A DNA stretch of 64,000 nucleotides. Source: a phage. How positions within the stretch are numbered: the stretch's first letter is position 1; each line of letters begins with the position of its first letter. Below the pieces are notes generated by a model. It was not told the origin of the DNA and made no database searches. It worked only from the letters and a program-made list of their open reading frames with translations. The stretch is taken from the NCBI GenBank assembly GCA_020279385.1, contig GCA_020279385.1_4762.2; one strand, given 5' to 3'. The position numbers and the translations under genes were made by a program. Below are positions 1-64,000 of this stretch, in pieces.

Positions 1-564
1 TTTAAACCATCCAGACTCTGTACCAAAGTTAATGGTTTTTTGGAACATCCGATCTACTTCTTGTTTGCTGTACACATTCAATTCTGACGGACTAGGCTTA
101 TCACCTTCGTGATACATGCGATATGAATATGCCAATGCACCATCAGCGTTATAACCATAGGTTTTTACAGTCGGAACAACGTTAGAACCATAAGTAAAAT
201 CCAACCCACGAGCATGATTTATACCGCTAGGATGGGGAATATGCAAAGCCAATGCTAGATGACCATCCATATCATTAGTACGAAATGCCCCAAATTTATC
301 AAGATTTCGTGCGGTCGGGTCATCGAAATAGTTTGCGGTATTACTCCACATAAGGTCATCTGCAACCACACGACCTTTTACATTAACGCTCTTGTCATAA
401 ACTGGAGGGCAACTTAAATTAACAATTTGCCCACCATCATTTTTTGTAAGCAGATATTGGTCTGCTAAGTTAATTGCCAACTCTCCCGGATTCATCGTAC
501 CAGCATCCGGTTTACGTCCGGCGGTGCTAGTGCGTTTAAACTGGATTCTGTTTAAATCTGCCAT
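1..564 (-). CDS. 37: Long tail fibre distal subunit gp37, N-terminal 188 codons (partial; continues past window start)
   Basis: Minus-strand ATG at 564..562; translation MADLNRIQFKRTSTAGRKPDAGTMNPGELAINL... resembles T4 gp37 N-terminus as recalled; no stop before position 1; absent from ORF track because truncated. Confidence 0.8.
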   Translation of the reverse strand, partial: MADLNRIQFKRTSTAGRKPDAGTMNPGELAINLADQYLLTKNDGGQIVNLSCPPVYDKSVNVKGRVVADDLMWSNTANYFDDPTARNLDKFGAFRTNDMDGHLALALHIPHPSGINHARGLDFTYGSNVVPTVKTYGYNADGALAYSYRMYHEGDKPSPSELNVYSKQEVDRMFQKTINFGTESGWFK

Positions 565-605
565 TTTATAAAATCCTTAAACGGTTATTAGAATAATATT
601 ATTTA

Positions 606-630
606 GAAAAGCGGGGAGAATCCCCGCTAA
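606..630 (-). terminator. Rho-independent terminator after gene 36
   Basis: Minus-strand GCGGGGATTCTCCCCGC hairpin followed by TTTTCT. Confidence 0.5.
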
Positions 631-632
631 TA

Positions 633-2123
633 TTAGAAAGTACCAAAATCAATTACCGCATTGAGCGGAACCGCGCCAACCTCGCCAGGAGTTGGTTTAT
701 GTCCTTCGTGGTATAATTCAAAGGTATCGGTGTCCTGAGTATTGTCACGAGATTTAACGAAAATAATTTTAGAATCATGTGTGATTCCTAGTTTCTCGTG
801 CGCTTTAATATCACTAACACGATGAATCATTGCTGTACCATTTAAGCTATTAAGTCCAGCATAGCAATTATCACCATTATAGTTAGATTCTGCGGTATGA
901 ACGCCGTTCGCAGCAGGAACCGTCAAAGCGCCAGTCATGGTATCGCCAGTCACATTAACATAGCGAATATCAGCCAATTTACGGTGATCTACATAGTTCC
1001 ATGCAGTCCATGATTCATTAGAACACGAACGCCAGCACATCGGATGGTCAATAGATTCAGGATAATAAACCTGAACAATTCGACGAGTACCGACCGCATC
1101 TTCTGGGCGATATACCATCAAAACGCCGTTATAATAGCTATCAGACGGTTTATTAGTACCTGACCCAGCATTTTCCACACGATAGATACCGCGATTAATA
1201 AGAGTGTTCCAATCAACGTTTCCAATGATGGTTGGATTTGCTACCATTGATTTTTTCTCAAAGTAGCTCAAACGAACCAATTCATTAGGACCAGCCGGAT
1301 CGTTTGTCGCCAACATTCTAGGCGCTTGTAAGTTACCTTCCATAATATCACCAGCACGTTTAACCTGTGCATCATTGGTGACATTGCCTAGTCCAACATC
1401 GGCTTTAGTTGGTTTATTGTTGGTGTGATAAAAACTACCTTCTTTGCCATTAACAAAAATGGTAGGCTCATCTTTACTTCGGAAGACCAACGTGTCAAGA
1501 ACGTTACCATAATAGATCTTAGTCGCATCAAAATTAATTAAATCACGTTCCCTTGCAATTAATTTCGAATCAACCGATAGTTTAACAGTGACAGTGTTTA
1601 AATTATATGTTCCTGTGAGGGTATCACCGCGACGAGACACCAAATCTAAATCATTATTCGTTGGTTTATTAACAGGGCTATAGACGCGTTGACCAGTGTC
1701 TTTAATGGTTGTCCCTTCGATGGTCCCTTTAGTTTTAAAATCACCTGTGGTAGTGTCAATATAAGCCATGATAACATCATCACGAGCATTAACAAAACCA
1801 ATAGATTTCCACGAATGCAACCCCCAACTTACACCGTCAAAGTTAGCCGCATCACTATTGCCTTTAAAGATCCCGTTCTTTTTGGTTTCTCCACCGGATG
1901 CGCTACCTACGCTTAAACCTTCCTCAAAATGGACCAGTTTCTGAAATGTACCCCCTTCGGATGCACTAACAGCATCAAAATCGGCAGCCGAAGGTTTATC
2001 AAAAGCGGTATAGATTTTATGACCTTTGTAGAAAAGCTGATCACCCGCTGGCTGGATCGTCAAGTTTCCTTGCGTCCAAATGGGAGATCCGCCTACAGTA
2101 GATCCATGTTTCAAATCTGCCAT
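633..2123 (-). CDS. 36: Long tail fibre distal-half connector gp36 (enlarged, 496 aa)
   Basis: N-terminus MADLKHGSTVGGSPIWTQGN...FYKGHKIY matches T4 gp36 as recalled (MADLKVGSTTGGSVIWHQGN...LYKSFKIY); synteny between 35 and 37. Confidence 0.85.
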   Translation of the reverse strand: MADLKHGSTVGGSPIWTQGNLTIQPAGDQLFYKGHKIYTAFDKPSAADFDAVSASEGGTFQKLVHFEEGLSVGSASGGETKKNGIFKGNSDAANFDGVSWGLHSWKSIGFVNARDDVIMAYIDTTTGDFKTKGTIEGTTIKDTGQRVYSPVNKPTNNDLDLVSRRGDTLTGTYNLNTVTVKLSVDSKLIARERDLINFDATKIYYGNVLDTLVFRSKDEPTIFVNGKEGSFYHTNNKPTKADVGLGNVTNDAQVKRAGDIMEGNLQAPRMLATNDPAGPNELVRLSYFEKKSMVANPTIIGNVDWNTLINRGIYRVENAGSGTNKPSDSYYNGVLMVYRPEDAVGTRRIVQVYYPESIDHPMCWRSCSNESWTAWNYVDHRKLADIRYVNVTGDTMTGALTVPAANGVHTAESNYNGDNCYAGLNSLNGTAMIHRVSDIKAHEKLGITHDSKIIFVKSRDNTQDTDTFELYHEGHKPTPGEVGAVPLNAVIDFGTF

Positions 2124-2156
2124 AAAGTAACCTCAAAAATTAGTTATAGTTCCGAG

Positions 2157-2164
2157 TATTTATA
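2157..2164 (-). promoter_or_regulatory. T4-type late promoter (TATAAATA) for gene 36
   Basis: Exact TATAAATA on minus strand 34 nt upstream of the gp36 start. Confidence 0.5.
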
Positions 2165-2282
2165 GAATGTTAACAAAATATCGCTTCGCGACGTGCCGTA
2201 GGCACTGACTACTTTTTAACCGAAACAAATTTTTTATTATTCTAAAGATCTTTCTTCGTTTTGGTTATGTTTTAACCAACTG

Positions 2283-2314
2283 TATAAAAATAAAGCCGAC
2301 CACGAGGATCGGCG
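2283..2314 (-). terminator. Rho-independent terminator after gene 35
   Basis: Minus-strand hairpin GCCGATCCTCGTGGTCGGC followed by TTTATTTTTA. Confidence 0.45.
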
Positions 2315-2325
2315 TGTTAAAAATG

Positions 2326-3465
2326 TTAATCAACATCGAACTCTTTAAAGTTGTTGGATGTGACATGTTTATTGTCTCTAGGTAGTTTAAGAAGACTCAT
2401 AACAGGGTTAGTAAAATCACCGTTATCCTGAATATGAGTTGTTCTAACACCATTAACACCAAAGGAAGTAGGACCAGTAGTTTTGACGACTCCACTGATC
2501 GGCGTTATTAGTATGTTTCTAATTTTAACAATACCTTCGTTGGAGTTGGTTGGATATCTGATACAACCAGTTACTACACTATCAACTCCTTCCGGTACGG
2601 TATAGACGGCTTCAAACTTTTCCCATTGATCTTTCTGGCTGGCATTATAACGAACGCCAGTTTTATATTGTCCATCGGTGAAGTAGTTGTGATAGAAACG
2701 CGCTGTTACGTTGGCTGCGGCTGCGGCACTATCACGGAACAATTCAAAGGATATTGATAGTTTGTCACCTGCCTTTATGTTAAAATATTCAAGTGGTGCG
2801 CTGATCTCATCATGAGGCCATTGTATTAGCTCGAAATGTTCGGCATCTTCGCTAACATATTCAACCGGATAATCTAAAAATCGTTGTGGTGTTCCTGTTA
2901 TAGCAAGATCATCTATAGTATCATAGACTTTCTCAATTTGTATAGATGAATCTTGTCCTTCCCCGTGGGTCGCTTGCATCCCTTCGCACACAATTTTACC
3001 CATTTTAGTAGAATAAATTGCTGCATAGGATACACGAGGCATTTGCTGTAACAAAATATGATTCGGGAATGATACAGATCCCATCTTAGAAAACACATCA
3101 TCGCTTATCGGATCTGCAAACAATTCTCCATGCGTTGCCATCGCAATGATATAGTCACCTTTCAGCAAAGAAAGATAATCACGCATTGCCAAAACAGCAC
3201 CGCGACCATAGAATACCTTTTCTTCGTGTAGTTGTCCAGTTGGAGTAAGAACTTTAAAATTTAGGCCATTTTCATAGCCAGTGCCAACGATCTCCACTCC
3301 ATTAAATCTAATTCTTGCTGGTTTGGTAGAATCCGCATTAGATCCGCGCACTTCCAGCTTATACATCACAGAGTTATTTTCTGAAATGCTGGTAAATGTC
3401 GCAGAGTCTTCGTCGAAATGCGCAAACCTAATTCCAGTGTTGCGTAATTCTATCTCTTGTGTCAT
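2326..3465 (-). CDS. 35: Long tail fibre hinge protein gp35
   Basis: 379 aa ORF between gp34 and gp36; size and position match T4 gp35 (372 aa). Confidence 0.65.
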   Translation of the reverse strand: MTQEIELRNTGIRFAHFDEDSATFTSISENNSVMYKLEVRGSNADSTKPARIRFNGVEIVGTGYENGLNFKVLTPTGQLHEEKVFYGRGAVLAMRDYLSLLKGDYIIAMATHGELFADPISDDVFSKMGSVSFPNHILLQQMPRVSYAAIYSTKMGKIVCEGMQATHGEGQDSSIQIEKVYDTIDDLAITGTPQRFLDYPVEYVSEDAEHFELIQWPHDEISAPLEYFNIKAGDKLSISFELFRDSAAAAANVTARFYHNYFTDGQYKTGVRYNASQKDQWEKFEAVYTVPEGVDSVVTGCIRYPTNSNEGIVKIRNILITPISGVVKTTGPTSFGVNGVRTTHIQDNGDFTNPVMSLLKLPRDNKHVTSNNFKEFDVD

Positions 3466-3498
3466 AATAACCCCATAGGGGGCTTTCGCCCCCTTTAA

Positions 3499-6400
3499 TT
3501 AGTCTTCCCAGATAAAATCTACGGTACGAGTCAAATTATTGGCAATAATTTTAACATTACCAACCTTGATCCAATCACGAACCGTCATAGAGTTCATCAA
3601 ACCACCTTCGGCAACCACTGCCCCGATTTCCTGAGCGGTAGGCTTGTTCTGTTTGGTGTAAATTTCGCCCCATGCGGTCCATTGACCATCTGTACCAGAA
3701 CGGATATAATGCTTATGAGTACCATCAGGCGACCAGATTTGGGTAAGGCCGTTTTCGTCAGTACCCCATTGCATCAATGTACCATTTTTCTTTTCTGGGT
3801 AGGTTTCTTTGATGTTTTGGGTAGTTACTCGCATGTTCCAGAAGCCAATGTTACCAATTGCTGGCGCAGTAGTAGCGATCGCTTCATGCTTAACGGATAC
3901 AATAGACGCATTATCCATAATCAATTTACCAGTCATTGTATCACCAGCATTCTTAACAAACTGACGATTAAGAACTTCGTCTGCGTTTCCTGCGTGGACG
4001 ATCTGATATTTCTGTCCGGCAATCTCTGTAGTAAGCGTCTGATAACCTGCTTTGATGTTAACACTTCCACCGTGACCGATATTCAGCATACCATCTGGGG
4101 AACGAGTCATTGCCGGATTAGACTGGTCAACAATGTATAAACCGCCTTGTTTCGCATACAGGTTACGACCTGCAATAAAGTCTCTATATGCTGTCGCGTC
4201 GCCATTGTGTTCCATAGCAAAGGCGTAATGCTCGACTAATCCACCATCATTGATTTTACCGAAAGCGATAGCATTACTATCAACAACTTGAGATGTTCCA
4301 GTGCCACCAACGATAATAGACCATGAGTTTTCCATACCTTCCGATGCGGTTGCGCCATGCAGAGTAATTCCGGTGTGACCGTCAACTCCACGCTCACCCA
4401 ACACCAGATGACCATTACTCGGATCATCAGTCGAGTTCTTAGTCACAAACAGAGTTTCAAAGGAACCTGATTTTAAGCACTCTAAATCGCCCTTCACGTT
4501 AACGTTTTTATTAAACGTGTAATTGCTCTCAATGGTCTGGTCAATGTCTCTACGCGCCCATTTAGCGGCCTCTACGTCACCCAATTTCAAACTATTCTGA
4601 GCGGTTGCCATCTTAGGTAAGAAATTAGCAAGTGCGTAGTTTAATCCTTTAGGGGTAACAGCAATTCCGTCATGCTGGTAGTTTCCTAGTTCTTGAGTAG
4701 AACCTTGCAGATTGTCACCAACAAAACAGTTTTCCTGAGTAGCAACTTTCAAGAAACCACGACGAGCTTCGGTTGCTTTCCATGTATCCTCTGTCTGAAC
4801 AACATATTTGAAGTTCTTCGGAGAAATTGCTACATTAGCCAGTGTACCAGCCACGGTTTCGGCTTGAGTACCAACTCGGATAATACCTTCTTTACCTTCG
4901 GTGGCCTTTTTGCCTTGCAGCTTTTTAGGAGTAATGATCGTAGCGTCATCTTCTCCTGCGTCTGTAAGCTGAGTAGTTGCAACTTTAGCGACACCTTTTG
5001 TATCTTCGGTTGCATCAAGACCGCTGATCATGATACCCTGCCACAAGTCACCAGTAAGGTTAAGCCCCTGAGTCGGGTCTACTTTCAAACGCTGCGCATT
5101 CTCAAAGAAGGTTTTAATCTTCAATGGGGTAGAAATGCGAGCATCGTCAAGACCTGCGTCAAATTCCGGTTGAGTTGCAATTTCTGCTAAACCATGTAAA
5201 GTTTCCGTTGCGCGGCGAGTATGCAGCTTTTTAGGCGTGATGATATGGTTATCACTTTGACCTAAGTTTGTTTCTTCCTGAGTTGCAATTTCAGCGATAC
5301 CAGTGCGCGATTCGGTAGCAGTACGTTTCGTTAGCGTGCGAGTCGTGATTAGTAAAGCATCTTGCGGGGTTGATTCTGTAGCCCCTTGCACTTCCGCGTC
5401 AGTTGCCAGATAACCAACACCACGGGAAGTTTCGGTCGCCTTGACTTCGTTGATGTTTTGTGGCGTAACAATTTTAACATGGTCGTTGATGTTATAGATC
5501 CCTGTACCAGCTTCACCACGTCTAGCGGCAGCACTACCGCCAGCCTGAACAATTTCAGCAATACCAGCGAGATCTTCGGAAGCGCGACGTTCTTCTAATT
5601 TCTTAGGAGTAATAGCGCGGGTATCGTCTAAACCTTCATTGGTTTCTTGCTGGGTTGCAATTTCCATCACGCCACGACGGGCTTCGGTAGCAACACAATC
5701 ATTTAACTTTTTAGGCGTAACGATAACATCATCCAGGAAGCTGGAACCAGTATCTTGATGCGTTTCCGCTTGAGTTGCAATGCGAGCAATACCGCGTCGA
5801 GTTTCGTTGGCTGTTTTGTTAGCCAGAACCTTTGGAGTCACCGCAACTTCGTCGCTAGGATTATCTTCATGGTTTTTGTTTGTTTCATCCTGGGTAGCCA
5901 GTGCAATTACACCAACACGATCTTTACGAGTCGGATCTACTCGTTCTACAATCGGGTGAGCATGTGCCACCAACCAGTATTTCTTACCATCATCACCTTC
6001 TGAATAAGAGAACTCCAGATAAGGTACATAATCATTTGCAGCGTTGAAAGACAATTCAGACACTCCCGTCCATGTATCGGTCCCATTGAATGGGTACTCG
6101 CTACGCTTAGGAAACTGAACCATGTTTTTCTGAATAAGGATTTTTGTATCCTCTGTGGCGGTGATAATACGGCAATTCTGGTTTCCGTGCATATACTGCA
6201 TAGAAACTTGAATACGATCACCCGGCTCGACATTGGTTGGTAAAGTCAAGGTAACATCACGTTCACCAAATACTGCAACATAGCTATTAGGGGATAAGCG
6301 AGTATCACTAATGATAGGATTCAAGCGAACAGACTGATCACCATCCCACAAACGCCATAAGTTTTCCGGTTTGTCAAATATGAATACACCATGACCGCTA

Positions 6401-7239
6401 CGCTTACCAACAATTTCTTTTACCCCGAAAGTACCGATCGATTGTTCTTGTGCACCTTCATGCACTTTTACCGTAACATGGTTGGTTGCAGTCAATCCGT
6501 CAAGATCGGTAGTCTGGATCATATCACCGTTATTAGCAAACTTAGGAAGCATCAAAACAATGTTACCCAAAGAACTACGGCGGAATACCTGATCACCGTT
6601 TTGCATCTGGATCGGGTCGATAGATGGTTGTGCATATACCCCGCGTGGCTCCGTTCCCGTCTGGTAAACGTGCCAGCGATTGCGAACAAAAATGAAGTAG
6701 TTCATTGCATAAGGGGTAGTACAGTACCATTTGCGGTTGTTTACCACACCGTTATGATAGAACTCATGACCAGCCGCAAGGAACGATAACTCATTAACAC
6801 CGCACTTGCCACCGATATCTTTTACTGTTATAGTGTCGCCCTCTGCCGGATTAGTAGGCATTGAGAATGTCAAGTTTGCAAACTGACAGTCCGCTGCGAT
6901 ATAGTCACCGGACTTTAAAGGAGTATCGCCGGAAGTTGCTGCAACATAATCCCAACGTGGGTCCGTGCGCAGTGCTTGCCATTTAGTCGGGTCAAAGTCA
7001 CCTGCTGGTTTTGCGATATCTTCTTTTGCATAATACGGACGGTTTTGATAGATTGTAGTGCCGTATTGATCATAACCGCGAGTTGTGTCATACTGAGTAA
7101 TACCATTATGGTAATTGAAAAATTCAACGTTGACCGCATCGGTGTTGACATTCTTATCAGCCAATGCTACATTGACGACCTTTTCATTACCAGCGTCAAA
7201 GCCAAATGTGGCCTTGAAATGTTGAGAAAAATCTGCCAT
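3499..7239 (-). CDS. 34: Long tail fibre proximal subunit gp34
   Basis: 1246 aa; N-terminus (...VVNVALADKNVNTDAVNV...YDTTRGY) and C-terminus (IRDWIKVGNVKII...VDFIWED) match T4 gp34 as recalled. Confidence 0.93.
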   Translation of the reverse strand: MADFSQHFKATFGFDAGNEKVVNVALADKNVNTDAVNVEFFNYHNGITQYDTTRGYDQYGTTIYQNRPYYAKEDIAKPAGDFDPTKWQALRTDPRWDYVAATSGDTPLKSGDYIAADCQFANLTFSMPTNPAEGDTITVKDIGGKCGVNELSFLAAGHEFYHNGVVNNRKWYCTTPYAMNYFIFVRNRWHVYQTGTEPRGVYAQPSIDPIQMQNGDQVFRRSSLGNIVLMLPKFANNGDMIQTTDLDGLTATNHVTVKVHEGAQEQSIGTFGVKEIVGKRSGHGVFIFDKPENLWRLWDGDQSVRLNPIISDTRLSPNSYVAVFGERDVTLTLPTNVEPGDRIQVSMQYMHGNQNCRIITATEDTKILIQKNMVQFPKRSEYPFNGTDTWTGVSELSFNAANDYVPYLEFSYSEGDDGKKYWLVAHAHPIVERVDPTRKDRVGVIALATQDETNKNHEDNPSDEVAVTPKVLANKTANETRRGIARIATQAETHQDTGSSFLDDVIVTPKKLNDCVATEARRGVMEIATQQETNEGLDDTRAITPKKLEERRASEDLAGIAEIVQAGGSAAARRGEAGTGIYNINDHVKIVTPQNINEVKATETSRGVGYLATDAEVQGATESTPQDALLITTRTLTKRTATESRTGIAEIATQEETNLGQSDNHIITPKKLHTRRATETLHGLAEIATQPEFDAGLDDARISTPLKIKTFFENAQRLKVDPTQGLNLTGDLWQGIMISGLDATEDTKGVAKVATTQLTDAGEDDATIITPKKLQGKKATEGKEGIIRVGTQAETVAGTLANVAISPKNFKYVVQTEDTWKATEARRGFLKVATQENCFVGDNLQGSTQELGNYQHDGIAVTPKGLNYALANFLPKMATAQNSLKLGDVEAAKWARRDIDQTIESNYTFNKNVNVKGDLECLKSGSFETLFVTKNSTDDPSNGHLVLGERGVDGHTGITLHGATASEGMENSWSIIVGGTGTSQVVDSNAIAFGKINDGGLVEHYAFAMEHNGDATAYRDFIAGRNLYAKQGGLYIVDQSNPAMTRSPDGMLNIGHGGSVNIKAGYQTLTTEIAGQKYQIVHAGNADEVLNRQFVKNAGDTMTGKLIMDNASIVSVKHEAIATTAPAIGNIGFWNMRVTTQNIKETYPEKKNGTLMQWGTDENGLTQIWSPDGTHKHYIRSGTDGQWTAWGEIYTKQNKPTAQEIGAVVAEGGLMNSMTVRDWIKVGNVKIIANNLTRTVDFIWED

Positions 7240-7267
7240 TATTGGGTCTCCTTTTATAGTATGTTCA

Positions 7268-7275
7268 TATTTATA
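7268..7275 (-). promoter_or_regulatory. T4-type late promoter (TATAAATA) for gene 34
   Basis: Exact TATAAATA on minus strand 29 nt upstream of the gp34 ATG. Confidence 0.5.
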
Positions 7276-7313
7276 AAATAAGGCTTGATAGAAACAAAAG
7301 AGGATGATATATT

Positions 7314-7499
7314 ATGGTTAAATTTGATTTGTCAGAAGGTGCAAAATGGATAGTTGACAGAATACCTGATAAGGATTATAATTATTTTCGCGCAGAACTA
7401 AACAATGCAATTCTGCGAGTTATGGAGAAATACGGGTATGATCGTGAAGTATCTAGCTCGTTTGATGAGTCTGTTGTTGTGAGAGTGGAGAGAACTTAA
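7314..7499 (+). CDS. Hypothetical small protein (61 aa)
   Basis: ORF just upstream of rnh, separated from its ATG by 2 nt; no recognisable motif. Confidence 0.4.
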   Translation: MVKFDLSEGAKWIVDRIPDKDYNYFRAELNNAILRVMEKYGYDREVSSSFDESVVVRVERT

Positions 7500-7501
7500 T
7501 T

Positions 7502-8449
7502 ATGACGTATAACCCGTTTACAAAAACTACCGCTACACTTAATGATTTCTTCGATGCTCCAGAAGATAAACTGCCGGAAGGTGTGCATTTGATTGATATG
7601 TCGCAGCTTATGATTGCTACTATCTCGCATACCTTTAAACCGGAAGACCCTATTAGTGAAGGCATGATCCGTCATCTTATTCTTGACACCATGCGTTATA
7701 ATATGACAAAATTCAAAGAGCAATACCCAATTACGGTACTTGCCTTTGATTCAAGCAAAGGTTACTGGCGACGTGATATCGCCCCTTACTATAAACGCAA
7801 CCGTAAGGAAAAACGAGACGCAGATCCGCGTGATTGGGAGATGATCTTTGCTGCGATCAATAAGATCACCGAAGAGTTTAAAGAGAACATGCCTTATCAC
7901 GTTATTAAGGTTGACAAAGTTGAAGCGGATGATATAATCGCTGTGTTAACTAAAAAGTTTTCTGTAGAAGGTCGCCAGGTGCTAATCAACTCCGGCGATG
8001 GTGACTACACACAGTTGCACAAATACAAAAACGTGAAACAGTGGGCGCCAGTACAGAAAGCATGGAAGAAATGCAAATATGGTAGCCCTTACAAAGACCT
8101 TATGGTAAAATGTGTTAAGGGTGACGCAAAAGACGGTGTAGCTTCGATCAAGTGCCGTAGTGATTTCATTATCTCACGACTGGAAGGAGAACGAGCTAAA
8201 CCAATTGCAACCAAATGGTTAGAGCAAATTTTCGATGCCGAAGATCCAAAGTCTTTGATGACAGAGGAAGAAGCACGACGCTTTGACGAAAACCGCGAAC
8301 TTATTGATTTTGAATTTATTCCTGATAACATCGAATATGAAATTTTGTTAGCATGGGAAAAATCTAAACCAGCACCACGCGGTAAAATTTATAACTATTT
8401 TGTAACAAATGCGTTAGTTAAAATGTTGCAGAAAATTGGTGAGTTCTAA
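7502..8449 (+). CDS. rnh: RNase H (5'-3' exonuclease, FEN family)
   Basis: 315 aa; GYWRRDIAPYYKRNR, ADDIIAVL, GDGDYTQLHKY, IYNYFV blocks match T4 RNase H as recalled. Confidence 0.9.
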   Translation: MTYNPFTKTTATLNDFFDAPEDKLPEGVHLIDMSQLMIATISHTFKPEDPISEGMIRHLILDTMRYNMTKFKEQYPITVLAFDSSKGYWRRDIAPYYKRNRKEKRDADPRDWEMIFAAINKITEEFKENMPYHVIKVDKVEADDIIAVLTKKFSVEGRQVLINSGDGDYTQLHKYKNVKQWAPVQKAWKKCKYGSPYKDLMVKCVKGDAKDGVASIKCRSDFIISRLEGERAKPIATKWLEQIFDAEDPKSLMTEEEARRFDENRELIDFEFIPDNIEYEILLAWEKSKPAPRGKIYNYFVTNALVKMLQKIGEF

Positions 8450-8459
8450 GGGTTGACAT

Positions 8460-9056
8460 ATGAAAGAACTTGAATTAAAATACTATGCACACTCACAAAT
8501 TGGCGTCGAAACAATCTGTGATTTGTGGGTAGCAATGTATGACGGGTACAATATCGTAGATCATGCTAACACACTAAAACACGAATTTTATTATGATACC
8601 GAAGAACATGCACTGCGTCGAAAAGGAATTTATGCTCGACTTGACGTTAATAGATCATTGATCATGGTCAAAATAGGTGATGGTGAATCTGGACTATTCA
8701 ACCGAGAAGAAATTACTTTTTCAACAATGGATGATTTTTATCACTATGTTGATAGTCTAGGCGTAAACTCCGACCTTATCGTTCCTTTATTGCAAGTAAT
8801 GACATACCGCAAGTCATTGACACTTGACCTTGAGGGTGCTATAGTGGAAATGTGCAAAGACACTTTATATTATTGCAAAGTCGGTGAAGGGATGGGCGAT
8901 GCTCACTATGAACTTGAGTTCGAGTTAAAATCAGGTGACGAAAAAGCACTTGACATTATCCGAGAAATGATGCTAAAATATGTTGGTGACGATTTACGTC
9001 CTAGCGAAATCTCAAAAGCTGAACGTGGTTTTCAATTAATGACTAAAGAGGGTTAA
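8460..9056 (+). CDS. CYTH-like protein (class IV adenylyl cyclase / triphosphate tunnel metalloenzyme-like)
   Basis: 198 aa; N-terminal ExExK (MKELELKYY) and C-terminal acidic YELEFELK patch typical of CYTH domains; not present between rnh and dsbA in T4 as far as I recall. Confidence 0.5.
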   Translation: MKELELKYYAHSQIGVETICDLWVAMYDGYNIVDHANTLKHEFYYDTEEHALRRKGIYARLDVNRSLIMVKIGDGESGLFNREEITFSTMDDFYHYVDSLGVNSDLIVPLLQVMTYRKSLTLDLEGAIVEMCKDTLYYCKVGEGMGDAHYELEFELKSGDEKALDIIREMMLKYVGDDLRPSEISKAERGFQLMTKEG

Positions 9057-9060
9057 TATT

Positions 9061-9336
9061 ATGACTGAACAGAAAAAAGAAAAAGTAGTATTTGATGAAG
9101 CAGTACACGGAAATACCCTGGCACAACTGATTAAAGAAGCCAGCGATCAGAAAACCATTCAAGAAGCATATGGCGATAAGATCAAAGAGATCAAACAGCG
9201 TGCTAAAGAAGAATTAGGCGTAGATGGTAAAATGTGGGGCATTCTGTTTAAACTGTATCACCAGCAACAGCGCGAAACCTTCGAAGCAGAACGCGACGAA
9301 GCGGTAGAACTCTATGATCGGGTGTTCAATGCTTAA
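9061..9336 (+). CDS. dsbA: dsDNA-binding late-transcription protein DsbA
   Basis: 91 aa, lysine/glutamate-rich; size and position (rnh-dsbA-33) as in T4. Confidence 0.7.
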   Translation: MTEQKKEKVVFDEAVHGNTLAQLIKEASDQKTIQEAYGDKIKEIKQRAKEELGVDGKMWGILFKLYHQQQRETFEAERDEAVELYDRVFNA

Positions 9337-9583
9337 TGAACATGCGGTAAAAGCCGCAAACAAAACAGCAAACGGTCTTGCAATCGAAAAACTGGTTGTT
9401 GAAGAGGGATTGACTTATCTTGAAGCGACAACGCAGTTTGTAGAGGAAAACTCTATCGAATATGGTCACTATCAGAAGTATATTCCGGTGTCCATTATTG
9501 ACAAGATCACACAAGAATGTATAGTAAATAGAACGCTCAGGAAGGGAGTGATCGACGAACCGACCAACACTCTCGATATTTAA
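9314..9583 (+). CDS. 33: Late transcription co-activator gp33
   Basis: LTYLEATTQFVEENSI and C-terminal TNTLDI match T4 gp33 as recalled; start could be 9314 or 9329. Confidence 0.75.
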   Translation: MIGCSMLNEHAVKAANKTANGLAIEKLVVEEGLTYLEATTQFVEENSIEYGHYQKYIPVSIIDKITQECIVNRTLRKGVIDEPTNTLDI

Positions 9584-9592
9584 GGGGTATGT

Positions 9593-10270
9593 ATGATCAG
9601 AAACCGTCTTCCTCCAGATCCAGATATGCGAATTAATGCTAAATCTGTGTATATGTTATATTGCATGATGAAAGCTCATATGAACGGGCGTTATGATTGC
9701 GTAAAATATAATTGGAGGATGCGGTTGTCTGATGCCGCATTCAATAAACGCAGAGATAAGTATTATTTCGCAAAATTAGCGGAAAAGTACAATCTAAGAG
9801 AATTATACTTCTTATTCCTAAGCAATCTGGTAGCCAATACCGATGCATGGGTAGGTGAAATCACCGATGTTGACGCATACGGCTTTTATATGGAATACAT
9901 AGGAAAGATAACTGATGCAGCAACACGATTTGACGATGACATTAAAAGTCTGGTATACTTCTCAGAGAAACGCGGGGTTACTCTTAAAGAGCTAATTACA
10001 TACAATCCCGCAACCGAAACTAGCGGTATCTTTAAACTACTGCAAAATCGGATTATATCGTTTGAGTCGTTTATGTTGTTAGATAGCTTTCTAAATATAA
10101 TCGACGAACACGATAAGGTAGCCAAAGACTTGATTTGGCAAACTTATAGTGTTAAAATGAAGGCGTACAAGAAACTACTTGTTATTGACGCCGCAAAAGC
10201 AAGAGCATTATTTGTTAAAGTAGTTAAAGAGTGTAAAGAAATATCGAGGTTAAAAGGTGAAAACATATGA
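9593..10270 (+). CDS. 59: gp59 helicase loader
   Basis: 225 aa; KSVYMLYCMMKAHMNGRYDCVKYNWRMRLSDAAFNKRRDKYYF... closely matches T4 gp59 as recalled. Confidence 0.9.
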   Translation: MIRNRLPPDPDMRINAKSVYMLYCMMKAHMNGRYDCVKYNWRMRLSDAAFNKRRDKYYFAKLAEKYNLRELYFLFLSNLVANTDAWVGEITDVDAYGFYMEYIGKITDAATRFDDDIKSLVYFSEKRGVTLKELITYNPATETSGIFKLLQNRIISFESFMLLDSFLNIIDEHDKVAKDLIWQTYSVKMKAYKKLLVIDAAKARALFVKVVKECKEISRLKGENI

Positions 10271-10853
10271 TCCTGAATTGTATGCTCGTTGTCATGAACT
10301 CTTTAAATATGATAACGGTAAGCTGATTCGCAAGATATCGACAAACCGAAAGCATAAAGTCGGATCTAGAGCGGGTGGAGTTAATCCTAGTCATGGATAC
10401 AGATTGGTGTGTATCGATGGTAAACATCATAAAGAGCATAGAATAATTTTCTTTATGCATCATGGATACATGCCAAAATACGTTGACCATGTTAACCGAA
10501 TTATAACAGATAATCGGATTGAAAACTTGAGAGATGCGAACGAGCAACAAAACTCAAGAAATATGGGTAAACAGAAAGGTCGATCGTCTGAATATATCGG
10601 TGTTAGTCTTTATAAACGAGATGGTAAATATGTTGCCAATATTCAGGTCGAAAGAAAGAAGTTGATATATTTGGGAATATATGTTCATGAGAAAGCGGCA
10701 GCACTTGCGAGAAACTTTGTTGCTGATGCTATAGACCCAAACTTTTTCAACAAAACAGAAGTAGTTGACATTTCTCCCGAAGAGATGTTAGAATTTGAAA
10801 ATAGAAAGCCAAAACTGTTAGATATAATTGATAAAGTATTGACAAGCAATTAA
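10257..10853 (+). CDS. HNH homing endonuclease with AP2-type DNA-binding domain (free-standing, inserted between 59 and 32)
   Basis: GTG start overlapping gp59 end; HNH_3-like GYRLVCIDGKHHKEHRIIF...VDHVNRIITDNRIENLR; AP2-like SEYIGVSLYKRDGKYVANIQ...GIYVHEKAAALA. Confidence 0.8.
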   Translation: MKTYDPELYARCHELFKYDNGKLIRKISTNRKHKVGSRAGGVNPSHGYRLVCIDGKHHKEHRIIFFMHHGYMPKYVDHVNRIITDNRIENLRDANEQQNSRNMGKQKGRSSEYIGVSLYKRDGKYVANIQVERKKLIYLGIYVHEKAAALARNFVADAIDPNFFNKTEVVDISPEEMLEFENRKPKLLDIIDKVLTSN

Positions 10854-10913
10854 GTATCTGATATAGTATAAAACGTAAATTAATCAATAGTTAATGTATA
10901 AAGAGGTATAATT

Positions 10914-11888
10914 ATGAACATGTTTCGTCGTCAAGATAGCTCCAAACTGCAAGCTCAACTGGCCGCACTGAAAGGTGGCAACGGTTTCTCCAAAGAAGAT
11001 CCGAAAGAGTGGAAGATTAAGACTGATGCAGCAGGTAACGGTGAAGCCCTGATTCGCTTCCTGCCGTCTAAGACAGAAGACGGTCTGCCGATTGTGAAAC
11101 TGGTAAACCATTCCTTCAAAGTTAATGGTAAATGGTATTGGGAAAACTGCTCCAGCACCCACGGTGATTTTGATTCTTGCCCTGTGTGCAAATATATTAA
11201 CGAAAAAGATCTGTACAATACCGATAAAACCGAATGGCAACTGATTAAGCGTAAAGCGTCTTACTACGCAAATATTCTGGTACTGAAAGATCCTCAAGCA
11301 CCAGAAAATGAAGGTAAGGTATTCAAATTCCGCTTCGGTCAGAAAATTTATGATAAGATCGTTGCGATGGTGAACGTGAATACCGATATGGGCGAAGTTC
11401 CGGTAGATGTAACTTGTGTGTTCTCCGGTGCTAACTTCCTCCTGAAAGCTAAGAAGGTTGATAAACACCAGAACTATGATGATTCTCGTTTCATGCAGCA
11501 ATCACAGCTTCCGAAAATTGAAGACGAAGCATATCAGAAATATCTGATGGAAAACATGGTTGATCTGAGTGAGATTGTAGCGCCTAGCCAGTTTAAACCG
11601 TTCGATGAACTGGAAACCAAATTTAAGAAAACTATGGGCGTTTCTATGGTAGCTGGTGCTGCGGCTTCCAGTGCCGCGGCAGCGATTAACAGCCAGCTTG
11701 ACGATTTTGACGCACAGATGAATGCATTCGATTCTGGTATGACCGCAGCTAGCACTGTAGTTGGTATTAACGCAGCTAGCACGGCGTTAGATTCTTCCGC
11801 TGATGACCTGATGGCATCTCTGGATCTGGGTGGCGGTACTTCCTCCGCTTCTGATCTGGATGACCTGGATTCTCTGTTAGCGATGTAA
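10914..11888 (+). CDS. 32: gp32 single-stranded DNA-binding protein
   Basis: 324 aa; [61 protein letters not shown] match T4 gp32 as recalled; S/A/D-rich C-terminal tail. Confidence 0.95.
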
Positions 11889-11896
11889 TGAATTTT

Positions 11897-11926
11897 ACAG
11901 CCTCCCTTCGGGGAGGCTTTTTTATT
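11897..11926 (+). terminator. Rho-independent terminator after gene 32
   Basis: AGCCTCCCTTCGGGGAGGCT hairpin followed by TTTTTTATT. Confidence 0.7.
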
Positions 11927-11950
11927 GCCTAAATTTTTATGAAAAAGGTG

Positions 11951-11979
11951 TTGACATGCTGATGTTAGGATGTATAATA
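11951..11979 (+). promoter_or_regulatory. Sigma70-like early promoter
   Basis: TTGACA - 17 nt - TATAAT, then the recurrent ...ACAAACATCGAAACA...AGGAGG leader. Confidence 0.6.
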
Positions 11980-12008
11980 CAAACATCGAAACAAAGGAGG
12001 ATAAAATT

Positions 12009-13187
12009 ATGTTAGTACGTCAAGCACATGAGATTCGTATAGAAATAAAAGGAAACACGAAAACTCCCTTCTATTGGGAAAATGTTGTAAAAAATTCATG
12101 TTTGGAAGTTGGTTATTCTTTCATGGGGTTTGTTGGAGAATGGTCTGGTCTCAAAACAAAAGCTCTTATATTATGTAATAACAAGCATGAATACACATCA
12201 ACTCTAGCAAATATCAGGAAAAAAGTTTCGTGTAAGAAATGTGTGGTTGATTCTCAAAGATTAAACCTAAACCATGTGATAGAAAGAATAAAACAAGAAA
12301 CAAACGATGTATTTGTTGGTTTTGTTGGTGGGGAGTATAAAAATAGCAGAACAAGACTCATTATGAACTGTGCAAACGGACACACATACCAACCAACATA
12401 TACAGATTTCATTCATCAAAAAACAAGATGTCCTTTATGTAACGGTGGCAAGATGTATGATAAAGAAGATTCCTTATCTTATATAAATGAAAATAAAGGA
12501 GATTATAAATTTTTGGGTATAATTGGGGAATGGAAAGGAACAAAAACTAAACTTAAATTTGAGTGTCCTAATAATCACATTTACGAACAAAGTTATGATA
12601 AGTTCAAACTAGGTCGTCGGTGTCACAAATGTAGCGGAACAGCACCAATAACAAAAAGTGACCGATTAAAACAAATTGAAAAAATATGCGAAACCAACAG
12701 ACTAAAATTTATTGGGATTTCAGGAAAGTGGAAAGGTGCATTAACAAGAATACTTCTGACATGCGAACGTAACCATGAATGGGTTGTAACTATTGATAAT
12801 TTTGTTAATCGCGGAACACGCTGCCCGTTGTGTTCTAAGCATGGTTATCAGGCATTAAAGACAGGAACTCTTTATATACAGAAATTAACCAACAATGATT
12901 CCTTTGTTGGCGTGAAATTTGGAATAACAAACAAAGAAACACATGAGCGCATGAGAAACCAATCTCGTGTTTCAAAGTTCGATCACGAGATCTTTTATGA
13001 ATTGACTTTACAAGATGGTCAAAAGATCTTAGAATTAGAAAACAAAATCAAGGAAGCGATGAAAGGTAAAACTTCCTATATCTCGAAAGAAGATATGCCG
13101 GATGGCTGGACAGAGACAGTAGCGCCGTCTGAATTGAGCACTATCATGTATATCGTAAAATCTTTTGAAAAAGAGTTGACAGCGTAA
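12009..13187 (+). CDS. Four tandem zinc-ribbon repeats plus C-terminal GIY-YIG-superfamily (T5orf172-like) domain; putative homing-endonuclease-like or DNA-binding protein
   Basis: Four ~65-aa repeats each with GxxGEWxGxKTK...C..NH.Y...Y..F.....C..C; C-terminus GTLYIQKL...VGVKFGITNKETHERMRNQ...DGWTET; start reassigned to ATG 12009 after AGGAGG. Confidence 0.5.
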   Translation: MLVRQAHEIRIEIKGNTKTPFYWENVVKNSCLEVGYSFMGFVGEWSGLKTKALILCNNKHEYTSTLANIRKKVSCKKCVVDSQRLNLNHVIERIKQETNDVFVGFVGGEYKNSRTRLIMNCANGHTYQPTYTDFIHQKTRCPLCNGGKMYDKEDSLSYINENKGDYKFLGIIGEWKGTKTKLKFECPNNHIYEQSYDKFKLGRRCHKCSGTAPITKSDRLKQIEKICETNRLKFIGISGKWKGALTRILLTCERNHEWVVTIDNFVNRGTRCPLCSKHGYQALKTGTLYIQKLTNNDSFVGVKFGITNKETHERMRNQSRVSKFDHEIFYELTLQDGQKILELENKIKEAMKGKTSYISKEDMPDGWTETVAPSELSTIMYIVKSFEKELTA

Positions 13188-13203
13188 CGCAACAGTGTAT
13201 AAT
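13176..13203 (+). promoter_or_regulatory. Sigma70-like early promoter
   Basis: TTGACA - 16 nt - TATAAT at the 3' end of the preceding ORF, followed by ACAAACATCGAAACAAAGAGAGG leader. Confidence 0.45.
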
Positions 13204-13234
13204 ACAAACATCGAAACAAAGAGAGGATTATATT

Positions 13235-13564
13235 ATGTGGACAGTAGAAAAAATCGTAGACGAATCAACCGAAATTGTCTCATGCGGGACTATTGAAGAA
13301 TGTCTTAACGCCGCTAACCGCGATTGTATTACGGTTTATGAATCTCGTCGCGGGGATGGCAGCTTAATTCAAAGTGATTATCGTTACACCGCACATAAAA
13401 TTGTATTCCGTTTCTGGGAAAACGGTGTTAATGTTGGTGTCAGCTTACTGAAAATGTGGCGTGATTATTCCGAACGCTATTATGTTTCTCCCGATGATGG
13501 TAATGAATTTAAAACCGAGATCACAGAAGAAAATGTAAACGAAAACTTCTTTAAACTGATTTGA
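13235..13564 (+). CDS. Hypothetical protein (109 aa)
   Basis: ORF with RBS AGAGAGG; no recognisable motif. Confidence 0.5.
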   Translation: MWTVEKIVDESTEIVSCGTIEECLNAANRDCITVYESRRGDGSLIQSDYRYTAHKIVFRFWENGVNVGVSLLKMWRDYSERYYVSPDDGNEFKTEITEENVNENFFKLI

Positions 13565-13578
13565 CAGGAGATTATATT

Positions 13579-14148
13579 ATGATTCAATGTGTATTTGCGA
13601 TTGGTAACACTAAAATGTCGGATGAAAATTGGGCTTTTGGTTTTAAAGGTGGCTTACCGTGGGGTCGTCCAATCAAAAAAGATATGGAAAACTTTCAAAT
13701 CCGCACTATTGGTGAGGTTGATTTTTCTGCGGTAGTAATGGGACGCAATACCTTTGAAAGTCTGCCTAAAGCACTTTGGGGACGTTTGAATGTGGTTGTT
13801 AGCACCGATACCAACAAGCCAGAACCGAAAGCTAAAAACGGCGACCAACCTGATGTGTATACTGGAATTGAATTGAAGGATCTGTTAAAAGCCCTAGAGA
13901 AAACGCAAGGTTTGGTAAGTGTTATCGGCGGACCTTCCCTGATTGAAAAAGCGGTTGACTTTGCGGACCGTATTGTGTTAACGTATGTTCAACGTTCAGG
14001 GATCAACGATCCATTTGAATATGATGTTGGAATCTCTAAGGAAATGATTCAGGAATTATATTTTGACTTTGCAACAAAAGAAGAACATAGTTACTTCCTT
14101 GATGATTACCTGATCAGCGAACAAATTTTAGAACGTAAGAAGGCGTAA
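13579..14148 (+). CDS. frd: Dihydrofolate reductase
   Basis: Position between 32 and td as in T4; size ~190 aa; start set at ATG 13579 after AGGAG. Confidence 0.75.
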   Translation: MIQCVFAIGNTKMSDENWAFGFKGGLPWGRPIKKDMENFQIRTIGEVDFSAVVMGRNTFESLPKALWGRLNVVVSTDTNKPEPKAKNGDQPDVYTGIELKDLLKALEKTQGLVSVIGGPSLIEKAVDFADRIVLTYVQRSGINDPFEYDVGISKEMIQELYFDFATKEEHSYFLDDYLISEQILERKKA

Positions 14149-14149
14149 C

Positions 14150-14242
14150 ATGAAAATTCTGACAGATTATGAGTGCAAACATTGTGGTGAATCTTTGATG
14201 TTTGCTGGTAGTCGGTGTTTACACTGCGGACGGGAACAATAA
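14150..14242 (+). CDS. Mini zinc-ribbon peptide (30 aa)
   Basis: MKILTDYECKHCGESLMFAGSRCLHCGREQ; CxxC-x13-CxxC; stop overlaps next ATG (TAATG). Confidence 0.3.
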   Translation: MKILTDYECKHCGESLMFAGSRCLHCGREQ

Positions 14243-14505
14243 TGAAAATCAGTATTATTCGATTATGGTCGGCAACCCATGAAAACTACGCAGTAGCAGA
14301 AGATCTTTACGGGTTGCAATATCTCTATGATGAATCGAAAGCGTCATGGTTTCCTGTACAAGAAAATAGCGATATATCAAGACCTGTTACTGTATTCGGT
14401 CCAGACGATATTTTTATTAACATTAGCGAGACAGTAGCAAAACTGCGTAAGAAAGCAAAGAAAAAGGGGAAGTGGGATGAAAGAATATTTGAAACTGTTA
14501 CGTGA
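14242..14505 (+). CDS. Hypothetical protein (87 aa)
   Basis: Coupled via TAATG to upstream mini-ORF; track ORF 14215..14505 probably starts at this internal ATG. Confidence 0.4.
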   Translation: MKISIIRLWSATHENYAVAEDLYGLQYLYDESKASWFPVQENSDISRPVTVFGPDDIFINISETVAKLRKKAKKKGKWDERIFETVT

Positions 14506-15712
14506 TGTTATTGATAATGGCTGGCCTCGTGAAGACCGCACGGGGGTAGGTACGCTCTCTAAATTCGGCGCAGAGATGCGAATTGATTTAAGCAAGGGTT
14601 TCCCCTTACTGACCACTAAAAAGATGGCTACAGCCTCTGTAATTGGCGAATTGCTATGGTTTATGGAGGGATCACTTGACCGCCGTCGCTTACAGGAAAT
14701 TACACGCGGCAAGTTTGACGAGGAAGCCTTTGATATTTGGCGCGGCAACTGTCTTGATATGAAAGAAAAGAATCCCTTGCGATTCAATGGTTATAATGTC
14801 GGCAATATGTATGGTATGGCGTGGCGACGCAAACCGATTCATCCACACGGTGAAATCAAAATTAAGCGAGTTAAGAGCAAATATGCACATACATTTAAGC
14901 ACCCGTGGGTAGAAGACTTTACGCCAACCAATGAAACAGAAGACCGTTTATGTGCTATCTGGCGTGGTATGCGTTATGAAGAGTTTGATTCTGAATATAA
15001 TCAATTCTTAGTAGCCGATCACTGGAAGACTCAATCTAATTTTGTTAATGATGCATATTGCTTGTGGGGATTCCAGGAATGGGTAGATGATGGTTATTTC
15101 GGTTATCTGCTTGATAGTGATTATCTGGGTGGGGATATTTTAGCACCAGATACCACGATCTTTGCTAGTATGGACGTAGACACATCAAGCACTAAAGACG
15201 ATGAAGAATATGTCTATCGCCCGAAGATTTGGGAAGACCAGTTACAAAAAGTTATTGACATGATCAAGAATGATCCGTATAGTCGTCGTATTATCATTGA
15301 TTCATGGAACGTACAGGAAACGCATAATGCTGTGTTAGGTGTATGTCATCCGATGGTACAGTTTTATGTTTCCAACGACAACAAATTGAGTTGTTTATTT
15401 TTCATGCGTTCGAATGATCTCTTTTTAGGGAATCCGTTCAACGTAGCGAGCTATGCACTGTTAACGCATATCATCGCGAAGATTTGCGGGTTAGAAGTTG
15501 GCGAACTGGTTTATCAGTGTGGGGATTGCCACATTTACAAAAACCATTTTGATCAAGTTATGGAACAGTTAAGCCGTGTTCCGTTTGATAAACCAACAAT
15601 TGAGTTGCCGGAATTTAAGTCTTTAGATGAGGTATTGACAAAGACTCCGAAAGACTTTAAAATTCACAACTATCAAAGCCATCCAGCAATCACCGCTCAA
15701 ATGGCAGTATAA
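14477..15712 (+). CDS. td: Thymidylate synthase with ~130-aa internal insertion
   Basis: TS blocks DRTGVGT, GFPLLTTKK, RRIIIDSWNV, CHPMVQFYV, LFLGNPFNVASYALLTHI, continuous frame; 411 aa versus ~286 in T4. Confidence 0.9.
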   Translation: MKEYLKLLRDVIDNGWPREDRTGVGTLSKFGAEMRIDLSKGFPLLTTKKMATASVIGELLWFMEGSLDRRRLQEITRGKFDEEAFDIWRGNCLDMKEKNPLRFNGYNVGNMYGMAWRRKPIHPHGEIKIKRVKSKYAHTFKHPWVEDFTPTNETEDRLCAIWRGMRYEEFDSEYNQFLVADHWKTQSNFVNDAYCLWGFQEWVDDGYFGYLLDSDYLGGDILAPDTTIFASMDVDTSSTKDDEEYVYRPKIWEDQLQKVIDMIKNDPYSRRIIIDSWNVQETHNAVLGVCHPMVQFYVSNDNKLSCLFFMRSNDLFLGNPFNVASYALLTHIIAKICGLEVGELVYQCGDCHIYKNHFDQVMEQLSRVPFDKPTIELPEFKSLDEVLTKTPKDFKIHNYQSHPAITAQMAV

Positions 15713-15781
15713 ACAAAAGGGGGCGAAAGCCCCCAATATGGAGGATAAACTTGTTCCTGCTAAAATATGAAGTGAGGTAAT

Positions 15782-18025
15782 ATGATTAAAAATGTTGTTA
15801 AGTCTTCCGGTCTGACTGTTCCGTTTGAAAAAGAAAAAGTAATGAAAATTCTGGAAGCGGCAGCCGAAGGTCATAACGTTGATCCATATGAATTGTTTGA
15901 TATGGTTGAACCACTTCTGACAGAAGGTATGTCTACCAATGATATCCAGAAAGTATTGATTAAGGTCGCCGCAGATAACATTACTGTAGAAACTCCTGAT
16001 TATCAATATGTAGCAAGTAACCTTGCAATGTTCGCGCTTCGTAAATCAGTATACGGTCAATTCCAACCTATTGATTTTTATAGCCATATTGAGCGTAATA
16101 TTGCAACCGGAAAATATGATCGCGAAATTCTACAAAAGTATTCCCGTGAAGAAGTGGAATATCTGGAGAAATTCATCGACCATAAACTTGATTTTAAAAT
16201 GACCTATGCTGGTGCGATGCAGTTAAAAGAGAAATATCTTGTTCAGGATCGCAGCACTAAGAAAATCATCGAAACACCGCAATTTGCGTATATGCTGATC
16301 GGTATGTGCTTACATCAAGAAGAGACAGAAAATCGACTTGAACATGTGATTGATTTTTATAATGCTGTTGCGAATAAGCAAATCTCTCTGCCTACTCCGA
16401 TTATGGCAGGTGTGCGTACCCCAACACGCCAATTTAGTTCGTGTGTGGTGATTGAAAGTGATGACTCATTGCAGGGTATTAATGAAACCGCAAATGCAAT
16501 CATTAAGTATATTAGCAAGCGTGCTGGTATCGGTATCAACGCTGGCATGATTCGCGCGGAAGGATCTAAGATCGGGCATGGTGAAGTTCGTCATACTGGC
16601 GTTATCCCATTCTGGAAACATTTTCAGACTGCCGTTAAGTCATGCTCACAAGGCGGTATTCGTGGAGGGGCAGCTACTCTCTATTACCCAATGTGGCATT
16701 TAGAGTTTGAAAGTCTGATTGTGTTAAAGAACAATAAGGGGGTGGAAGATAACCGCATTCGTCATCTTGATTACGGCGTACAGATTAATAACCTGATGGT
16801 AGAGCGATTCCTTAAACGGGATTACATTACTCTGTTTAGTCCAGATGTTGCAGGTGGCTTGTTGTGGGATCTGTACTTCCGAGATGAGGAAGGTTTCCGC
16901 CAGCTTTACGAAAAACTGGAAAAAGATCCGAGTGTTCGTAAAACTCGTGTTAAAGCCGAAGACCTGTTTTTAGCGGTGGCAATTGAACGTTTTAACACTG
17001 GTCGAATCTACCCAACATTCACAGACAACATGAACAATCACGGGGCGTTTATTCGTAATGTAGCACCAATTAAACAATCTAACCTGTGTTGTGAAATTGC
17101 TCTGCCTACTAAACCGATGGGGCGTGATGATTCAGAGATCAGCCTATGTACTTTGGCAGCATATGTTTTAGGTAATTTCGATATCGAAAACATGGAAGAA
17201 GTAGAACGCATTGCTATGGTTATGGTGCGTGCACTTGACAACCTGTTAGATTATCAGGATTATCCTGTAGAACAAGCTCTGACAGCCAAAAAACGTCGCT
17301 CTCTGGGTGTTGGTGTTACTAACTTTGCGTCATATCTAGCGGATAATTTCTTCACATATGAAGACGCTAACGAGTTTACGCATAAAACGTTTGAACGCTT
17401 GCAATATGCTCTGATTAAGGCTAGTGTGCAACTGGCTAAAGAGAAGGGTGCTTGCGAACTGATGCACGAAACACGTTATGGACGCGGTGAACTGCCTATC
17501 GACTGGTACAAAAAGACAGTAGATGAACTGGTTGATCCTGTGTATGAGATGGATTGGGAAGAACTGCGCGAAGACCTGAAAAAATATGGCATTCGTAATA
17601 GTACGCTTTCGGCTCTGATGCCTTGTGAGTCGTCTTCTCAGGTATCTAACAGCACAAACGGTATTGAACCGCCTCGCGGGATTGTATCGGTTAAAGGATC
17701 GAAAGAAGGGCAATTTAATCAGGTTATTCCGAACGTAGAGAATAATGCTGATGTTATTGACCTGCTTTGGACACTGATCAAGAAAGGTAACAAGCCCTAT
17801 CTGACACTGGCAGCGATCATGCAGAAGTTTGTAGATCAGGCGATTAGTTCCAATACATCCTATGATCCAAGCACTTATAAGACTGGTAAAGTCGATATTG
17901 CTGATGTGTTAGATGATATGTTGTTCGCTCAACATTACGGTCTGAAAACCCTGTATTATGCGAACGTTCGCGACGGTGCAGATGGTACGGAAGACGCTAG
18001 CGAGTGCTCATCTTGCAAGCTGTAA
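15782..18025 (+). CDS. nrdA: Ribonucleotide reductase large subunit (class Ia)
   Basis: 747 aa; N-terminal ATP-cone-like region; catalytic SNLCCEIALPT; synteny with T4 nrdA. Confidence 0.95.
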   Translation: MIKNVVKSSGLTVPFEKEKVMKILEAAAEGHNVDPYELFDMVEPLLTEGMSTNDIQKVLIKVAADNITVETPDYQYVASNLAMFALRKSVYGQFQPIDFYSHIERNIATGKYDREILQKYSREEVEYLEKFIDHKLDFKMTYAGAMQLKEKYLVQDRSTKKIIETPQFAYMLIGMCLHQEETENRLEHVIDFYNAVANKQISLPTPIMAGVRTPTRQFSSCVVIESDDSLQGINETANAIIKYISKRAGIGINAGMIRAEGSKIGHGEVRHTGVIPFWKHFQTAVKSCSQGGIRGGAATLYYPMWHLEFESLIVLKNNKGVEDNRIRHLDYGVQINNLMVERFLKRDYITLFSPDVAGGLLWDLYFRDEEGFRQLYEKLEKDPSVRKTRVKAEDLFLAVAIERFNTGRIYPTFTDNMNNHGAFIRNVAPIKQSNLCCEIALPTKPMGRDDSEISLCTLAAYVLGNFDIENMEEVERIAMVMVRALDNLLDYQDYPVEQALTAKKRRSLGVGVTNFASYLADNFFTYEDANEFTHKTFERLQYALIKASVQLAKEKGACELMHETRYGRGELPIDWYKKTVDELVDPVYEMDWEELREDLKKYGIRNSTLSALMPCESSSQVSNSTNGIEPPRGIVSVKGSKEGQFNQVIPNVENNADVIDLLWTLIKKGNKPYLTLAAIMQKFVDQAISSNTSYDPSTYKTGKVDIADVLDDMLFAQHYGLKTLYYANVRDGADGTEDASECSSCKL

Positions 18026-18033
18026 AATAAGTG

Positions 18034-18062
18034 TTGACGCGGGGAGAAATCCCCGCTATAAT
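18034..18062 (+). promoter_or_regulatory. PeSL-type early promoter
   Basis: TTGACG - GCGGGGAGAAATCCCCGC hairpin as 17-nt spacer - TATAAT. Confidence 0.55.
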
Positions 18063-18093
18063 ACAACCATCAAAAACAAGTGAGGATTTTATT

Positions 18094-18261
18094 ATGACCA
18101 AATTAAAATGTGTTGCTGTAGATTTTGAGCTAGCTGATAGCTTTGTTGTCGGTGATGTATATGAGGCTCGATATGATGGGACTTGCTACTACGTTGAGGA
18201 TGAATACGGCGTAGAATGGGCTATTCTTCCCGATGATAAATGTTTTGAGGTTGTAGGATAA
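18094..18261 (+). CDS. Hypothetical small protein (55 aa)
   Basis: ATG after GTGAGG RBS; track ORF start at 18031 lies inside the promoter. Confidence 0.45.
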   Translation: MTKLKCVAVDFELADSFVVGDVYEARYDGTCYYVEDEYGVEWAILPDDKCFEVVG

Positions 18262-18434
18262 TGGCTACTGTATGGTTATTGATTGCAATAAGCAATTCAA
18301 TGTATAATTACGGAAATATGTCAAGCATTGAGTTTGCAACAAAGCAGGATTGCGTTAAAGCTCGCGAGATTATCCGTGAAGACAATAAACGCTTTATGAA
18401 TCTATATTGCGTTGAAAAACAAAAGGTGAACTAA
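18261..18434 (+). CDS. Hypothetical small protein (57 aa), paralogue A
   Basis: MATVWLLIAISNS...; start overlaps upstream stop (TAATG); paralogue of next ORF. Confidence 0.45.
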   Translation: MATVWLLIAISNSMYNYGNMSSIEFATKQDCVKAREIIREDNKRFMNLYCVEKQKVN

Positions 18435-18601
18435 TGGCTACATTATGGTTATTGCTTTCCGTTAGCGTAGGATCATATAATAAAGGAACTGTTACCAGCG
18501 TGGAGTTTTCATCACATCAAAGCTGTTTTGAAGCCGTGCAGGAATTGCAACAGGATAACGAAATAAACAGAAATACTAAGTTCTTTTGTGTTAAAAAGTG
18601 A
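18434..18601 (+). CDS. Hypothetical small protein (55 aa), paralogue B
   Basis: MATLWLLLSVSVG...; TAATG coupling; shares MATxWLL, SxEF, FxCV with previous ORF. Confidence 0.45.
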   Translation: MATLWLLLSVSVGSYNKGTVTSVEFSSHQSCFEAVQELQQDNEINRNTKFFCVKK

Positions 18602-18616
18602 TAGTGAGGTGAATTA

Positions 18617-19804
18617 ATGAGCGTATTTAACCGCGAACATGTTGATATTATGAACGAACCGATGTTTCTGGGTAGTGGGTTGGGTATCGCTCGCTATGAT
18701 ATTCAGCGTCATCAAGTATTTGAAGAACTGATCGAAAAGCAATTGTCATTTTTCTGGCGTCCCGAAGAGATTTCACTTGCAACCGACCGCATACAATATC
18801 TTAATATGGGTGACGTTGAAAAGCGTTTCTTTACCGAAAACTTGAAGTATCAGACATTACTTGATTCTATTCAAGGTCGCGCACCGTCCGCAGCATTTGG
18901 TCCAATTGTATCTGATCCAACTCTCGATACATGGTTGCAAACATGGACATTCAGCGAAACGATTCATAGCCGAAGCTATACACACATTATGCGTAACTGT
19001 TTCATTGATCCGGCTAGTGAGTTCGACCAGATCATCGATAACCCTGCTATCATGAAGCGAGCGGAATCTATCGGGAAATATTATGATGATGTTCTTTATT
19101 GGATTCGTAAGTATGAGAATGCAAAAGAAGATCTCCGCTATTGGGAAGAAGAAGTTCTCCACCACTATTGGGAAGAACGAGACGATCAGACAGAATTAGA
19201 TGATGCAAGAAGATTTTTTGAAGATACAAAACGAGATCTGATGGCTTCGATTTATCTGTGTGCACACTGCGTCAATGCACTGGAAGCAATCCGTTTTTAT
19301 GTGTCCTTTGCATGTACTTTCAGCTTTGCCGAACGTGGTTTACTGGAAGGTAACGCGAAGATCATGAAATTTATTGCGCGTGATGAACAACTTCATTTAA
19401 AAGGCACACAATACATTATTCGTCAATGGCAAACGGGGGGTGATGGTGATGAGTGGAAACAGATTGCGGAAGAACTTGAAGGCGAAGCAACGAAAATCTT
19501 TCTGGATGTTGTCGAGCAAGAAAAAGAATGGGTAGACCACCTATTCGCAATGGGGGCAATTCCTAACCTGTCACCGGAAATTCTGAAAACCTATGTAGAA
19601 TACCTGGCAGATTCCCGTATGCGTGCTGTCGGACTGAAAAGCCCGTTTAGTGTTCGTCGTCATCCGTTACCGTGGATGCGTAAGTGGTTAAACTCTGACG
19701 AAGTTCAAAACGCGGCGCAAGAAGTAGAGATTATGTATCTGGTGTCTCAGGTTAATACCGATTTAACAGACGATGACTACAACCGATTCGGTAAATATCT
19801 ATGA
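18617..19804 (+). CDS. nrdB: Ribonucleotide reductase small subunit
   Basis: 395 aa, position after nrdA; continuous frame. Confidence 0.9.
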   Translation: MSVFNREHVDIMNEPMFLGSGLGIARYDIQRHQVFEELIEKQLSFFWRPEEISLATDRIQYLNMGDVEKRFFTENLKYQTLLDSIQGRAPSAAFGPIVSDPTLDTWLQTWTFSETIHSRSYTHIMRNCFIDPASEFDQIIDNPAIMKRAESIGKYYDDVLYWIRKYENAKEDLRYWEEEVLHHYWEERDDQTELDDARRFFEDTKRDLMASIYLCAHCVNALEAIRFYVSFACTFSFAERGLLEGNAKIMKFIARDEQLHLKGTQYIIRQWQTGGDGDEWKQIAEELEGEATKIFLDVVEQEKEWVDHLFAMGAIPNLSPEILKTYVEYLADSRMRAVGLKSPFSVRRHPLPWMRKWLNSDEVQNAAQEVEIMYLVSQVNTDLTDDDYNRFGKYL

Positions 19805-20277
19805 TATATTTTGTCGATTTAGATTTTACGATCACAGATCCAACACATCGACTAGCAAAGATGCCAACCGAAAATCTTGATAAAGTCGAGTCATGGATCG
19901 AATATAACAAGGCATGTGGGGGAGATTCCCCCATTTACGATGTAATTCGTGTTATTAATGCTCTTTCCGACAACGGGCATTTGATTTACATCCTCACCGG
20001 ACGAAGTTCACATGCTTACATGGAAACAATTGATTGGTTAATTTCTAACGGGGTGTGTTTTGATAAAATCTTTATGAGAGGCCGTACCGATTCCCGTAAA
20101 GATTATCACATCAAATTAGAGGTAATTAAATCCTTTGATAAAGATGAAGTTGTCGGAGTCTTTGAGGATAACCCAGAAGTGATTAAAGTTTTGCGTGAAA
20201 ATGGTTATCGTGTCTTTGACGTAGGAAATCACAAAGATAAGACGCGAGCGGATATTGCAAATCACGGTCATGATTAA
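19801..20277 (+). CDS. HAD-superfamily phosphatase-like protein (putative nucleotidase)
   Basis: N-terminal VDLDFTIT (DxDxT-like), LTGRS, FEDNP. Confidence 0.5.
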   Translation: MIYFVDLDFTITDPTHRLAKMPTENLDKVESWIEYNKACGGDSPIYDVIRVINALSDNGHLIYILTGRSSHAYMETIDWLISNGVCFDKIFMRGRTDSRKDYHIKLEVIKSFDKDEVVGVFEDNPEVIKVLRENGYRVFDVGNHKDKTRADIANHGHD

Positions 20278-20286
20278 TGTTTGTTC

Positions 20287-20314
20287 AAAGTCGCCCATAG
20301 TGGCGACTTTTTTG
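20287..20314 (+). terminator. Rho-independent terminator
   Basis: AGTCGCCCATAGTGGCGACT hairpin followed by TTTTTTG. Confidence 0.7.
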
Positions 20315-20324
20315 TTATTGGGTG

Positions 20325-20353
20325 TTGATAATCGGATCTTGCCATAGCATAAT
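20325..20353 (+). promoter_or_regulatory. Sigma70-like early promoter
   Basis: TTGATA - 17 nt - CATAAT, then CGCACATCGAAACGGAGGAACAT ATG leader. Confidence 0.45.
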
Positions 20354-20377
20354 ACGCACATCGAAACGGAGGAACAT

Positions 20378-20596
20378 ATGGAAACAGAAGAACAAGTCAT
20401 TGCATATTTTCATCGTAAAAAGATGAAACTTAGAATCGAAAAACAGTACATCAATCACTATATTGACCGAGTCCACTTAACAAGTACACCTTACCTATTC
20501 CGGTTGATAAACCCTCGAAAACGGTGGGATAAGTTGGATAGAAACACAAAAATAATTGATAAGCTCACTCAATGGTGGAATGAATACAACAAGTAA
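20378..20596 (+). CDS. Hypothetical protein (72 aa)
   Basis: ORF immediately after promoter/leader. Confidence 0.45.
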   Translation: METEEQVIAYFHRKKMKLRIEKQYINHYIDRVHLTSTPYLFRLINPRKRWDKLDRNTKIIDKLTQWWNEYNK

Positions 20597-20602
20597 AAAG
20601 TA

Positions 20603-20631
20603 GTTGACACTGAATAACGGGGGTAGTAATA
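20603..20631 (+). promoter_or_regulatory. PeSL-type early promoter (copy 1 of near-identical pair)
   Basis: TTGACA - 17 nt - TAATAT embedded in GGGGGTAGTAATATACCCCC stem-loop, then CATCGAAACGAAAC leader. Confidence 0.55.
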
Positions 20632-20665
20632 TACCCCCATCGAAACGAAACAAAGGAGAATCAAA

Positions 20666-20884
20666 ATGAAATTTACTTGCACCGACTCTATCAGCAAACA
20701 CTTTGTAGTAGGAGAAGTATACGAATCTACTACCATTCGCCAGCGTGACCTGATGGGTCGCCTTTACAATCAGCCAGTATTCATTATTGGTGAAGAATTG
20801 TTCTACATTGAAAACCGTCCGTGGGTTGCTTTCAATAAACGAGGACGCAAGGTAGCAAAATTCGAACTTGTCATTAAAAAGTAG
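20666..20884 (+). CDS. Hypothetical protein (72 aa), PeSL-flanked cassette
   Basis: ORF bracketed by two near-identical PeSL repeats. Confidence 0.5.
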   Translation: MKFTCTDSISKHFVVGEVYESTTIRQRDLMGRLYNQPVFIIGEELFYIENRPWVAFNKRGRKVAKFELVIKK

Positions 20885-20913
20885 TTGACAGCATGAAACG
20901 GGGGTAGTAATAT
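20885..20913 (+). promoter_or_regulatory. PeSL-type early promoter (copy 2)
   Basis: TTGACA - 17 nt - TAATAT in GGGGGTAGTAATATACCCCC stem-loop. Confidence 0.55.
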
Positions 20914-20954
20914 ACCCCCATCGAAACGAAACTAACTTACTAAGGAGTATCAAG

Positions 20955-21353
20955 ATGATTAAATTTCAAACTCGCAAAGACGTTCTGGACTTCGTTAAAG
21001 TTTTCGGTTACGCTGCATTGCAACATGCAATGGACAAAATGACCATCTCCCCAGATCAGACTATGCTGATCCGTATGGTTAAAGCAACCGCCTACAAAAA
21101 CGACATTACCCTCTCAGAAATCAACGACGGTAATAATGTCCGCGAGGTAATTGTTTCTTTCGAATCACCGAAAATTGGCGGTTTTCATACCACGATGTTA
21201 GGTGAAATCACTGTCACTGTATACGGGCAAGGTGGCGGAGTGTTTACCGTCAAAGAAGCAATGGAAAACGGAACACTGAACAAAGAAAAACTGGAATTTG
21301 TCCTGAAAATCATCAAGGAGCGTAACGAAGCTCGCGATATTCTGGAAAGTTAA
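20955..21353 (+). CDS. Hypothetical protein (132 aa)
   Basis: ORF with AGGAG RBS. Confidence 0.5.
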   Translation: MIKFQTRKDVLDFVKVFGYAALQHAMDKMTISPDQTMLIRMVKATAYKNDITLSEINDGNNVREVIVSFESPKIGGFHTTMLGEITVTVYGQGGGVFTVKEAMENGTLNKEKLEFVLKIIKERNEARDILES

Positions 21354-21358
21354 TAAGG

Positions 21359-21385
21359 TGGGCGGGAGAAATCCCGCCTTTGTTG
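21359..21385 (+). terminator. Stem-loop / weak terminator
   Basis: GGCGGGAGAAATCCCGCC hairpin followed by TTTGTTGTG. Confidence 0.5.
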
Positions 21386-21403
21386 TGACGTGAGGAAAGG
21401 ATA

Positions 21404-21865
21404 ATGATTAATGAGCTAATAGAAAACTATGGATTCGTTAAATATTCATGTTTAGAGTGTAAAGATGGTGATGTGATTCTACCGCCTCAGAAGAACCGTT
21501 TAAATGTTCTTTACGCTATTGTGGTTGATGATGAACTGGTATATATTGGTCAGACTGTTAATCTCAGAAAGCGGATCAATTATTACCGGACTAGCATTAA
21601 CAGACAGACACCAACGGCGGATACTCGCAAGAGTAAGAATATTCATAAGGCGCTAGAGGAAGGGAAGACAGTAACATTCTATTACCGCCAGTGCTTTGAG
21701 TTATATATTGAGAATCCAACGGGTAAAGATATTATAAGCACTGCCGATATCGAAGAACCTGTTTTGATCACCAAATTTAAACCAGAATGGAACACAAATT
21801 ATGTCAACAAAAGAAAACAACAAAAAAGTTTTAGCATTGTTCAAAAATCTGATGGCACTATGTGA
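21404..21865 (+). CDS. denA: Endonuclease II (GIY-YIG family)
   Basis: YAIVVDDELVYIGQTVNLRKRINYYRTSINR matches T4 DenA as recalled (YAIAINDELVYIGKTKNLRKRINYYRTAINR). Confidence 0.85.
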   Translation: MINELIENYGFVKYSCLECKDGDVILPPQKNRLNVLYAIVVDDELVYIGQTVNLRKRINYYRTSINRQTPTADTRKSKNIHKALEEGKTVTFYYRQCFELYIENPTGKDIISTADIEEPVLITKFKPEWNTNYVNKRKQQKSFSIVQKSDGTM

Positions 21866-22970
21866 CGGATCTGATACGTTCTATTACAAAGATGAAATTA
21901 CGGCGATGCAAACCCGTATGCGCATTTTTAGCTATCTGTACTTGAGCAAACCGGAAATGTGGAATAAACCAGATGCGTTAGAGTGTCGCGGGATCATGTT
22001 TGAAATTGACGATAAAGGTCGTCCGGTCCGCATCGCATCTCGTCCTATGGAGAAGTTTTTTAATTTGGGCGAGAATGATCGCGCTCGCTTTAAGCCGGAA
22101 GATGTGGAAATGGTCATGGACAAAATGGACGGTAGTCTAGTAAGCACATACATTGATAACGGCTATGTTCAGTTGAAGTCTAAAGCGGCCTTGTACTCAA
22201 GCCAGGCAGAGAGAGCAAACGGTCTTCTGTATTCAGAGAAGTATGCGGATCTACGCGCTAAGATTGCTGATATTGGGTCTGATTATACTTTCAACTTTGA
22301 ATATACAGCACCCAGCAACCGAATTGTTGTAGAATATTCTGAACCGTCGCTAACACTTCTGAATGTACGCCATAACGTCACAGGAGAGTACGTACCGCAT
22401 CAAATGCTATTTGCTGACGCAATCCTACGTCCTCATCTGGTAAATGCGTTACAGGTTGATTCAGCGCGTTTTAGCAATATTCTTGATGAAGTTAGGATCG
22501 CAGAAGGTATCGAAGGAATTGTTGCCCGCACTAAAGACGGTCAAATGTTCAAAGTGAAGAGTGAATGGTATATTGGTGTGCACAACATTAAAAACACATC
22601 GATGTTTCCTAATAACCTGATCTACTATGTCGTAGAAAGCGAAACCGATGATTTGCGTGCTGCATATGAAGGCGAACCGGAAGCAATGGAACGAATCGAG
22701 CTATTCGAGGAAGCATTCAGGTCTATTCTTCGCAATGCCTTCACGACAGCAACAGAATTTTATAACGCACACGCGGGAGAAGACAGAAAGACATATGCAT
22801 CAAATGCGACTATCGAATCACGTAAACACGGTGATGCACAAGCATATATTTTCATGTGTCTGATGATTGCATTTGATGGTCTTGATTATGACCGTATTAT
22901 GGATTCAATGAAAACTTACTATCTACGGAATTATAAGAAACTTATTCCGGCTGATAAGATTGATTGGTAA
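21801..22970 (+). CDS. rnlA: RNA ligase 1
   Basis: PDALECRGIMFEIDDKGRPVRIASRPMEKFFNL, FEYTAPSNRIV, NYKKLIP match T4 RnlA (gene 63) as recalled; start may lie later (long overlap with denA). Confidence 0.9.
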   Translation: MSTKENNKKVLALFKNLMALCDGSDTFYYKDEITAMQTRMRIFSYLYLSKPEMWNKPDALECRGIMFEIDDKGRPVRIASRPMEKFFNLGENDRARFKPEDVEMVMDKMDGSLVSTYIDNGYVQLKSKAALYSSQAERANGLLYSEKYADLRAKIADIGSDYTFNFEYTAPSNRIVVEYSEPSLTLLNVRHNVTGEYVPHQMLFADAILRPHLVNALQVDSARFSNILDEVRIAEGIEGIVARTKDGQMFKVKSEWYIGVHNIKNTSMFPNNLIYYVVESETDDLRAAYEGEPEAMERIELFEEAFRSILRNAFTTATEFYNAHAGEDRKTYASNATIESRKHGDAQAYIFMCLMIAFDGLDYDRIMDSMKTYYLRNYKKLIPADKIDW

Positions 22971-22974
22971 TAAT

Positions 22975-23000
22975 AAGCGGGGCTAGTTCCCCGCCTTTTG
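22975..23000 (+). terminator. Stem-loop after rnlA
   Basis: GCGGGGCTAGTTCCCCGCC hairpin followed by TTTTGTCG. Confidence 0.4.
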
Positions 23001-23014
23001 TCGTTGGGGGTAAT

Positions 23015-23338
23015 ATGTCAAAGCTGATATACATTGTTATCATATCTGTATTGCTGGGGGTGGGTGGCAATATGTGGTGGGAAAATAAAAAAGAGGTAGA
23101 TCGACTGAATCAGGAATTTACAGAATATAAGAAAAAGACAGATGAAAAGATGAAGGTCGTAGACTCACTACAAAAGGAGATGTACGGAATAAGAACTAAG
23201 TTTGCAGAAGAACAAAACAAAGCAATGAAAGACGCTACACGAGGCTATGTAGTAGCACAAAAACCCAAGTTGGTAGAGAAACAGCTTAATGATTCATTTA
23301 AGGAGTTTACCGAAGAATTAAAGGAGGCGACTAAATGA
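23015..23338 (+). CDS. Putative i-spanin (Rz-like; PseT.3-like)
   Basis: N-terminal TM helix LIYIVIISVLLGVGG then charged coiled-coil-like region; sits just upstream of pseT; start set at ATG 23015 after GGGGG RBS. Confidence 0.45.
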   Translation: MSKLIYIVIISVLLGVGGNMWWENKKEVDRLNQEFTEYKKKTDEKMKVVDSLQKEMYGIRTKFAEEQNKAMKDATRGYVVAQKPKLVEKQLNDSFKEFTEELKEATK

Positions 23339-23787
23339 GCATAGAAATATTGTCTACGCAAGAGCAGATAAACAATTTTAATCTTGTTGATTATCTGGGG
23401 ATAGGTGCAAGCATTATTATCCTGATGGTGTTTTCAATTTTCGTGATACACTGGATGTTTAAGAAAGCACATAAGAATTTTCAGACCGCCATAATCCATG
23501 TCTTCGCTGTGCCTATTGTATTTGCGCTTTCTTCGTGTACAATGGACCATTATTCACAGGAACCGAAATTACATCCTCCACTACCAGCACCAATAGAAAA
23601 AGTTGACATTGACCTGAAAGTGGATACAATAGACGGTAAACCTAGAGTTTCTATGTCGTGGGAGGACTCCCAAAAATTCAGAGTCTGGCTTGCGGATATT
23701 AAGAGATATACACTTGAAAGTAAGTTGATCATGTGTTATTATCGAAAAGAACTTAATGAGGAACGGTGCAAACCGAAGGAGAAATAA
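23335..23787 (+). CDS. Putative o-spanin lipoprotein (Rz1-like; PseT.2-like); alternative start near 23455
   Basis: Lipobox-like FALSSC after a hydrophobic stretch, then proline-rich PKLHPPLPAP; internal Met (MFKKAHKNF...) gives a canonical lipoprotein signal peptide. Confidence 0.4.
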   Translation: MSIEILSTQEQINNFNLVDYLGIGASIIILMVFSIFVIHWMFKKAHKNFQTAIIHVFAVPIVFALSSCTMDHYSQEPKLHPPLPAPIEKVDIDLKVDTIDGKPRVSMSWEDSQKFRVWLADIKRYTLESKLIMCYYRKELNEERCKPKEK

Positions 23788-24665
23788 TGCCGAAATGTGA
23801 AGTGATTTTAACCGTTGGTTGTTCTGGGTCCGGTAAAACTACATGGGCTATGGAAACATGTAAAAGGTTTAGTAATTATCGTAATGTGAATCGTGATGAC
23901 CTTCGTCTTATGTTGTTTGGTGTTGACTCACTTTTGAAATACAAATATACTAAGGAAAAGGAAAAGCTGGTAGAGTCTATTCAGAGAATGATTGCTCGCG
24001 AGACTCTATCACGCGGATTGAGTATCATTATCTCTGATACCAACCTGAAAGAAAAACATCGTGTATTCTACAAAGAACTTGCAAAAGAATTTAACGCGGT
24101 GTATACTGAACAAGTGTTCAATGAACCGTTTGAGACACTAAAGAAACGTAATTTCTATCGCGGCGAGAAAGCAATTCCACTTTCTCATTTGCGTAACCAA
24201 TTTTATCTGATGCAGGAATATATGGGTCAAGAAGTATACAAACCGAATACTATGCTGCCAAAGGCAGTGATCTTTGATATTGATGGAACATTAGCGGATA
24301 AGGGCGGTCGTCATCCGTTTGACTGGACAAAGGTCAAAGAAGATAAACCACGTCAGCAAGTGGTCGAAATGCTTAAACTGTATCGTGATAATGGTTATCG
24401 TATCATTACATGCTCAGGGCGTGAGGATGTTTGCGAAGAAGATACTCTGCAATGGTTGCGTGAACAGGGTATTGAACCTAGTGATCACTTTCAACGTGAA
24501 ACTAATGATCGTCGTCCTGATCATGAAGTGAAGAAAGAGATCTTCTTCTCTGAAATTGCACCGCGTTATCATGTTGTTTTGGCGGTAGATGACCGTGATC
24601 AAGTGGTTGACATGTACCGCGCAATTGGTGTAGAATGTTTTCAGGTTAACTACGGAGACTTTTAA
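23787..24665 (+). CDS. pseT: Polynucleotide kinase / 3'-phosphatase
   Basis: Walker A GCSGSGKTTW, HAD-like VIFDIDGTLA, C-terminal AIGVECFQVNYGDF match T4 Pnk as recalled. Confidence 0.9.
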   Translation: MPKCEVILTVGCSGSGKTTWAMETCKRFSNYRNVNRDDLRLMLFGVDSLLKYKYTKEKEKLVESIQRMIARETLSRGLSIIISDTNLKEKHRVFYKELAKEFNAVYTEQVFNEPFETLKKRNFYRGEKAIPLSHLRNQFYLMQEYMGQEVYKPNTMLPKAVIFDIDGTLADKGGRHPFDWTKVKEDKPRQQVVEMLKLYRDNGYRIITCSGREDVCEEDTLQWLREQGIEPSDHFQRETNDRRPDHEVKKEIFFSEIAPRYHVVLAVDDRDQVVDMYRAIGVECFQVNYGDF

Positions 24666-24868
24666 TGTTTACCGATAAACTCAAGCAATTAGGCGAAGCA
24701 CTTGCTAAACGTGGTTTTAATGTTGAAATTGAACCCGCACCAGTTAACCCGTTTAGCGATGAGCGTCGTAGTGTATATGTCATTATGAGCAATGGTCATG
24801 GCGTGAATACATTCAATGTAAAACAGTATAGCGACGGATCAGTAGAATACTTTCGCGTATACGGTTAA
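24665..24868 (+). CDS. Hypothetical protein (67 aa)
   Basis: ORF coupled to pseT stop. Confidence 0.45.
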   Translation: MFTDKLKQLGEALAKRGFNVEIEPAPVNPFSDERRSVYVIMSNGHGVNTFNVKQYSDGSVEYFRVYG

Positions 24869-24889
24869 TTAATATGTGAGGATTATATT

Positions 24890-25396
24890 ATGTTGTCACA
24901 AACTTACATGCAGATCGCCTATCTGATCGCAAAGAACTCTAAATGTGTTTCGTGGAAGGTAGGCGCACTGATCGAAAAAGACGGGCGAATCATTTCTACT
25001 GGATTTAACGGAACTCCAGCAGGGCAAGTAAATTGTAGCTGTCATGCACATAAAAACGGTTGGCTGGATGATGACGGCAAAATGATCCCAGAAAAACGAC
25101 CAGAGCATAGTGCATGGTCACAGAAAAACGAGATCCATGCTGAATTAAATGCTATTTTGTTTGCTGCCCGTAGCGGTGTATCGATTGAAGGCGCTAGTAT
25201 GTGGTGTACTGCTTCACCGTGTCCAGATTGCGCTAAAGCAATTGCAAACAGTGGTATTAAACATCTATACTATTGCGATACATACGACCGAAATGGTGGG
25301 CGTGATTGGGCTGATATTTTGGATAAAGCCGACATTACGGTTACGCGTATTCCAAAAGCATTATTGACTGATTTGAAGGGTATTGATAATGACTGA
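24890..25396 (+). CDS. cd: dCMP deaminase
   Basis: Cytidine/dCMP deaminase zinc motifs HAELNAI and PCPDC. Confidence 0.85.
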   Translation: MLSQTYMQIAYLIAKNSKCVSWKVGALIEKDGRIISTGFNGTPAGQVNCSCHAHKNGWLDDDGKMIPEKRPEHSAWSQKNEIHAELNAILFAARSGVSIEGASMWCTASPCPDCAKAIANSGIKHLYYCDTYDRNGGRDWADILDKADITVTRIPKALLTDLKGIDND

Positions 25397-25703
25397 ACAA
25401 ATTGATAATATCGCACTTCGTGAAGCACTAAAGAAAATGCTTGCTGTAGGTACTCACTCTTTACAGTTTACTAAGAAAGATGGTACTGTCCGTGAGATGT
25501 TCGCCACGCGAGATCCGGCACTGATGCCGTTTGAAACATACGAAAAGTGGTTAGTTCCTAATGTTGAAAAACCGCGTAAAGAATCAGAAACATCTTTGCC
25601 AGTATATGAAATTGCAGTTGAAGGTTTCCGTAGTTTTGGGCTTGATAGTCTGATTAATGTAGACGGGCTGACTCCAGCGCAGATCGTCGAAATTTATAAA
25701 TAA
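25383..25703 (+). CDS. Hypothetical protein (106 aa)
   Basis: ORF between cd and 31. Confidence 0.5.
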   Translation: MIMTEQIDNIALREALKKMLAVGTHSLQFTKKDGTVREMFATRDPALMPFETYEKWLVPNVEKPRKESETSLPVYEIAVEGFRSFGLDSLINVDGLTPAQIVEIYK

Positions 25704-25745
25704 TTCATCATTAAACTGTATTGATTTGAAGAGGTAATAAAAATT

Positions 25746-26069
25746 ATGACCGTTAAAACTCCTAAAGCACTTGGTGATTATGTAATTATCGAAGCTAAAG
25801 CAGAAAGCGCAGGGACCGAAGTAAAAAGCTCTATGGGGATCATTATTGAGCAAAAGCGCACTATGGGTGAGATTCCGCTGGTAGGTAAGATTATTGATAT
25901 TGGTGAAACGGTAGATAAAGAATTGCTGGGTAAAACTGTTCTACTGCCACACGGAAAGATGAATAAAGTTCCTCATCCAGACGTTATTAACGGCGTTAAG
26001 AAGGAAGAAGAGATCGACCTGAAATGGACTGTAACACACAAACAGAATATTGTGGTAGTTTACGGTTAA
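25746..26069 (+). CDS. 31: gp31 co-chaperonin (GroES-like)
   Basis: 107 aa; GDYVII...KVPHPDV resembles T4 gp31 as recalled (GEYVIL...NVPHPFV). Confidence 0.8.
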   Translation: MTVKTPKALGDYVIIEAKAESAGTEVKSSMGIIIEQKRTMGEIPLVGKIIDIGETVDKELLGKTVLLPHGKMNKVPHPDVINGVKKEEEIDLKWTVTHKQNIVVVYG

Positions 26070-26078
26070 TGATTTTAA

Positions 26079-26108
26079 ACGGCGGGATTATTTCCCGCCT
26101 ATATTTTG
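26079..26108 (+). terminator. Stem-loop / terminator after gene 31
   Basis: GGCGGGATTATTTCCCGCC hairpin followed by TATATTTT. Confidence 0.55.
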
Positions 26109-26151
26109 GCTATATGATTTTGTAAGTTATTGATTATTAAGGAATTTTATT

Positions 26152-26316
26152 ATGAAAACTATGAATGTAAACATCCACGAAATCCATACCGAAGTATTCA
26201 CCGAAGAAGACCAGTTTGGTGTATGGGTAAATCCTCATTCGATTACTATCGATATTCCTAATGACGATTATGATCCGTTCTCTCTGATTAGCGAGATTAG
26301 TTTCAATGACTTCTGA
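26152..26316 (+). CDS. Hypothetical small protein (54 aa)
   Basis: Short ORF with upstream AAGGAA; overlaps next gene start. Confidence 0.3.
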   Translation: MKTMNVNIHEIHTEVFTEEDQFGVWVNPHSITIDIPNDDYDPFSLISEISFNDF

Positions 26317-26785
26317 AATTGATATCTATGCGGGTGGACCTTATCCATCTGGTGAATTGAGTAATTTCAATAAAAGACCATTCCGTCTATTTGGTTGCGA
26401 TATTAACAGCACAGAAGGATTTTTACAGGGGCTAAGATTTAAGAACCCTCAGAGACAAAGAGAAATCTTTTTGATGCACGGTGGCAAAGCAAAAAGAACC
26501 GGAAGAACTGAAAAGATTGAGAATCACATGTTATATTTTCAGGGTCGCCCGATTCATCGAATGAGTGAGCATTATTACAGACTGGTACATCTGGCATTTG
26601 TTACGATGGCACGGAATAACCCAGAATTTTGTAAAGCATTACTCGCTACCGGAAATAAGAAATTACGTCATAGCATAGGTGGAACTGATCCGTTAAAGAC
26701 TATATTGACTGAATCGGAATTTTGTAGTATCCTCAATGATATTCGTGAACGTTTAACAAAACGAGGTGAAAATGTCAATTCTTAA
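26306..26785 (+). CDS. Hypothetical protein, possibly NADAR/YbiA-like
   Basis: 159 aa; N-terminal IYAGGPYPSGELSNF...FLQGLRF loosely resembles the NADAR (DUF1768) N-terminal block; weak assignment. Confidence 0.3.
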   Translation: MTSEIDIYAGGPYPSGELSNFNKRPFRLFGCDINSTEGFLQGLRFKNPQRQREIFLMHGGKAKRTGRTEKIENHMLYFQGRPIHRMSEHYYRLVHLAFVTMARNNPEFCKALLATGNKKLRHSIGGTDPLKTILTESEFCSILNDIRERLTKRGENVNS

Positions 26786-28268
26786 TATCATTAACCAGCT
26801 TGCAGCGACCGACAAAACATCGCTGAAAGAAAAGATTCTGAAAGAATCCGCGAGCAATGAAACGCTGAAAGAATGCTTTTATCTGGCATATTGCAAACAG
26901 GTTACGTTTGGCGTAAAGAAATACGATAAACCATCGCGCTATTCGTCTGTATTGTCTTTATCCGGTGCATTACAGGTCTTTAAAAATAAACTTGCCACGC
27001 GTCAAGTAACTGGTAATGCAGCATTACAGCTAGTTACCGATACTCTGACTTGCTTGTCAGAGGATGATGCTAAAGTTGCAATGATGGTCCTGAATCGTGA
27101 TCTGGAATGCGGTTGTTCCGCCACCACTGCAAACAAGGTATGGAAGAAACTGATCCCCCAGCAGCCGTGTCACCTTGCATCGTCATATTCTGATAAGGCT
27201 ATTGCTAATATCAAGTATCCGGCGTATGCACAACTTAAAAGCGATGGTGCTCGTGGTATGGCTGATATTGACGGGGAAACATTAGCAATCTATACCCGTT
27301 CAGGTAATACCTATCAGGGACTTGATGATTTGTTTGCGGTTTTAGAGCGTCTACGAGGCCGTGGAATTGTTCTAGATGGCGAATTGGTATATATGCCTAC
27401 CCTTTCGCAAACACCAGCGCAGAACTTCGTTGAGAGCGTTTATGATGGTACTCTGTCATGGATATTTGAAGAAGAGGAAATGCCATTAACGCCAGTAGCG
27501 GAAGCAGTAAAAGAATCCGTTGTTGCAGACCGTCAGACCGGAAATGGTATCCTCAACAAATCACTTAAAGGAACTATTCCAAAAGAAGAAGCCCAATGTA
27601 TTGTTTATACTGTCTGGGATGTTATCGACCGTGATGTGTATTACGGAAACGAGAAAGCAACGAAGCAATATAAAGATCGATTCGAAGAACTAAAACAGAT
27701 TGTTGAAGAACTTAACGATCCTCGTGTTCAGATAATCGAAAATACTGTAGTTAACAATATCGATGAAGCTCGCGAAGTATATCATCGCTATGTAAACATG
27801 GGCTTAGAAGGTATTATCCTTAAAAATTTACATGGTGTATTTGAAGATCGTCGCAGTAAAGATCAGGTTAAATTTAAAGAAGTGATTGACTTCGACGCTG
27901 AAATTGTTGATGTATATCCGCATAGTAAAGATCCTAATAAGGTAGGCGGTTTTACTGTCCGTAGTGCGTGCGGACGAATGATGACTAACACCGGATCGGG
28001 ATTAACCGACACCACAACCGAAAAAGGTGATGATGGTATTGAACGTGTAATTCCGTTCGATCGTCGAAATGAACTCGACCGAGAAATGTTATGGGCTGAC
28101 CGTCATAACCTGATTGGAAAAGTCATTGAGATGACATGCAACGGGTACATTCGCAGCAAATCACGTAAAGAAGATGAACCGGAGTTCTCTTTATTTCTCC
28201 CGATCATCAAACGTATTCGCTACGACAAGACCACTGCAAATACAGTAAAAGAGGTATTCGATGTGTGA
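26772..28268 (+). CDS. 30: ATP-dependent DNA ligase
   Basis: Ligase motif I KYPAYAQLKSDGARG and LDGELVY resemble T4 gp30 as recalled (KFPAFAQLKADGARC, IDGELVY); start set at ATG after GAGGTGA. Confidence 0.9.
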   Translation: MSILNIINQLAATDKTSLKEKILKESASNETLKECFYLAYCKQVTFGVKKYDKPSRYSSVLSLSGALQVFKNKLATRQVTGNAALQLVTDTLTCLSEDDAKVAMMVLNRDLECGCSATTANKVWKKLIPQQPCHLASSYSDKAIANIKYPAYAQLKSDGARGMADIDGETLAIYTRSGNTYQGLDDLFAVLERLRGRGIVLDGELVYMPTLSQTPAQNFVESVYDGTLSWIFEEEEMPLTPVAEAVKESVVADRQTGNGILNKSLKGTIPKEEAQCIVYTVWDVIDRDVYYGNEKATKQYKDRFEELKQIVEELNDPRVQIIENTVVNNIDEAREVYHRYVNMGLEGIILKNLHGVFEDRRSKDQVKFKEVIDFDAEIVDVYPHSKDPNKVGGFTVRSACGRMMTNTGSGLTDTTTEKGDDGIERVIPFDRRNELDREMLWADRHNLIGKVIEMTCNGYIRSKSRKEDEPEFSLFLPIIKRIRYDKTTANTVKEVFDV

Positions 28269-28737
28269 TAATGAAGGGGCGAAAGCCCCTAAACCTAAAA
28301 AATTGTCAAAGAAAGAGCAACGCCAGATCCTGAAAATGAAATACGGTGGACGTTGTGCCTATTGTGGCGAGGAACTAGGGGATCGCTGGCACGCAGACCA
28401 CATCAAACCAGTATTGCGACGCTCAAAAGTAGTCTATGATGAAAATGGACGAATTGCCCGTAATGATGATGGATCGTGGAAGTATAAGGTTGTAGGAATG
28501 CATAAACCGGAACATGATATACTTGATAACATGAATCCGTCGTGTGTGCAATGCAATCTTTATAAAAGCTGTATGGGCTTAGAATACTGGCGTAAGTGTA
28601 TACGCGAGAACTTCCAGAAATACATTCAGCGCAATATGGGGTTGCGAGCGGCTAAACGCTTTGGCTTACTGTCAATCCACGACCAGCCAGTAGAATTTTA
28701 TTTCGAAAAGTATGAGCGCGAGCATCAAGAAAAATAA
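28261..28737 (+). CDS. HNH endonuclease (small, free-standing)
   Basis: CAYCGEELGDRWHADHIKP...NMNPSCVQCNLYK: HNH His-Me finger with Cys pairs. Confidence 0.75.
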   Translation: MCDNEGAKAPKPKKLSKKEQRQILKMKYGGRCAYCGEELGDRWHADHIKPVLRRSKVVYDENGRIARNDDGSWKYKVVGMHKPEHDILDNMNPSCVQCNLYKSCMGLEYWRKCIRENFQKYIQRNMGLRAAKRFGLLSIHDQPVEFYFEKYEREHQEK

Positions 28738-28750
28738 TTCAAAAAAGTTG

Positions 28751-28779
28751 TTGACAGGGGATCACCGATCCCCTATACT
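28751..28779 (+). promoter_or_regulatory. PeSL-type early promoter
   Basis: TTGACA - GGGGATCACCGATCCCC palindrome as 17-nt spacer - TATACT; then ...CGAAACGA...AGGAGAATCAA leader. Confidence 0.55.
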
Positions 28780-28813
28780 ACACACATACCGAAACGAACT
28801 AGGAGAATCAATT

Positions 28814-28993
28814 ATGAACTTCAACGAAATCATCGCTAAAATCCGCTACAACGAAGAAACCATTGAACTGATGCAAAACAATATCACCAATGGTTATATG
28901 ATTGCAGCGTCACAAGAAATCATTGATTTGACGGTAGCAGAAAATGCTCAGTTGAAACATCAACTTTCAACGGCTGGCGTGATTGTTATGTAA
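28814..28993 (+). CDS. Hypothetical small protein (59 aa)
   Basis: ATG after AGGAGAATCAATT; track ORF 28712.. starts inside the previous gene. Confidence 0.45.
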   Translation: MNFNEIIAKIRYNEETIELMQNNITNGYMIAASQEIIDLTVAENAQLKHQLSTAGVIVM

Positions 28994-29010
28994 TAAAGAG
29001 AGGTGACTAA

Positions 29011-29313
29011 ATGGCAAAAGTTAAGGTAGGCGAGGTCTTCAAAATGGAAGACCACACCGTGGAAGAGATGAAAGGCGCAGTATTGAAAGTAACTAATTCA
29101 ATGTGTCGTAGTGTGCTTTACATCAACTTTATAGACGGTGATGTGTGGTGGGCTAGCGATAGCGATAAATGGGATATCAAGTTCTACAAAGGTCATACTC
29201 ACTGGTTAGGAACAGAGGATGTTGTAGAAGTTCTGGCGGTTGATGTTATGCCAGGCGAGATCGAAAGTCTTAGCGGAACCGCAAAAGAAGCATTGACACG
29301 CCATTTTGTGTGA
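29011..29313 (+). CDS. HxHW-motif small protein, paralogue 1
   Basis: ...KFYKGHTHWLGTEDVVEVLAVDV... Confidence 0.55.
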   Translation: MAKVKVGEVFKMEDHTVEEMKGAVLKVTNSMCRSVLYINFIDGDVWWASDSDKWDIKFYKGHTHWLGTEDVVEVLAVDVMPGEIESLSGTAKEALTRHFV

Positions 29314-29370
29314 TATAATATAACAATCATTGGGAGGGGTAATACTCTCCCACAAATTGAGGATAATATT

Positions 29371-29562
29371 ATGTGTGGTCTTAAAATGGTTGCTGAATAT
29401 AAGCGAACTGGTAATATTATTATGTATCGACGCAATGCCAACGAAGACTGGAAACCTTCCAACCGCATTAAATCCATCCAGACGTTTATGAATAACATCA
29501 AAGAAAACCTTTTCGTTAAGCGTGTTGGCGCTGAACATTGGGAAGTTTACGAAGCTGTATAA
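29371..29562 (+). CDS. Hypothetical small protein (63 aa)
   Basis: ORF with AGGATAATATT ATG start context. Confidence 0.35.
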   Translation: MCGLKMVAEYKRTGNIIMYRRNANEDWKPSNRIKSIQTFMNNIKENLFVKRVGAEHWEVYEAV

Positions 29563-29578
29563 TTTTGAGGAAAATATT

Positions 29579-29881
29579 ATGGAACGTACCAATTTGTTTG
29601 TAACCGAACCTTTCGTTGAAGGAAACAAGAACCTTGCTAATACGGTTATTCTTTACGAAGATTGGATCTTTTACATCGATGAGAATTTAGATGTATATTG
29701 TCGTCCAACCCCAAATGACTCATTCTATATCGAAGAAAACGATACCCATAATCATTGGTATGACGGAAACGACGAAACCGATCTTGCTATTGTTCTCGAA
29801 TCCGGCGTAGAATCGGAACATGCCGATGAAGTAGCAGACAAATTTATGAAATACGCATATAAAGATAAAGTTGAAGAATAA
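29579..29881 (+). CDS. HxHW-motif small protein, paralogue 2
   Basis: ...IFYIDENLDVY...NDTHNHWYDGNDETDLAIVLE... Confidence 0.5.
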   Translation: MERTNLFVTEPFVEGNKNLANTVILYEDWIFYIDENLDVYCRPTPNDSFYIEENDTHNHWYDGNDETDLAIVLESGVESEHADEVADKFMKYAYKDKVEE

Positions 29882-29889
29882 AAAAGTTG

Positions 29890-29918
29890 TTGACAGGGGA
29901 TCGGTGATCCCCTATAAT
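29890..29918 (+). promoter_or_regulatory. PeSL-type early promoter
   Basis: TTGACA - GGGGATCGGTGATCCCC - TATAAT. Confidence 0.55.
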
Positions 29919-29951
29919 GCACACATACCAACGAGATATAGGAGAATCAAA

Positions 29952-30119
29952 ATGTTCCAGACTAAAGCAGAATGCGAAGCATACATTGTAGCAAACCACG
30001 GTGAAGACTACCTGAAATTCGATATCGTAGTAGCACAGAAGATCACCGGAATGGTTGCAAAATATCTAGGTGTTAAAGAAGGTTACTATCCAAGCAACGC
30101 ACCAGAAATTAACAAATAA
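29952..30119 (+). CDS. Hypothetical small protein (55 aa), duplicated cassette copy 1
   Basis: MFQTKAECEAYIVANHGEDYLKFDIVVAQKITGMVAKYLGVKEGYYPSNAPEINK; near-identical to 33212..33379. Confidence 0.55.
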   Translation: MFQTKAECEAYIVANHGEDYLKFDIVVAQKITGMVAKYLGVKEGYYPSNAPEINK

Positions 30120-30122
30120 TAG

Positions 30123-30151
30123 TTGACAATGATTAAAGGGAGTAGTAAGAT
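30123..30151 (+). promoter_or_regulatory. PeSL-type early promoter
   Basis: TTGACA - 17 nt - TAAGAT within GGGAGTAGTAAGATACTCCC stem-loop. Confidence 0.45.
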
Positions 30152-30183
30152 ACTCCCATCAAGACAACAAACGGAGAATCAAA

Positions 30184-30363
30184 ATGAAAGCTATCGAAGT
30201 TCAGAAGTACATGGAACTCATCATTGAAGGTAAAGCACATACAGTATTGACTACCAACGTAGGATATGATAAAAATGTGCATATGCTGGTAGACAATATC
30301 GGCTGGATGAAGTTTAATCCTAATGAGAATGTACAAGCTCAAGAAATGACCATCCCTTTCTAA
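30184..30363 (+). CDS. Hypothetical small protein (59 aa)
   Basis: MKAIEVQKYMELIIEGKAHTVL...; ATG after GGAGAATCAAA. Confidence 0.4.
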   Translation: MKAIEVQKYMELIIEGKAHTVLTTNVGYDKNVHMLVDNIGWMKFNPNENVQAQEMTIPF

Positions 30364-30375
30364 GAGGAATATATT

Positions 30376-30654
30376 ATGATGCGAATTACTGCAACGCTGG
30401 ATAAGACACACAAAGAAAGATTTTTCGGTATGATCTTAAAAACGCCGATTTTCGATAATTACCTTTATGTTGACTATGAAGGCCATATTAGCTATAAATG
30501 TAAAAATGATATTCGTGATTCCTTTGGTGATAAATCACAAGCTGATATTCACGATCATTGGTGGACCTTCGACGAACCTTTACGGATTATCGCAGTTGAT
30601 GTAAAAACAATAAAAGAAGCTGATAAGGTAGTTAACGATTATGAGCAAATTTAA
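30376..30654 (+). CDS. HxHW-motif small protein, paralogue 3
   Basis: ...YLYVDYEGHISY...ADIHDHWWTFDEPLRIIAVDV... Confidence 0.55.
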   Translation: MMRITATLDKTHKERFFGMILKTPIFDNYLYVDYEGHISYKCKNDIRDSFGDKSQADIHDHWWTFDEPLRIIAVDVKTIKEADKVVNDYEQI

Positions 30655-30850
30655 AGACTATAAAGCATATCAACAGATCCTGCGAGTATACGCACCAGAG
30701 TTCGCCGAAAAGATGATGGAAGATGCATCAAAATGCCCGTCCTTTTCTGGAAACAAAAACCATTATTCGACTGGTATTGTGTCATGGAAAGAAACCGCAT
30801 ATACTCAACAATGGATAGATGTGTTTTCAAAAACTCTTGAGTGGTGTTAA
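30641..30850 (+). CDS. Hypothetical small protein (69 aa), MSKFKDY paralogue A
   Basis: MSKFKDYKAYQQILRVYAPEFAEKMMEDASKC... Confidence 0.5.
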   Translation: MSKFKDYKAYQQILRVYAPEFAEKMMEDASKCPSFSGNKNHYSTGIVSWKETAYTQQWIDVFSKTLEWC

Positions 30851-30852
30851 TT

Positions 30853-31068
30853 ATGAGCAAATTTAAAGATTATCGAGCATATAAAGCGATCTGCGATATA
30901 TTCGATGAAAAGACCGCTCATGAAATGATGGAAGATGCAGAACAATATGAATCATTCGTCAATTCCAAAGATTGCACAGTAAACGGGATTGTGTGCTGGA
31001 AAGATACAAAGTATGAAGAAAAATGGATTACCGTGTATTACGGAGAACTAGAATATGAAATTAACTAA
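30853..31068 (+). CDS. Hypothetical small protein (71 aa), MSKFKDY paralogue B
   Basis: MSKFKDYRAYKAICDIFDEKTAHEMMEDAEQY...; tandem paralogue of previous ORF. Confidence 0.5.
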   Translation: MSKFKDYRAYKAICDIFDEKTAHEMMEDAEQYESFVNSKDCTVNGIVCWKDTKYEEKWITVYYGELEYEIN

Positions 31069-31375
31069 AAAGATTTTCCCAGAATTGCGTAACTGTCTGT
31101 TATTGGTTACTGAATATAAGCCGTATACGATCTACTTGTATGTTGATGAAAATCTGAAAATCCGTTACTATGATTATACGTCTCCAGTGATGAAATCATT
31201 TGCTCACTCGATAGCAAATAACTGTATGAATCACAATCATTGGGTATCAGAAACGGATGACGATGCGTCAGAAGTTGTAGTGGTTGCATGGAATCTATCA
31301 CCAGCGGAAGCAGATCAAGCACGCATTAAGCATTATGCGAAAAACAATTGGTTTGACCTTATAAGTGAGGACTAA
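31055..31375 (+). CDS. HxHW-motif small protein, paralogue 4
   Basis: ...YLYVDENLKIRYY...NHNHWVSETDDDASEVVVVAWN... Confidence 0.5.
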   Translation: MKLTKKIFPELRNCLLLVTEYKPYTIYLYVDENLKIRYYDYTSPVMKSFAHSIANNCMNHNHWVSETDDDASEVVVVAWNLSPAEADQARIKHYAKNNWFDLISED

Positions 31376-31379
31376 TATT

Positions 31380-31658
31380 ATGTTCAAAGTAGGTGATAAG
31401 TTTATTCTTAGTCGTGATATTCTCCCTAATCTGAAAGGTTGTATCATCAATCCTAGTAAAAATTCATGGTTTTATCTGTTTATCGACGACAAACTGAATG
31501 TACGCGCAGAATATAAAGAAGGTCTTCGTACTGGTCTAGGTTTCTTTCACGATCATGATCATAGCCATTGGTTAAACGGTGGATTCGAAGCAACGGTGCT
31601 AGCGGTTGACGTGACCTACACAAACATCATAGAAAAATATCAAAAAATTATTTTATAA
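31380..31658 (+). CDS. HxHW-motif small protein, paralogue 5
   Basis: ...FYLFIDDKLNVRAEY...HDHSHWLNGGFEATVLAVDV...; ATG after GTGAGGACTAATATT. Confidence 0.55.
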   Translation: MFKVGDKFILSRDILPNLKGCIINPSKNSWFYLFIDDKLNVRAEYKEGLRTGLGFFHDHDHSHWLNGGFEATVLAVDVTYTNIIEKYQKIIL

Positions 31659-31664
31659 AAAGTG

Positions 31665-31693
31665 TTGACACCGGATCGGGGATATAGCATAAT
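31665..31693 (+). promoter_or_regulatory. PeSL-type early promoter
   Basis: TTGACA - 17 nt - CATAAT inside GGGGATATAGCATAATATCCCC stem-loop. Confidence 0.5.
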
Positions 31694-31739
31694 ATCCCCA
31701 TCGAAACGAGATACACTTTCTAACTAGGAGAATCAAATT

Positions 31740-32027
31740 ATGGCATACATTACTATCACTCTGAAAGTTAACAAATTTGCTCACGCTGCACACGAAACAG
31801 ACAATGCAATCCGTAACAACAAGTTCGCACGTCTGGTACGCGATGCAGTAGCTAAAGAGTTCAACTTCAAATTTGCAGACGGTAAAGTTATCACTAAATG
31901 GACTCATGACGGAGAAACTAAAGTAGAACTTGCTGATAACTTCGCAAATCAGGAATATGCACACCGTCGCATTAATGAAATTATCAGCGATGAACTCTAC
32001 TACGGTGTACAGGAAGGACTGTTTTAA
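31740..32027 (+). CDS. Hypothetical protein (95 aa)
   Basis: ATG after AGGAGAATCAAATT. Confidence 0.5.
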   Translation: MAYITITLKVNKFAHAAHETDNAIRNNKFARLVRDAVAKEFNFKFADGKVITKWTHDGETKVELADNFANQEYAHRRINEIISDELYYGVQEGLF

Positions 32028-32030
32028 TAT

Positions 32031-32056
32031 ACGGGGCGTTAAGCCCCACCCCTTTT
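32031..32056 (+). terminator. Stem-loop / terminator
   Basis: GGGGCGTTAAGCCCC hairpin followed by ACCCCTTTTCATCC. Confidence 0.45.
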
Positions 32057-32080
32057 CATCCAACTATTGAGGATAATACT

Positions 32081-32389
32081 ATGAAAGATAATATCTTTGA
32101 ATTTACCCGCGAAAATCTCCCAATGTTCCGAAAGTCTCTGCTTAAACTAGAGAACAGCAATTACAACGTATATTTTTACATCACCGAAGACCTAGAGATC
32201 CTTTACGCAGATTATCCAGGTCCGATCCGTACCTTCGAAGAAGCATCGCAGTATAAAAATGTTCACGGTCATGAGCACTGGTTACGAGAAAACCCAGGTC
32301 GCAAGAAAGCACGCGTTAAAGTGTTGGCGATTGACATAACACCAGCATACGCCGACCGGATTGCACTGAATGATTATTTGTCTAAATGA
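32081..32389 (+). CDS. HxHW-motif small protein, paralogue 6
   Basis: ...YFYITEDLEILYAD...HGHEHWLRENPGRKKARVKVLAIDI... Confidence 0.55.
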   Translation: MKDNIFEFTRENLPMFRKSLLKLENSNYNVYFYITEDLEILYADYPGPIRTFEEASQYKNVHGHEHWLRENPGRKKARVKVLAIDITPAYADRIALNDYLSK

Positions 32390-32395
32390 TTTCAT

Positions 32396-32426
32396 TAGCC
32401 GACCTTAGTGTCGGCTTTTTTATTTC
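32396..32426 (+). terminator. Rho-independent terminator
   Basis: AGCCGACCTTAGTGTCGGCT hairpin followed by TTTTTTATTTCC. Confidence 0.65.
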
Positions 32427-32444
32427 CAAAAATTAAAAAAGTTG

Positions 32445-32473
32445 TTGACACCTGATCACGCCTATAGCACAAT
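32445..32473 (+). promoter_or_regulatory. PeSL-like early promoter (weaker -10)
   Basis: AAAAAAGTTGTTGACA ... CACAAT, then ACACACATCGAAACGAGATACCACTTAGGAGAATCAAACA ATG leader. Confidence 0.4.
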
Positions 32474-32513
32474 ACACACATCGAAACGAGATACCACTTA
32501 GGAGAATCAAACA

Positions 32514-32783
32514 ATGGCACTGACTAAAACCACTACCAACTTTGCAAAACGTCACGGCTTCGACCTTGAAATCAATAGCTTTAACGATTACACCCTTCTG
32601 TGTGTATATGAAATCGAAAATGATTGCGAGTGGATGTTCAGCTATCGCGTAAACGAAGACGGATCTTTCACTTGGAACGGAAATATCTATCTTGCACAGG
32701 AAGTAAAAGAAGAACTTCCGGCGACTATCAAAGATGAGAAACATTTACGTCAAGTTTTAAAATTTATTTCTGAAAATATCTAA
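32514..32783 (+). CDS. Hypothetical protein (89 aa)
   Basis: ATG after conserved leader/RBS. Confidence 0.5.
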   Translation: MALTKTTTNFAKRHGFDLEINSFNDYTLLCVYEIENDCEWMFSYRVNEDGSFTWNGNIYLAQEVKEELPATIKDEKHLRQVLKFISENI

Positions 32784-32791
32784 AAAAGTTG

Positions 32792-32820
32792 TTGACACCA
32801 AAGTAAGAACATAGCATAAT
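32792..32820 (+). promoter_or_regulatory. PeSL-like early promoter
   Basis: AAAAAAGTTGTTGACA - 17 nt - CATAAT, then ACACACATACCGAAACGAACTGGAGAATCAAAA ATG. Confidence 0.5.
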
Positions 32821-32853
32821 ACACACATACCGAAACGAACTGGAGAATCAAAA

Positions 32854-33135
32854 ATGAAATTCATCAAAGCAACCGAAATCCTGAAAAACAAAGAAGCATA
32901 CATCGGAAACATCGTTGGTATGAACATTCGCGGCGCTGGTAGCCAGTGGACCAAACTGGTTGATGTTAAAGCTAAAGGCGATAAAATTGAGTTCACTGTA
33001 AAAATGCTTACTCATAACGCACATATGGGTATCAAGACAAAAACGATGGCCGCAGATAAAAGCATCAACTATCAAGATCTGGGCGATTGGTTGAACTGGT
33101 GCAAAATGCACAACATCGAAACTAATCACGAATAA
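32854..33135 (+). CDS. Hypothetical protein (93 aa)
   Basis: ATG after conserved leader/RBS. Confidence 0.5.
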   Translation: MKFIKATEILKNKEAYIGNIVGMNIRGAGSQWTKLVDVKAKGDKIEFTVKMLTHNAHMGIKTKTMAADKSINYQDLGDWLNWCKMHNIETNHE

Positions 33136-33149
33136 TTTTAAAAAAGTTG

Positions 33150-33178
33150 TTGACGGGGATCGGGAGATCCCCTATAAT
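33150..33178 (+). promoter_or_regulatory. PeSL-type early promoter
   Basis: TTGACG - GGGATCGGGAGATCCC palindrome spacer - TATAAT. Confidence 0.55.
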
Positions 33179-33211
33179 ACACACATAACGAAACGAAATA
33201 GGAGAATCAAA

Positions 33212-33379
33212 ATGTTCGAGACTAAAGCAGCATGTGAAGCATATATCATTGAAACCCACGGCGAAGATTATCTGAAATTTGACATTGTAGTAGCACAGAA
33301 GATTGTAGGGATGGTTGCGAAATACCTCGGAGTTAAAGAAGGTTACTATCCTAGCAACGCACCAGAAATTAACAAATAA
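33212..33379 (+). CDS. Hypothetical small protein (55 aa), duplicated cassette copy 2
   Basis: MFETKAACEAYIIETHGEDYLKFDIVVAQKIVGMVAKYLGVKEGYYPSNAPEINK; ~90% identical to the 29952..30119 product. Confidence 0.55.
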   Translation: MFETKAACEAYIIETHGEDYLKFDIVVAQKIVGMVAKYLGVKEGYYPSNAPEINK

Positions 33380-33393
33380 TTTTATAAAAAGTG

Positions 33394-33422
33394 TTGACAG
33401 GGGAGGATAACTCCCCTACAAT
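33394..33422 (+). promoter_or_regulatory. PeSL-type early promoter
   Basis: TTGACA - GGGGAGGATAACTCCCC spacer - TACAAT. Confidence 0.5.
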
Positions 33423-33462
33423 ACAACCATCAAGACGAGATACCACTTAGGAGAATCAAACA

Positions 33463-33714
33463 ATGGCTAACATCGAAACCGCAAAGAAAATCGCTAAAGA
33501 CCTGAACGTTAAAGGCTTCCGTAAACTGAAATTACAGCGTGTACGCTACACCATCGGCAAACAGTGCTCTTTCATGAGCGAAGAAGTTGCTAACAGCCTC
33601 ATTGATAACCTGATTGCGGCTGGCTGGGAAGTTGCGGATCTGAAAACTTGCCGCGAACTGGCTAACAAAGGTCTTTTAGATTCTGTTACTATCAAACCAA
33701 TGGGGGCAGCGTGA
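33463..33714 (+). CDS. Hypothetical protein (83 aa), first gene of coupled operon
   Basis: MANIETAKKIAKDL...; ATG after TAGGAGAATCAAACA. Confidence 0.5.
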   Translation: MANIETAKKIAKDLNVKGFRKLKLQRVRYTIGKQCSFMSEEVANSLIDNLIAAGWEVADLKTCRELANKGLLDSVTIKPMGAA

Positions 33715-33956
33715 AAAGAAAATTAATTAAACGCAATAAGGAATTTCTTAATAACTGCATTAAGGCCGCTAATGGTTGGCCTTTGTTCCTCTTCCTTTAT
33801 GATTGGTATTCTAAACAATCGGTAGAGGAAACACGACACTATAAGAAGATCAGAAAAGAATCATATACAAAACAAGGCCGCATTAACGGACTTTACTTAA
33901 TGTGGCACGGCAAAGAACCTTCTAAAATCTGTGTTGGATTAAAGGGGCGTATATGA
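33711..33956 (+). CDS. Hypothetical protein (81 aa)
   Basis: GTG start overlapping upstream stop (GTGA); basic N-terminus, hydrophobic WPLFLFLYDWY segment. Confidence 0.4.
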   Translation: MKRKLIKRNKEFLNNCIKAANGWPLFLFLYDWYSKQSVEETRHYKKIRKESYTKQGRINGLYLMWHGKEPSKICVGLKGRI

Positions 33957-34669
33957 AACAAAAATTAATATTCTGCAACTTTGACGGATCGGGGATAATG
34001 GGGCTAGAATGGGCTAAAGCAGGTCATAAGGTGATCTGCTTTAATGCTGACGATGGCGACCACGGCACATACAAAAAGTATAATACCCGATTTGAACATC
34101 CAAACATTACCTATGTAAACACATGGATTGATTTGAACTGGCTGGAAAGAGCAATGGACCTTGAATGGGGGAAACCGGATATTATCTTTGCATTCCCACC
34201 GTGCACCAATTTAGCTGTTAGTGGCGCTGCACACTTTGAACGAAAGAAACGAGAACAAGGACCATTGATTCAAGTTCATGATGTAAGGGCAGCTAAAATA
34301 ACCGCTTATTTGGGTGAATGGCTAGGAGTTCCCTACATGATAGAGAATCCTGTAAGCGTTATCTCTAGCATGTGGCGTAAGCCTGATTATATGTTCCATC
34401 CGTGGGAATATGGTGGTTATTTGCCGGAAGATGATAAGCATCCTACGTTTCCTGAGTATATTGCCGCCCGTGATATGTACCCGAAAAAGACTTGCTTATG
34501 GACCGGACAAGGCTTTATGATGCCAGAAAAGAAACCTTTGCAGATTAATAAAGGGTACAGTAAACAGCATTCTAAGCTAGGCGGGAAAGGAACGAAAACA
34601 AAGACTATAAGGTCACTTACCCCGCGAGGATTCGCAAAGGCAGTATTTGAAGCCAATAAGGATCTATGA
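33953..34669 (+). CDS. Cytosine-C5 methyltransferase-like protein (divergent, no obvious target-recognition domain)
   Basis: FCNFDGSGIMG (motif I-like), FAFPPCTNLAVSGA (motif IV-like Pro-Cys), YMIENPVSV (motif VI ENV-like); 238 aa; ATGA overlap with neighbours. Confidence 0.5.
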   Translation: MKQKLIFCNFDGSGIMGLEWAKAGHKVICFNADDGDHGTYKKYNTRFEHPNITYVNTWIDLNWLERAMDLEWGKPDIIFAFPPCTNLAVSGAAHFERKKREQGPLIQVHDVRAAKITAYLGEWLGVPYMIENPVSVISSMWRKPDYMFHPWEYGGYLPEDDKHPTFPEYIAARDMYPKKTCLWTGQGFMMPEKKPLQINKGYSKQHSKLGGKGTKTKTIRSLTPRGFAKAVFEANKDL

Positions 34670-34998
34670 TGAGATTGTTTAAGTATTCGCTAACGTCAAA
34701 TTACGATAAACAAGGTCATTGCATCCGTTGCCCTGATTGTCATAGCCATAACATCGAAAGCAAGATCACCGATCATATTGATGGACTTTGGTCGCCAGCA
34801 AGTGAAATAGAATACTATTGCTCTGATTGTGGAATTGTAGTAGCATATTGGGCATACGGATCATATGATCCATACTTCCAGATGGGAGAGCGTTCAATCC
34901 CTGCGCTCATCTGGAGAATTAAGAACAATATCCGCCATTCATGGGATGAGTTCTTAAAAGATATTGATTTACGTGATGATCCATTCAGGAGACTATAA
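34666..34998 (+). CDS. Zinc-ribbon protein (110 aa)
   Basis: CIRCPDC ... CSDCG (CxxC-x29-CxxC); coupled to flanking genes. Confidence 0.5.
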   Translation: MMRLFKYSLTSNYDKQGHCIRCPDCHSHNIESKITDHIDGLWSPASEIEYYCSDCGIVVAYWAYGSYDPYFQMGERSIPALIWRIKNNIRHSWDEFLKDIDLRDDPFRRL

Positions 34999-34999
34999 C

Positions 35000-35518
35000 A
35001 TGAACCGTTTAACGCCTAAACGCCGCTACTATACCAATACTAAAAACTTTGTTATCTCTGTTTACGAAGCATGGTTAGAAGATGGCTATATCAACATGAA
35101 CCCAGATTATCAGCGTCCTTTAGTATGGGACACCGAAAACAAACGTATGTTTATTGAAAACCTGATTAATGATTTTCCGGTTGGTGCTATCGCAATGGCT
35201 AAGATTGATGATGGCTCTCGCTATGAGATCGAAATCGTGGACGGTAAACAGCGTTTAAACGCAATATTCTCCTTTATGAAGGATGAGTTTAGCATTGCCG
35301 GTAATGATGATTCTATGTTGTATTACAGTGATTTTACGCCAGCAGAAAAGCGACGTTTCCGAAATCTCGGACTACCCGCGATCATGATGGAAGAGAGCAC
35401 ACGAGAAGACCGATTAGAGTATTTCTACAAAACAAACTTTTTCGGTGTGCCTCAATCGGAAGAACATCGCCAGCATGTGATTGCCCTATTGCAAGATGAG
35501 CAATTAAAAAATAACTAA
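35000..35518 (+). CDS. DUF262 (ParB/GmrS N-terminal-like) domain protein
   Basis: DYQRPLVWDTENKRMFIENLINDFPVGAI...IVDGKQRLNAI matches the DUF262 signature (DxQR...W...DGQQR); ATG after CAGGAGA. Confidence 0.6.
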   Translation: MNRLTPKRRYYTNTKNFVISVYEAWLEDGYINMNPDYQRPLVWDTENKRMFIENLINDFPVGAIAMAKIDDGSRYEIEIVDGKQRLNAIFSFMKDEFSIAGNDDSMLYYSDFTPAEKRRFRNLGLPAIMMEESTREDRLEYFYKTNFFGVPQSEEHRQHVIALLQDEQLKNN

Positions 35519-35525
35519 AAAGTTG

Positions 35526-35554
35526 TTGACAGGGGATCGGTGATCCCCTATAAT
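35526..35554 (+). promoter_or_regulatory. PeSL-type early promoter
   Basis: TTGACA - GGGGATCGGTGATCCCC - TATAAT; same spacer as 29890..29918. Confidence 0.55.
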
Positions 35555-35590
35555 GCACACATACCGAAACGAACTACTAAGGAGTATCAA

Positions 35591-35803
35591 ATGGCTAACA
35601 TCGAAATCATCATTACCGACGTAACTTATGACCGCATTAACGAAATCGGTACTGCATTACTGGAAGATGGAACAACTCGTACCATCAACTACGCAGAATA
35701 CGTTGAAATGCGTGGTTGTATTAAACGAGTAGGAAAATATACCCTGATTGAAAAAGACTATTCAGGATACACCTTAGAGCAATTGCTTGATGGTGCATTA
35801 TAA
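35591..35803 (+). CDS. Hypothetical protein (70 aa)
   Basis: MANIEIIITDV...; first five codons shared with 33463 ORF, so the repeat runs into the coding start. Confidence 0.5.
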   Translation: MANIEIIITDVTYDRINEIGTALLEDGTTRTINYAEYVEMRGCIKRVGKYTLIEKDYSGYTLEQLLDGAL

Positions 35804-35808
35804 TAAAA

Positions 35809-35833
35809 AGGGGGCGTTAAGCCCCGTTTTCAT
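35809..35833 (+). terminator. Stem-loop / terminator
   Basis: GGGGCGTTAAGCCCC hairpin followed by GTTTTCAT. Confidence 0.5.
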
Positions 35834-35871
35834 AAATATAGGTTTATAGGTTATCAACTAGAGGATATAAA

Positions 35872-37923
35872 ATGTTTAACTTAGAAATCGACGATCTAAT
35901 GATTGAATCTTTCGAGAAATGGCTGTTGACGGAAGAGGAAGAAAACTTTGGCAGTATTGCTCCTGTACAGTGCTTAAAGCCTAAGCAGAATCCTAAACAG
36001 CTTTTTGCAGTACAGACACGCGATAAAGATGTGATTGTCCGTCTTTGCAACTTCACCAACAAAACACCTAAAATCATTCGTATGGGCGACAAGACCGCAC
36101 ATGTTGTACTGTGCGAAATGAACAAAAGCGGTCGTATTGTACAGCTTAAAAATGGTCTAGGCGATAACCCGATTGCAGTCATGGCAAGTGCTTTTGATGT
36201 GGTTATGGAAACAGCCCGTAAAGCGCAATTAGACGCTGTTATGTTCCGTTTTAACGTATCCCGCATGAAAGGTAAGACCGAACTGATTAAGCGCGTTATA
36301 GAGCGTTTGGTGCGTCGTACACCGAAGTTTGAAGTATTCCAGCAGGAAGTAATGACCAGCAAAAAGATCGCTTTAGTTGTTGTCAAGCGTCGCGGGATAG
36401 CGATTGATAAGATTAAAGGGATTAAACTTGATGAATCCTTGTTCACTAAAGTAGAAAGTGATTTAGGTGATCGCTGGGTATCTAAGGCTACTGGTGAATC
36501 TCTGACTAAAGATGAAGCGTATGCGGCTAGTCTTGTGTCAGAAGAAGAACGAAACGCGGAAGCAGAACAACGCGTAGCGGCTAAATCTCGTTTGACTAAA
36601 GAAGAAATGCTGAAAACTCAAGCGACCTATAACAGCGACTATGTGAATCATCCAGAAAAAATTAATCTTAAACCGGAAGAAGATATCACCGAAGCCGAAC
36701 CTAAGAAACAGTTTAATACTCTGATTGACCGTCAAGCCTTAGAACGTTCAACCGCCCGTTCTCTGAATGACTGGACAAGTGATATTATCACTCGCTATGG
36801 TTTCATGCGTACTATTTTTGAAAGCGAAGCCGATGCAAAATACGCAGTAAGCGAACTGGTAAAAGTTCAGGATCAATATGATCCGTTGTCTGCGGAAGTT
36901 ATCGCAGCATCAATCAAACGCTTAAAAGAAATCATGAGCGAGGAAGTATTCGAAAACAAGATCACCGCCCTGGCAATGGATCGAGTAGACCAGTCTATGC
37001 CAGCAGATGTAAAAGCTGAAATGCTGCGTAGTCATATCACCCAGATTAAAACCGATGCCCTACGTAATGTTGCTTCCGGTATGTTTGAAGCAATTGCTAG
37101 CAACATGGGTGAAATGATGGCAGATATTGATCTTGATCTGCCAGGTGCGGAAGGTTTTGTGTTGAGCGAATATGCGGATGCAGCATACATCAATATGAAC
37201 AACTTCCTAACCGACCGTAAGCTGGAAGAATTTGATGGTATCGCAGATCCAGAAGAATTGGTCAAGATGTGCGATGCACTGGATAATGCCTTCTCTAACT
37301 ATGGTGTTAAACTTGATCCGGGTACTATTCTGTATCGTGGTATGGACTTCCGGTCTCAAATGTGGGAAACTGCACGTAAGCAAAAAGCGTTTTACTTTAA
37401 AAACTATGTGAGCACTTCCCTTGCACCTAACATTTTTGGCGGCTGGAATGCAAACGTGGCTAGTGCCGTTGCTGGTGTTGATTCTATGGCTGGCTCTCGC
37501 GGTGAAGGTGGCGCTAATGTTGCTTTCTCCATTGCTGGCGCGGAAAACATCCCTGTATTGCCAGTAGGTAACAAAGCATTTGCTTACAAAGAATGCGAGA
37601 TTTTACTTCCTCGCGGTGTTGTGTTATCCTTTGATACGGTAACTCGTGCTACGGCATCGACGGATTCACAAGAAACTTATTACATTGAGGCACATATTAT
37701 GAACAAAAATGAACTGGCAGCATTACAAGAATCTGGCGAGATGATCGCGGACGGTGATGCATTCATCCGTGAAGGTGTTGTTAAACCTGCTTCTGACCTG
37801 TCTTTCTCCAGCTTTATTACCGAAGCTAAAACCGAACGTAAGAAAGCAGATAAGGCAACTCTACGTCAGCTTATCGCTGATCTGGTATCTGTAGACGCAA
37901 TGCCAGATAAATTTAAAATGTAA
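35872..37923 (+). CDS. alt: Alt-like ADP-ribosyltransferase
   Basis: 683 aa (T4 Alt ~682 aa as recalled); ART R-S-E triad LYRG, YVSTSL, KECEILLPRG; position next to gene 30. Confidence 0.85.
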   Translation: MFNLEIDDLMIESFEKWLLTEEEENFGSIAPVQCLKPKQNPKQLFAVQTRDKDVIVRLCNFTNKTPKIIRMGDKTAHVVLCEMNKSGRIVQLKNGLGDNPIAVMASAFDVVMETARKAQLDAVMFRFNVSRMKGKTELIKRVIERLVRRTPKFEVFQQEVMTSKKIALVVVKRRGIAIDKIKGIKLDESLFTKVESDLGDRWVSKATGESLTKDEAYAASLVSEEERNAEAEQRVAAKSRLTKEEMLKTQATYNSDYVNHPEKINLKPEEDITEAEPKKQFNTLIDRQALERSTARSLNDWTSDIITRYGFMRTIFESEADAKYAVSELVKVQDQYDPLSAEVIAASIKRLKEIMSEEVFENKITALAMDRVDQSMPADVKAEMLRSHITQIKTDALRNVASGMFEAIASNMGEMMADIDLDLPGAEGFVLSEYADAAYINMNNFLTDRKLEEFDGIADPEELVKMCDALDNAFSNYGVKLDPGTILYRGMDFRSQMWETARKQKAFYFKNYVSTSLAPNIFGGWNANVASAVAGVDSMAGSRGEGGANVAFSIAGAENIPVLPVGNKAFAYKECEILLPRGVVLSFDTVTRATASTDSQETYYIEAHIMNKNELAALQESGEMIADGDAFIREGVVKPASDLSFSSFITEAKTERKKADKATLRQLIADLVSVDAMPDKFKM

Positions 37924-37940
37924 TTTTTAAGAAATAATGG

Positions 37941-37985
37941 TTGACTCAAACGGGGACTAGTTTTATACTAGCCCCGTTTTCTGTT
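37941..37985 (+). promoter_or_regulatory. Combined terminator / PeSL-like promoter
   Basis: TTGACT - 17 nt - TATACT with -10 inside CGGGGACTAGTTTTATACTAGCCCCG hairpin followed by TTTTCTG. Confidence 0.45.
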
Positions 37986-38001
37986 ATATGGGAGGTTTAA
38001 A

Positions 38002-38826
38002 ATGTTCAAACAATTACAGGATTTTCGTCTTTCAGAAGAATCACGCGAATCAATGATGGAACGTATGGACAATTATATTGAAACATATGACATTGAGGGG
38101 ATTAATGGTTACATGATCACTGAGATGATCAGCGATCAGATTAACTTTGATGATTATGTGAAGGTTATCCGCTTCCTTGAGCGTGAGACACAAGATTATG
38201 GATTTGTCAAGAAAATCATTAATGTGATGTATGAAGTACACTCCGAAGACTTTGGAGATAATGTATTCAAACATTACAAACATAACAACATAACCCCAGC
38301 AGAATATAATGCAATCTGTGATTATGTATCTGAACAATACGAATGGGTAAATGGTGCTCTCTTAGGGGAAGAAGACATGACCGATGAGATATCAGAGATT
38401 GTCGATTTGATGGATTGCGTCATGGATAAAACCGAAAAGTTAAACGGTACTCTTTATCGCGGTCAACATCTTGACATTCAGACAATAGAGCGCATCATTG
38501 AAGATAAGGAGTTTACCTTTAAAAACTTTGTATCGACCAGCATGACACCGATCATCTTTGGAGGATGGCTATCAAACAGCACTAGCCTTTATTGTGAGAA
38601 TCGATATGAATCAATGACCGGAAAGATGCAACATTCTTGTAATGTATCATGGGTAATTGACGTAAAAGATCATAAAGGTTTTGTTGTTGGGTCAATTGCA
38701 TGGAACCCTTGCGAATGTGAAGTAATTTTACCGCGCGGGACTTGCGTCAAGGTAAACGACGTAGTAGAATCTTTCGGCGATGAGAATCGTAGACAATTTA
38801 CAATTTTCGGTGAGGTGACTAAATGA
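38002..38826 (+). CDS. Second ADP-ribosyltransferase (Alt/Mod-like paralogue, 274 aa)
   Basis: LYRGQHL, KNFVSTSMTP, CECEVILPRG: same R / STS / ExE triad and flanking context as the Alt C-terminal domain. Confidence 0.75.
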   Translation: MFKQLQDFRLSEESRESMMERMDNYIETYDIEGINGYMITEMISDQINFDDYVKVIRFLERETQDYGFVKKIINVMYEVHSEDFGDNVFKHYKHNNITPAEYNAICDYVSEQYEWVNGALLGEEDMTDEISEIVDLMDCVMDKTEKLNGTLYRGQHLDIQTIERIIEDKEFTFKNFVSTSMTPIIFGGWLSNSTSLYCENRYESMTGKMQHSCNVSWVIDVKDHKGFVVGSIAWNPCECEVILPRGTCVKVNDVVESFGDENRRQFTIFGEVTK

Positions 38827-39308
38827 AAATGATTAAACTGATTGGTCTTGCGGCTGCATTCATGCTTACTGGTTGTGCCAACATGGAAGCTATGATGAAT
38901 GCTAAATCAGATCCGGTTTTCTTGCTTCGTGAATGTAAAGCAGCATATGCAAGTGATGATCAGATCGAATCGTGCTTTATTTCTAAAATGGAACGTCGAG
39001 ACGTGGATCGCGTTAAAGTTGGTTTAGCACCACAAACGCAGATGTTCAAGGATGCAATCAAAGAAGCGCGGGAAGAGAAAGCACAAGAAGAAAAGAAGCG
39101 TCAAGAAGAATTGCGCAAGCAGAAAGAAGAGTCTATACAACTTGAGAAGATGAAAGCACGGGATCGCTGTATTATCATGTCTGACATGCAGATAGAGCAA
39201 GAAGCAAGAAAGGCAGCATTAAACGGTGATTATGACCGTTATGAAGAACTTAACAGCGCAGAATTTCAAACTAAGGCACTAAAATATTGCAATGATTTAG
39301 CAAAATAA
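38823..39308 (+). CDS. Putative lipoprotein with charged coiled-coil region
   Basis: Signal peptide MKMIKLIGLAAAFMLTGC with lipobox LTGC; K/E-rich EEKKRQEELRKQKEE segment. Confidence 0.6.
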   Translation: MKMIKLIGLAAAFMLTGCANMEAMMNAKSDPVFLLRECKAAYASDDQIESCFISKMERRDVDRVKVGLAPQTQMFKDAIKEAREEKAQEEKKRQEELRKQKEESIQLEKMKARDRCIIMSDMQIEQEARKAALNGDYDRYEELNSAEFQTKALKYCNDLAK

Positions 39309-39336
39309 AAAGGCGGGGGATAATCCCCGCCTTTCG
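39309..39336. terminator. Hairpin between convergent genes
   Basis: AGGCGGGGGATAATCCCCGCCT between plus-strand lipoprotein gene and minus-strand gene 54. Confidence 0.55.
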
Positions 39337-39340
39337 CTTA

Positions 39341-40273
39341 TCAGAACCAGTTAGTGACAGTATTCACCACACGCCCACCAACGCCATTTAGACGCGATAA
39401 AGCATTACCAGCAGCAGATAACCCACTATCAAGTAAATTATTGCCGAAAGTGTTTGTTATTGCGTTTATTGCCTTATCCTCAATCCATTCTCGCGCGGCT
39501 TGCTCTCCTACAGCACCAGTTTGCATAGAACGATATGCGAAAGTAACATCGAATGTTGTGATTTCGTTGTTGTTTTCATAGTTTAATTCCGGTGCACTCA
39601 CACCAACAGGAACACAACCATTAAACATCATGATCGTGTGAGGAACTCCCATTCGGTTATGTAAGTTGACCTGAATATCTGCTTCAACGTCAACAGGAAG
39701 CGCACGAAGCCCTGTAACGGGGTCTTCCACTGAGTTAACCCAATCCTGCATTGCTCTATAGTTTGATGCGCTAGAGTCCATTCTAAAGCTCAATACAAGC
39801 GGATCAAAATCACGTCCGGTAATTCGAATGTTTGGCGCATTGTGGTTACGGTCCATTTCATAATTCAATCTGTTTTCTGGAACCTTAACAGCATACACCA
39901 GAAGACCGCTTGTCTTATATGCCATATTGAACCAGTCAAGAGCATACGTACCAACATCAAATTGCCCCAGAAGAGATTGAACTACGCGGGATGACATTGC
40001 ACCTAAAAGATACTTTTTGACACCGGATGAATCAACAGCACGCCTAACACCCTGTACAGCAAGATTTGTTAATGCGTCAGTATAATCACCACGAGTAATC
40101 CCGAAATAGTCATTTAATGCATTTGGTATAATATCATATACCGCACCGCCCATACTTTCTAGGATCGCTTGTGTCTTATTACTTGGAGTGGTGGCAAATG
40201 CCACACTGAATAAGTTCGATCGCTGAAAGTCAAGGTTAGCGGCTTGTTCGTTAAAGTCATTTAAATCAAACAT
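39341..40273 (-). CDS. 54: Baseplate tail-tube initiator gp54
   Basis: 310 aa; FDLNDFNEQAANLDFQRSNLFSV..., NIRITGRDFDPLVLSFRMDS, YRAMQDWVNSVEDPVTGLRALP match T4 gp54 as recalled. Confidence 0.9.
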   Translation of the reverse strand: MFDLNDFNEQAANLDFQRSNLFSVAFATTPSNKTQAILESMGGAVYDIIPNALNDYFGITRGDYTDALTNLAVQGVRRAVDSSGVKKYLLGAMSSRVVQSLLGQFDVGTYALDWFNMAYKTSGLLVYAVKVPENRLNYEMDRNHNAPNIRITGRDFDPLVLSFRMDSSASNYRAMQDWVNSVEDPVTGLRALPVDVEADIQVNLHNRMGVPHTIMMFNGCVPVGVSAPELNYENNNEITTFDVTFAYRSMQTGAVGEQAAREWIEDKAINAITNTFGNNLLDSGLSAAGNALSRLNGVGGRVVNTVTNWF

Positions 40274-41331
40274 TATGCCGCACTCCCAAATATAGTACCA
40301 CGGGAAAGTGTCAAGATCTCTCTAAATGATACTTCCAGAACAAAGGTACTCGGCAAGTTAGGAGAAATAGCAAGGCCATTAAACTTACCATCAGGCGACT
40401 TGTCCAGACGTACACTTGAGATCTGAGCGGGACCAAATGCATCGCTACGCCCTTCAAACGATGTACGCTTGCCGAAGTTAGAGATCATCCATATTGTCGG
40501 GTTAGATACAGTAATTACGTTTGATAGAAAATCGGTGATCCCTTCAAACAGCGTATCATTTCTCTTTGCCTCGGCTGGAGTGGATTTGCTCAATAGTGTA
40601 TTTTTATACCACGCATCAACTTCCGCTTTTAATTCTTTTGCTGTGCTGGAAATACCACTAGAACCATAAGACAACTCTAAAAACGTTTCGTATATGATCA
40701 GAATATTGCGAAGGTCTTCAATACTACGTGGGGTTAGATGCCATACGTAGTTTTTCGTTCGTGCGTCAGCACCCGCATACATGCTTCGCGCAGTATTATA
40801 AATCTGTTCACCGTGATCGGCAAGGTATCCACCAGTAATACTTTCGATACCACCAAAAACGGCAGTAGATGCCATATTAGAAAGAGCACCGCCTAAAGTA
40901 CCACCGCCGCGAGAAATAACAGATTCACCAACATCATTAAACTTATGGCTGGCAGCGTCAACGTCAGATTGACTACGAGGAAGAAGAATATTAGCAATTG
41001 CCTCGCGGTCAAACGCAGCATTTCTCCCTCCCAAATTTAAATCAAAACCAGCGATATTAACGCTACCGCCAAAACCGCTAGCAACATTTTTCTTTTTCCT
41101 GAAATCACGCAGCGATCCAGTAGTACGAGATGTGTAATCGTATGCAGTGAATAACAGACCATTATTATATAAGTCGTTGATATAATAACCGCTAGCATCA
41201 TTACCGCTAGCACGTTCAGCGGGGAATTGAGCGGTTAATGTTTTCCCTTTATTTTTTGAGGTAAAACCAGCGGAGGTTTTAACCCCCGCTTTAAAGCTAT
41301 CAACGGCATCATTGATAACACTAATTTTCAT
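40273..41331 (-). CDS. 48: Baseplate tail-tube cap gp48
   Basis: 352 aa; position and size as T4 gp48. Confidence 0.75.
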   Translation of the reverse strand: MKISVINDAVDSFKAGVKTSAGFTSKNKGKTLTAQFPAERASGNDASGYYINDLYNNGLLFTAYDYTSRTTGSLRDFRKKKNVASGFGGSVNIAGFDLNLGGRNAAFDREAIANILLPRSQSDVDAASHKFNDVGESVISRGGGTLGGALSNMASTAVFGGIESITGGYLADHGEQIYNTARSMYAGADARTKNYVWHLTPRSIEDLRNILIIYETFLELSYGSSGISSTAKELKAEVDAWYKNTLLSKSTPAEAKRNDTLFEGITDFLSNVITVSNPTIWMISNFGKRTSFEGRSDAFGPAQISSVRLDKSPDGKFNGLAISPNLPSTFVLEVSFREILTLSRGTIFGSAA

Positions 41332-43064
41332 TAAAAGTTCCCCATATTAATTGTACCGGGGGCATCAATTCTAGTTGTTGGTGCACCCTGTTTAATAGTT
41401 CTATTGTTTGTTACAATTTGTGTATTATTTACGTTTGAGGTCTGATTTGTCGTTTGTTGCTGGATTGCAGCTTGTTTCTGCATTTGTTCAGTACGCTCCG
41501 CTTGTTTTGCTGTTTCCGTTTCAGTTGCAGGAACAGGTTTAGCTGGAACCACACCCTTAGTTTTATCGGTATACATCTCATCAAATTTTTCAATAAGACG
41601 CTCTAACTGAGAACGATCACTTTCAACTAATGTAGGATCTTGAACTTGCTCACGGTAAACATCAATATCCTTTTTCAACTCTTCCATTCTTTCTTTGTCA
41701 TAGTCACCGCTCAAATTCTCCATAACTTCATTAATATTATTGATCGCTCCCTCGCTTTTAATTCTAAGTTTACGACTAGCAGATCGTTGTTCAGCAGAAA
41801 CAGACTTATATTCTCCGCGTTTTAATTCTTCTTGTCGTTTCTCTGCGTCAACATCCTTTTGATCTCTCCAGCCCAGACTAACAAGACCTTCGTTAACTTT
41901 ATCCTTAATAGATTCGCCTATGGCCTCGCCAATATCACGGGCTTTTCCGGTCCAGCCAGTACGCTCCCCGTATTTGTCCTCTTCGTGTTCAGACTCGACC
42001 TTATCCATTAATTCGAGTTCTCTTTCATTTGGCGTATAGCCTTGAGCGACAGCAGATTTTAAAGCACCATATTCTAACTTATCGGCATAATCACCCATAC
42101 CAGGGATCATGCGAAGAATTTTAGCAATACCCGTAGTGATAATTCGATCAAGTTGGATAAAGGTTTTATAGAATGCATCACCAATACCCATAACAAGAGA
42201 TTTAATTAATTCTCCATATTCACCTTTAGACCAATAATCTCGAACTTGACGAATAGTTGTTAGAATATCACTAATTGGTCCAGCCCATTCTCCGGCCTTA
42301 TCCATAAATTCATCGAATTTTGTTTCGAATAAATCACTCCAATATCTGAAATGAATCATAAGGGTGTCGATGGCAAAAACAATACCCATCAAAATAGCGC
42401 CCCATTTTGCGGCTTCTGCCATAGCGGTCAAGGTGATCTTAAATAACATCCCTAAGACCTTATTAGAGATACCTATGGTTTCTTTAAATCCTCCACGAAC
42501 AACTTTAAGAAGATTTTCCATAGAATCCGCATTGCGCTTATCTGCGGCGTTCTTCTTCTTCCGTTCCTCAACATCTGGTTTTTTCTTTGGAAGACCTTGA
42601 TAGTTGTCATTATTAGGCTGTTCCGGTACAATAGGCAAAACTGGCTGAGGTGATGGCATTGTTTGCGGTTGTTCCGGTTTTTTCAGTGCTTCTTCAATCG
42701 CACCAATACCGCTAGCCATTTTACTGACAACACCAAATCTACGTTCCATCATAACACCAAAACCACGTAATTTCTCATTCATCTGAGAAGAGAAATTATT
42801 GAGTTTTTGCAATTCTTCATAAGTTTTTTGGGTATTGCCAGCGGTAGATTGGGTATTCTCTGCCGTCAATTCATTGGCTGCGGTGTTATCCTCTACCGCA
42901 CCAACAACTTCATTAGATTTTTGTTCTACTGTCTCCGCCACCAATTCGGTAGCGGCTTGCAAATTATCAATAGAATCAAGTTTATCTAACTTGTTAAGTT
43001 TATCAATCGGATTTTCTTCCGCTTCCTTGCGCATCCCGCGAAATGATGTTAATGCGTCATTCAT
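41331..43064 (-). CDS. 29: Baseplate hub / tail-length protein gp29
   Basis: 577 aa with central hydrophobic segment and charged C-terminal half; synteny 28-29-48. Confidence 0.75.
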   Translation of the reverse strand: MNDALTSFRGMRKEAEENPIDKLNKLDKLDSIDNLQAATELVAETVEQKSNEVVGAVEDNTAANELTAENTQSTAGNTQKTYEELQKLNNFSSQMNEKLRGFGVMMERRFGVVSKMASGIGAIEEALKKPEQPQTMPSPQPVLPIVPEQPNNDNYQGLPKKKPDVEERKKKNAADKRNADSMENLLKVVRGGFKETIGISNKVLGMLFKITLTAMAEAAKWGAILMGIVFAIDTLMIHFRYWSDLFETKFDEFMDKAGEWAGPISDILTTIRQVRDYWSKGEYGELIKSLVMGIGDAFYKTFIQLDRIITTGIAKILRMIPGMGDYADKLEYGALKSAVAQGYTPNERELELMDKVESEHEEDKYGERTGWTGKARDIGEAIGESIKDKVNEGLVSLGWRDQKDVDAEKRQEELKRGEYKSVSAEQRSASRKLRIKSEGAINNINEVMENLSGDYDKERMEELKKDIDVYREQVQDPTLVESDRSQLERLIEKFDEMYTDKTKGVVPAKPVPATETETAKQAERTEQMQKQAAIQQQTTNQTSNVNNTQIVTNNRTIKQGAPTTRIDAPGTINMGNF

Positions 43065-43579
43065 GATAGGCGATCCAATATGTTAATTCCACCATAGATA
43101 GTGCCTTCCGGCGTATCCAGCGCAATAGTTTTTCTTAATCCTGTAGCCCAATCCATAATAAAAGCTGGGAAATCATGGAAGTCTACGCTAGGATCGTGAT
43201 AATGATGACTCAAGAAATCAGCGTCATCGATAATGGGGTCAGAAGTATACATTGGATTTTTAAATTTAAAGACTTTACCATTTAAAGTAAATTCAGTCTC
43301 TGTACAAATATACACATCAGACAGCTTAAGACCATCTTTTTCTTCCAGACACTTACCATTAAACGCACAAAGGTTAAGCATAACCAATTCCGACTCGGCA
43401 GCGTTTAACCCAGGACAGATTGAATCAAGAAGAATCTTTAATGTTTCATCACAGCTACGAACATCTTTTAATAATCGATGTTGCTTAATCCCCATTTTTG
43501 GGATCTTGATATGTTTCCCGTTTATCTCTAAAGTTTTTACAGGAACAACAAATTTTAGCATAGGTTTAGTTTCTGTCAT
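43061..43579 (-). CDS. 28: Baseplate hub distal subunit gp28
   Basis: 172 aa; synteny and size (T4 gp28 ~177 aa). Confidence 0.7.
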   Translation of the reverse strand: MTETKPMLKFVVPVKTLEINGKHIKIPKMGIKQHRLLKDVRSCDETLKILLDSICPGLNAAESELVMLNLCAFNGKCLEEKDGLKLSDVYICTETEFTLNGKVFKFKNPMYTSDPIIDDADFLSHHYHDPSVDFHDFPAFIMDWATGLRKTIALDTPEGTIYGGINILDRLS

Positions 43580-44688
43580 TATATCTTACCTTCAAATTTG
43601 ACTTCCTGTAATTCTTCGCTGTTACCGATCATATACAGGTGAGTTAATGATTGTTCTCGGCTAATTTCATGCACCACTTCATCAACAATAAAATCATTGC
43701 GTGCTTGTTGCTTCTCATCAAAGAATCGAATAACCATACCAGGGCGCAACGAAAAATTACCATGACACACGGCGGTAGCATATGAATCATATTGTTCTAT
43801 TGTGGCAAGTTTAGAACCTTCCAAAAATGCATTCTTATAAGTCAACTCCCCATAAGCGCCACCATGTGCAAAATGAGCAATGTTATCCCCGTTACCAACA
43901 ACAATTTTATTATACTGCTTAGTAACAAAATCAATAGTCGTGTATGTCACATTGTTAAATGAATTTTTAACTTTAGCATTGCTCTTAGTCTGCCACTCGA
44001 AATTAAAAACCATCAGATTAGGTGACATATCAATAAATTGCCCCATGAGTCTAGGCTCACAGATTATAGCTGGTATTGGCTCATTTTTTAATATTGTATC
44101 GTGTCCGGCTATAGTTATACCATCAAAATCTTCCCAGCAATACACGAAAGACTCGGTTTCTACGCTTTGCCCGTATGCCCTCACAAAATCCATATAGTCA
44201 TTTATGGTACTAACCCACGGACAACGAGGAATAACAACGTTATCACCTTTTATGGTTGGTTTCCATAAAGGAACTTCTTTATAGATAGCGTCAATCATGC
44301 TGGTTACGTTATTAACAGCGTTATTTGTCAATGCGCGAGAAAATTTAAGGTTTAGTGTTTCGTGATAGCTCTTTAACTGGAATGTTAAAATGTTGTCGGA
44401 TTTTTGGTCAATCGTTACATTACTATGAGAGATCCCATAGATTCGGTTGAACACTTCATCTGTGTTGGCAGTAGATAACGAAATCTGAATGATCTCCCGC
44501 CCGTTTAATTTTGTATGCATCGCTTTATTATCATAGAATTGCAACAATCCTTCGTTCACCCCACGAATCGAATCACGCAGAGTCATTGTAACAAAGGTAG
44601 CACCCAATTCTATAAAGCGATGATTTAGAAACGCCTCATAATCCTGATAAAGTTTTATTGAGACATTAGGAAACCCCGTTCTTTGCAT
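43579..44688 (-). CDS. 27: Baseplate hub subunit gp27
   Basis: 369 aa; synteny (T4 gp27 ~391 aa). Confidence 0.7.
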   Translation of the reverse strand: MQRTGFPNVSIKLYQDYEAFLNHRFIELGATFVTMTLRDSIRGVNEGLLQFYDNKAMHTKLNGREIIQISLSTANTDEVFNRIYGISHSNVTIDQKSDNILTFQLKSYHETLNLKFSRALTNNAVNNVTSMIDAIYKEVPLWKPTIKGDNVVIPRCPWVSTINDYMDFVRAYGQSVETESFVYCWEDFDGITIAGHDTILKNEPIPAIICEPRLMGQFIDMSPNLMVFNFEWQTKSNAKVKNSFNNVTYTTIDFVTKQYNKIVVGNGDNIAHFAHGGAYGELTYKNAFLEGSKLATIEQYDSYATAVCHGNFSLRPGMVIRFFDEKQQARNDFIVDEVVHEISREQSLTHLYMIGNSEELQEVKFEGKI

Positions 44689-45436
44689 TGTTTGCCTCTT
44701 TTACGTCTTTCTCGACCAGTGTCAGTGCAATGTTTCTCTCGACGGGTAACATTTCCATAAGATCACTGATAGAATAATTTGATTTTGCCAACAGATGATT
44801 TATTCGATAAAATATGAATAACTCATCTGGATTCAACAACAATTTGAATAATGGAAGAAGACCTATGTATTTCAGGTCATGACTTTCACAACAAGATATC
44901 TTTTGTTCGATCTTGATCGTGTGCATTTGTTTAACAACTTCTTCAAATTCAGCAAACGAGATTGAATCGATAACCTGTTCTCTAACTTCTTCCGGTAATT
45001 CGGTCCACAGATAATCATTAACACCATCAGATACACGCTCTATCGCATCTAGAAACGTTTTTGCATAGTCGGTTGATGGTTTCACATACCGGAAAGTTAT
45101 TTTAAGCCCTGCGGCCTCCAGAACGATTGGTTTTAGTGCTTCGACCTGTAAGTTGAGCAACATTTTTCTTTCTTTGTTGCAAGTCGGGCAAGTAAAGCAA
45201 AGCGGTATCTTTGTTTTACCTATTGAGCTAGTAAAAACGTTCAGGAAAATATATTCACGAAATGCAGGGTCTACGTCTGGATATATTTCTTCTAGTAGCT
45301 CATCCAGGATAGTTTGTTCTTCTTCTGGATTCATCTTAATTTCAGTTGACACCAGAAGGAAATCTCTGTAATCTTTAACAGTGAAAGGTTTAAATCGCTG
45401 TACACCTTCCGGTAGTTTTATTCGTATAATATTCAT
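44666..45436 (-). CDS. 51: Baseplate hub assembly protein gp51
   Basis: 256 aa with Cys pairs; divergent from gene 26 as in T4. Confidence 0.7.
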   Translation of the reverse strand: MNIIRIKLPEGVQRFKPFTVKDYRDFLLVSTEIKMNPEEEQTILDELLEEIYPDVDPAFREYIFLNVFTSSIGKTKIPLCFTCPTCNKERKMLLNLQVEALKPIVLEAAGLKITFRYVKPSTDYAKTFLDAIERVSDGVNDYLWTELPEEVREQVIDSISFAEFEEVVKQMHTIKIEQKISCCESHDLKYIGLLPLFKLLLNPDELFIFYRINHLLAKSNYSISDLMEMLPVERNIALTLVEKDVKEANNAKNGVS

Positions 45437-45456
45437 GGTATAATCCCCCTTTCGGG

Positions 45457-45464
45457 TATTTATA
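45457..45464 (-). promoter_or_regulatory. T4-type late promoter (TATAAATA) for gene 51
   Basis: Exact TATAAATA on minus strand in the 51/26 divergent intergenic region. Confidence 0.4.
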
Positions 45465-45506
45465 AAATACTAAATAATTCTATGTGTTTATAAAGGGTGT
45501 TTTATT

Positions 45507-46136
45507 ATGCAATACTTTTTCAAGTTCCAAATAGGCGAAAAGTTGATACACGCCCGTGCTTTCACCTTCGGCGAATTTCAAAAACTAGTAGCAGCAAAAG
45601 AGACTGGCAAGCTGTCAGAGGTTGTTATAGAGATCATACATGAATGTACGGGGATCAATGCATTAGAGCTAGAGAAATGCGAAGCAGAATATATTTTTCT
45701 TCTCTTATGGTGTCACAGCCTCAATAAGATGAAAATTGATGCTACTTGGGTGTGTGGTGTATGCAATAAAGAGAAAGTATACTCTCTTGATGTTTCACGC
45801 ACACAGATACCAGAAGTTGAACCGTATATTCTGGACGTAGGACAAGTAAAAATCAAGTTTCGTCAACCTAAGTTTACAGAAGATGTTGATATTATGCAGA
45901 TGGTAATTGCATGTATCGAATATATCGTGATCGGCGATCAGCAATTCAATATAGACGACCTGAACGCACAGGACTTTGACCGCGTGCTGGATATGCTTAC
46001 CACGGATAAAGTGGAAGAAGTGATCGACGAGCTAACAAGAAATCAAATCACGCTGGCAGTACCGATCAAGTGCGAATGCGGGGAATCTGGTGTATATTCA
46101 TTATCAGGTCTATCCAGTTTCCTTAAAATTCTTTGA
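45507..46136 (+). CDS. 26: Baseplate hub subunit gp26
   Basis: 209 aa (T4 gp26 ~208 aa); synteny. Confidence 0.75.
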   Translation: MQYFFKFQIGEKLIHARAFTFGEFQKLVAAKETGKLSEVVIEIIHECTGINALELEKCEAEYIFLLLWCHSLNKMKIDATWVCGVCNKEKVYSLDVSRTQIPEVEPYILDVGQVKIKFRQPKFTEDVDIMQMVIACIEYIVIGDQQFNIDDLNAQDFDRVLDMLTTDKVEEVIDELTRNQITLAVPIKCECGESGVYSLSGLSSFLKIL

Positions 46137-46531
46137 GGTATAACATGGCAACTATTAATCAGATGTATACCGATTTGGATCTCAATATATCCAGATCGTG
46201 GAATAACGACGTTAAAAAGAACATAGGGATTAAAGCGGTTAAGGATTCTATTCTACTGATCGTTACTACTCGCAAGGGATCTCGTCCATTTGATCCACTG
46301 TTTGGATGCGATCTCAATAAATCTTTGTTTGAGAACATGAACCCACTGACGGTGGATACCTTATCAAAAAACATCAATGAGGCGATCCGAAACTATGAAC
46401 CACGGGTCCGAAACCTGACAGTAGAAGTAACTCCGCAGTACGACGATAACTCAATCATAGTATCAATCTACTTTTCAGTAATAGATAACCCGGATGATCT
46501 TGAACAACTACGCATAAGACTTGCAAAGTGA
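46133..46531 (+). CDS. 25: Baseplate wedge subunit gp25
   Basis: 132 aa; TTRKGSRPFDPLFGCDL and FSVIDNPDDLEQLRIRLA match T4 gp25 as recalled. Confidence 0.9.
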   Translation: MRYNMATINQMYTDLDLNISRSWNNDVKKNIGIKAVKDSILLIVTTRKGSRPFDPLFGCDLNKSLFENMNPLTVDTLSKNINEAIRNYEPRVRNLTVEVTPQYDDNSIIVSIYFSVIDNPDDLEQLRIRLAK

Positions 46532-46578
46532 TTTTGTGTGTGATATGATATAGGTCTTAGTGTGAATAAGGGGATATT

Positions 46579-46986
46579 ATGGACCTAAACGATTTGAAAG
46601 AACAATTAGAAGCTGACATGAAGATCGATGCGACTAAGTTGCAATGGGAGGCGCTGAATAATCCGGTAGTATACTCAAAGTGGTTAAGGATTTACAGCGA
46701 GGCGAAGCGAGAGACGATTGCACTTGAGGCTAAAAAGAAAAAGGCTATGAAAAATCGTCTTGACTTTTACACTAACCGTAGTGATGACTGGTGTCGCGCT
46801 GAATATGAGAAATCAGAATTGAAAGTTGTCATGGCAGCAGACGACGAGATCTTACCGCTTGATACGAAAATTGCATATTACCAGATGGTAATGGATTTCG
46901 CTGGTCGCGCACTTGATATCGTTAAATCTCGTGGATTTGCGATCAAGAATGCTATAGAATTGCGTATGCTGGAATCTGGTCGCTAA
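46579..46986 (+). CDS. uvsY: Recombination mediator UvsY
   Basis: 135 aa; YSKWL, RLDFYT, KSRGFAIKNAIELRMLESG resemble T4 UvsY as recalled. Confidence 0.85.
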   Translation: MDLNDLKEQLEADMKIDATKLQWEALNNPVVYSKWLRIYSEAKRETIALEAKKKKAMKNRLDFYTNRSDDWCRAEYEKSELKVVMAADDEILPLDTKIAYYQMVMDFAGRALDIVKSRGFAIKNAIELRMLESGR

Positions 46987-47006
46987 ATACATGCAGGAGG
47001 AATTTT

Positions 47007-47183
47007 ATGAAAATCTGTATTTGTTGTAAACAACCTGTCGAGGATGCGTTAGCCGTCCAGACAGAAAACGGCGTTGTTCACACTGGCTACTGCTTACAGC
47101 TAGTAACAGAACGTTCGATTAGTGAAGATGCGAACGGCGAAGAACAAGAACAACTCGTAGAGCAAACAATGCTGTTAATGTAA
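47007..47183 (+). CDS. Hypothetical small protein (58 aa, Cys-rich)
   Basis: ATG after AGGAGG; MKICICCKQP...; corresponds positionally to the small ORFs downstream of uvsY in T4. Confidence 0.45.
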   Translation: MKICICCKQPVEDALAVQTENGVVHTGYCLQLVTERSISEDANGEEQEQLVEQTMLLM

Positions 47184-47214
47184 TTTGTTGATAACCGATT
47201 TTAATTGGTTTATT

Positions 47215-47245
47215 TTGCCCCATCATTGATGGGGCTTTTTTATAT
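47215..47245 (+). terminator. Rho-independent terminator
   Basis: GCCCCATCATTGATGGGGC hairpin followed by TTTTTTATATC. Confidence 0.7.
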
Positions 47246-47246
47246 C

Positions 47247-47483
47247 TTAAAAATCCTCTTCCGGCTCCTCTTCTGGCTCGTTGTCCGCTTCCAATTGCTT
47301 ACGGCGTCCAGCGATGGCATCACGGATCGAAATATCATCAGCAGGTTTCAATTCTGTTTCTTTCTTGCGCTTCTCATAATATGCCTCAAGTTCATTTAAT
47401 CCCTCGATAGTATTACAAGAATAAATCTTACGCATGAAACCGTCAATAGCGGCCTCAACCAAAAAACGTTTAAAGCTAATCAT
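47247..47483 (-). CDS. uvsW.1: UvsW.1-like small protein
   Basis: 78 aa ORF immediately downstream of uvsW on the same strand. Confidence 0.55.
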   Translation of the reverse strand: MISFKRFLVEAAIDGFMRKIYSCNTIEGLNELEAYYEKRKKETELKPADDISIRDAIAGRRKQLEADNEPEEEPEEDF

Positions 47484-47499
47484 TTTTAATCTCCGTAGA

Positions 47500-47526
47500 A
47501 TAAAGGGGCATTAAAGCCCCTATTTA
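47500..47526 (-). terminator. Stem-loop / terminator after uvsW
   Basis: Minus-strand hairpin AGGGGCTTTAATGCCCCT followed by TTATTCT. Confidence 0.45.
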
Positions 47527-49044
47527 TTAGATCTCGATTGTTTTCGTGACATATTCGAATCGATCGGTGTTGTAAATTTTTATTCTTTCAAGGGCATGTT
47601 TAAGAGCATAATTAAGGTGGCTAAACTGTTTCTTAGCATTCTTGCTCTTTGTCTTAACCGCCAAATGATCGATAAGATCCCAGACCGTTGCAATGTCTTT
47701 CGAACCATGTTTACGCAATGCACGACCGATACTCTGACGAACGATAGTTGATTCCTTCACTGGATGACCGAAAATAACATGATGCAAATTCTTAATTGAA
47801 ACACCAGTAGAGAATACACCATAAGACGCAACACAAATGATCCCGGTGTCACCCTCCGCCATTTTCTTAAATTCATCACGTTCTTCTGTCTTAACTCCAC
47901 CGTCAATATAATAAACCTTGTCATGTACCTTCTGTAACGCGTCATACATAAGTTTTCCGTGCTTAGTATTGCGGAACATCAGGAATACGTTTTCGCCCTT
48001 CTTAGCGAGTTTTAGCGCCAAATTACAAGCAAACTTATTTCGTCGTGGGTTAGACGTAATATACTTGATCTCTTCCGCATATTCTCTCCCCTTAACCGCG
48101 CTACATTCCTCATCGGTATAACGAAGGAAAAGACAGTTAATTTTCAGTTTTGTCACCTGCCCTTCTTCCATCAGGCGGTCAATACTCACGATCTTAGAAA
48201 TATCACCGAAAAGCCCGACATACTGCATCATGTTAGCTTTCCCATCACGAGGGGAACCAGTCATGCCGATCTTAAATTGGCAATGATCCATATCAGTAAC
48301 GATGTTTAGCAGGTTTTTAGCAGTGGCCTTGTGACATTCATCAACAATTACCATCCCAAATTGCTGGAACCACTCACGAGGTTGTTTACATGCAGATTGC
48401 CACGTACTAACAACGATCAGGCGATCACCTACGTGTTTACTAGTACCGCTCATGATAGTATGAATTGCTTCATAAGGAAACTGGCGATAATCAACAAAGT
48501 CATCACGCATTTGCAGCACTAGCGACGTGGTAGGAACGATGATCAGCACTTTCCCTTCGTAGTTCTCTAAGTACCAGCGAGACAACATACAAGCAATCGC
48601 AGATTTACCAGCGGACGTAGGCAAAACTAACATACGGCGTTTATGATGAATACCTTCAAAGACAGCCTTTGATTGATACCAATGCGGGGTGATCCTGTTA
48701 GCACCGGAATATAATTCTAAGTCATTACACCATTTTGTAATTTCTTCTTCTGTAACTTGTTCTTTTTCGAATAAGCGAGGATCTACCCATACGCTATAGC
48801 CCATATTTTTAGCGAAGATTCCCACGGTTTTAGTTAGGCCGATTGGCAGCTTTCCGTTGTAATCTAAAAGACGAATACGCCCATCCCATCCACCATACTT
48901 AAATCTTTTTTGAAACCGCGCTCTCTCGACTTCAAAACTAAAATAATCTCGCATTTCTAATAAAATTGAATCGCTACATTCAATTTGAACATGGGAGTAG
49001 TTCAGAAAGTGAATTTTAATATCTTGCATAGCGAATAGCCTCAC
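47527..49044 (-). CDS. uvsW: UvsW SF2 helicase
   Basis: 505 aa; Walker A LPTSAGKS, DECH box (VIVDECHKAT), helicase C-terminal motifs; synteny. Confidence 0.9.
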   Translation of the reverse strand: MRLFAMQDIKIHFLNYSHVQIECSDSILLEMRDYFSFEVERARFQKRFKYGGWDGRIRLLDYNGKLPIGLTKTVGIFAKNMGYSVWVDPRLFEKEQVTEEEITKWCNDLELYSGANRITPHWYQSKAVFEGIHHKRRMLVLPTSAGKSAIACMLSRWYLENYEGKVLIIVPTTSLVLQMRDDFVDYRQFPYEAIHTIMSGTSKHVGDRLIVVSTWQSACKQPREWFQQFGMVIVDECHKATAKNLLNIVTDMDHCQFKIGMTGSPRDGKANMMQYVGLFGDISKIVSIDRLMEEGQVTKLKINCLFLRYTDEECSAVKGREYAEEIKYITSNPRRNKFACNLALKLAKKGENVFLMFRNTKHGKLMYDALQKVHDKVYYIDGGVKTEERDEFKKMAEGDTGIICVASYGVFSTGVSIKNLHHVIFGHPVKESTIVRQSIGRALRKHGSKDIATVWDLIDHLAVKTKSKNAKKQFSHLNYALKHALERIKIYNTDRFEYVTKTIEI

Positions 49045-49099
49045 TCAATAAATACAGTATACAAATATTTATACAAACACCCCCAATCAGGAGAATAAC

Positions 49100-49825
49100 A
49101 TGTTTGATAAAGAATATTTCGAAGAACTCCGCGCTATTGCGGCGTCCGACGACAAAGAAGCACAGAAAACAGCTAAAACAGAATTAGCTGACTACGCAAA
49201 ACAATTTGATATTAAGGTCAAAAAGACGCTCTCGTTAGAGAACATGATCGAGTTCGTAGAAACCGAATTAACTAAACTGGCTTCCGAAATGGAAGAAGAA
49301 ACTCCGGCAGAAGGAACCAGTATTAACGATCTTATTCTGGCAGCAGACACCGCAGATGATAAAGTGGTATTCGACGAAGTTGATCCGTCTCTGGTTGAAG
49401 CAATGAAAGAACCTGAGATCGTCATTGAAGAAACAAAAGAAGAATCTCCAGCAGTTGAACCAGTGGTCGAAGAAGTTAAGTCAGATGTTGAAGAAGCACC
49501 GGAAGTTAAAGTGGAATCTCCGGCAGCCAACATTTTCTCTGACGAAGCAGAACATCGTTCTCCAGCACATAACACTGATTCATTTTGCGATCTTACTGGC
49601 TTCCGTCCGACCATTTGCTTGATCGGTGGCGGTCGTGGTTACTACTCCTGCCCGTGGTGGATTTTCGACTGGATCGTTAATACTCCAGATTGGAAGAAGT
49701 ATCCAGAGCGTTTCCCGCACGCGTATGTACACGACACCCTCAAGTCACTGATCTATTATATCAAACGCGATGGGTCTGTCAAGGTGAGAGAGACTAAACA
49801 TAGCCAATTCCACACACTCAAGTAA
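49100..49825 (+). CDS. Acidic capsid-associated protein at the inh position (Inh-like; C-terminus with Hoc-like WW motif)
   Basis: 241 aa, E-rich low-complexity middle; C-terminal YYSCPWWIFDWI resembles Hoc IYIGWWVFDEI; between uvsW and hoc where T4 has inh. Confidence 0.4.
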   Translation: MFDKEYFEELRAIAASDDKEAQKTAKTELADYAKQFDIKVKKTLSLENMIEFVETELTKLASEMEEETPAEGTSINDLILAADTADDKVVFDEVDPSLVEAMKEPEIVIEETKEESPAVEPVVEEVKSDVEEAPEVKVESPAANIFSDEAEHRSPAHNTDSFCDLTGFRPTICLIGGGRGYYSCPWWIFDWIVNTPDWKKYPERFPHAYVHDTLKSLIYYIKRDGSVKVRETKHSQFHTLK

Positions 49826-49921
49826 TTTTTGGGTGATAAAAGTTGTGAAATATTTGTTATAATTTTAATTGTAGTTCCGTTATGCAATTAAAAAGAGGAT
49901 ACTACATGTCTAACAAAATCA

Positions 49922-50119
49922 ATGTATTACATCAAACAGAACAAATACCCAGACGAGATCGATACTATTTCGTCCTCGTTGCATCACTATTCTAATACTC
50001 ATGTATTGGAATCTCGCAATGGTTATCTGGTTGATGGCAATCAACTATTTCAATTAATTAAATTCGGATTTTCTATGGGAGTGGCTTTATATGGCTTTCA
50101 CAGTATCAATACAATCTAA
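49922..50119 (+). other. Short ORF with Hoc C-terminus-like ESRNGY motif (possible remnant)
   Basis: 65-aa ORF containing VLESRNGYLVDGNQL, similar to Hoc C-terminal CMESRNGFMYHSKEL; overlaps hoc start; coding status uncertain. Confidence 0.25.
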
Positions 50120-51305
50120 CAAAAGATGTTTTCTTGCTGGTGATGGTTTCACCTTAACGGCGACTGTAGCGGGTGACGAACCATCACCCAGCAATTTGAC
50201 ATATACATGGACAAAAGACGGCAAACCGCATGAAAATAAGACAGCTACGCTAACTGTAGAAGGCGCAACAAGTGAAAATGCGGGTAGCTATAAAGTAACG
50301 GTACAAGATACCGATACGACGGAATCAGTAGAATCTGAAGTTTTCCTCATGGAAGAAGCGGAATTAATCGTAAATATCACCGAACCGCCGCATTTCTACG
50401 TATCATCACAAAAAGACGTAGAATTACATGCAACAGTAAAATTTTCGGGTGGGAAGACTCCAGCAGACAACTATGAACTACATTATAGTTGGAGTAAGGG
50501 CGAAGAAGTTATAGACACAAAACAGAATATTACAATCCAAAAATTTACAGCAGATAAAAACGGCGTGTATACTGTAAAAGTGTGGGGCGAGTCGGAAAAT
50601 TCAGCCGATAGCGCATCGACTAAAATCATGCTGGCAACAATGAACGTAGATCAGGATGTGGTGGAATCAAAGACCGTGGCACTAGGTAATGAGATCTTAC
50701 TTAATTATGTTGTGTCAGAGGACATTGTAGGCGATTCTAGCGGTATGCCTGAATTGACGATCAAACATAACTGGTATTTGCAGCGCGAAGGGCAACTGTC
50801 ACCGACTCTGATCGGTAATGAGGTCGGCGAAGCACTGGAAGGATTTTCTATCACTCCAGACGGTCATCTGTTCAAAGAGAGTGCTACTTACGATGACACA
50901 GCCAAATTCTGGTGTGTTGCTAAACTATATCAACAGATTGAAGATGAACCAGTAGAAGTTGCAACAAGTACAAGTAGAAAATGTTCAATGGAAGTTGTTA
51001 AAATGTTTCGTTACGTACACCCGATCCCGTGGCGCAAAACTTCATTTATCTACATTGGATGGTGGGTATTTGACGAGATTGTTAAATTCAATGAGGCTGG
51101 GTTAGAGTGGCGTGACCGAGAAGTTTATTCTACCAGCAAGTACGCCAAAGATCTGGAGACAATCGCGGCAGCGGAAGAAAAATATAGTGATTGCACTTGC
51201 ATGGAATCTCGCAATGGTTTCATGTATCATTCCAAAGAGTTACATAAACTGGACCGAGATACGTTAGAGCGAGTTCTACGCATTCGTGAAACGCATCCTG
51301 CTTAA
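50091..51305 (+). CDS. hoc: Hoc outer capsid decoration protein (Ig-like domains)
   Basis: 404 aa; Ig-like repeats (TYTWTKDGKP...SYKVTV); C-terminal YVHPIPWRK...GWWVFDEI...ESRNGF matches the T4 Hoc capsid-binding region as recalled. Confidence 0.85.
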   Translation: MAFTVSIQSNKRCFLAGDGFTLTATVAGDEPSPSNLTYTWTKDGKPHENKTATLTVEGATSENAGSYKVTVQDTDTTESVESEVFLMEEAELIVNITEPPHFYVSSQKDVELHATVKFSGGKTPADNYELHYSWSKGEEVIDTKQNITIQKFTADKNGVYTVKVWGESENSADSASTKIMLATMNVDQDVVESKTVALGNEILLNYVVSEDIVGDSSGMPELTIKHNWYLQREGQLSPTLIGNEVGEALEGFSITPDGHLFKESATYDDTAKFWCVAKLYQQIEDEPVEVATSTSRKCSMEVVKMFRYVHPIPWRKTSFIYIGWWVFDEIVKFNEAGLEWRDREVYSTSKYAKDLETIAAAEEKYSDCTCMESRNGFMYHSKELHKLDRDTLERVLRIRETHPA

Positions 51306-51314
51306 TGAAATCTA

Positions 51315-51347
51315 TCAGCCATCCTTCGGGGTGGCTTTTTTGTTTTT
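51315..51347 (+). terminator. Rho-independent terminator after hoc
   Basis: AGCCATCCTTCGGGGTGGCT hairpin followed by TTTTTTGTTTTT. Confidence 0.7.
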
Positions 51348-51352
51348 AGTGC

Positions 51353-51380
51353 TTGACAGAGCGATTTAGATGCCTATAAT
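51353..51380 (+). promoter_or_regulatory. Sigma70-like early promoter
   Basis: TTGACA - 16 nt - TATAAT. Confidence 0.55.
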
Positions 51381-51507
51381 GACACGCATCGACATGCTAC
51401 TGTCCATAGTGAGGCGAAGAAAATATTATGAATATGGGGTTGAAAATGGCGTTGATAACTGTTACTGTATTATTCGTTGTTGTGTTTATGAATGTATGAG
51501 GTGAAGT

Positions 51508-51705
51508 ATGAATGAGATTGTACGATTGATCAAAGAAGCACCAATCGAGATGTATTTTCTGGCTTTGGTTGCAACAATGGTCTATCAGCTAGTCGCATGT
51601 CATGTGTGGAAGTCGGAAAATGCGTTTATCCGGTTTTTTGGTACTGTCATGATCCAGTTTCCGGTACTGATCACTATCCTGTTAATCGTCAATGGGGCGA
51701 AGTGA
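51508..51705 (+). CDS. Hypothetical small membrane protein (65 aa)
   Basis: Two hydrophobic segments (FLALVATMVYQLVA; VMIQFPVLITILLIV). Confidence 0.45.
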   Translation: MNEIVRLIKEAPIEMYFLALVATMVYQLVACHVWKSENAFIRFFGTVMIQFPVLITILLIVNGAK

Positions 51706-51980
51706 TGGACAAGAAAACAGCGTTAATGGTTTACATGCTACGCGAAGACCACGGTCTTAATTTTGTTGATATTGCTAAGAAGATTGGCGGTATCAGCGGA
51801 CAAGATGCGGCTAAGGCATGGTTGATGGTAAAAGATGCACGCGAGGCTTACGCCAACCGTGAAAAGGTTGTTTATCGTAAACACCACATCAACAAAAAAT
51901 TTAAAAATAAAGTTCAAAAACGTGTTGACAAGCCAAATAACACTGTTATAATGGACGCATTCAAACGGGCAATGTCCTGA
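51705..51980 (+). CDS. Hypothetical protein (91 aa)
   Basis: ATG overlapping upstream stop (TGATG); basic C-terminus. Confidence 0.45.
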   Translation: MDKKTALMVYMLREDHGLNFVDIAKKIGGISGQDAAKAWLMVKDAREAYANREKVVYRKHHINKKFKNKVQKRVDKPNNTVIMDAFKRAMS

Positions 51981-52026
51981 TTTGTAATTAATATTCTGAA
52001 TAACTAATCAATAGAGGTGACTAATT

Positions 52027-52464
52027 ATGAAATTCCGTAAAAACCACGTAGCAATGAAAAAGGCAATGTTCGAAGCATTCAAAGCAGTTGATCAGGGCGG
52101 TGTTACTCTGATTGAGCAAATTAATGTTGATGTTTGGCAATCTCCGGCGATCACCTGCTCCCGTCTTGCTACGGCTGGCCTTCTGAAAGTTCACAGCTCT
52201 ACCGCATACGACGAAGCATTGCAAGTTATTAAGGCTTTTGCTGGAGACGTTACCAGCAAGTGGGTCTATGAGAATAAAGGTGAAATTGCGGTTGCTCACG
52301 TAGGCAACAATATCCAGATGGAAATCAAGATTAAGGAAGGGTCTAAACGCAATCAGATGCTTGTTCGCTTCCAGCCATACAAAACTAACGTAGTGCCGGA
52401 TGATCTGATCATCTCTAAGAGTAATGTTACCATTCGCCGAAATCAGATCGTTATCAACAAATAA
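52027..52464 (+). CDS. Hypothetical protein (145 aa)
   Basis: ORF with GAGGTGA RBS. Confidence 0.5.
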   Translation: MKFRKNHVAMKKAMFEAFKAVDQGGVTLIEQINVDVWQSPAITCSRLATAGLLKVHSSTAYDEALQVIKAFAGDVTSKWVYENKGEIAVAHVGNNIQMEIKIKEGSKRNQMLVRFQPYKTNVVPDDLIISKSNVTIRRNQIVINK

Positions 52465-52470
52465 TTAACA

Positions 52471-52500
52471 TTAGCCGTCCTTCTGGGCGGCTTTTTTGTA
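52471..52500 (+). terminator. Rho-independent terminator
   Basis: AGCCGTCCTTCTGGGCGGCT hairpin followed by TTTTTTGTATC. Confidence 0.7.
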
Positions 52501-52520
52501 TCTGTTATTAACATAATTTT

Positions 52521-52576
52521 AGTTTACATGTGCACAATATTAATACTGTTTGATTAAATTATGATCAAAACGAAGA
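52521..52576 (+). repeat. Intergenic direct repeat copy 1 (TTACATGT...TGATTAAATTATGATCAAAACGAAGA)
   Basis: 26-bp core TGATTAAATTATGATCAAAACGAAGA at 52551..52576 repeated exactly at 52700..52725; both preceded by TTTACATGT. Confidence 0.6.
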
Positions 52577-52686
52577 AAGATCTTTAGAACATAGAAAATG
52601 TATCTTTGGTTAATTATTAATCACTACATATTGTAACACAAATGTTATACTCCGTAGGAGTTCGCGAAGCGATATCCTTTTGTGTA

Positions 52687-52725
52687 GTTTTTACATGTAT
52701 GATTAAATTATGATCAAAACGAAGA
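52687..52725 (+). repeat. Intergenic direct repeat copy 2
   Basis: Exact second copy of the 26-bp core. Confidence 0.6.
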
Positions 52726-52878
52726 CTTATCTTATAGAATAATAAAAATTTGTTTCGAACATTTATTAATCAATTACTGGAAGTGTTTTTATTGCTCGCT
52801 GTGCTCGCTTCCGCTACGCGGATACTTGTATTTGTTATTAACTTGTAGTATGATATTGCTTTCTATGGAGGAAATATT

Positions 52879-53466
52879 ATGTTTGACCAGTTACAAGATC
52901 TATTTGGAGTAAAACCACTTCGTAGATGTGCTTTAATAGGCTCTAGAAAAGCGCCTAGCGACATTTTGATAATGGCTAGTACCATTGGGAGGGTATTGTC
53001 AGAAAATCGCGTTGTAGCGCATTCTGGAGGGGCTTACGGTATGGACAATGCTTTCATGAAGTATTACGATCCAGATTATAGAAAAATTTTCATTCCAAAT
53101 TGGAAGTTTTATGACCACAAGCATAACGGTCATGATGTTATTGCATGGCAAACATTAGAACAAAAAAATCTGGCGATGGATGAATTAGAACATGTTTATG
53201 ATAATCCTCGTTCTATACCGTTATACATGCAAAATCTGTTTTCTAGAAATGTTGCTCAAGTCTTAGGTGAGACACTTGATGATCCTGTAGATTGTGTGAT
53301 ATTCTGGGCGAAAGAAGTTAATGGAATCGTTTCGGGAGGAACTAGAATTGCTGTTTATGTTGCCCGTAGACATGGGATACCATGTTTTAACTTATATCAT
53401 CAAGAAAATAGATCCGCCGTCGAAAAAATCTTGGGCGGATCTGACTTGTCTTGGTTAGATATTTAG
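52879..53466 (+). CDS. SLOG / DprA-like Rossmann-fold protein
   Basis: LIGSRKAPSD, HSGGAYGMDNAF, SRNVAQV, IVSGGTRIAVYVARRHGIPCF resemble DprA/SLOG motifs; sits where T4 has rnlB but lacks a ligase KxDG motif. Confidence 0.45.
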   Translation: MFDQLQDLFGVKPLRRCALIGSRKAPSDILIMASTIGRVLSENRVVAHSGGAYGMDNAFMKYYDPDYRKIFIPNWKFYDHKHNGHDVIAWQTLEQKNLAMDELEHVYDNPRSIPLYMQNLFSRNVAQVLGETLDDPVDCVIFWAKEVNGIVSGGTRIAVYVARRHGIPCFNLYHQENRSAVEKILGGSDLSWLDI

Positions 53467-54708
53467 TTAAGCGTTGTCAATCTCAAGCGGTGGCAGTTCG
53501 ATTCCTAAAATGTAGGACATTTCTGAACGTCCAGCCATTTTACCCCAATCGTCACCCTTGATGACCTGGTGTTCTTCCTGATCAACTTTTGATGTGTATG
53601 GGTTGACAGAGAGTGAATAACGATTCATAATAGCTACATGATGCTGGAAGCTATTGGGGTCAATTACACTCTTATACGCGCCAGCGCCGTCGGCTTCTGT
53701 ATATGGGGAGTAGAACAGAGAACCTACACTCTCCATATCACCGATCATGTGCTTACAACCAACGAGCATATAATCGAAAGGTGTTGTCGTGTCTGCGTAC
53801 ACTTCCAGACCGCAACGTAGACGACCTTCGCTTAGAGCATTGTCGGTTTCTTCCATCCAACCGGAAGATTGCAGGAGGCCAACCACGCGAGAAGACGCCA
53901 AAACGTATGTACCAGCAAAGGAGGAAGTCCGCAACATTTGATTGCTCATTTCGCAAGCATAGCGGTAAAGTTCACGCGCTTGTGCTGGTGCATCCTGAAC
54001 GCTAACGAGAGAAAGTACGCCGTCAGGGGTGATCCCTTTAATTTTATAGCGAGATGATACAGTGATCAACTTCTGAATAATATCTTTGTTGATCTCTTCG
54101 GAAGCGATCGTAGCCAGAAGATCAATTACAGAGTTTTCAGAGTTGATTTGGCTTGCCTCAAGATCCTGCATCAATTCGGTCGTGAATGAGGTTTTCAGTT
54201 TACGAGAACCTACATTAACCTGCCATTTATCAAACTGCATAGAGGTAGACGAAATTTCGGTGTTTTTATCTTCAAAGTATTCTACCGATGCACAATCGCT
54301 ATAGAAACGAATTTTGTTTGTCATTACGCCTTTAAAGATTGCGGCTTCTGGAGTTTCGGCATCTTCACCGACTGTACCAGCGGTCACAACTTCGTATACA
54401 ACATCGCCTGATTTGAATAGTGCGCCTTCGTCATAAGATTTTTCTTTTGAAAACTCTTCAATCTCTGTGCGATCACCAGCCGCGCCACCGTAGGTTGTAG
54501 CAGTTCGGAAAGTCATCTGACCATCACGATTAAGATAACGTAGTCCGTACAATGCAGATACTGGTTGATCCGTTGGCTGGATTGCTACCAGATCAGAGAA
54601 AATCAGGTTGTTTACCGCGCGAGTTAATGATAATAGTTGCGGTCGCGCTGTCTGGTTAGCTACTGAGGAAGTAGATTCCCGCAACAGTTCAGTAAAAATA
54701 TGAGTCAT
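53467..54708 (-). CDS. 24: Head vertex protein gp24
   Basis: MTHIFTELLREST... aligns with T4 gp24 N-terminus as recalled (MAKINELLREST...); start moved to internal Met at 54708 so the late promoter lies upstream; gp23-like fold. Confidence 0.85.
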   Translation of the reverse strand: MTHIFTELLRESTSSVANQTARPQLLSLTRAVNNLIFSDLVAIQPTDQPVSALYGLRYLNRDGQMTFRTATTYGGAAGDRTEIEEFSKEKSYDEGALFKSGDVVYEVVTAGTVGEDAETPEAAIFKGVMTNKIRFYSDCASVEYFEDKNTEISSTSMQFDKWQVNVGSRKLKTSFTTELMQDLEASQINSENSVIDLLATIASEEINKDIIQKLITVSSRYKIKGITPDGVLSLVSVQDAPAQARELYRYACEMSNQMLRTSSFAGTYVLASSRVVGLLQSSGWMEETDNALSEGRLRCGLEVYADTTTPFDYMLVGCKHMIGDMESVGSLFYSPYTEADGAGAYKSVIDPNSFQHHVAIMNRYSLSVNPYTSKVDQEEHQVIKGDDWGKMAGRSEMSYILGIELPPLEIDNA

Positions 54709-54745
54709 GTTTATGAATCCTGTATTTGCCTTAATGGATATATCA

Positions 54746-54753
54746 TATTTATA
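54746..54753 (-). promoter_or_regulatory. T4-type late promoter (TATAAATA) for gene 24
   Basis: Exact TATAAATA on minus strand 38 nt upstream of the proposed gp24 start. Confidence 0.5.
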
Positions 54754-54793
54754 CAAAAAGAAAAAGGAATCCGAAGGATTCCAAAAATAAACT

Positions 54794-54945
54794 TACTTCT
54801 TCCTAGAAACATTATCAACGCTACGGTTAACTTTGTTTACCAGATTAATTGCATGGTCAGAACGAATAATTGCATAAGCTAATGCTAACATCAATTCGTT
54901 GTATTCCTTACGAGTCATAACATAGCTGTTTTCTTTCTTACTCAT
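54794..54945 (-). CDS. Hypothetical small protein (50 aa) between genes 23 and 24
   Basis: Minus-strand ORF MSKKENSYVMTRKEYNELMLALAYAIIRSDH... after strong AAGGAGGAAATGC RBS. Confidence 0.4.
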
Positions 54946-55197
54946 GCATTTCCTCCTTATGGAGAATTTGGGGTTAATTCAGGGAACAGCGTACCAAAAC
55001 CAAAATTACCGCTAGCGTCACGCTGAAATGTCATAACAAGGCAGATCTGTATATCTACCAAATCTATCCGACCTAATATCAACATGAACGCTCATTTCAT
55101 TCATTGGTCCTTTGCCATGCAGTTACTACGAAAATTTGTGGAATTGTTTGTTGTGTGTATCTATTTTCGCTCCCAATAGAATATAGGCTTGCAACCC

Positions 55198-55205
55198 TAT
55201 TTATA
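55198..55205 (-). promoter_or_regulatory. T4-type late promoter motif (TATAAATA)
   Basis: Exact TATAAATA on minus strand just downstream of the gene 23 terminator. Confidence 0.35.
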
Positions 55206-55208
55206 TAC

Positions 55209-55240
55209 GCAAAAAGGGAAGACCCTTTCGAGTCTTCCCT
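55209..55240 (-). terminator. Rho-independent terminator after gene 23
   Basis: Minus-strand hairpin GGGAAGACTCGAAAGGGTCTTCCC followed by TTTTTGCG. Confidence 0.7.
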
Positions 55241-55323
55241 TTGGAATTAACACTTTACACTGTCATAAGGTTTATGATAAGTCGGGCATTGCACCCGACA
55301 GGAGTTTTCAGGAATGGCTTATA

Positions 55324-56910
55324 TTAGCAACCTTTAACCCATACACGACGGAAGTATGCGTTTTTACCTACGCTGTCTTTGCTCAACATACCGGAGGTGA
55401 TGCGAGCGGACGGTGCCTGGGATTTGCTGTCTGCAAACGGGTTAATACCGATGCCGTAGCGAGTCTTGAAGCCCAGAACCGGGTGGAAAGACTGCGGATC
55501 AGTTGCACGCAGCGGAGTCAGAGCAACATACGGAGCATAGTAGATACCAGCATCCATTTCGTTGTCGCCTTTGTAACCTACGGTGAAGTAGTCCTGACGA
55601 GCATACTGGTCGATGAATACTTTGTACTTACCAGCCAGAACACCAGCGAAAACAGCTTTAGTGGTGTCGGTATTCAGACCTTTTGCAGCACCCTGCATAG
55701 CAAGACTGATACCCTGATCAGCAGAAGCCAGAATGTTTACAACGTTACGGGAAGCGATAACAAAGTTACCAGCACCGCGACCAGTCTGACGAGCGATTTC
55801 AGCAGCTTCTTTGTCGATCTGGTAGATCAGAGATTTGAAGGATTCACCAGCCCAACGAGCACCGCGAGTATCGATCGGGTCTTGCAGGTCAAATACACCA
55901 GCTTTAGAACCAACGGTCTGAGTCATACCAGTCTTACCCACCTGAGCGGTAAAGTTGATAACGTCAACGATTTCACGGTTGATTTCCAGCAGAACTTCGT
56001 TAGCTAGGATAGCATTCAGTTCAGCGTCAGCGTCCATACCGTGTACAGCACGCAGATCCTGCGCAACTTCGATAGAATAACGAGCTTTCAGTTGGCGAGA
56101 TTTCGCTTCAACAACCTGTTTGTCAATACGCATTGACATTTCAGCCCACGGGTTATTGCTGGAACCGTTAAAACCTTCCTGAATTTCGGCAATGGAAGTA
56201 GCCATACCATAAGCGATTTCAGCCAATTTACCTTCTTCCATCAGCTTCATAACAGTTTCGTCTGCGGTTTCTTGACCTGCTTTGGTAGGGGTTACTGCGT
56301 CTGCGGTAACGTTTTGCAGATATGCAATACCAGTTTCTGCGAAGGTGTGGTGAACAATATCACCAGCTGCAATCTGAGTACCGATTTCCAGTTTAGCAAA
56401 CGGAGTACCAGTCGGGGAACCAGTGGTTGCACCTTTAGCAGCCAGAGAGCTATGGAACACATCAGGCGCATACATCGGATGGAATGCTTCTTTCGCCTGA
56501 GATGCCAGCGGGTTAGGACCGTATACAGAACGGATTGCAAAGATCTGGCTAGTCGGAGTGCTCATCGGCTGAACGCCACAAATATCAAATGCGATCAGGT
56601 TAGGGATAGCACGGCGAACCATACCGATAACAGCCGGACCTACGTTGGTGATTGCACCAGTAGTCTGACCAGACGCGATATTAGATGCGTCATAACCGTG
56701 GTCGCCAGCAACTTCGGCTTCTGCGATAAAGCCACCGAATGCTTCAACAACTTTTTCATCCTTATAGATCGGGTCTACAGCAAAATCCGCTTCCTGAGAT
56801 TCCAGAATTTTAGCAACCAGTTTCTGCTTAGACGCAGTTGCGATTTCCGGCAGTTTTTCGTTCTCCAGCAGCGGGGACCATTTTTCCATCAGTTCTTTGG
56901 TAGTTTTCAT
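55324..56910 (-). CDS. 23: Major capsid protein gp23
   Basis: 528 aa; long stretches match T4 gp23 as recalled (VRRAIPNLIAFDICGVQPM, RIDKQVVEAKSRQLKA, GIYYAPYVALTPLR, KNAYFRRVWVKG). Confidence 0.97.
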   Translation of the reverse strand: MKTTKELMEKWSPLLENEKLPEIATASKQKLVAKILESQEADFAVDPIYKDEKVVEAFGGFIAEAEVAGDHGYDASNIASGQTTGAITNVGPAVIGMVRRAIPNLIAFDICGVQPMSTPTSQIFAIRSVYGPNPLASQAKEAFHPMYAPDVFHSSLAAKGATTGSPTGTPFAKLEIGTQIAAGDIVHHTFAETGIAYLQNVTADAVTPTKAGQETADETVMKLMEEGKLAEIAYGMATSIAEIQEGFNGSSNNPWAEMSMRIDKQVVEAKSRQLKARYSIEVAQDLRAVHGMDADAELNAILANEVLLEINREIVDVINFTAQVGKTGMTQTVGSKAGVFDLQDPIDTRGARWAGESFKSLIYQIDKEAAEIARQTGRGAGNFVIASRNVVNILASADQGISLAMQGAAKGLNTDTTKAVFAGVLAGKYKVFIDQYARQDYFTVGYKGDNEMDAGIYYAPYVALTPLRATDPQSFHPVLGFKTRYGIGINPFADSKSQAPSARITSGMLSKDSVGKNAYFRRVWVKGC

Positions 56911-56944
56911 GTTCTTTAAACCTTGTTTGTTGTTAACCTAAAGT

Positions 56945-56952
56945 ATTTATTA
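56945..56952 (-). promoter_or_regulatory. Late promoter-like motif (AATAAATA) for gene 23
   Basis: One mismatch from TATAAATA, 35 nt upstream of gp23 ATG. Confidence 0.35.
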
Positions 56953-56968
56953 GTAGATTTGAATTGCA

Positions 56969-57763
56969 TTAGATGAAATTCAGGTAGCGAGATACGCCGG
57001 AATCTACAGTTGCTTTTTTCTCTGATTCTTCGACAGCTTCTGCAATAACATTCAGCTTGTCGGCATCAGTATTTAGTGATTCTTCAATCTTCGCTGGTTT
57101 GTCTTCTTTCTTAGCCACCATTTCGACAATTGTAGTTAATTTCTTATCGAAAGTTTCGCTATATTCCAGACCTTCAATCAGCGCGGTTACTTTTTCTTTC
57201 TGAGTATCGGAAAGATCACGAGTGCTTTCATTGATCGCTTGTTCGCGCTTCATGCCACGAATTTCGCTTTCAAGTTGCAGTTTGGCATCAAAGAGTTCGG
57301 AGGTTTTTTCTTTTTCTTCTTTGAGTGCTTCGTCAAGTTCAGCAACAACGTCTACAGATTCTTCCGGTACTACAACATTGTGAGTAACGAAAACATCTTT
57401 CAGAGAACCAATCAGGGATTCGCACAGATCCGCTTTAATATTACGGGTGACGGCTTCTTTATTTTCTGCCAGCCATTTAGCGCCTAAGTGATTCAGGAAT
57501 TTATCTGCATCTTCGTACAGTTTGGTTTCAATCTCGGTGCGTGCTTCTTCGACCTTTGATTCTACCAGTTCATCGGCTTTAGCGGCGATTTTTTCAATGT
57601 GGCTTTCTGCCAGTGCAACAGCATTAGCTTTTACCGCCTGAGCGTAGATAGTACCAAAATTTTCTTTTACTTCCGGCGACAGTTCGACGGATTCAAACAG
57701 GTCATCGAGAGCAACGTCTACGGTGATCTGTTTTGCTTCTTCGAGCAGCATTTCTTTAAGCAT
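56969..57763 (-). CDS. 22: Prohead core scaffold protein gp22
   Basis: 264 aa, acidic coiled-coil; N-terminus MLKEMLLEEAKQI... and HNVVVPEESVDVVAE match T4 gp22 as recalled. Confidence 0.9.
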   Translation of the reverse strand: MLKEMLLEEAKQITVDVALDDLFESVELSPEVKENFGTIYAQAVKANAVALAESHIEKIAAKADELVESKVEEARTEIETKLYEDADKFLNHLGAKWLAENKEAVTRNIKADLCESLIGSLKDVFVTHNVVVPEESVDVVAELDEALKEEKEKTSELFDAKLQLESEIRGMKREQAINESTRDLSDTQKEKVTALIEGLEYSETFDKKLTTIVEMVAKKEDKPAKIEESLNTDADKLNVIAEAVEESEKKATVDSGVSRYLNFI

Positions 57764-57794
57764 GGTTATAACCTTCTTGTTGATAACGACGTTA

Positions 57795-58490
57795 TTATTT
57801 ATAGCGTTTAGATAACGCTTCTGCGAGCGCCATAAACGCGCTATTATTCGATTCTACGATGTTTTGTTGTGAGACTGTAGGGTTAATCACTTTTTCGGTT
57901 TTATCGCTTTCTGGTGCGTCTGACGCGCTAGAATCGCTATCCGTTGACTCAACCACAGGAGTTACCCACGCATCCGGTGCGCTCGGACCCCAAACAACAT
58001 CAACACCAACCGTCAACACAAAACCTTCCTGTACAATATTGTATCCGCGACCAGAGTCTTTCAACCGACCCAACCCACGGGAGGAAACGCCAGGAATCCA
58101 GCCAGCGCGAATCAGTGCCGCAAGTTTATCACCTGCGCCTTTATCCCCTTCAATAACACGGGCTTTACCCATCACGTTATTACCTTCCCACCATAATTTT
58201 TCAATTATGATGCAAGCATTAGATGGGTCTGGCATTGCTCTTGCTGGGTGATTAAGTTCGCCTAGAGCTTGATGTGTCTCAACTTGTTCATGTATGTATT
58301 TAGTAACCGCATTTTCTAGAACACTGCGAGGATACCAGCGTTTATTGCGGTTTACCGTTTCGGCTTGCAGGAAAATCCCTTGAATATAGAGATTTCCTGT
58401 AGCCTTATCATCAAATGATTCAAGCAATGACGAACTACCGCGAGCACAAGGAACGCCCCATTGTTCGATCAGTAATTCGTTCTTTTCCAT
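57795..58490 (-). CDS. 21: Prohead protease gp21
   Basis: NRNKRWYPRSVLE, QALGELNHP, IRAGWIPGVSSRGLG, VWGPSAPDAWVTP match T4 gp21 as recalled. Confidence 0.93.
   Translation of the reverse strand: MEKNELLIEQWGVPCARGSSSLLESFDDKATGNLYIQGIFLQAETVNRNKRWYPRSVLENAVTKYIHEQVETHQALGELNHPARAMPDPSNACIIIEKLWWEGNNVMGKARVIEGDKGAGDKLAALIRAGWIPGVSSRGLGRLKDSGRGYNIVQEGFVLTVGVDVVWGPSAPDAWVTPVVESTDSDSSASDAPESDKTEKVINPTVSQQNIVESNNSAFMALAEALSKRYK
57796..57803 (-). promoter_or_regulatory. T4-type late promoter (TATAAATA) for gene 22
   Basis: Exact TATAAATA on minus strand 33 nt upstream of gp22 ATG, inside the 3' end of gene 21. Confidence 0.45.
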
Positions 58491-58501
58491 GTTGTTTCCT
58501 G

Positions 58502-58909
58502 TTATAATCCTAACGCCTTACGTTTACGCATTGCTTTTTTGCGCTTACGTTCCGCATGACGTTCGATAGATGGATTTGCGCGTTTGGTTTTTGCAGCACG
58601 ACGGGCAATTTGACGGCGTTTAGCTTTGCTTAGGCCAGTAGTCATGTAAGCATTACGCTCACGGGTTTTGCGATCTTTCTTACGTGCAACTTCCCCGCGT
58701 GCGTTTACATGTTTAACCATTGCTTCATTTACAGTAATTCCGTCGATGATAGACAGCATTGCTACCGCCAGTTCCGGCTCATCCTCGGAGATACCTTCAA
58801 CGATTTTCAATAGTTCTTCTGACTCAAACATAGCCAACATGTCCAATTTTTCCTGTGCTTCCGGCAGAAAAGTTTCTAAGTCAGCTTTAGGAGTAAAATC
58901 TTTAATCAT
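58502..58909 (-). CDS. 68: Prohead core protein gp68
   Basis: 135 aa, basic C-terminus; position between 67 and 21. Confidence 0.7.
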   Translation of the reverse strand: MIKDFTPKADLETFLPEAQEKLDMLAMFESEELLKIVEGISEDEPELAVAMLSIIDGITVNEAMVKHVNARGEVARKKDRKTRERNAYMTTGLSKAKRRQIARRAAKTKRANPSIERHAERKRKKAMRKRKALGL

Positions 58910-58921
58910 GTTGGCTTCCTA

Positions 58922-59164
58922 TTATTCGTCGTCTTCTTTGTCTTTTTTATCGTCTTTGCGATCTTCGTCTTCGTCGTCCTCATCATCCATATCTTTTTCA
59001 TCATCGCGGTCTTTTTCTTCTTCACCTTCGATCATGATACTGGATGCGATTTCGACACGCTGGGATTCGATGATCTGGGCTTTTTTAGCCTCCATGATCT
59101 TATCAAATTCTTTTTCGATCAGCGTTAGATCGCGAGTTTTAATTGCTTCGATAAATTGTTTCAT
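58922..59164 (-). CDS. 67: Prohead core protein gp67
   Basis: 80 aa with highly acidic D/E-rich C-terminus; position after gene 20. Confidence 0.75.
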   Translation of the reverse strand: MKQFIEAIKTRDLTLIEKEFDKIMEAKKAQIIESQRVEIASSIMIEGEEEKDRDDEKDMDDEDDEDEDRKDDKKDKEDDE

Positions 59165-60730
59165 TTAAAAATCCTCTATTTCATCGGGAGTTTGTTTAAA
59201 GCGCGGATCGTTCGCTTCTTCTTCGATCTGTTTCTTCTCGGTGTCCATCTGGTCATCGGTATATTTCAGAATGTCACGCATCACTGTCTGGTTAGAGAAA
59301 TATTTACCAATGTAAGGTGTAATACGTTCGATTAGACCGATTCGACGTTCTAAAATTTCCGCGTCTTTAACTTCTGTATAGTAAGAGTCCCGATGGAAAA
59401 CCACCTTGATATTATTTATTTCACGATCCCAATCGTCTTCCGTAATTACATTTTTGAGAATCAGATTATATTTCAGAGGATCGCGCAATACTTCCGAAAA
59501 CTGTGATTGCAGAGTTCTAATGAATTTCGAAAATTCCAACTCATCGCGAGTAATTTCTGAACCGTCACCACCGATCACCATATTAGCATCGGAGAGATTA
59601 CTGCGTGACAATGGTACACGCAACGCTTCATACAATTTACGGTTAAAGTAGCGAATATCATCGATATCACTCATACCGGATGCACCGGGTAAAGTAGTAA
59701 CGTCGGTGATTGCTTTACCATCTCGACGCTGTAACCAGTAGTCCTCTGTCATTGATAGATTTGCTTGCTGGTTTTTAAGTTTACCAGTCGATGCATCATA
59801 AACAACGCGGTTTTTAAAAGACTGTGCCACTGAGTTCATGTGCTGTGCAGCCTTGCGGTTGTTCATGTTTCCGGTATCAATAAAGAACACTCGGCGTTCC
59901 GGTGCACGCGTGATACGATAAACGACCATTGCGTCTTCCAACAATTTAAGCTGGTTTGCTGGCTTAACAGCCCGATGCAAATAACCAATGATATATTTAT
60001 CATCACAATCCATCAAGCCGCTGTGAGCGTATGTAATAGCACTACGCGGGATTTTAACGCGACTATTAGGAGAGAATACTTGACCACCCGCGCAATAAGA
60101 ACTATTGCCTACGGTGTAAATGAAATATTCTTTCGTTGCTTTATAAATTTTACCTTCCGGTGTGTCTTCTGTAATGATCTCGCGAACATATTCAAGATTA
60201 CGTGGGTCAAGCTGGCGTAATTCTACGATACCATCTTTTGGATTTTTGCCGATGATTTTATGGAAGAAAATACGCGAATCGACATACCAGCGACGGAACA
60301 TATCCTGACCGCGCCTATCAAACTGGATAGTGTTTAAAAGATCTTTAAATTCTTCATGAATGCGCTCTTTTACAGATTCACTAAAGCCAGTCGCCTCAAG
60401 ATTTAATGAAACAACTTCATGACCTTCTTCAAATACAATCGCATCGTTAACGATATTTTGTACAGCGTTTTCGACTTCATGGTTATTCATCAAACCGCGA
60501 TATGTGTTAACTAATTGCTTAGTTGTGCTGATTTTCTGGTCGGTGCTGTAAAATTGCTGGGTAAGAGAGTTCCACGAGCTAGCCGGAGAATTATCATTAA
60601 TTTCTACTTCCGTAGCACCATCATTGTTTTTAGGTGCGGCGATAGACTCTGCTTTATCTTTAATTTGTTCTTCGTATTTGTCGTTGTCAAAATCAGCCCA
60701 ACGCGCAAGCATTTTTAATCTACTAAACAT
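59165..60730 (-). CDS. 20: Portal vertex protein gp20
   Basis: 521 aa; FRRWYVDSRIFFHKIIG, GYLHRAVKPANQLKLLEDA, MTEDYWLQRRDGKA match T4 gp20 as recalled. Confidence 0.95.
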   Translation of the reverse strand: MFSRLKMLARWADFDNDKYEEQIKDKAESIAAPKNNDGATEVEINDNSPASSWNSLTQQFYSTDQKISTTKQLVNTYRGLMNNHEVENAVQNIVNDAIVFEEGHEVVSLNLEATGFSESVKERIHEEFKDLLNTIQFDRRGQDMFRRWYVDSRIFFHKIIGKNPKDGIVELRQLDPRNLEYVREIITEDTPEGKIYKATKEYFIYTVGNSSYCAGGQVFSPNSRVKIPRSAITYAHSGLMDCDDKYIIGYLHRAVKPANQLKLLEDAMVVYRITRAPERRVFFIDTGNMNNRKAAQHMNSVAQSFKNRVVYDASTGKLKNQQANLSMTEDYWLQRRDGKAITDVTTLPGASGMSDIDDIRYFNRKLYEALRVPLSRSNLSDANMVIGGDGSEITRDELEFSKFIRTLQSQFSEVLRDPLKYNLILKNVITEDDWDREINNIKVVFHRDSYYTEVKDAEILERRIGLIERITPYIGKYFSNQTVMRDILKYTDDQMDTEKKQIEEEANDPRFKQTPDEIEDF

Positions 60731-60754
60731 TATTCACCTCGAATTGGGAGAAAT

Positions 60755-60777
60755 TAGGCGGGGAACTTCTCCCCGCA
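60755..60777 (-). other. Stem-loop between genes 19 and 20
   Basis: GCGGGGAGAAGTTCCCCGC hairpin on minus strand. Confidence 0.35.
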
Positions 60778-60788
60778 TGATAATATAT

Positions 60789-61283
60789 TTATTCTACCCA
60801 ATCGATAGCAAAAGTAACTTCAAACGTTTCAACTTCGTTGTTTTGTTCCCAATCGAGGGTTACTTCACCAACGTTGGTCGGGAAAATACCGTACAATGTT
60901 TTTTCGCTAGTTGATTCGGTGTTACGGTTAAGTTGACGAACAATAGCTTGTTTCTTATATTGTGCAGGAGTTGCACCAGTGATTGCCGAACCAGTGCCAT
61001 GTGTCTGATCGCTCCATGCAACGATAGCATCACGGATCTTGTGTGCGTCATCGTTGAATACAGTGATGGTCCAGTCGTCGTATACACGGTCGCCAGCGAT
61101 GTTAATTTTACGGTTTTGATAGCCTACAGCAATTTTTTCTACGGTAGCAGCCGGGACAGTAGCAGCCTTACACATCAGCTTAAAGTTTTGCCCCAGATAT
61201 GGGATCTCAACTTCAAACAGGTTAGGACGAGCAAAATCGCCAGACTCGAAACCGCGTGTAATATCATTCAAATCGAGTGCCAT
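60789..61283 (-). CDS. 19: Tail tube protein gp19
   Basis: 164 aa; FESGDFARPNLFEVEIPYLGQNF and C-terminal TFEVTFAIDWVE match T4 gp19 as recalled. Confidence 0.93.
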   Translation of the reverse strand: MALDLNDITRGFESGDFARPNLFEVEIPYLGQNFKLMCKAATVPAATVEKIAVGYQNRKINIAGDRVYDDWTITVFNDDAHKIRDAIVAWSDQTHGTGSAITGATPAQYKKQAIVRQLNRNTESTSEKTLYGIFPTNVGEVTLDWEQNNEVETFEVTFAIDWVE

Positions 61284-61309
61284 AATTGATATTCCTTAAT
61301 AGAGCGGGG

Positions 61310-61330
61310 ATTTTCTCCCCGCTTGATTTA
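61310..61330 (-). other. Stem-loop between genes 18 and 19
   Basis: GCGGGGAGAAAATCCCCGC hairpin on minus strand. Confidence 0.35.
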
Positions 61331-61356
61331 ACTTTTAATCTATGCTAATTTACTGA

Positions 61357-63366
61357 TTATGCCTGGTTAGCTGGACCGATAATTTCGTCAAAGTCAGCAC
61401 CAGTTGCAACAGCAGTGAAATTGAGCATGATATAGTTGATCGATTTTGCTGGTTTGATGAACATACTAGCAACAAATTCATTACGATCAATTACATCCGG
61501 CGTGTTGTTCGTGGTGTCGCATTGTACTCGGAAGTCATAAATGCCGCCCAGAGAGCGAATCGTGCTGAGATATTGCGAAACCTCCATACGGAAGGAAGCG
61601 CGAGTAAAGTTATCGTTGTTTTCAAACAGTTTGTATTTGCTTGAATCGCCGATATTCTTTTTCAGCATGTTAAACAGACGACGAACGTTAATTCGGTCAA
61701 ACGGGCTAGGAACAGTCGTAGCGGTTTTATCACCCATCAGGATAAACCCTTCACCACCAGCACCGATCACCGGGTTAATTGCGGCCTGATACAGACGATC
61801 GCGGTGCGCCTTGCGAGGCTCAATTGCCAGTTTAACCACGTTCATGATCTGACCACGGTTATAACCTGCCGGACTCATCCACGGCTGGGATACAGCATCA
61901 GTACGAGCGCACAAACCAGCAATATCAGCAGCCAACGGAACCCAACGGTTTACGTCGTTGTATTTGTCATACTGATATTTGTAGTTACCATCAATAACCG
62001 CGTAAGTGGTATTAATGTTCATGTTGTTTTCATTATAGTTTCCTGAACCTTCGCGCCATGCAATCAGGTTATCAATTGCGGTAGTCACCGGAATATTAAC
62101 AACAGTGCTACGCGGCGGAGAAACCATTACTAAGCAATCCTGACGCTCATCACCGATGGAAACAGCATGTTTCTGTACGGTAGAGAACGCATCGCCTTCG
62201 CCAGCACATGCACCAGCGATCAACAGGTTTACGTGAATAGATTCACGTTCAGCAAACAGATCCCAACCTTGCATCATCGCACCGATGAACGGATCAGCAC
62301 CAACTCCACCAGTCGTTGCTTCGTTAGCAGAAACACCACCAGCAAGAGAGATAATACCACTGAAACCATCTACCCACCCTTGAGCGGTTGCATAGATGTA
62401 CTGGCTAGAACCACGAGCAAAGAAGTCGTCCATGTAGATAGAATTTCCGTATACGTCTTTATCCCCTTTCAGAGTAGACAGTACATAGGATTCTACCACA
62501 ACACCATCGCGACGAACAATAAATGCATATTGATTATCATTCTGCGGTGCATATGGAATCAGGTTGCGTGCTGCGGCACGAGTTCCGCCGAACGGATACA
62601 TAGTTAATTCAGGTGCTACCGCGCCACTGAACGCGCTACGTGCCAGAATTTCAACTTCCAGCGAGTTGCCAATCTCACCAGCATAGATCGCGCTTACCGC
62701 TGGCATATCATACTTCTGGAGTTTAGTCAAGAAAGTCTGATTTGTGATATTGGCGCGGGAAGTTTCCAGATCCGTTAACAGAAGACCGGAATCAGTAACA
62801 ATTTTAGTTACTGACAGCGCCGCACTACCGTTACCTGACGAAGAAGTGAACTCTGCCGTCCAACCGCCATCAAGTTCTGGATATACACCGATTGCTTTAG
62901 CGTGAGCGATAATTTTACCAGTTGGGATAAATACGCCCTTAACTTTACCATCACCATCACCATCAACTTTAGTTACTTTACCAGCCGTTTCAATATCTTG
63001 ACGGTTATGTTTAATCTTGATGGTATCGCCTACTTCATAGTTTGAACCTTCGTTTGTGATTTCAAACTCTACGTTACCAGCTAGGGCAGTTGCGTTTTTT
63101 GCTTTTTCTTTATTGAGTACACGAACAACACGCAGGTCATTGCCATACTGGAGGAAGTTAGCCCCGCTCATGAAATAGTCTGCGGTGTTATTATCCGGCT
63201 GACCAAATTTATTAACTAATTCAACTTCATTAGTTACTTGAACAATCTGGAAAGCTGGACCCCATTGAAATTTACCTACCAGCGCCGCGCGACCAGTCGC
63301 AGATTGCACAATGGTAGTGGAGAGAGTAGTTTCTTTCGTTTCGAAACCCGGTGATAATAGAGTCAT
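61357..63366 (-). CDS. 18: Tail sheath protein gp18
   Basis: 669 aa; MTLLSPG..., GKFQWGPAFQI, YKYQYDKYNDVNRWVPLAADIAGLCARTD, SPFDRINVRRLFNMLK match T4 gp18 as recalled. Confidence 0.96.
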   Translation of the reverse strand: MTLLSPGFETKETTLSTTIVQSATGRAALVGKFQWGPAFQIVQVTNEVELVNKFGQPDNNTADYFMSGANFLQYGNDLRVVRVLNKEKAKNATALAGNVEFEITNEGSNYEVGDTIKIKHNRQDIETAGKVTKVDGDGDGKVKGVFIPTGKIIAHAKAIGVYPELDGGWTAEFTSSSGNGSAALSVTKIVTDSGLLLTDLETSRANITNQTFLTKLQKYDMPAVSAIYAGEIGNSLEVEILARSAFSGAVAPELTMYPFGGTRAAARNLIPYAPQNDNQYAFIVRRDGVVVESYVLSTLKGDKDVYGNSIYMDDFFARGSSQYIYATAQGWVDGFSGIISLAGGVSANEATTGGVGADPFIGAMMQGWDLFAERESIHVNLLIAGACAGEGDAFSTVQKHAVSIGDERQDCLVMVSPPRSTVVNIPVTTAIDNLIAWREGSGNYNENNMNINTTYAVIDGNYKYQYDKYNDVNRWVPLAADIAGLCARTDAVSQPWMSPAGYNRGQIMNVVKLAIEPRKAHRDRLYQAAINPVIGAGGEGFILMGDKTATTVPSPFDRINVRRLFNMLKKNIGDSSKYKLFENNDNFTRASFRMEVSQYLSTIRSLGGIYDFRVQCDTTNNTPDVIDRNEFVASMFIKPAKSINYIMLNFTAVATGADFDEIIGPANQA

Positions 63367-63397
63367 TAGAATTTCCTCATCTTTTTATGCATTATCG

Positions 63398-64000
<603 letters not shown>

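What the first reader, a model, noticed from the sequence alone, without database searches (positions are those of the whole stretch)
8460..9056. CYTH-like (class IV adenylyl cyclase / triphosphatase-like) gene between rnh and dsbA
The 198-aa product opens with the ExExK signature (MKELELKYY) and has a C-terminal acidic strand (YELEFELK), both typical of CYTH triphosphate-tunnel enzymes. I do not recall such a gene at this position in T4. A phage-encoded nucleotide cyclase or triphosphatase in the early replication cluster could alter host cyclic-nucleotide signalling or act on a nucleotide substrate.
Basis: partly seen in the sequence, partly recalled or inferred. Interest (0 to 1): 0.6.

Follow-up and report, generated by a model that had tools for sequence, protein, structure and literature searches.

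The report
Phage YgiF-like triphosphatase gene, not a cyclase
The gene between rnh and dsbA in this RB49-like coliphage really does encode a CYTH "triphosphate tunnel" enzyme, most similar to the E. coli inorganic triphosphatase YgiF and not to an adenylyl cyclase; the domain call was already in the RB49 record and literature, and its role in infection is untested.

Summary

All three published sequence signatures of class IV cyclases are absent. All metal ligands and the catalytic arginine of triphosphatases are invariant down to 30% identity. The best reading is therefore an early-expressed, metal-dependent triphosphate hydrolase without a CHAD domain.

Three things go beyond the existing annotation:
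- The phage clade replaces an arginine found in 142 of 146 cellular relatives with Asp/Asn, and changes several other likely tunnel-facing residues, so its substrate may not be plain triphosphate.
- The gene keeps its rnh-CYTH-dsbA position in relatives down to 34% identity.
- Its middle is about 50% identical in DNA between phages whose flanks are 97-100% identical. These are old alleles swapped by recombination under purifying selection.

The CYTH call is not new: the RB49 GenBank note cites ygiF, Nolan 2006 lists the domain, and some records already say "inorganic triphosphatase". Interest is low to moderate.

The parts
8460..9056 (+). CYTH / triphosphate tunnel metalloenzyme gene (198 aa), ortholog of RB49ORF244c
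   Evidence: ORF; Pfam CYTH E 4.6e-7 above the curated cut-off; PHROG 14893; 95-97% identical to RB49/JSE-group proteins; AF2 pLDDT 92.8; YgiF is the top structural hit.
8466..8480 (+). Codons 3-7, the ExExK motif (E3, E5 = metal-2 ligands, K7)
   Evidence: Invariant in all phage relatives and in 142-143 of 146 cellular relatives. Corresponds to YgiF Glu-4/Glu-6.
8637..8645 (+). Codons 60-62, R-L-D. R60 is the catalytic arginine. D62 replaces the second arginine of the RxR motif.
   Evidence: A profile of 146 cellular relatives aligns R60 to the first R of RiR. Position 62 is R in 142/146 cellular proteins and D/N in the phage clade. The role of YgiF Arg-56 is from PMC4641920.
8910..8930 (+). 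Codons 151-157, E-L-E-F-E-L-K. E153 is the metal-1 ligand and E155 the metal-2 ligand.
   Evidence: Aligned to YgiF Glu-160/Glu-162. E153 and E155 are present in 145 and 146 of 146 cellular relatives and in all phage relatives.
9012..9029 (+). Codons 185-190, S-K-A-E-R-G, in the C-terminal plug helix shared with YgiF-type CYTH domains
   Evidence: Aligned to YgiF SKAARG. K186 is present in 144/146 and R189 in 128/146 relatives. Model helix 186-195.
8490..8900 (+). Hypervariable allelic cassette (about codons 11-147) inside otherwise near-identical genomes
   Evidence: Window versus phage Skers: 46-65% nt identity here against 97-100% in the flanks. Protein identity is 57-58% against 97-100% for the neighbours. 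dS is 1.0-1.6 here against about 0.1 in the neighbours.
7354..7382 (+). Perfect sigma-70 consensus (TTGACA-17-TATAAT) upstream; candidate early promoter for the rnh-CYTH transcript
   Evidence: Consensus scan, 12/12 match. This is a pattern match only. There is no TATAAATA late promoter on the + strand upstream.
7911..7938 (+). Second perfect sigma-70 consensus, inside rnh; candidate early promoter reading into the CYTH gene
   Evidence: Consensus scan, 12/12 match. Pattern match only.

Best explanation
The gene encodes a stand-alone, catalytically competent triphosphate tunnel metalloenzyme of the YgiF type. By analogy with YgiF and AtTTM3, a triphosphate group sits in the basic centre of an eight-strand tunnel. 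One Mg2+/Mn2+ ion is held by the substrate and E153. A second is held by E3, E5 and E155 and activates a water molecule that attacks the terminal phosphate. R60 assists the leaving group, and the products are a diphosphate plus orthophosphate. The gene is probably transcribed early with rnh from sigma-70-type promoters. It is an accessory gene of Krischvirus and its uncultured relatives and is absent from T4.

What is shown here: the fold, the family, the conserved catalytic set, the absence of cyclase signatures, the conserved gene position and purifying selection. What is inferred: hydrolysis itself, the timing of expression and the substrate. My substrate estimate is inorganic triphosphate or a short polyphosphate (about 40%), or a nucleotide or other organic triphosphate, including an RNA 5' end (about 40%). 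The second option is kept because the clade has changed several likely tunnel-facing residues that its cellular relatives conserve.
For: Family and fold:
- Pfam CYTH matches end to end, above the gathering score.
- A profile of 146 cellular YgiF-like CYTH proteins scores the phage proteins at 66-119 bits.
- The AF2 model has pLDDT 92.8.

Catalytic set:
- E3, E5, K7, R60, K71, R82, E84, R117, E153, E155, K186 and R189 are invariant in phage relatives down to 30% identity.
- The same residues are present in at least 128 of 146 cellular relatives.
- They map to YgiF Glu-4, Glu-6, Arg-56, Lys-69, Glu-160 and Glu-162, whose roles were established by structures and mutagenesis (PMC4641920).

Evolution and context:
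- dN/dS is 0.21-0.36, so the protein is under purifying selection.
- The rnh-CYTH-dsbA order is kept in four further lineages.
- YgiF is a specific Mg2+-dependent triphosphatase (PMC3440374).
- Sigma-70 consensus sites lie upstream and no late promoter does.
Against: No activity was measured; everything rests on homology at 23% identity to the nearest characterised enzyme. The clade lacks the CHAD domain of YgiF. It also lacks the second arginine of the RxR motif (D62/N62 against R in 142/146 relatives). It differs at other conserved positions as well (T69M, G136F, L40K, A/S/G58Y, I/V138Y, I/L/F149H), so YgiF's strict preference for inorganic triphosphate cannot be transferred to it. NCBIfam has no equivalog model for it. 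Promoters are consensus matches only. No phenotype or biological role is known.
Confidence: 0.72

Rival explanations
1. It is a class IV (CyaB-type) adenylyl or nucleotidyl cyclase that makes cAMP or another cyclic nucleotide and rewires host signalling. Some GenBank records call it 'adenylate cyclase'.
For: It belongs to the same superfamily, and YpCyaB and CyaB-like structures are significant fold hits. Three phage records carry the name 'adenylate cyclase'.
Against: All three signatures that define true class IV cyclases (PMC8233210) fail.
- The HF motif four residues before ExExK cannot exist, because ExExK starts at residue 3 and an in-frame TGA lies at 8454-8456.
- The second Glu of ExE is Glu (E155), not Ala.
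- The first Arg of xRxR is present as R60.
Confidence: 0.04
2. It is a counter-defence enzyme. It would be a hydrolase retargeted to destroy a triphosphate-bearing nucleotide that a host immune or stress system makes or needs, for example (d)ITP, an alarmone or a linear 5'-triphosphate oligonucleotide. Its deeply diverged alleles would be kept by the arms race with the host.
For: - It is an accessory, probably early gene.
- Old alleles (dS 1.0-1.6) are exchanged within backbones whose flanking genes have dS of about 0.1, a pattern typical of host-interaction genes.
- The catalytic core is invariant while the rest diverges.
- Likely tunnel-facing positions are changed, with more aromatic residues and one arginine lost, which fits an organic substrate.
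Against: There is no hit in PADLOC, and no paper links CYTH to anti-defence. dN/dS is below 0.4, with no sign of positive selection in pairwise estimates. Mosaic allele exchange is common for many T4-type accessory genes and does not imply immunity. No candidate target system is identified.
Confidence: 0.12
3. It is a polynucleotide 5'-triphosphatase working with the neighbouring replication genes. It would trim the 5'-ppp end of RNA primers before RNase H removes them, or of transcripts so that they decay faster.
For: The gene lies 10 nt after rnh and has stayed next to it in every relative found. TTM enzymes include viral RNA triphosphatases, and mimivirus, vaccinia and Cet1 enzymes are significant but weaker fold hits.
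Confidence: 0.1
4. It is a catalytically dead binding protein or sponge for polyphosphate or a nucleotide.
For: One substrate-binding arginine is lost. Sponge proteins are a common phage strategy (general knowledge).
Against: Every metal ligand and the catalytic arginine are invariant across relatives down to 30% identity. That is not expected if catalysis were lost.
Confidence: 0.02

Closest known systems
E. coli YgiF inorganic triphosphatase, CYTH domain (PDB 5A60/5A61)
   Different: The phage protein has no CHAD domain (198 aa against 433 aa). The second arginine of RxR is Asp. Several conserved positions that are probably tunnel-facing differ. Substrate specificity is untested.
RB49ORF244c and its Krischvirus orthologs (PHROG 14893)
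   Same: This is the same gene: 81-97% protein identity in 58 Krischvirus records and 58% in Skers, at the same locus. The RB49 record notes similarity to ygiF, Nolan et al. 2006 list a CYTH domain, and a few records say 'inorganic triphosphatase' or 'adenylate cyclase'.
   Different: Nothing of substance. The window carries one allele of the RB49/JSE group. No record or paper reports a function.
Class IV adenylyl cyclases (CyaB of Aeromonas hydrophila, YpAC-IV; PDB 2FJT, 3N0Y)
   Same: Same superfamily and tunnel fold, with a two-metal active site.
Thiamine triphosphatase (mouse/human; PDB 5A64, 3BHD)
   Different: The second Arg is Asp. The aromatic residue is Val or Ile in the deeper phage relatives, so it is not a clade-defining feature.
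Cet1-type viral and fungal RNA 5'-triphosphatases (mimivirus, vaccinia D1, Cet1, Pct1)
   Same: Viral TTM enzymes with acidic strands at both ends of the tunnel.
Other phage CYTH proteins (Aeromonas phages Aeh1, 65.2 and D3; jumbo phages)
   Same: CYTH domains are already known to be scattered among T4-type and jumbo phages.
   Different: These are only remote structural relatives (TM 0.3-0.5) and are not at the rnh-dsbA locus.

Membership tests
CYTH / triphosphate tunnel metalloenzyme superfamily (Pfam PF01928) | Profile match above the curated threshold over the whole domain | tested here: met
   E 4.6e-7, 30.3 bits against a 23.2 cut-off; residues 2-190 on profile positions 2-178 of 179.
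CYTH / triphosphate tunnel metalloenzyme superfamily (Pfam PF01928) | N-terminal ExExK motif | tested here: met
   E3-L-E5-L-K7, invariant in all relatives.
CYTH / triphosphate tunnel metalloenzyme superfamily (Pfam PF01928) | Eight-strand antiparallel tunnel fold | tested here: met
CYTH / triphosphate tunnel metalloenzyme superfamily (Pfam PF01928) | C-terminal ExE metal-binding strand and basic tunnel residues | tested here: met
   E153/E155, R60, K71, R82 and R117 are invariant.
CYTH / triphosphate tunnel metalloenzyme superfamily (Pfam PF01928) | Divalent-cation-dependent action on a triphosphate substrate | not testable with these tools
   Needs an enzyme assay.
Class IV adenylyl cyclase (CyaB / AC-IV) | HF motif four residues before ExExK (HFxxxxExExK) | tested here: not met
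   ExExK starts at residue 3, and an in-frame TGA at 8454-8456 forbids a longer N-terminus. Criterion from PMC8233210.
Class IV adenylyl cyclase (CyaB / AC-IV) | Second Glu of the beta-8 ExE motif replaced by Ala | tested here: not met
   E155 is Glu in all phage relatives and in 146/146 cellular relatives.
Class IV adenylyl cyclase (CyaB / AC-IV) | First Arg of xRxR replaced by a small residue | tested here: not met
   R60 aligns to the first Arg in a 146-sequence profile and in MAFFT. A pairwise HMMER alignment shifts the register by two residues; even in that register the residue would be Tyr, which is not small.
YgiF-type inorganic triphosphatase (CYTH-CHAD) | CYTH domain closest to YgiF, with the SKxxRG plug helix | tested here: met
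YgiF-type inorganic triphosphatase (CYTH-CHAD) | C-terminal CHAD domain | tested here: not met
   The protein ends at residue 198, dsbA starts 4 nt later, and there is no CHAD hit. About 200-aa CYTH-only relatives are common among cellular homologs.
YgiF-type inorganic triphosphatase (CYTH-CHAD) | RxR arginine pair on strand beta-3 | tested here: not met
   The motif is R60-L-D62. Position 62 is R in 142/146 cellular relatives and D/N in the phage clade. In AtTTM3 the second Arg is dispensable for catalysis (PMC4641920).
YgiF-type inorganic triphosphatase (CYTH-CHAD) | Specific hydrolysis of PPPi and not of NTPs | not testable with these tools
   This property of YgiF is from PMC3440374. It needs an assay for the phage protein.
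Thiamine triphosphatase | W/YxRxR motif | tested here: not met
   The motif is Y58-A-R60-L-D62. The second Arg is missing, and Y58 is Val or Ile in the deeper relatives.
Cet1-like RNA 5'-triphosphatase | Match to the mRNA triphosphatase family and close structural similarity | tested here: not met

The most novel reading that the evidence does not exclude
The Krischvirus CYTH protein is a retargeted tunnel enzyme. Its arginine-to-aspartate change at position 62, the new Lys40 and extra aromatic residues (Y9, Y58, F136, Y138, H149) would shift it from inorganic triphosphate to an organic triphosphate. It would destroy a nucleotide that a host defence or stress pathway produces or needs. Its anciently diverged alleles would be maintained and shuffled among near-identical phage genomes because of that conflict. 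That would make it the first CYTH-family anti-defence enzyme.
Probability: 0.1. Interest if true: 0.65.

Novelty: already known. Interest (0 to 1): 0.3.

Why it matters
As a gene call it adds nothing. The CYTH/ygiF similarity of this ORF has been in the RB49 record since 2003 and in print since 2006. The useful results are corrections and leads.
- The 'adenylate cyclase' label in several phage records is very probably wrong, and 'CYTH-family triphosphatase' is the defensible name.
- No CYTH enzyme of a bacteriophage has an assigned biological role, and even E. coli YgiF has no clear physiology. A small, early, dispensable-looking phage enzyme with a fixed locus, an invariant active site and a changed substrate pocket is a tractable entry point.
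- The sharp allelic mosaic marks it as a candidate host-interaction gene worth including in knock-out or defence-panel screens of RB49-like therapeutic phages.

Tried and rejected
- NCBIfam and PADLOC scans gave no hit, even at E up to 10.
- A single-sequence search of the PDB gave only a weak YgiF hit (E 0.025). A profile improved it to 0.0037.
- The two pairwise/profile HMMER alignments to YgiF put Tyr58 opposite the catalytic Arg-56. I rejected that register for three reasons: the spacing from the invariant YYDT motif is ungapped; MAFFT with 21 more distant relatives (20 of them cellular) disagrees with it; and a 146-sequence profile with high posterior support disagrees with it. All three place R60 there, with a two-residue shorter hairpin.
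- Scans of IMG/VR for relatives of P0044 and P0045 found nothing. Exact-sequence look-ups worked instead.
- The afdb50 fold library was unavailable.
- Model coordinates could not be read. Which residues face the tunnel was therefore inferred from strand parity, not measured.
- Seven literature searches found no functional study (CYTH with phage, TTM with bacteriophage, CYTH with defence terms, RB49 with ygiF, Krischvirus with triphosphatase). The search for ygiF with 'triphosphate tunnel' found the enzymology papers used here.
- Recent capture of the host ygiF gene was considered and rejected, because identity is only 23% and the nearest non-phage relatives are an archaeal and a bacterial housekeeping gene.
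- Positive selection was considered and rejected as the cause of the divergence. dS is raised as much as dN, and dN/dS is 0.2-0.36.
- A proximal late promoter was looked for and not found on the + strand.

Full report
**What is there.** The window is a Krischvirus (RB49-like, T4-type coliphage). The 2.3 kb around the finding is 95-98% identical to Ec_Makalu_002, JSE, RB49 and 56 other records. ORF 8460..9056 on the + strand encodes 198 aa, with an ATG start and a TAA stop.

The ORF begins 10 nt after rnh (7502-8449). It ends 4 nt before dsbA (9061-9336), which is followed by gp33, gp59, an HNH/AP2 homing endonuclease and gp32 (Pfam and PHROG assignments). An in-frame TGA at 8454-8456 fixes the N-terminus at MKELELKYY. 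In T4, rnh and dsbA are 8 nt apart with no gene between them, so this gene is an insertion relative to T4.

**Is it CYTH?** Yes.
- Pfam CYTH (PF01928) matches residues 2-190 against profile positions 2-178 of 179, with E 4.6e-7 and 30.3 bits against a gathering score of 23.2.
- An AlphaFold2 model built on 19 homologs has mean pLDDT 92.8 and pTM 0.85, with eight long strands and flanking helices.
- Foldseek against the PDB gives 48 hits at E of 0.001 or better. All 48 have the tunnel fold: most are tunnel enzymes and a few are Mediator Med18/20 subunits. The best is E. coli YgiF (5A60; E 7e-13, TM 0.78, 23% identity).
- By sequence, YgiF is the only significant PDB relative (E 0.0037 with a profile).
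- A profile I built from 146 cellular relatives scores the phage proteins at 66-119 bits. Those relatives were selected with the phage profile, so the score is partly circular, but the alignment is informative.

**Cyclase or hydrolase?** Vogt et al. 2021 (PMC8233210) give three signatures of true class IV cyclases. All three fail here.
- An HF motif four residues before ExExK. This is impossible, because ExExK starts at residue 3.
- Ala in place of the second Glu of the beta-8 ExE motif. Here it is E155.
- A small residue in place of the first Arg of xRxR. Here it is R60.

Martinez et al. 2015 (PMC4641920) established the roles of the YgiF residues. Glu-160 holds metal 1. Glu-4, Glu-6 and Glu-162 hold metal 2, which activates the attacking water. 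Arg-56 is essential, and Lys-69 orients Glu-4. The phage equivalents are E153, E3, E5, E155, R60 and K71. With R82, E84, R117, K186 and R189, these are invariant in phage relatives down to 30% identity. They are also present in at least 128 of the 146 cellular relatives.

One ambiguity needed resolving. Pairwise HMMER alignments to YgiF put Tyr58 opposite Arg-56. Three lines of evidence instead place R60 there, with a hairpin two residues shorter: the ungapped spacing from the invariant YYDT motif, a MAFFT alignment with cellular homologs, and the 146-sequence profile. Either register leaves the cyclase criteria unmet.

I therefore read the protein as a two-metal triphosphate hydrolase. YgiF itself hydrolyses inorganic triphosphate specifically, and does not hydrolyse ATP, GTP, ITP, PPi or long polyphosphate (PMC3440374).

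**How it differs from YgiF.** It has no CHAD domain. More interesting are the differences at positions that its cellular relatives conserve:

| Position | Phage clade | 146 cellular relatives |
|---|---|---|
| 62 | Asp/Asn | Arg in 142 |
| 69 | Met | Thr in 130 |
| 136 | Phe | Gly in 114 |
| 40 | Lys | Leu in 85 |
| 58 | Tyr | Ala/Ser/Gly |
| 138 | Tyr | Ile/Val |
| 149 | His | Ile/Leu/Phe |

By strand parity in the model these positions face the tunnel. That is an inference, because I could not read the coordinates. Losing Arg62 should not abolish catalysis, since the equivalent AtTTM3 R54A mutant stays active. Lys40 on the neighbouring strand may compensate for the lost charge. A pocket with more aromatic residues and a different charge pattern means YgiF's substrate preference cannot simply be transferred. 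A nucleotide or other organic triphosphate remains plausible.

**Distribution and evolution.** The family is narrow.
- There are 43 clusters in a 5.8-billion-protein collection, all at least 45% identical to the query.
- In an exhaustive profile search of 1.84 billion representatives, only three scored below 1e-30. The remaining hits were generic CYTH or CYTH-CHAD proteins.
- Among deposited phages it occurs in 59 records, all Krischvirus (the most divergent, Skers, is also a Krischvirus).
- Every relative whose context I could recover sits between rnh and dsbA. These include metagenomic phages with only 49%, 41% and 34% CYTH identity, where DsbA is 70-82% identical. The nearest non-phage relatives are an archaeal and a bacterial housekeeping gene.

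Within Krischvirus the gene is a sharp mosaic. Against phage Skers, nucleotide identity is 97-100% on both sides but 46-65% across 8490-8900. The first 30 nt and last 150 nt or so of the gene are conserved. Protein identity is 57-58% where RNase H, DsbA, gp33 and gp59 are 97-100%.

Nei-Gojobori estimates give dN/dS of 0.21-0.36 for this gene, against 0-0.15 for most neighbour comparisons. Its dS is 1.0-1.6 for the divergent alleles, against about 0.1 for the flanks. The alleles are therefore old and have been exchanged by recombination. The protein is under purifying selection that is weaker than on its neighbours, and in-place positive selection is not needed to explain the divergence.

**Expression.** Two perfect sigma-70 consensus sites lie upstream on the + strand (7354-7382 and 7911-7938). 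No TATAAATA late promoter lies on that strand. The one at 7268-7275 on the minus strand serves gene 34. Early co-transcription with rnh is thus likely, but it is only inferred.

**Prior knowledge.** The RB49 GenBank entry annotates RB49ORF244c as 'similar to P45267, P30871, HI1598, ygiF'. Nolan et al. 2006 list RB49ORF244c with a Pfam CYTH match (PMC1524935). A few records name it 'inorganic triphosphatase' or 'adenylate cyclase'. Iyer and colleagues note CYTH triphosphatases scattered in jumbo phages (PMC7824862). PHROG 14893 is 'unknown function'. I found no experimental work on it, and no link between CYTH and phage counter-defence.

**Verdict.** The cyclase alternative is rejected, and a YgiF-like triphosphate hydrolase is the best-supported mechanism (confidence about 0.7 for the enzyme class, substrate open). 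The identification itself is already known. The modest additions are the case against the cyclase label, the clade-specific pocket changes, the fixed locus and the allelic mosaic. The most novel reading still open is a counter-defence or otherwise host-directed nucleotide triphosphatase. I give it about 10%.

Noticed in passing
window 10257-10853 (+): An HNH + AP2 homing-endonuclease gene (GTG start) sits between gp59 and gp32 and overlaps the gp59 stop by 14 nt. It is present in Skers, but absent from the RB49, Phi1, JK32, GEC-3S and ECD7 records and from the metagenomic loci L003-L006, where gp59 is followed directly by gp32. It is a mobile insertion that is polymorphic within the genus.
   Followed up: partly
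window 7100-11000 (+ strand): Strong sigma-70 consensus sites are in excess: 25 found against 13.7 +/- 3.9 in shuffles, most on the + strand and many with a perfect TTGACA. Several lie inside coding sequence, including three within or overlapping the CYTH gene (8453-8481, 8817-8845, 8950-8979). The site at 8950-8979 could serve dsbA/gp33.
   Followed up: partly
window 9010-9056; L002 and L013 equivalents: The last 45 nt or so of the CYTH gene (SK[A/G]ERG[F/Y]QLM codons) are nearly identical in DNA, synonymous sites included, even in distant phages whose DsbA is only about 80% identical and whose CYTH is 41-49% identical. This could reflect a DNA- or RNA-level element just upstream of dsbA, or a recombination junction. 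It is unexplained.
   Followed up: no
window 8240-8390 (3' part of rnh): A second, smaller divergent patch (73-79% nt identity to Skers) lies in the C-terminal part of rnh. A 100%-identical island (8390-8489) separates it from the CYTH cassette. It does not track the CYTH allele in L003.
   Followed up: partly
window 7314-7499 (+): A conserved 61-aa ORF lies between gene 34 and rnh (PHROG 3594, unknown function, no Pfam hit). It is 93-97% identical within Krischvirus, but the ORF at the same place in the more distant phage L002 is only 29% identical.
   Followed up: no
protein P0037: One homolog is deposited at NCBI as 'hypothetical protein [Escherichia coli]' on a 163,765-bp contig, which is the size of a Krischvirus genome.
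   Followed up: no
L015 3797-5606: The closest archaeal relative (P0046) lies directly after a PRK-family (uridine kinase/phosphoribulokinase-like) gene. This resembles the kinase-TTM fusion of plant TTM1/2 (the comparison with the plant proteins is from PMC8233210).
   Followed up: no

Follow-up and report, generated by a model that had tools for sequence, protein, structure and literature searches.

Homing endonucleases that combine an HNH nuclease with an AP2 domain, the HNH-AP2 class, were reportedly described by Magnani et al. in 2004. To our knowledge, almost nothing is known experimentally about the target specificity of these enzymes. The class has been published for T4-related phages (PMC1524935; PMC2993671 Table 5, Petrov et al. 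2010) and was broadly surveyed under the name 'IPA-HNH' as homing endonuclease genes (HEGs) adjoining essential genes (PMC10448857, Barth et al. 2023).

Phage T4 carries a homing endonuclease gene of the GIY-YIG type, segG, between genes 59 and 32. The first-pass annotation of the DNA analyzed here had taken these two genes to be adjacent in T4, which is wrong because segG lies between them (PMC2988022 Table 1); a valid comparison is instead provided by RB49, JSE and GEC-3S. Within the 32/59 slot, segG is a promoter-less cassette with gene 32 promoters embedded in its coding region and a reading frame that runs into pre-existing recipient sequence, and it is present in some relatives and missing in others such as T2 and RB69 (PMC2988022; PMC535899). 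SegG cuts in gene 32, and segG is preferentially inherited in T4 x T2 crosses (PMC2988022; PMC535899).

Here, we describe an HNH-AP2 gene between genes 59 and 32 of a Krischvirus, an RB49-like, T4-type coliphage, of which a stretch of 64,000 nt was analyzed (the window). Judging from sequence comparison, we consider it probable, at roughly 0.77, that this is a free-standing homing endonuclease gene that recently spread, and probably still spreads, in Krischvirus via intronless homing.

Over positions 9000-13500, the window shares 99.2% identity with Escherichia phage vB_EcoM_Skers and 94-97% with RB49, Phi1, JSE, GEC-3S and about 50 other records. All features described below are on the plus strand. 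Gene 59 encodes the helicase loader (9593..10270; Pfam T4_Gp59_N and T4_Gp59_C, junction alignments) and ends with a TGA at 10268-10270, and gene 32 encodes the essential ssDNA-binding protein (10914..11888; Pfam gp32 1e-51). The HNH-AP2 ORF (198 aa, 10257..10853) starts with a GTG, shares 14 nt with gene 59 and has a GAGG Shine-Dalgarno sequence (10246..10249) 7 nt ahead of the GTG. With a GC3 of 0.30 versus 0.37 in gene 59 and 0.45 in gene 32, it is AT-richer than its neighbours.

The ORF product matched Pfam HNH_3 (PF13392) with 43.6 bits (E 2.2e-11, residues 61-101), exceeding the curated cut-off of 24.8 bits, as well as PHROG_99 'HNH endonuclease' (E 1.5e-50). The match to Pfam AP2 (PF00847; 23.4 bits, E 7.4e-5) stayed below the cut-off of 33.3; a precomputed PF00847 match is present on the allele of phage E26 and on 13 other homologues, and phmmer gave an E value of 0.0018 against WRI1. 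The GTG start, the overlap with gene 59 and the succession of an HNH_3 and an AP2-like domain, which the first-pass annotation had read from the letters, were confirmed in this way, with HNH_3 above and AP2 below the Pfam threshold. Nucleases of the HNH (His-Me finger) type require a catalytic His as general base with an adjacent Asp, together with structural and metal-binding Asn residues. Across 47 aligned homologues, R62, D77, H78, N86, R87, E89, N90, R92 and N102 proved invariant; D77, H78, N86, N90 and N102 provide the required His/Asp and Asn residues, and the catalytic set of the nuclease motif (residues 61-102, 10437..10562; Pfam HNH_3 and alignment) is therefore intact.

Based on the same 47 homologues, an AlphaFold2 model was built (mean pLDDT 94.5, pTM 0.81). 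The predicted fold of the HNH domain is beta-beta-alpha-metal, and the AP2-type DNA-binding domain (residues 112-159, 10590..10733) is modelled as a three-stranded antiparallel sheet (116-119, 124-132, 135-142) packed against one helix (145-159). The HNH-AP2 (IPA-HNH) class is defined by a short phage protein in which an HNH domain at the N-terminus precedes an AP2 domain at the C-terminus, and from domain matches and model we conclude that the ORF product is a predicted I-HmuI-like HNH nuclease fused to an AP2 DNA-binding fold. The protein ends in a tail of ~35 aa containing a helix (residues 174-197, 10776..10847; alignment and AlphaFold2). This tail has no counterpart in the other homologues of the 47-sequence alignment and zero matches in Pfam, and its coding DNA doubles as the gene 32 promoter region. 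An NCBIfam search yielded no match for the protein nor for a second nuclease ORF (11970-13187), and no second HNH-AP2 paralogue was found within the 64-kb window. In GenBank, the gene is already labelled 'putative HNH homing endonuclease' (Skers) and 'homing endonuclease' (ELT4); the label 'Fis family transcriptional regulator', given to the E26 allele in two records, is unsupported by domain evidence.

To learn how the gene is distributed, loci of ~7 kb each were compared across Krischvirus. A search with the gene identified it in 12 phage records, every time between genes 59 and 32, and a search with the RB49 junction identified an uninterrupted 59-32 junction in 47 Krischvirus records. The 59 Krischvirus records thus divide into 12 carriers and 47 with an intact 59-32 spacer of 60-72 bp (60 bp in RB49, JSE and GEC-3S); after removal of GenBank/RefSeq duplicates, roughly 12 carriers remain among 52 genomes, about one in five. 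Ten copies are 98.6-100% identical to the window, with the window itself as reference, and two (E26, 011D4) are 83% identical. Both alleles of the locus, filled and empty, occur within single ICTV species: in Krischvirus RB49, kvi and 011D4 have the gene while RB49, Sf20 and PHB13 do not, and in Krischvirus gec3s, Makalu_002 and E26 have it while GEC-3S and Makalu_001 do not. Scans of IMG/VR with gp59 and with the endonuclease returned three Krischvirus loci, all insert-free, plus distant homologues, and little beyond INPHARED. Sporadic presence at one locus among close relatives, side by side with intact empty sites, is the pattern expected of intronless homing. The comparison of the 59-32 region across relatives, which the first-pass annotation had proposed as a check, excludes universal presence of the gene, since 47 of the 59 records are uninterrupted.

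Additional members of the family occur elsewhere in these genomes. Paralogues with about 40% identity were found in G5211 (134196-134645), G37-3 (136583-137032), KFS-EC (11459-11938) and Makalu_003 (67300-67779), and several carriers have 2-4 tblastn places per genome, which suggests that the HNH-AP2 family has colonised several sites in Krischvirus. The best identity to anything outside the 59/32 slot is at most 49%.

Junction alignments revealed one exact insertion point common to all carriers, between GAAAC and AAATAGTTGACA. At empty sites, AAAGAAATATCTCAATTAAAAGCCGAAAC is directly followed by AAATAGTTGACAAGTAAATTTAAATCTGTATAAT, and the TTGACA found there, which overlaps the gene 59 stop, is the annotated -35 element of the gene 32 early promoter. 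In all carriers, the left junction contains AAAGAAATATCGAGGTTAAAAGGTGAAAACATATGA and the right junction ATAAAGTA(T)TTGACAAG. The cassette adds 570-586 bp net and is inserted four codons ahead of the gene 59 end, and therefore the tail of gp59 is replaced: the last gp59 codons (from about 10246) come from the cassette and read KEISRLKGENI and stop, versus KEISQLK(A/V/T)ETNS and stop in insert-free phages. The GAGG Shine-Dalgarno sequence stands in place of the TCAA of insert-free alleles and is present in 12 of 12 carriers and in none of the 18 insert-free junctions read. Both the RBS and the GTG start come with the cassette, whose reading frame continues into the old promoter.

A consensus scan detected no promoter ahead of the HNH-AP2 ORF, and both promoters that it did detect lie in the 3' coding region of the ORF. 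The first is a sigma-70-like promoter (TTGACA-18-TAGAAT, 11/12; 10765..10794), whose TAGTTGACA repeats the empty-site junction sequence. The second is the gene 32 early promoter (TTGACA-17-TATAGT, 11/12; 10839..10867), whose -35 hexamer falls in the last codons of the ORF; in the alignment it proves homologous to the early promoter annotated in RB49 and GEC-3S, where that promoter overlaps the stop codon of gene 59. RBS-sequestering hairpins regulate several T4 HEGs. RNA folding of the translation-initiation region revealed no hairpin hiding the RBS or the GTG (MFE -9 kcal/mol, z 0.25), and T4-style translational masking is therefore unsupported. Rfam returned nothing relevant on 9500-12100, including no gene 32 operator family; only sub-threshold matches at the gene 32 terminator were obtained.

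The window-type and the E26-type allele are inserted at an identical point. Identity between them is ~99% in the first ~120 nt and 93% at 10767-10826 close to the 3' end, but only 60-90% mid-gene (dS 0.78-2.2), and the final ~27 nt (from 10827) are diverged. The overall dN/dS between the alleles is 0.15 with a dS of 0.70, indicating that both encode constrained proteins under purifying selection. Amino-acid differences concentrate in residues 41-57 and 118-145, which are predicted DNA-contacting sheets; that this clustering reflects different specificity is speculation. The leader and start of gene 32 also come in two types: type A (RB49-like) with AAAAGAAGGAATAGTGAATATGTTTAAACGC and an annotated GTG start, and type B (JK32, ECD7, ELT3; region of window 10868-10935) with GTATAAAAGAGGTATAATTATGAACATTTTTCGTCGT, an ATG start and a spacer that is 12 nt longer. 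The window-type cassette is found with a type B-like leader and the E26-type cassette with a type A leader.

Purifying selection indicates that the protein matters, and it might be kept as a benefit to the phage, either as an AP2-type regulator of the embedded gene 32 promoter or as a weapon against competitors that acts by marker exclusion and is not itself copied. AP2 is a transcription-factor fold, the regulator label on the E26 allele points in the same direction, and DNA-binding domains of HEGs have been co-opted as regulators elsewhere (CapR; PMC10448857). Furthermore, the title of Liu et al. 2003, as cited in PMC535899, attributes marker exclusion to SegG, which occupies the same slot in T4. 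We nevertheless regard this explanation as unlikely: a pure regulator has no need of the nuclease catalytic residues, which are invariant, and four-fifths of the genus live without the gene. Exclusion and homing would, moreover, be two outcomes of one cut, which makes the weapon more an addition to homing than an alternative.

In the ten window-type carriers, the HNH-AP2 ORF has 10 segregating sites in 597 nt (1.7%, pi 0.0039), compared with 34 in 653 nt of gene 59 (5.2%, pi 0.0185) and 73 in 975 nt of gene 32 (7.5%, pi 0.0228). It is about five times less diverse than these flanks (Fisher p 8.6e-7; ten genomes), suggesting that the dispensable gene has a younger common ancestor than the essential genes around it. 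Carriers do not cluster by their flanks, and their flank-nearest relatives are often non-carriers: kvi and Cognac are closest to PTE-Eco09, 011D4 to RB49 and G2494 to G37-3. An element that appears younger than its flanks and phylogenetically discordant with them fits recent horizontal spread. T4-like phages recombine freely, and for this reason discordant flanks alone are no proof of nuclease-driven transfer. With 12 carriers among 59 records, low diversity and flank discordance, the comparative evidence supports the free-standing mobile HNH-AP2 gene between 59 and 32 that had been suggested from the window by itself.

An older history would have the gene as a long-standing resident of the genus, passed on by vertical descent, removed by many precise deletions and no longer mobile. 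Presence and absence by themselves do not separate gain from loss, and the insert-free phage Phi1 shares the carrier variants at codons 7 and 9 of gene 32, a possible footprint of loss. Such a history would, however, need exact restoration of the gp59 C-terminus and the promoter junction in 47 records, and 18 of 18 empty junctions read identical save one codon. Long residence also predicts the opposite of the roughly fivefold lower diversity, and the carriers are scattered among non-carrier backgrounds, so that we consider vertical descent with repeated loss quite improbable. Least credible of all is an inactive relic carried along by general recombination near gene 32: T4-related phages do contain many defunct HEGs (I-TevIII relic, JSE intron relic; PMC2993671), but the ORF is full-length in 12 of 12 carriers with its catalytic residues intact, dN/dS is 0.15 over two alleles at a dS of 0.70, and the fold is predicted with high confidence.

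The extent of the transferred DNA was delimited by comparing markers between carriers and non-carriers, which yielded a haplotype block linked to the gene (10246..10940). Among 35 positions separating most carriers from most non-carriers, 33 lie in 10246-10258 and 10832-10940, and the two remaining ones, 9096 and 9105, do not follow carrier status; no carrier-separating markers were found deeper in gene 59 or gene 32 beyond 10246-10940. On the left, linked flank markers span no more than ~10 nt, and on the right ~90 nt. A long co-conversion tract like that of T4 x T2 crosses was not found in genes 59 and 32, where the flanks are too conserved to offer many markers. The confinement of the markers to these two intervals suggests that the travelling unit consists of the ORF and, in the window type, a private gene 32 promoter/leader, which is shared by no empty genome of the collection.

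Under intronless homing, the explanation we prefer, transcription of the upstream genes 33/59 would continue into the gene, and its translation would be coupled to that of gene 59. When carrier and insert-free phages infect together, a monomer of the enzyme would bind an extended asymmetric site of the insert-free allele and nick or cut it; related phage HNH enzymes, I-HmuI among them, introduce a nick into a single strand. Recombination-dependent repair by the phage would then use the carrier genome as template and copy the cassette together with a short flank. Either the insertion, by splitting the site, or linked substitutions (10246-10258 and/or 10931-10940) could protect carriers. Because of the embedded gene 32 promoter and the gp59 codons, clean deletion would be costly, which would favour retention.

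That the enzyme cuts the empty 59/32 junction, split by the insertion, is only a hypothesis; the cut could equally lie in gene 32, as with SegG. Across 18 empty junctions, the terminal 230 nt of gene 59 hardly vary, except for a codon 5-7 nt ahead of the insertion point that has five variants; either relaxed constraint or escape from recognition could account for them. The perfectly linked changes at 10246-10258 coincide with the element's own RBS and start codon. In gene 32, clustered synonymous changes affect codons 7 and 9 (10931..10940), reading CGT...AGC in carriers versus CGC...TCT. Ten of 12 carriers, covering both alleles, have AGC at codon 9, as does one of 18 insert-free genomes (Phi1); CGT at codon 7 occurs in all 12 carriers and also in seven of the 18 insert-free genomes. 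We regard these changes as a candidate for immunity or a linked marker. A strict immunity marker they are not: the carriers Makalu002 and pEJ01 lack AGC and keep TCT, and AGC occurs in the empty Phi1. The gene 32 of Phi1 reads CGT CAA GAT AGC at about 620-640 of its locus, equivalent to window 10929-10940, a combination otherwise confined to carriers, and these variants may mark a resistant empty site or the footprint of a loss.

A more far-reaching idea is that 59/32 is a general landing pad, colonised independently by the GIY-YIG enzyme SegG in T-even phages and by HNH-AP2 in Krischvirus. The two alleles would then compete there and, since their differences concentrate in predicted DNA-contact parts, may recognize distinct variants of the target in an arms race against empty sites that resist cutting; the variable codon 5-7 nt before the insertion and the CGT...AGC of Phi1 would be examples of such sites. 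We put this forward tentatively and as rather doubtful.

Directly after gene 32, the window contains a second nuclease-type ORF (405 aa, 11970-13187). Its product contains four zinc-finger repeats of the CapR-homology type (Pfam CapR 2.7e-29, DUF4379 2.4e-11), matches PHROG_681 'endonuclease' (3e-100) and shows only a sub-threshold C-terminal hint of MUG113/T5orf172-like sequence (E 0.09). The ORF is equipped with a perfect sigma-70 promoter of its own (11951-11978), which lies past the gene 32 terminator (11899-11918). This slot is hypervariable in Krischvirus: it is empty in JSE and FL20, holds just a 109-aa ORF in kvi and ORFs of 145-485 aa elsewhere. With the HNH-AP2 gene upstream and this ORF downstream, gene 32 is bracketed by two different putative homing nuclease genes, in line with a published proposal in which genes of this kind mark the boundaries of genetic exchange beside essential genes (PMC10448857). 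Further upstream, a CYTH-domain gene ahead of dsbA (8460-9056) has sharply different alleles among Krischvirus genomes that are 96-99% identical. Among carriers, the pairwise difference is 0.14-0.18 over 8503-8899 and falls to ~0.03 near 8900, and this region is a mosaic boundary unrelated to the endonuclease gene. The Skers identities in the CYTH region, about 0.54 to every other sequence, resemble those of a divergent allele or a misalignment and were set aside.

Taken together, the locus offers a well-resolved natural case of probable intronless homing beyond the T-even phages, in which near-isogenic genomes with and without the gene number in the dozens. The exact insertion point and two diverged, possibly competing alleles make it a convenient system for studying the target specificity of HNH-AP2 enzymes and for asking why the 59/32 slot draws unrelated homing nucleases. 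Our literature search found no discussion of this 59/32 HNH-AP2 insertion. Only the convergence of different nuclease families on the slot and the two diverged alleles at one site are mildly novel; the current understanding is unchanged, and the value is modest.

Compared with the HNH-AP2 class, the Krischvirus protein shares the order of an N-terminal HNH_3 and a subsequent AP2 domain, the length of 150-200 aa, the free-standing organization and the position beside essential replication genes. It differs in its unique ~35-aa helical tail over the gene 32 promoters, and the 59/32 member is missing from the RB49, Phi1 and JSE genomes that underlie the published counts. The closest solved relative is I-HmuI, the intron-encoded HNH nicking endonuclease of SPO1 (PDB 1u3e), with 19% identity. 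Slot replacement among mobE, hef and segH in T4-related phages was reportedly described by Sandegren, Nord and Sjoberg in 2005; there, too, one intergenic slot holds unrelated endonuclease families in different relatives, but those cases concern nrd genes. Membership in the SegG/Seg family was rejected, as neither Pfam nor PHROGs gave a GIY-YIG match and the fold is HNH. T4 segG (formerly ORF 32.1) is GIY-YIG whereas the Krischvirus gene is HNH plus AP2, and neither sequence nor fold similarity was found between them; cutting and homing by SegG have been shown experimentally, whereas the Krischvirus gene is known from sequence comparison, and its insertion extends into the last gene 59 codons. 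What the two have in common is the slot and the mode of life: both lie between genes 59 and 32 in the same orientation, and both are promoter-less cassettes that carry embedded gene 32 promoters, with segG read from upstream and the Krischvirus gene probably so.

Follow-up and report, generated by a model that had tools for sequence, protein, structure and literature searches.

A putative CapR/T5orf172-class homing endonuclease gene in a promoter-bounded slot between gene 32 and frd of an RB49-like phage

Results

A 392-codon gene follows the gene 32 terminator

The 64-kb stretch of DNA analysed here (hereafter the window) comes from an RB49-like, T4-type phage, a Krischvirus. Its region 11000–14200 is 99.4% identical to Escherichia phage vB_EcoM_Skers (Skers) and 91–95% identical to GEC-3S, RB49, Phi1 and many others. 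After gene 32, whose last nucleotide is 11888, come an intrinsic terminator, a sigma-70 promoter that matches the consensus at all positions scored, and a long ORF (Table 1). A mechanical ORF listing gives this ORF as 405 aa (11970–13187), with an ATG that sits within the -10 box. Starting instead at the ATG at 12009, which has a Shine-Dalgarno (SD) sequence, AGGAGG, upstream at 11995–12000, the ORF encodes exactly 392 aa and stops at 13185–13187. The initial annotation, which had placed a 392-aa ORF behind a gene 32 terminator and a strong promoter, is thus confirmed on this point; its range for the feature, 11945–13203, runs from the upstream promoter through a second promoter at the 3' end of the gene. 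An HNH-AP2 putative endonuclease gene lies upstream of gene 32, so that gene 32 is bracketed by this gene and the one described here.

Table 1. Features of the 32–frd junction in the window (nucleotide positions of the window; aa positions of the 392-aa protein).
Feature	Position	Strand	Remarks
Gene 32 intrinsic terminator	11899..11918	+	8-bp stem, 6 GC, then T-run; kept in empty-site genome
Resident early sigma-70 promoter	11951..11978	+	TTGACA-16-TATAAT, 12/12 consensus; predicted to drive the endonuclease gene here
26-nt exact direct repeat, left copy	11971..11996	+	-10 box and 5' UTR up to SD
CapR-array / T5orf172-like GIY-YIG putative homing endonuclease ORF	12009..13187	+	392 aa; PHROG 681, Skers annotation
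CapR Zn module 1	12063..12254	+	aa 19–82; ligands C56, H60, C75, C78
CapR Zn module 2	12255..12452	+	aa 83–148; ligands C121, H125, C141, C144
CapR Zn module 3	12459..12644	+	aa 151–212; ligands C186, H190, C205, C208
CapR Zn module 4	12651..12845	+	aa 215–279; ligands C252, H256, C272, C275
GIY-YIG-fold nuclease domain, T5orf172/MUG113 branch	12849..13184	+	aa 281–392, 112 aa
Second sigma-70 promoter	13176..13203	+	12/12 consensus; cassette-borne; -35 box within last ORF codons
26-nt exact direct repeat, right copy	13196..13221	+	identical to left copy
Downstream 109-aa ORF of no assigned function	13235..13564	+	context, outside cassette

This is an uncharacterised gene of a known class, and nearly identical public genomes already label it accordingly: the Skers gene is labelled 'putative GIY-YIG nuclease family protein', and RefSeq labels the GEC-3S and RB49 genes 'endonuclease'. 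No paralogue of the gene or of its nuclease domain was found elsewhere in the 64-kb window. That the ORF is an artefact, arising by chance or from low-complexity repeats, can be dismissed for practical purposes: nothing was found in its favour, PHROG 681 ('endonuclease') matches the protein with an E-value of 3e-100, Pfam recognises its repeats (E 2e-28, see below), a profile of its C-terminal domain matches 1700 cluster representatives at E<=1e-3, and the promoter, SD and full-length ORF are conserved across several phages.

The N-terminal array consists of four CapR zinc modules

Four repeats of about 65 aa with zinc ligands had been proposed in this protein, and both a repeat alignment and a Pfam match to the CapR homology domain (PF21817; 98.7 bits against a cut-off of 24.2, in four stretches) confirm them far beyond chance. 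The tandem repeats (n = 4) start about 64–66 aa apart, with an anchor motif at aa 38, 102, 168 and 234. Eight residues (F, G, G, T, C, H, C and C) are invariant in all four modules and the ligands follow the pattern C-x3-H...C-x2-C, the first ligand pair in the window allele being C/H, not C/C. In an alignment of 21 alleles, the Cys ligand positions are invariant or nearly so. The DUF4379 treble-clef zinc finger model also matches (44.3 bits, cut-off 24.5) and overlaps the CapR stretches, and RepA_N is absent from the protein in the Pfam search. The four modules of the window are mutually divergent (24–28% identity) and are old. CapR domains are expected to have two pairs of zinc ligands about 15–26 residues apart; in PLE CapR, where the ligand pattern is CxxC...CxC, Cys-to-Ser mutants lose DNA binding (PMC8096241). 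The repeats are thus supported as predicted zinc-finger-type DNA-binding modules of the CapR/DUF4379 type.

A full-length AlphaFold (AF2) model (mean pLDDT 85, pTM 0.34) renders each module as a confident alpha-beta-beta-beta-alpha unit and the linkers with low confidence. Such linkers, together with the low pTM, make the model the picture expected of beads on a string. When the full-length model was compared with the PDB using Foldseek, no match was found at E<=1e-3; the top weak matches were tandem dsRBD proteins, probably only because the alpha-beta-beta-beta-alpha repeat topology is common to both.

The C-terminal domain has a GIY-YIG fold

The motifs GTLYIQKL, VKFGITN and DGWTET are present between aa 286 and 370. 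Searches of Pfam and NCBIfam with the whole 392-aa protein returned no nuclease-domain match, so an alignment was made of 17 homologues over their C-terminal ~112 aa. On its own, the window's domain reaches 13.9 bits against MUG113 (PF13455; cut-off 22.3, E 0.085) and has no Pfam match to T5orf172 (PF10544). At E<=10, however, 12 of the 17 homologous domains match MUG113 (best 1e-6), nine match T5orf172 and two GIY-YIG, and one homologue, P0032, clears the MUG113 cut-off with 26.5 bits. Since the window's own score lies below the Pfam cut-offs and its homologues match, membership in T5orf172/MUG113 rests on transitive homology and fold. The similarity to GIY-YIG/T5orf172 profiles anticipated in the initial annotation is therefore present by way of the homologues (MUG113, T5orf172), the window's domain itself falling short of the cut-offs. 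By these comparisons the domain is a divergent sub-branch that the Pfam T5orf172/MUG113 models reach only partly. Against PDB sequences, the C-terminal profile gave only spurious matches, to designed repeat proteins.

The GIY-YIG fold is a three-stranded antiparallel sheet with flanking helices, in the order b-b-a-b-a-a, and this is the topology of an AlphaFold model of aa 281–392 (pLDDT 94.9). The closest solved structures to the model are SLX1-type GIY-YIG nucleases. Foldseek against BFVD retrieved 107 viral models at E<=1e-3, among them 'GIY-YIG domain-containing', 'Homing endonuclease' and 'Bacteriophage T5 Orf172 DNA-binding domain-containing' proteins. The catalytic set of GIY-YIG enzymes comprises a Tyr in strand 1, a Tyr in strand 2, an Arg in helix 1 and a metal-binding Glu; in the T5orf172 'KIG' variant, a Lys takes the place of the strand-2 Tyr. 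In the model, Y289 is located in strand 1, K303-x-G305 in strand 2, R314 in helix 1 and E344 in helix 2, and these residues would thus fall in the secondary-structure elements expected for GIY-YIG catalytic residues. Conservation was assessed at two depths: (i) among the 17 homologues, K23, G25, R34, E64, D85, G86, T88, E89 and T90 (domain numbering) are invariant and Y9 (Y289) nearly so; and (ii) among 67 diverse members, K303, G305, R314, E344, G366, E369 and T370 are invariant and Y289 again nearly so. With Pfam matches of homologues, invariant motif residues and a confident fold, calling this a T5orf172-type GIY-YIG domain was right.

In the profile search, the domain was C-terminal in nearly all of the 150 matches listed, of 1700, and CapR modules lay upstream of it in 47 of 67 sampled members. 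The 198 phage records of the nuclease-domain family are Krischvirus, T5-like, jumbo, Vibrio and Aeromonas phages.

Among 19 four-module alleles, the array averages 29% pairwise identity and the nuclease domain 72%, against 98% for the final 22 residues, where the ORF overlaps the 3' promoter. This distribution bears on whether the protein might be a domesticated DNA-binding regulator, its array repressing transcription and its GIY-YIG-like domain dead and retained for a structural or DNA-binding role. CapR-domain proteins are proven transcriptional repressors (PMC8096241; CasPR preprint), the window's C-terminal domain is under the Pfam thresholds and the expression signals are strong and early, all of which would suit a regulator. 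However, CapR and the CasPRs lack a nuclease domain, whereas here the domain is present, its motif residues are invariant or nearly so in the 67 diverse homologues and its fold is modelled with very high confidence. A purely regulatory role of the CapR/CasPR kind seems very unlikely, given that no part of the protein is better conserved than the nuclease domain.

A duplicated promoter bounds the cassette

Aligned with each other, the two promoter regions are a direct repeat of 54 nt; its final 26 nt, which cover the -10 box and the 5' UTR, match exactly. Even when up to 3 mismatches are allowed, the 26-nt sequence has only two copies in 64 kb, with none expected by chance, which argues for a local duplication; a genome-wide promoter consensus was rejected as its source on the same count. 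Since the second promoter copy is at the 3' end of the gene, the cassette is bounded by the 26-nt exact repeat.

In KMB43, where the site is empty, the order is terminator, promoter, 5' UTR and 109-aa ORF, and the promoter drives that ORF, which in empty-site genomes comes directly after the gene 32 terminator-promoter element. The left promoter of the window has the -35 box of KMB43 and a near-identical spacer; the spacer of the right promoter differs from that of the resident promoter and is identical in the RB49 allele. Thus, the mobile unit appears to be the endonuclease ORF together with its 3'-end promoter, and the upstream promoter is really the resident one. The locus had been described as an own-promoter cassette, which holds for the 3'-end promoter that travels with the gene but not for the upstream promoter, found in KMB43 too. 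As judged from the aligned genomes, the junction of cassette and genome falls within the stretch of identity from the -10 box to the SD. Its 3' promoter is predicted to serve the downstream genes, so that the 109-aa ORF, frd and td would stay expressed and the insertion would be transcriptionally neutral for them.

In RB49/phi1, crossovers of promoter-early stem-loop elements (PeSLs) were mapped between the -10 box and the SD/ATG (Arbiol 2010, PMC2839356), the same zone as the junctions in the window. As in those PeSLs, a terminator stem-loop is combined with a strong sigma-70 early promoter, the gene 32 terminator being the stem-loop half of a PeSL-type element, and the ORF is flanked by a repeated promoter. 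Unlike in PeSLs, the right-hand copy is a promoter only, its -35 box lying within the ORF, and no stem-loop was found there. The repeat-bounded cassette would match the PeSL-type shuffling described for RB49; Arbiol 2010 (PMC2839356) does not mention the 32–frd locus or the gene.

The slot is empty, decayed or occupied in related phages

Comparison of the 32–frd junction among Krischvirus genomes, suggested in the initial annotation, revealed empty, pseudogene and occupied states, the occupied ones with alleles of 2–6 modules. The slot is empty in KMB43 and holds a 392-aa allele in the window, Skers and GEC-3S, a 485-aa allele in RB49, a 541-aa allele in JEP8 and a 404-aa allele plus an unrelated ORFan in FL04. 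KFS-EC has only an unrelated 109-aa ORFan; there, as in FL04, the same promoter repeat delimits the ORFan. MIZ4 carries a pseudogene with stop codons in the array, of which a 182-aa ORF with one module and the nuclease domain remains, the N-terminal part being broken by the stop codons. Presence and absence at a fixed site with precise junctions (KMB43 versus the window, Skers, GEC-3S, RB49 and FL04) and a degenerate copy, as expected from the invasion-decay cycle of homing endonuclease genes (HEGs), fit the free-standing, homing-endonuclease-like nature originally proposed for the gene. Divergent metagenomic alleles, 35–42% identical overall, have exactly the same 32/ORF/frd context.

Clustering of the modules points to three processes: a single module type has been amplified in tandem (2 to 6 copies), modules have undergone internal deletion or insertion (V..W vs VW), and segments are shared in mosaic fashion (RB49 GHDIE vs.D.E). 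The window and GEC-3S share ~99% identity in the gene, and the adjacent 109-aa ORF, itself a mosaic among the compared genomes, differs between them at up to 21/50 positions; the gene is thus far better conserved than its downstream neighbour. Such a contrast is what one would see if the gene had recently spread horizontally, or if a recombination boundary lay at it. In eight genomes, polymorphisms at the 3' end of gene 32 showed no association with whether the gene is present, and from those of gene 32 and the downstream ORF together no target site or co-conversion tract could be inferred.

A probable homing endonuclease

What maintains the gene at this site? We consider it probable that the gene encodes a putative free-standing homing endonuclease of the CapR/T5orf172 class. 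As modelled, its product has four independently folded CHCC zinc modules on flexible linkers, followed by a GIY-YIG-fold domain that keeps the Tyr/Lys-x-Gly/Arg/Glu/Glu positions invariant in the family, and the gene is predicted to be transcribed from the strong early promoter after the gene 32 terminator. In a mixed infection with a Krischvirus lacking this allele, the zinc-module array may recognise a long, asymmetric stretch of DNA, near which the tethered GIY-YIG domain may cut the gene-less or foreign allele. Repair of the break by recombination with the endonuclease-carrying genome would copy the cassette and its flanking markers. Through the 26-nt repeats, ordinary homologous recombination could additionally add the cassette, remove it or exchange one allele for another.

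Several observations speak against homing. The window's own C-terminal domain scores below the Pfam thresholds, and the flank polymorphisms point to no target site. The perfect promoter and strong SD amount to unusually high expression for a homing endonuclease, with T4 seg genes and I-TevI as the comparison. Moreover, the slot also takes the unrelated 109-aa ORFan with the same promoter repeat (KFS-EC, FL04), so that the presence/absence pattern can arise without endonuclease activity, and recombination between promoter repeats, acting passively, has to be taken seriously as an alternative or a complement. The cassette could then move by PeSL-type promoter/UTR recombination alone, and the protein be kept for a benefit to the phage and not for its own spread, for instance degrading or excluding co-infecting relatives, satellites or host DNA, as Odn does with PLE. 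The PeSL crossovers demonstrated in RB49/phi1 (PMC2839356), the strong early expression signals and the turning of T5orf172 nucleases into anti-satellite weapons (PMC10448857) are in line with such a passive cassette, and the very different arrays of same-locus alleles (29%) would suit changing targets. On the other hand, the gene is dispensable, with empty and pseudogene states in otherwise near-identical phages; its array is made of CapR modules, not of a satellite-captured domain (no RepA_N); it adjoins the essential, highly conserved gene 32, a classic HEG position; and a second HEG (HNH-AP2) is found on the other side of gene 32. Overall, we regard passive movement as an unlikely explanation of the locus and retain the homing endonuclease as the preferred one.

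Alternatively, the 32–frd slot may be an allelic 'specificity-switching' locus, in which a constant nuclease-plus-promoter end (72–98%) is combined with hypervariable arrays (~29%) of 2–6 modules. Each ~65-aa module would read a few bp in a re-programmable way, CapR modules would be amplified, deleted and shuffled, and rival alleles would cut each other's genomes, so that endonuclease-versus-endonuclease competition, not only empty sites, would supply the targets. We view this proposal as speculative and rather improbable.

Discussion

The initial annotation was right about the domains and the HEG-like nature of the gene, but the combination of CapR modules with a C-terminal T5orf172 domain is not unusual: it is the published typical architecture (PMC8096241, PMC10448857). 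In the putative HEGs of ICP1, a CapR-like domain at the N-terminus is paired with a T5orf172 domain at the C-terminus (Netter 2021, PMC8096241), and among 229 T5orf172 HEGs, 87% have zinc fingers of the CapR, DUF723 or DUF4379 type, which are often repeated, the repeats being gained, lost and exchanged (Barth 2023, PMC10448857). Nuclease activity of T5orf172 needs a Glu in one tested case, homing of the ICP1 T5orf172 HEGs is without experimental verification, and T5orf172 nucleases have been recruited for use against satellites, as Odn against PLE (PMC10448857).

Beyond annotation, the gene is of little significance. It shows that T4-type (RB49-like) coliphages carry CapR/T5orf172 putative HEGs, a class described mainly in ICP1 and other phages, and the bracketing of gene 32 by two different putative endonuclease genes corresponds to the 'HEG-island' picture of Barth et al. 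(PMC10448857). The locus is also a natural allelic series (empty, pseudogene, 2–6 modules) in easily grown coliphages, which could serve a first direct test of T5orf172 homing and of CapR-array DNA specificity.

The window gene shares with ICP1 gp165 and gp174 the N-terminal CapR module(s), often repeated, and the C-terminal T5orf172-type GIY-YIG domain. Like the ICP1 T5orf172 HEGs in general, it is free-standing and adjoins an essential gene, and its repeats are gained, lost and shuffled between alleles. It differs from them in its carrier, a T4-type Krischvirus, in its first ligand pair (C-x3-H, not CxxC), in a nuclease domain below the Pfam T5orf172/MUG113 cut-offs, and in being bounded by a duplicated early promoter. 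A homologue from phage T5, AAX12067.1 (34% identity, E 1e-37), was annotated years ago as 'RB49ORF238c-like'. It has the same nuclease domain and motifs but two CapR modules instead of four, and its context differs, between tail genes and pb2. Homologues also occur in T5-like, jumbo (121Q, RaK2, GAP32), Vibrio and Aeromonas phages.

With the Seg proteins of T4 (e.g., SegG) and I-TevI, the window gene has the catalytic fold of the GIY-YIG superfamily in common, and like SegG it is a free-standing gene adjoining gene 32. The marker-exclusion and co-conversion biology of the T4 GIY-YIG homing endonucleases would be expected here. We dropped the idea that the two genes occupy the same slot (32–frd) since the T4 annotation places SegG between genes 59 and 32. 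That slot (59–32) corresponds to the neighbouring HNH-AP2 gene in the window. Finally, PLE CapR and the CasPR anti-CRISPR repressors share the CapR zinc-finger DNA-binding domain with the window protein; unlike it, they have no nuclease domain and act as transcriptional repressors, the CasPRs combining CapR with AP2.

A probable general cargo site downstream of gene 32

The slot that follows the gene 32 terminator does not carry only the endonuclease gene. An unrelated ORFan of 109 aa can also lie there, with or without the endonuclease gene beside it, as seen in phages KFS-EC (L003) and FL04 (L007; coordinates in the table below). This ORFan had no Pfam match and showed no similarity to the ORF of equal length that lies downstream of the cassette in the window. 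The promoter/UTR repeat that flanks the endonuclease gene flanks this ORFan as well. Unrelated cargo framed by a common repeat indicates that the post-gene-32 slot is probably a general site for cassettes of the promoter-early stem-loop (PeSL) type.

The end of the endonuclease ORF itself is highly constant. The last 22 residues, VAPSELSTIMYIVKSFEKELTA, are ~98% identical even among alleles whose nuclease domains share just 50–75% identity, and the downstream promoter has its −35 box in the final codons. Conservation of this segment is probably explained by a role as promoter and recombination anchor rather than by protein function.

Downstream of the cassette, the 109-aa ORF of the window is strongly mosaic: phages that are otherwise 91–95% identical differ here at as many as 21 positions in 50 nt, and the adjoining frd gene is much more uniform across the same phages. 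The mosaic may mark a zone of co-conversion or escape, or the ORF may simply be a hyperplastic ORFan.

Features in the window and in compared sequences
Feature	Sequence	Coordinates	Strand	Product or extent
HNH_3 + AP2 gene (Pfam E 2e-11 and 7e-5)	window	10257-10853	+	198 aa
CapR modules of endonuclease	window	12063-12845		four modules
C-terminal segment of endonuclease	window	13119-13184	+	aa 371-392
ORF downstream of cassette (homologous ORF in L002, L004, L006)	window	13235-13564	+	109 aa
Thymidylate synthase (Pfam model)	window	14477-15712	+	411 aa
ORFan in slot	L003 (KFS-EC)	2508-2837		109 aa
ORFan in slot	L007 (FL04)	3769-4098		109 aa
Endonuclease homologue	L009 (NMGG01000030.1)	3961-5157		398 aa

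Structure and relatives of the endonuclease

When a model of the full-length endonuclease was compared with the PDB using Foldseek, the best matches were non-significant (E 4e-3 to 0.14) and consisted of tandem dsRNA-binding-domain proteins (TARBP2, Loqs, R2D2, NF90 and DGCR8). Each CapR module is predicted to have the alpha-beta-beta-beta-alpha element order of these domains, a likeness that is probably one of topology only.

A homologue with 36% identity and four CapR modules is found in E. coli assembly GCA_002543985.1, where its nuclease domain passes the Pfam cut-off for MUG113. Its neighbourhood is quite different (PhoH, PHP and 2-hydroxyacid dehydrogenase), and its source is presumably another phage or prophage.

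Additional features around gene 32

Because the 266 positions of the Pfam thymidylate synthase model are stretched across residues 2–411 of the window protein, the alignment implies a large internal insertion, very roughly 120–145 aa, that ordinary thymidylate synthases lack. RB49, KFS-EC and metagenomic relatives also have this long form (406–411 aa).

Upstream, an HNH-AP2 gene lies between genes 59 and 32 and shares 14 nt with the end of gene 59. Among the genomes compared, it was found in Skers, MIZ4 and a single metagenomic contig (L011), and was absent from RB49, GEC-3S, KFS-EC and KMB43. Compared with the genomes that lack it, the alignment shows 42 differences within its leading ~100 nt, which cover intergenic sequence and the start of gene 32, and gp32 is 324 aa long instead of 322 aa. 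Gene 32 thus has a putative homing endonuclease gene of a different kind on each side, HNH-AP2 upstream and CapR/GIY-YIG downstream. The slot of the HNH-AP2 gene, between 59 and 32, is the one that SegG occupies in T4.
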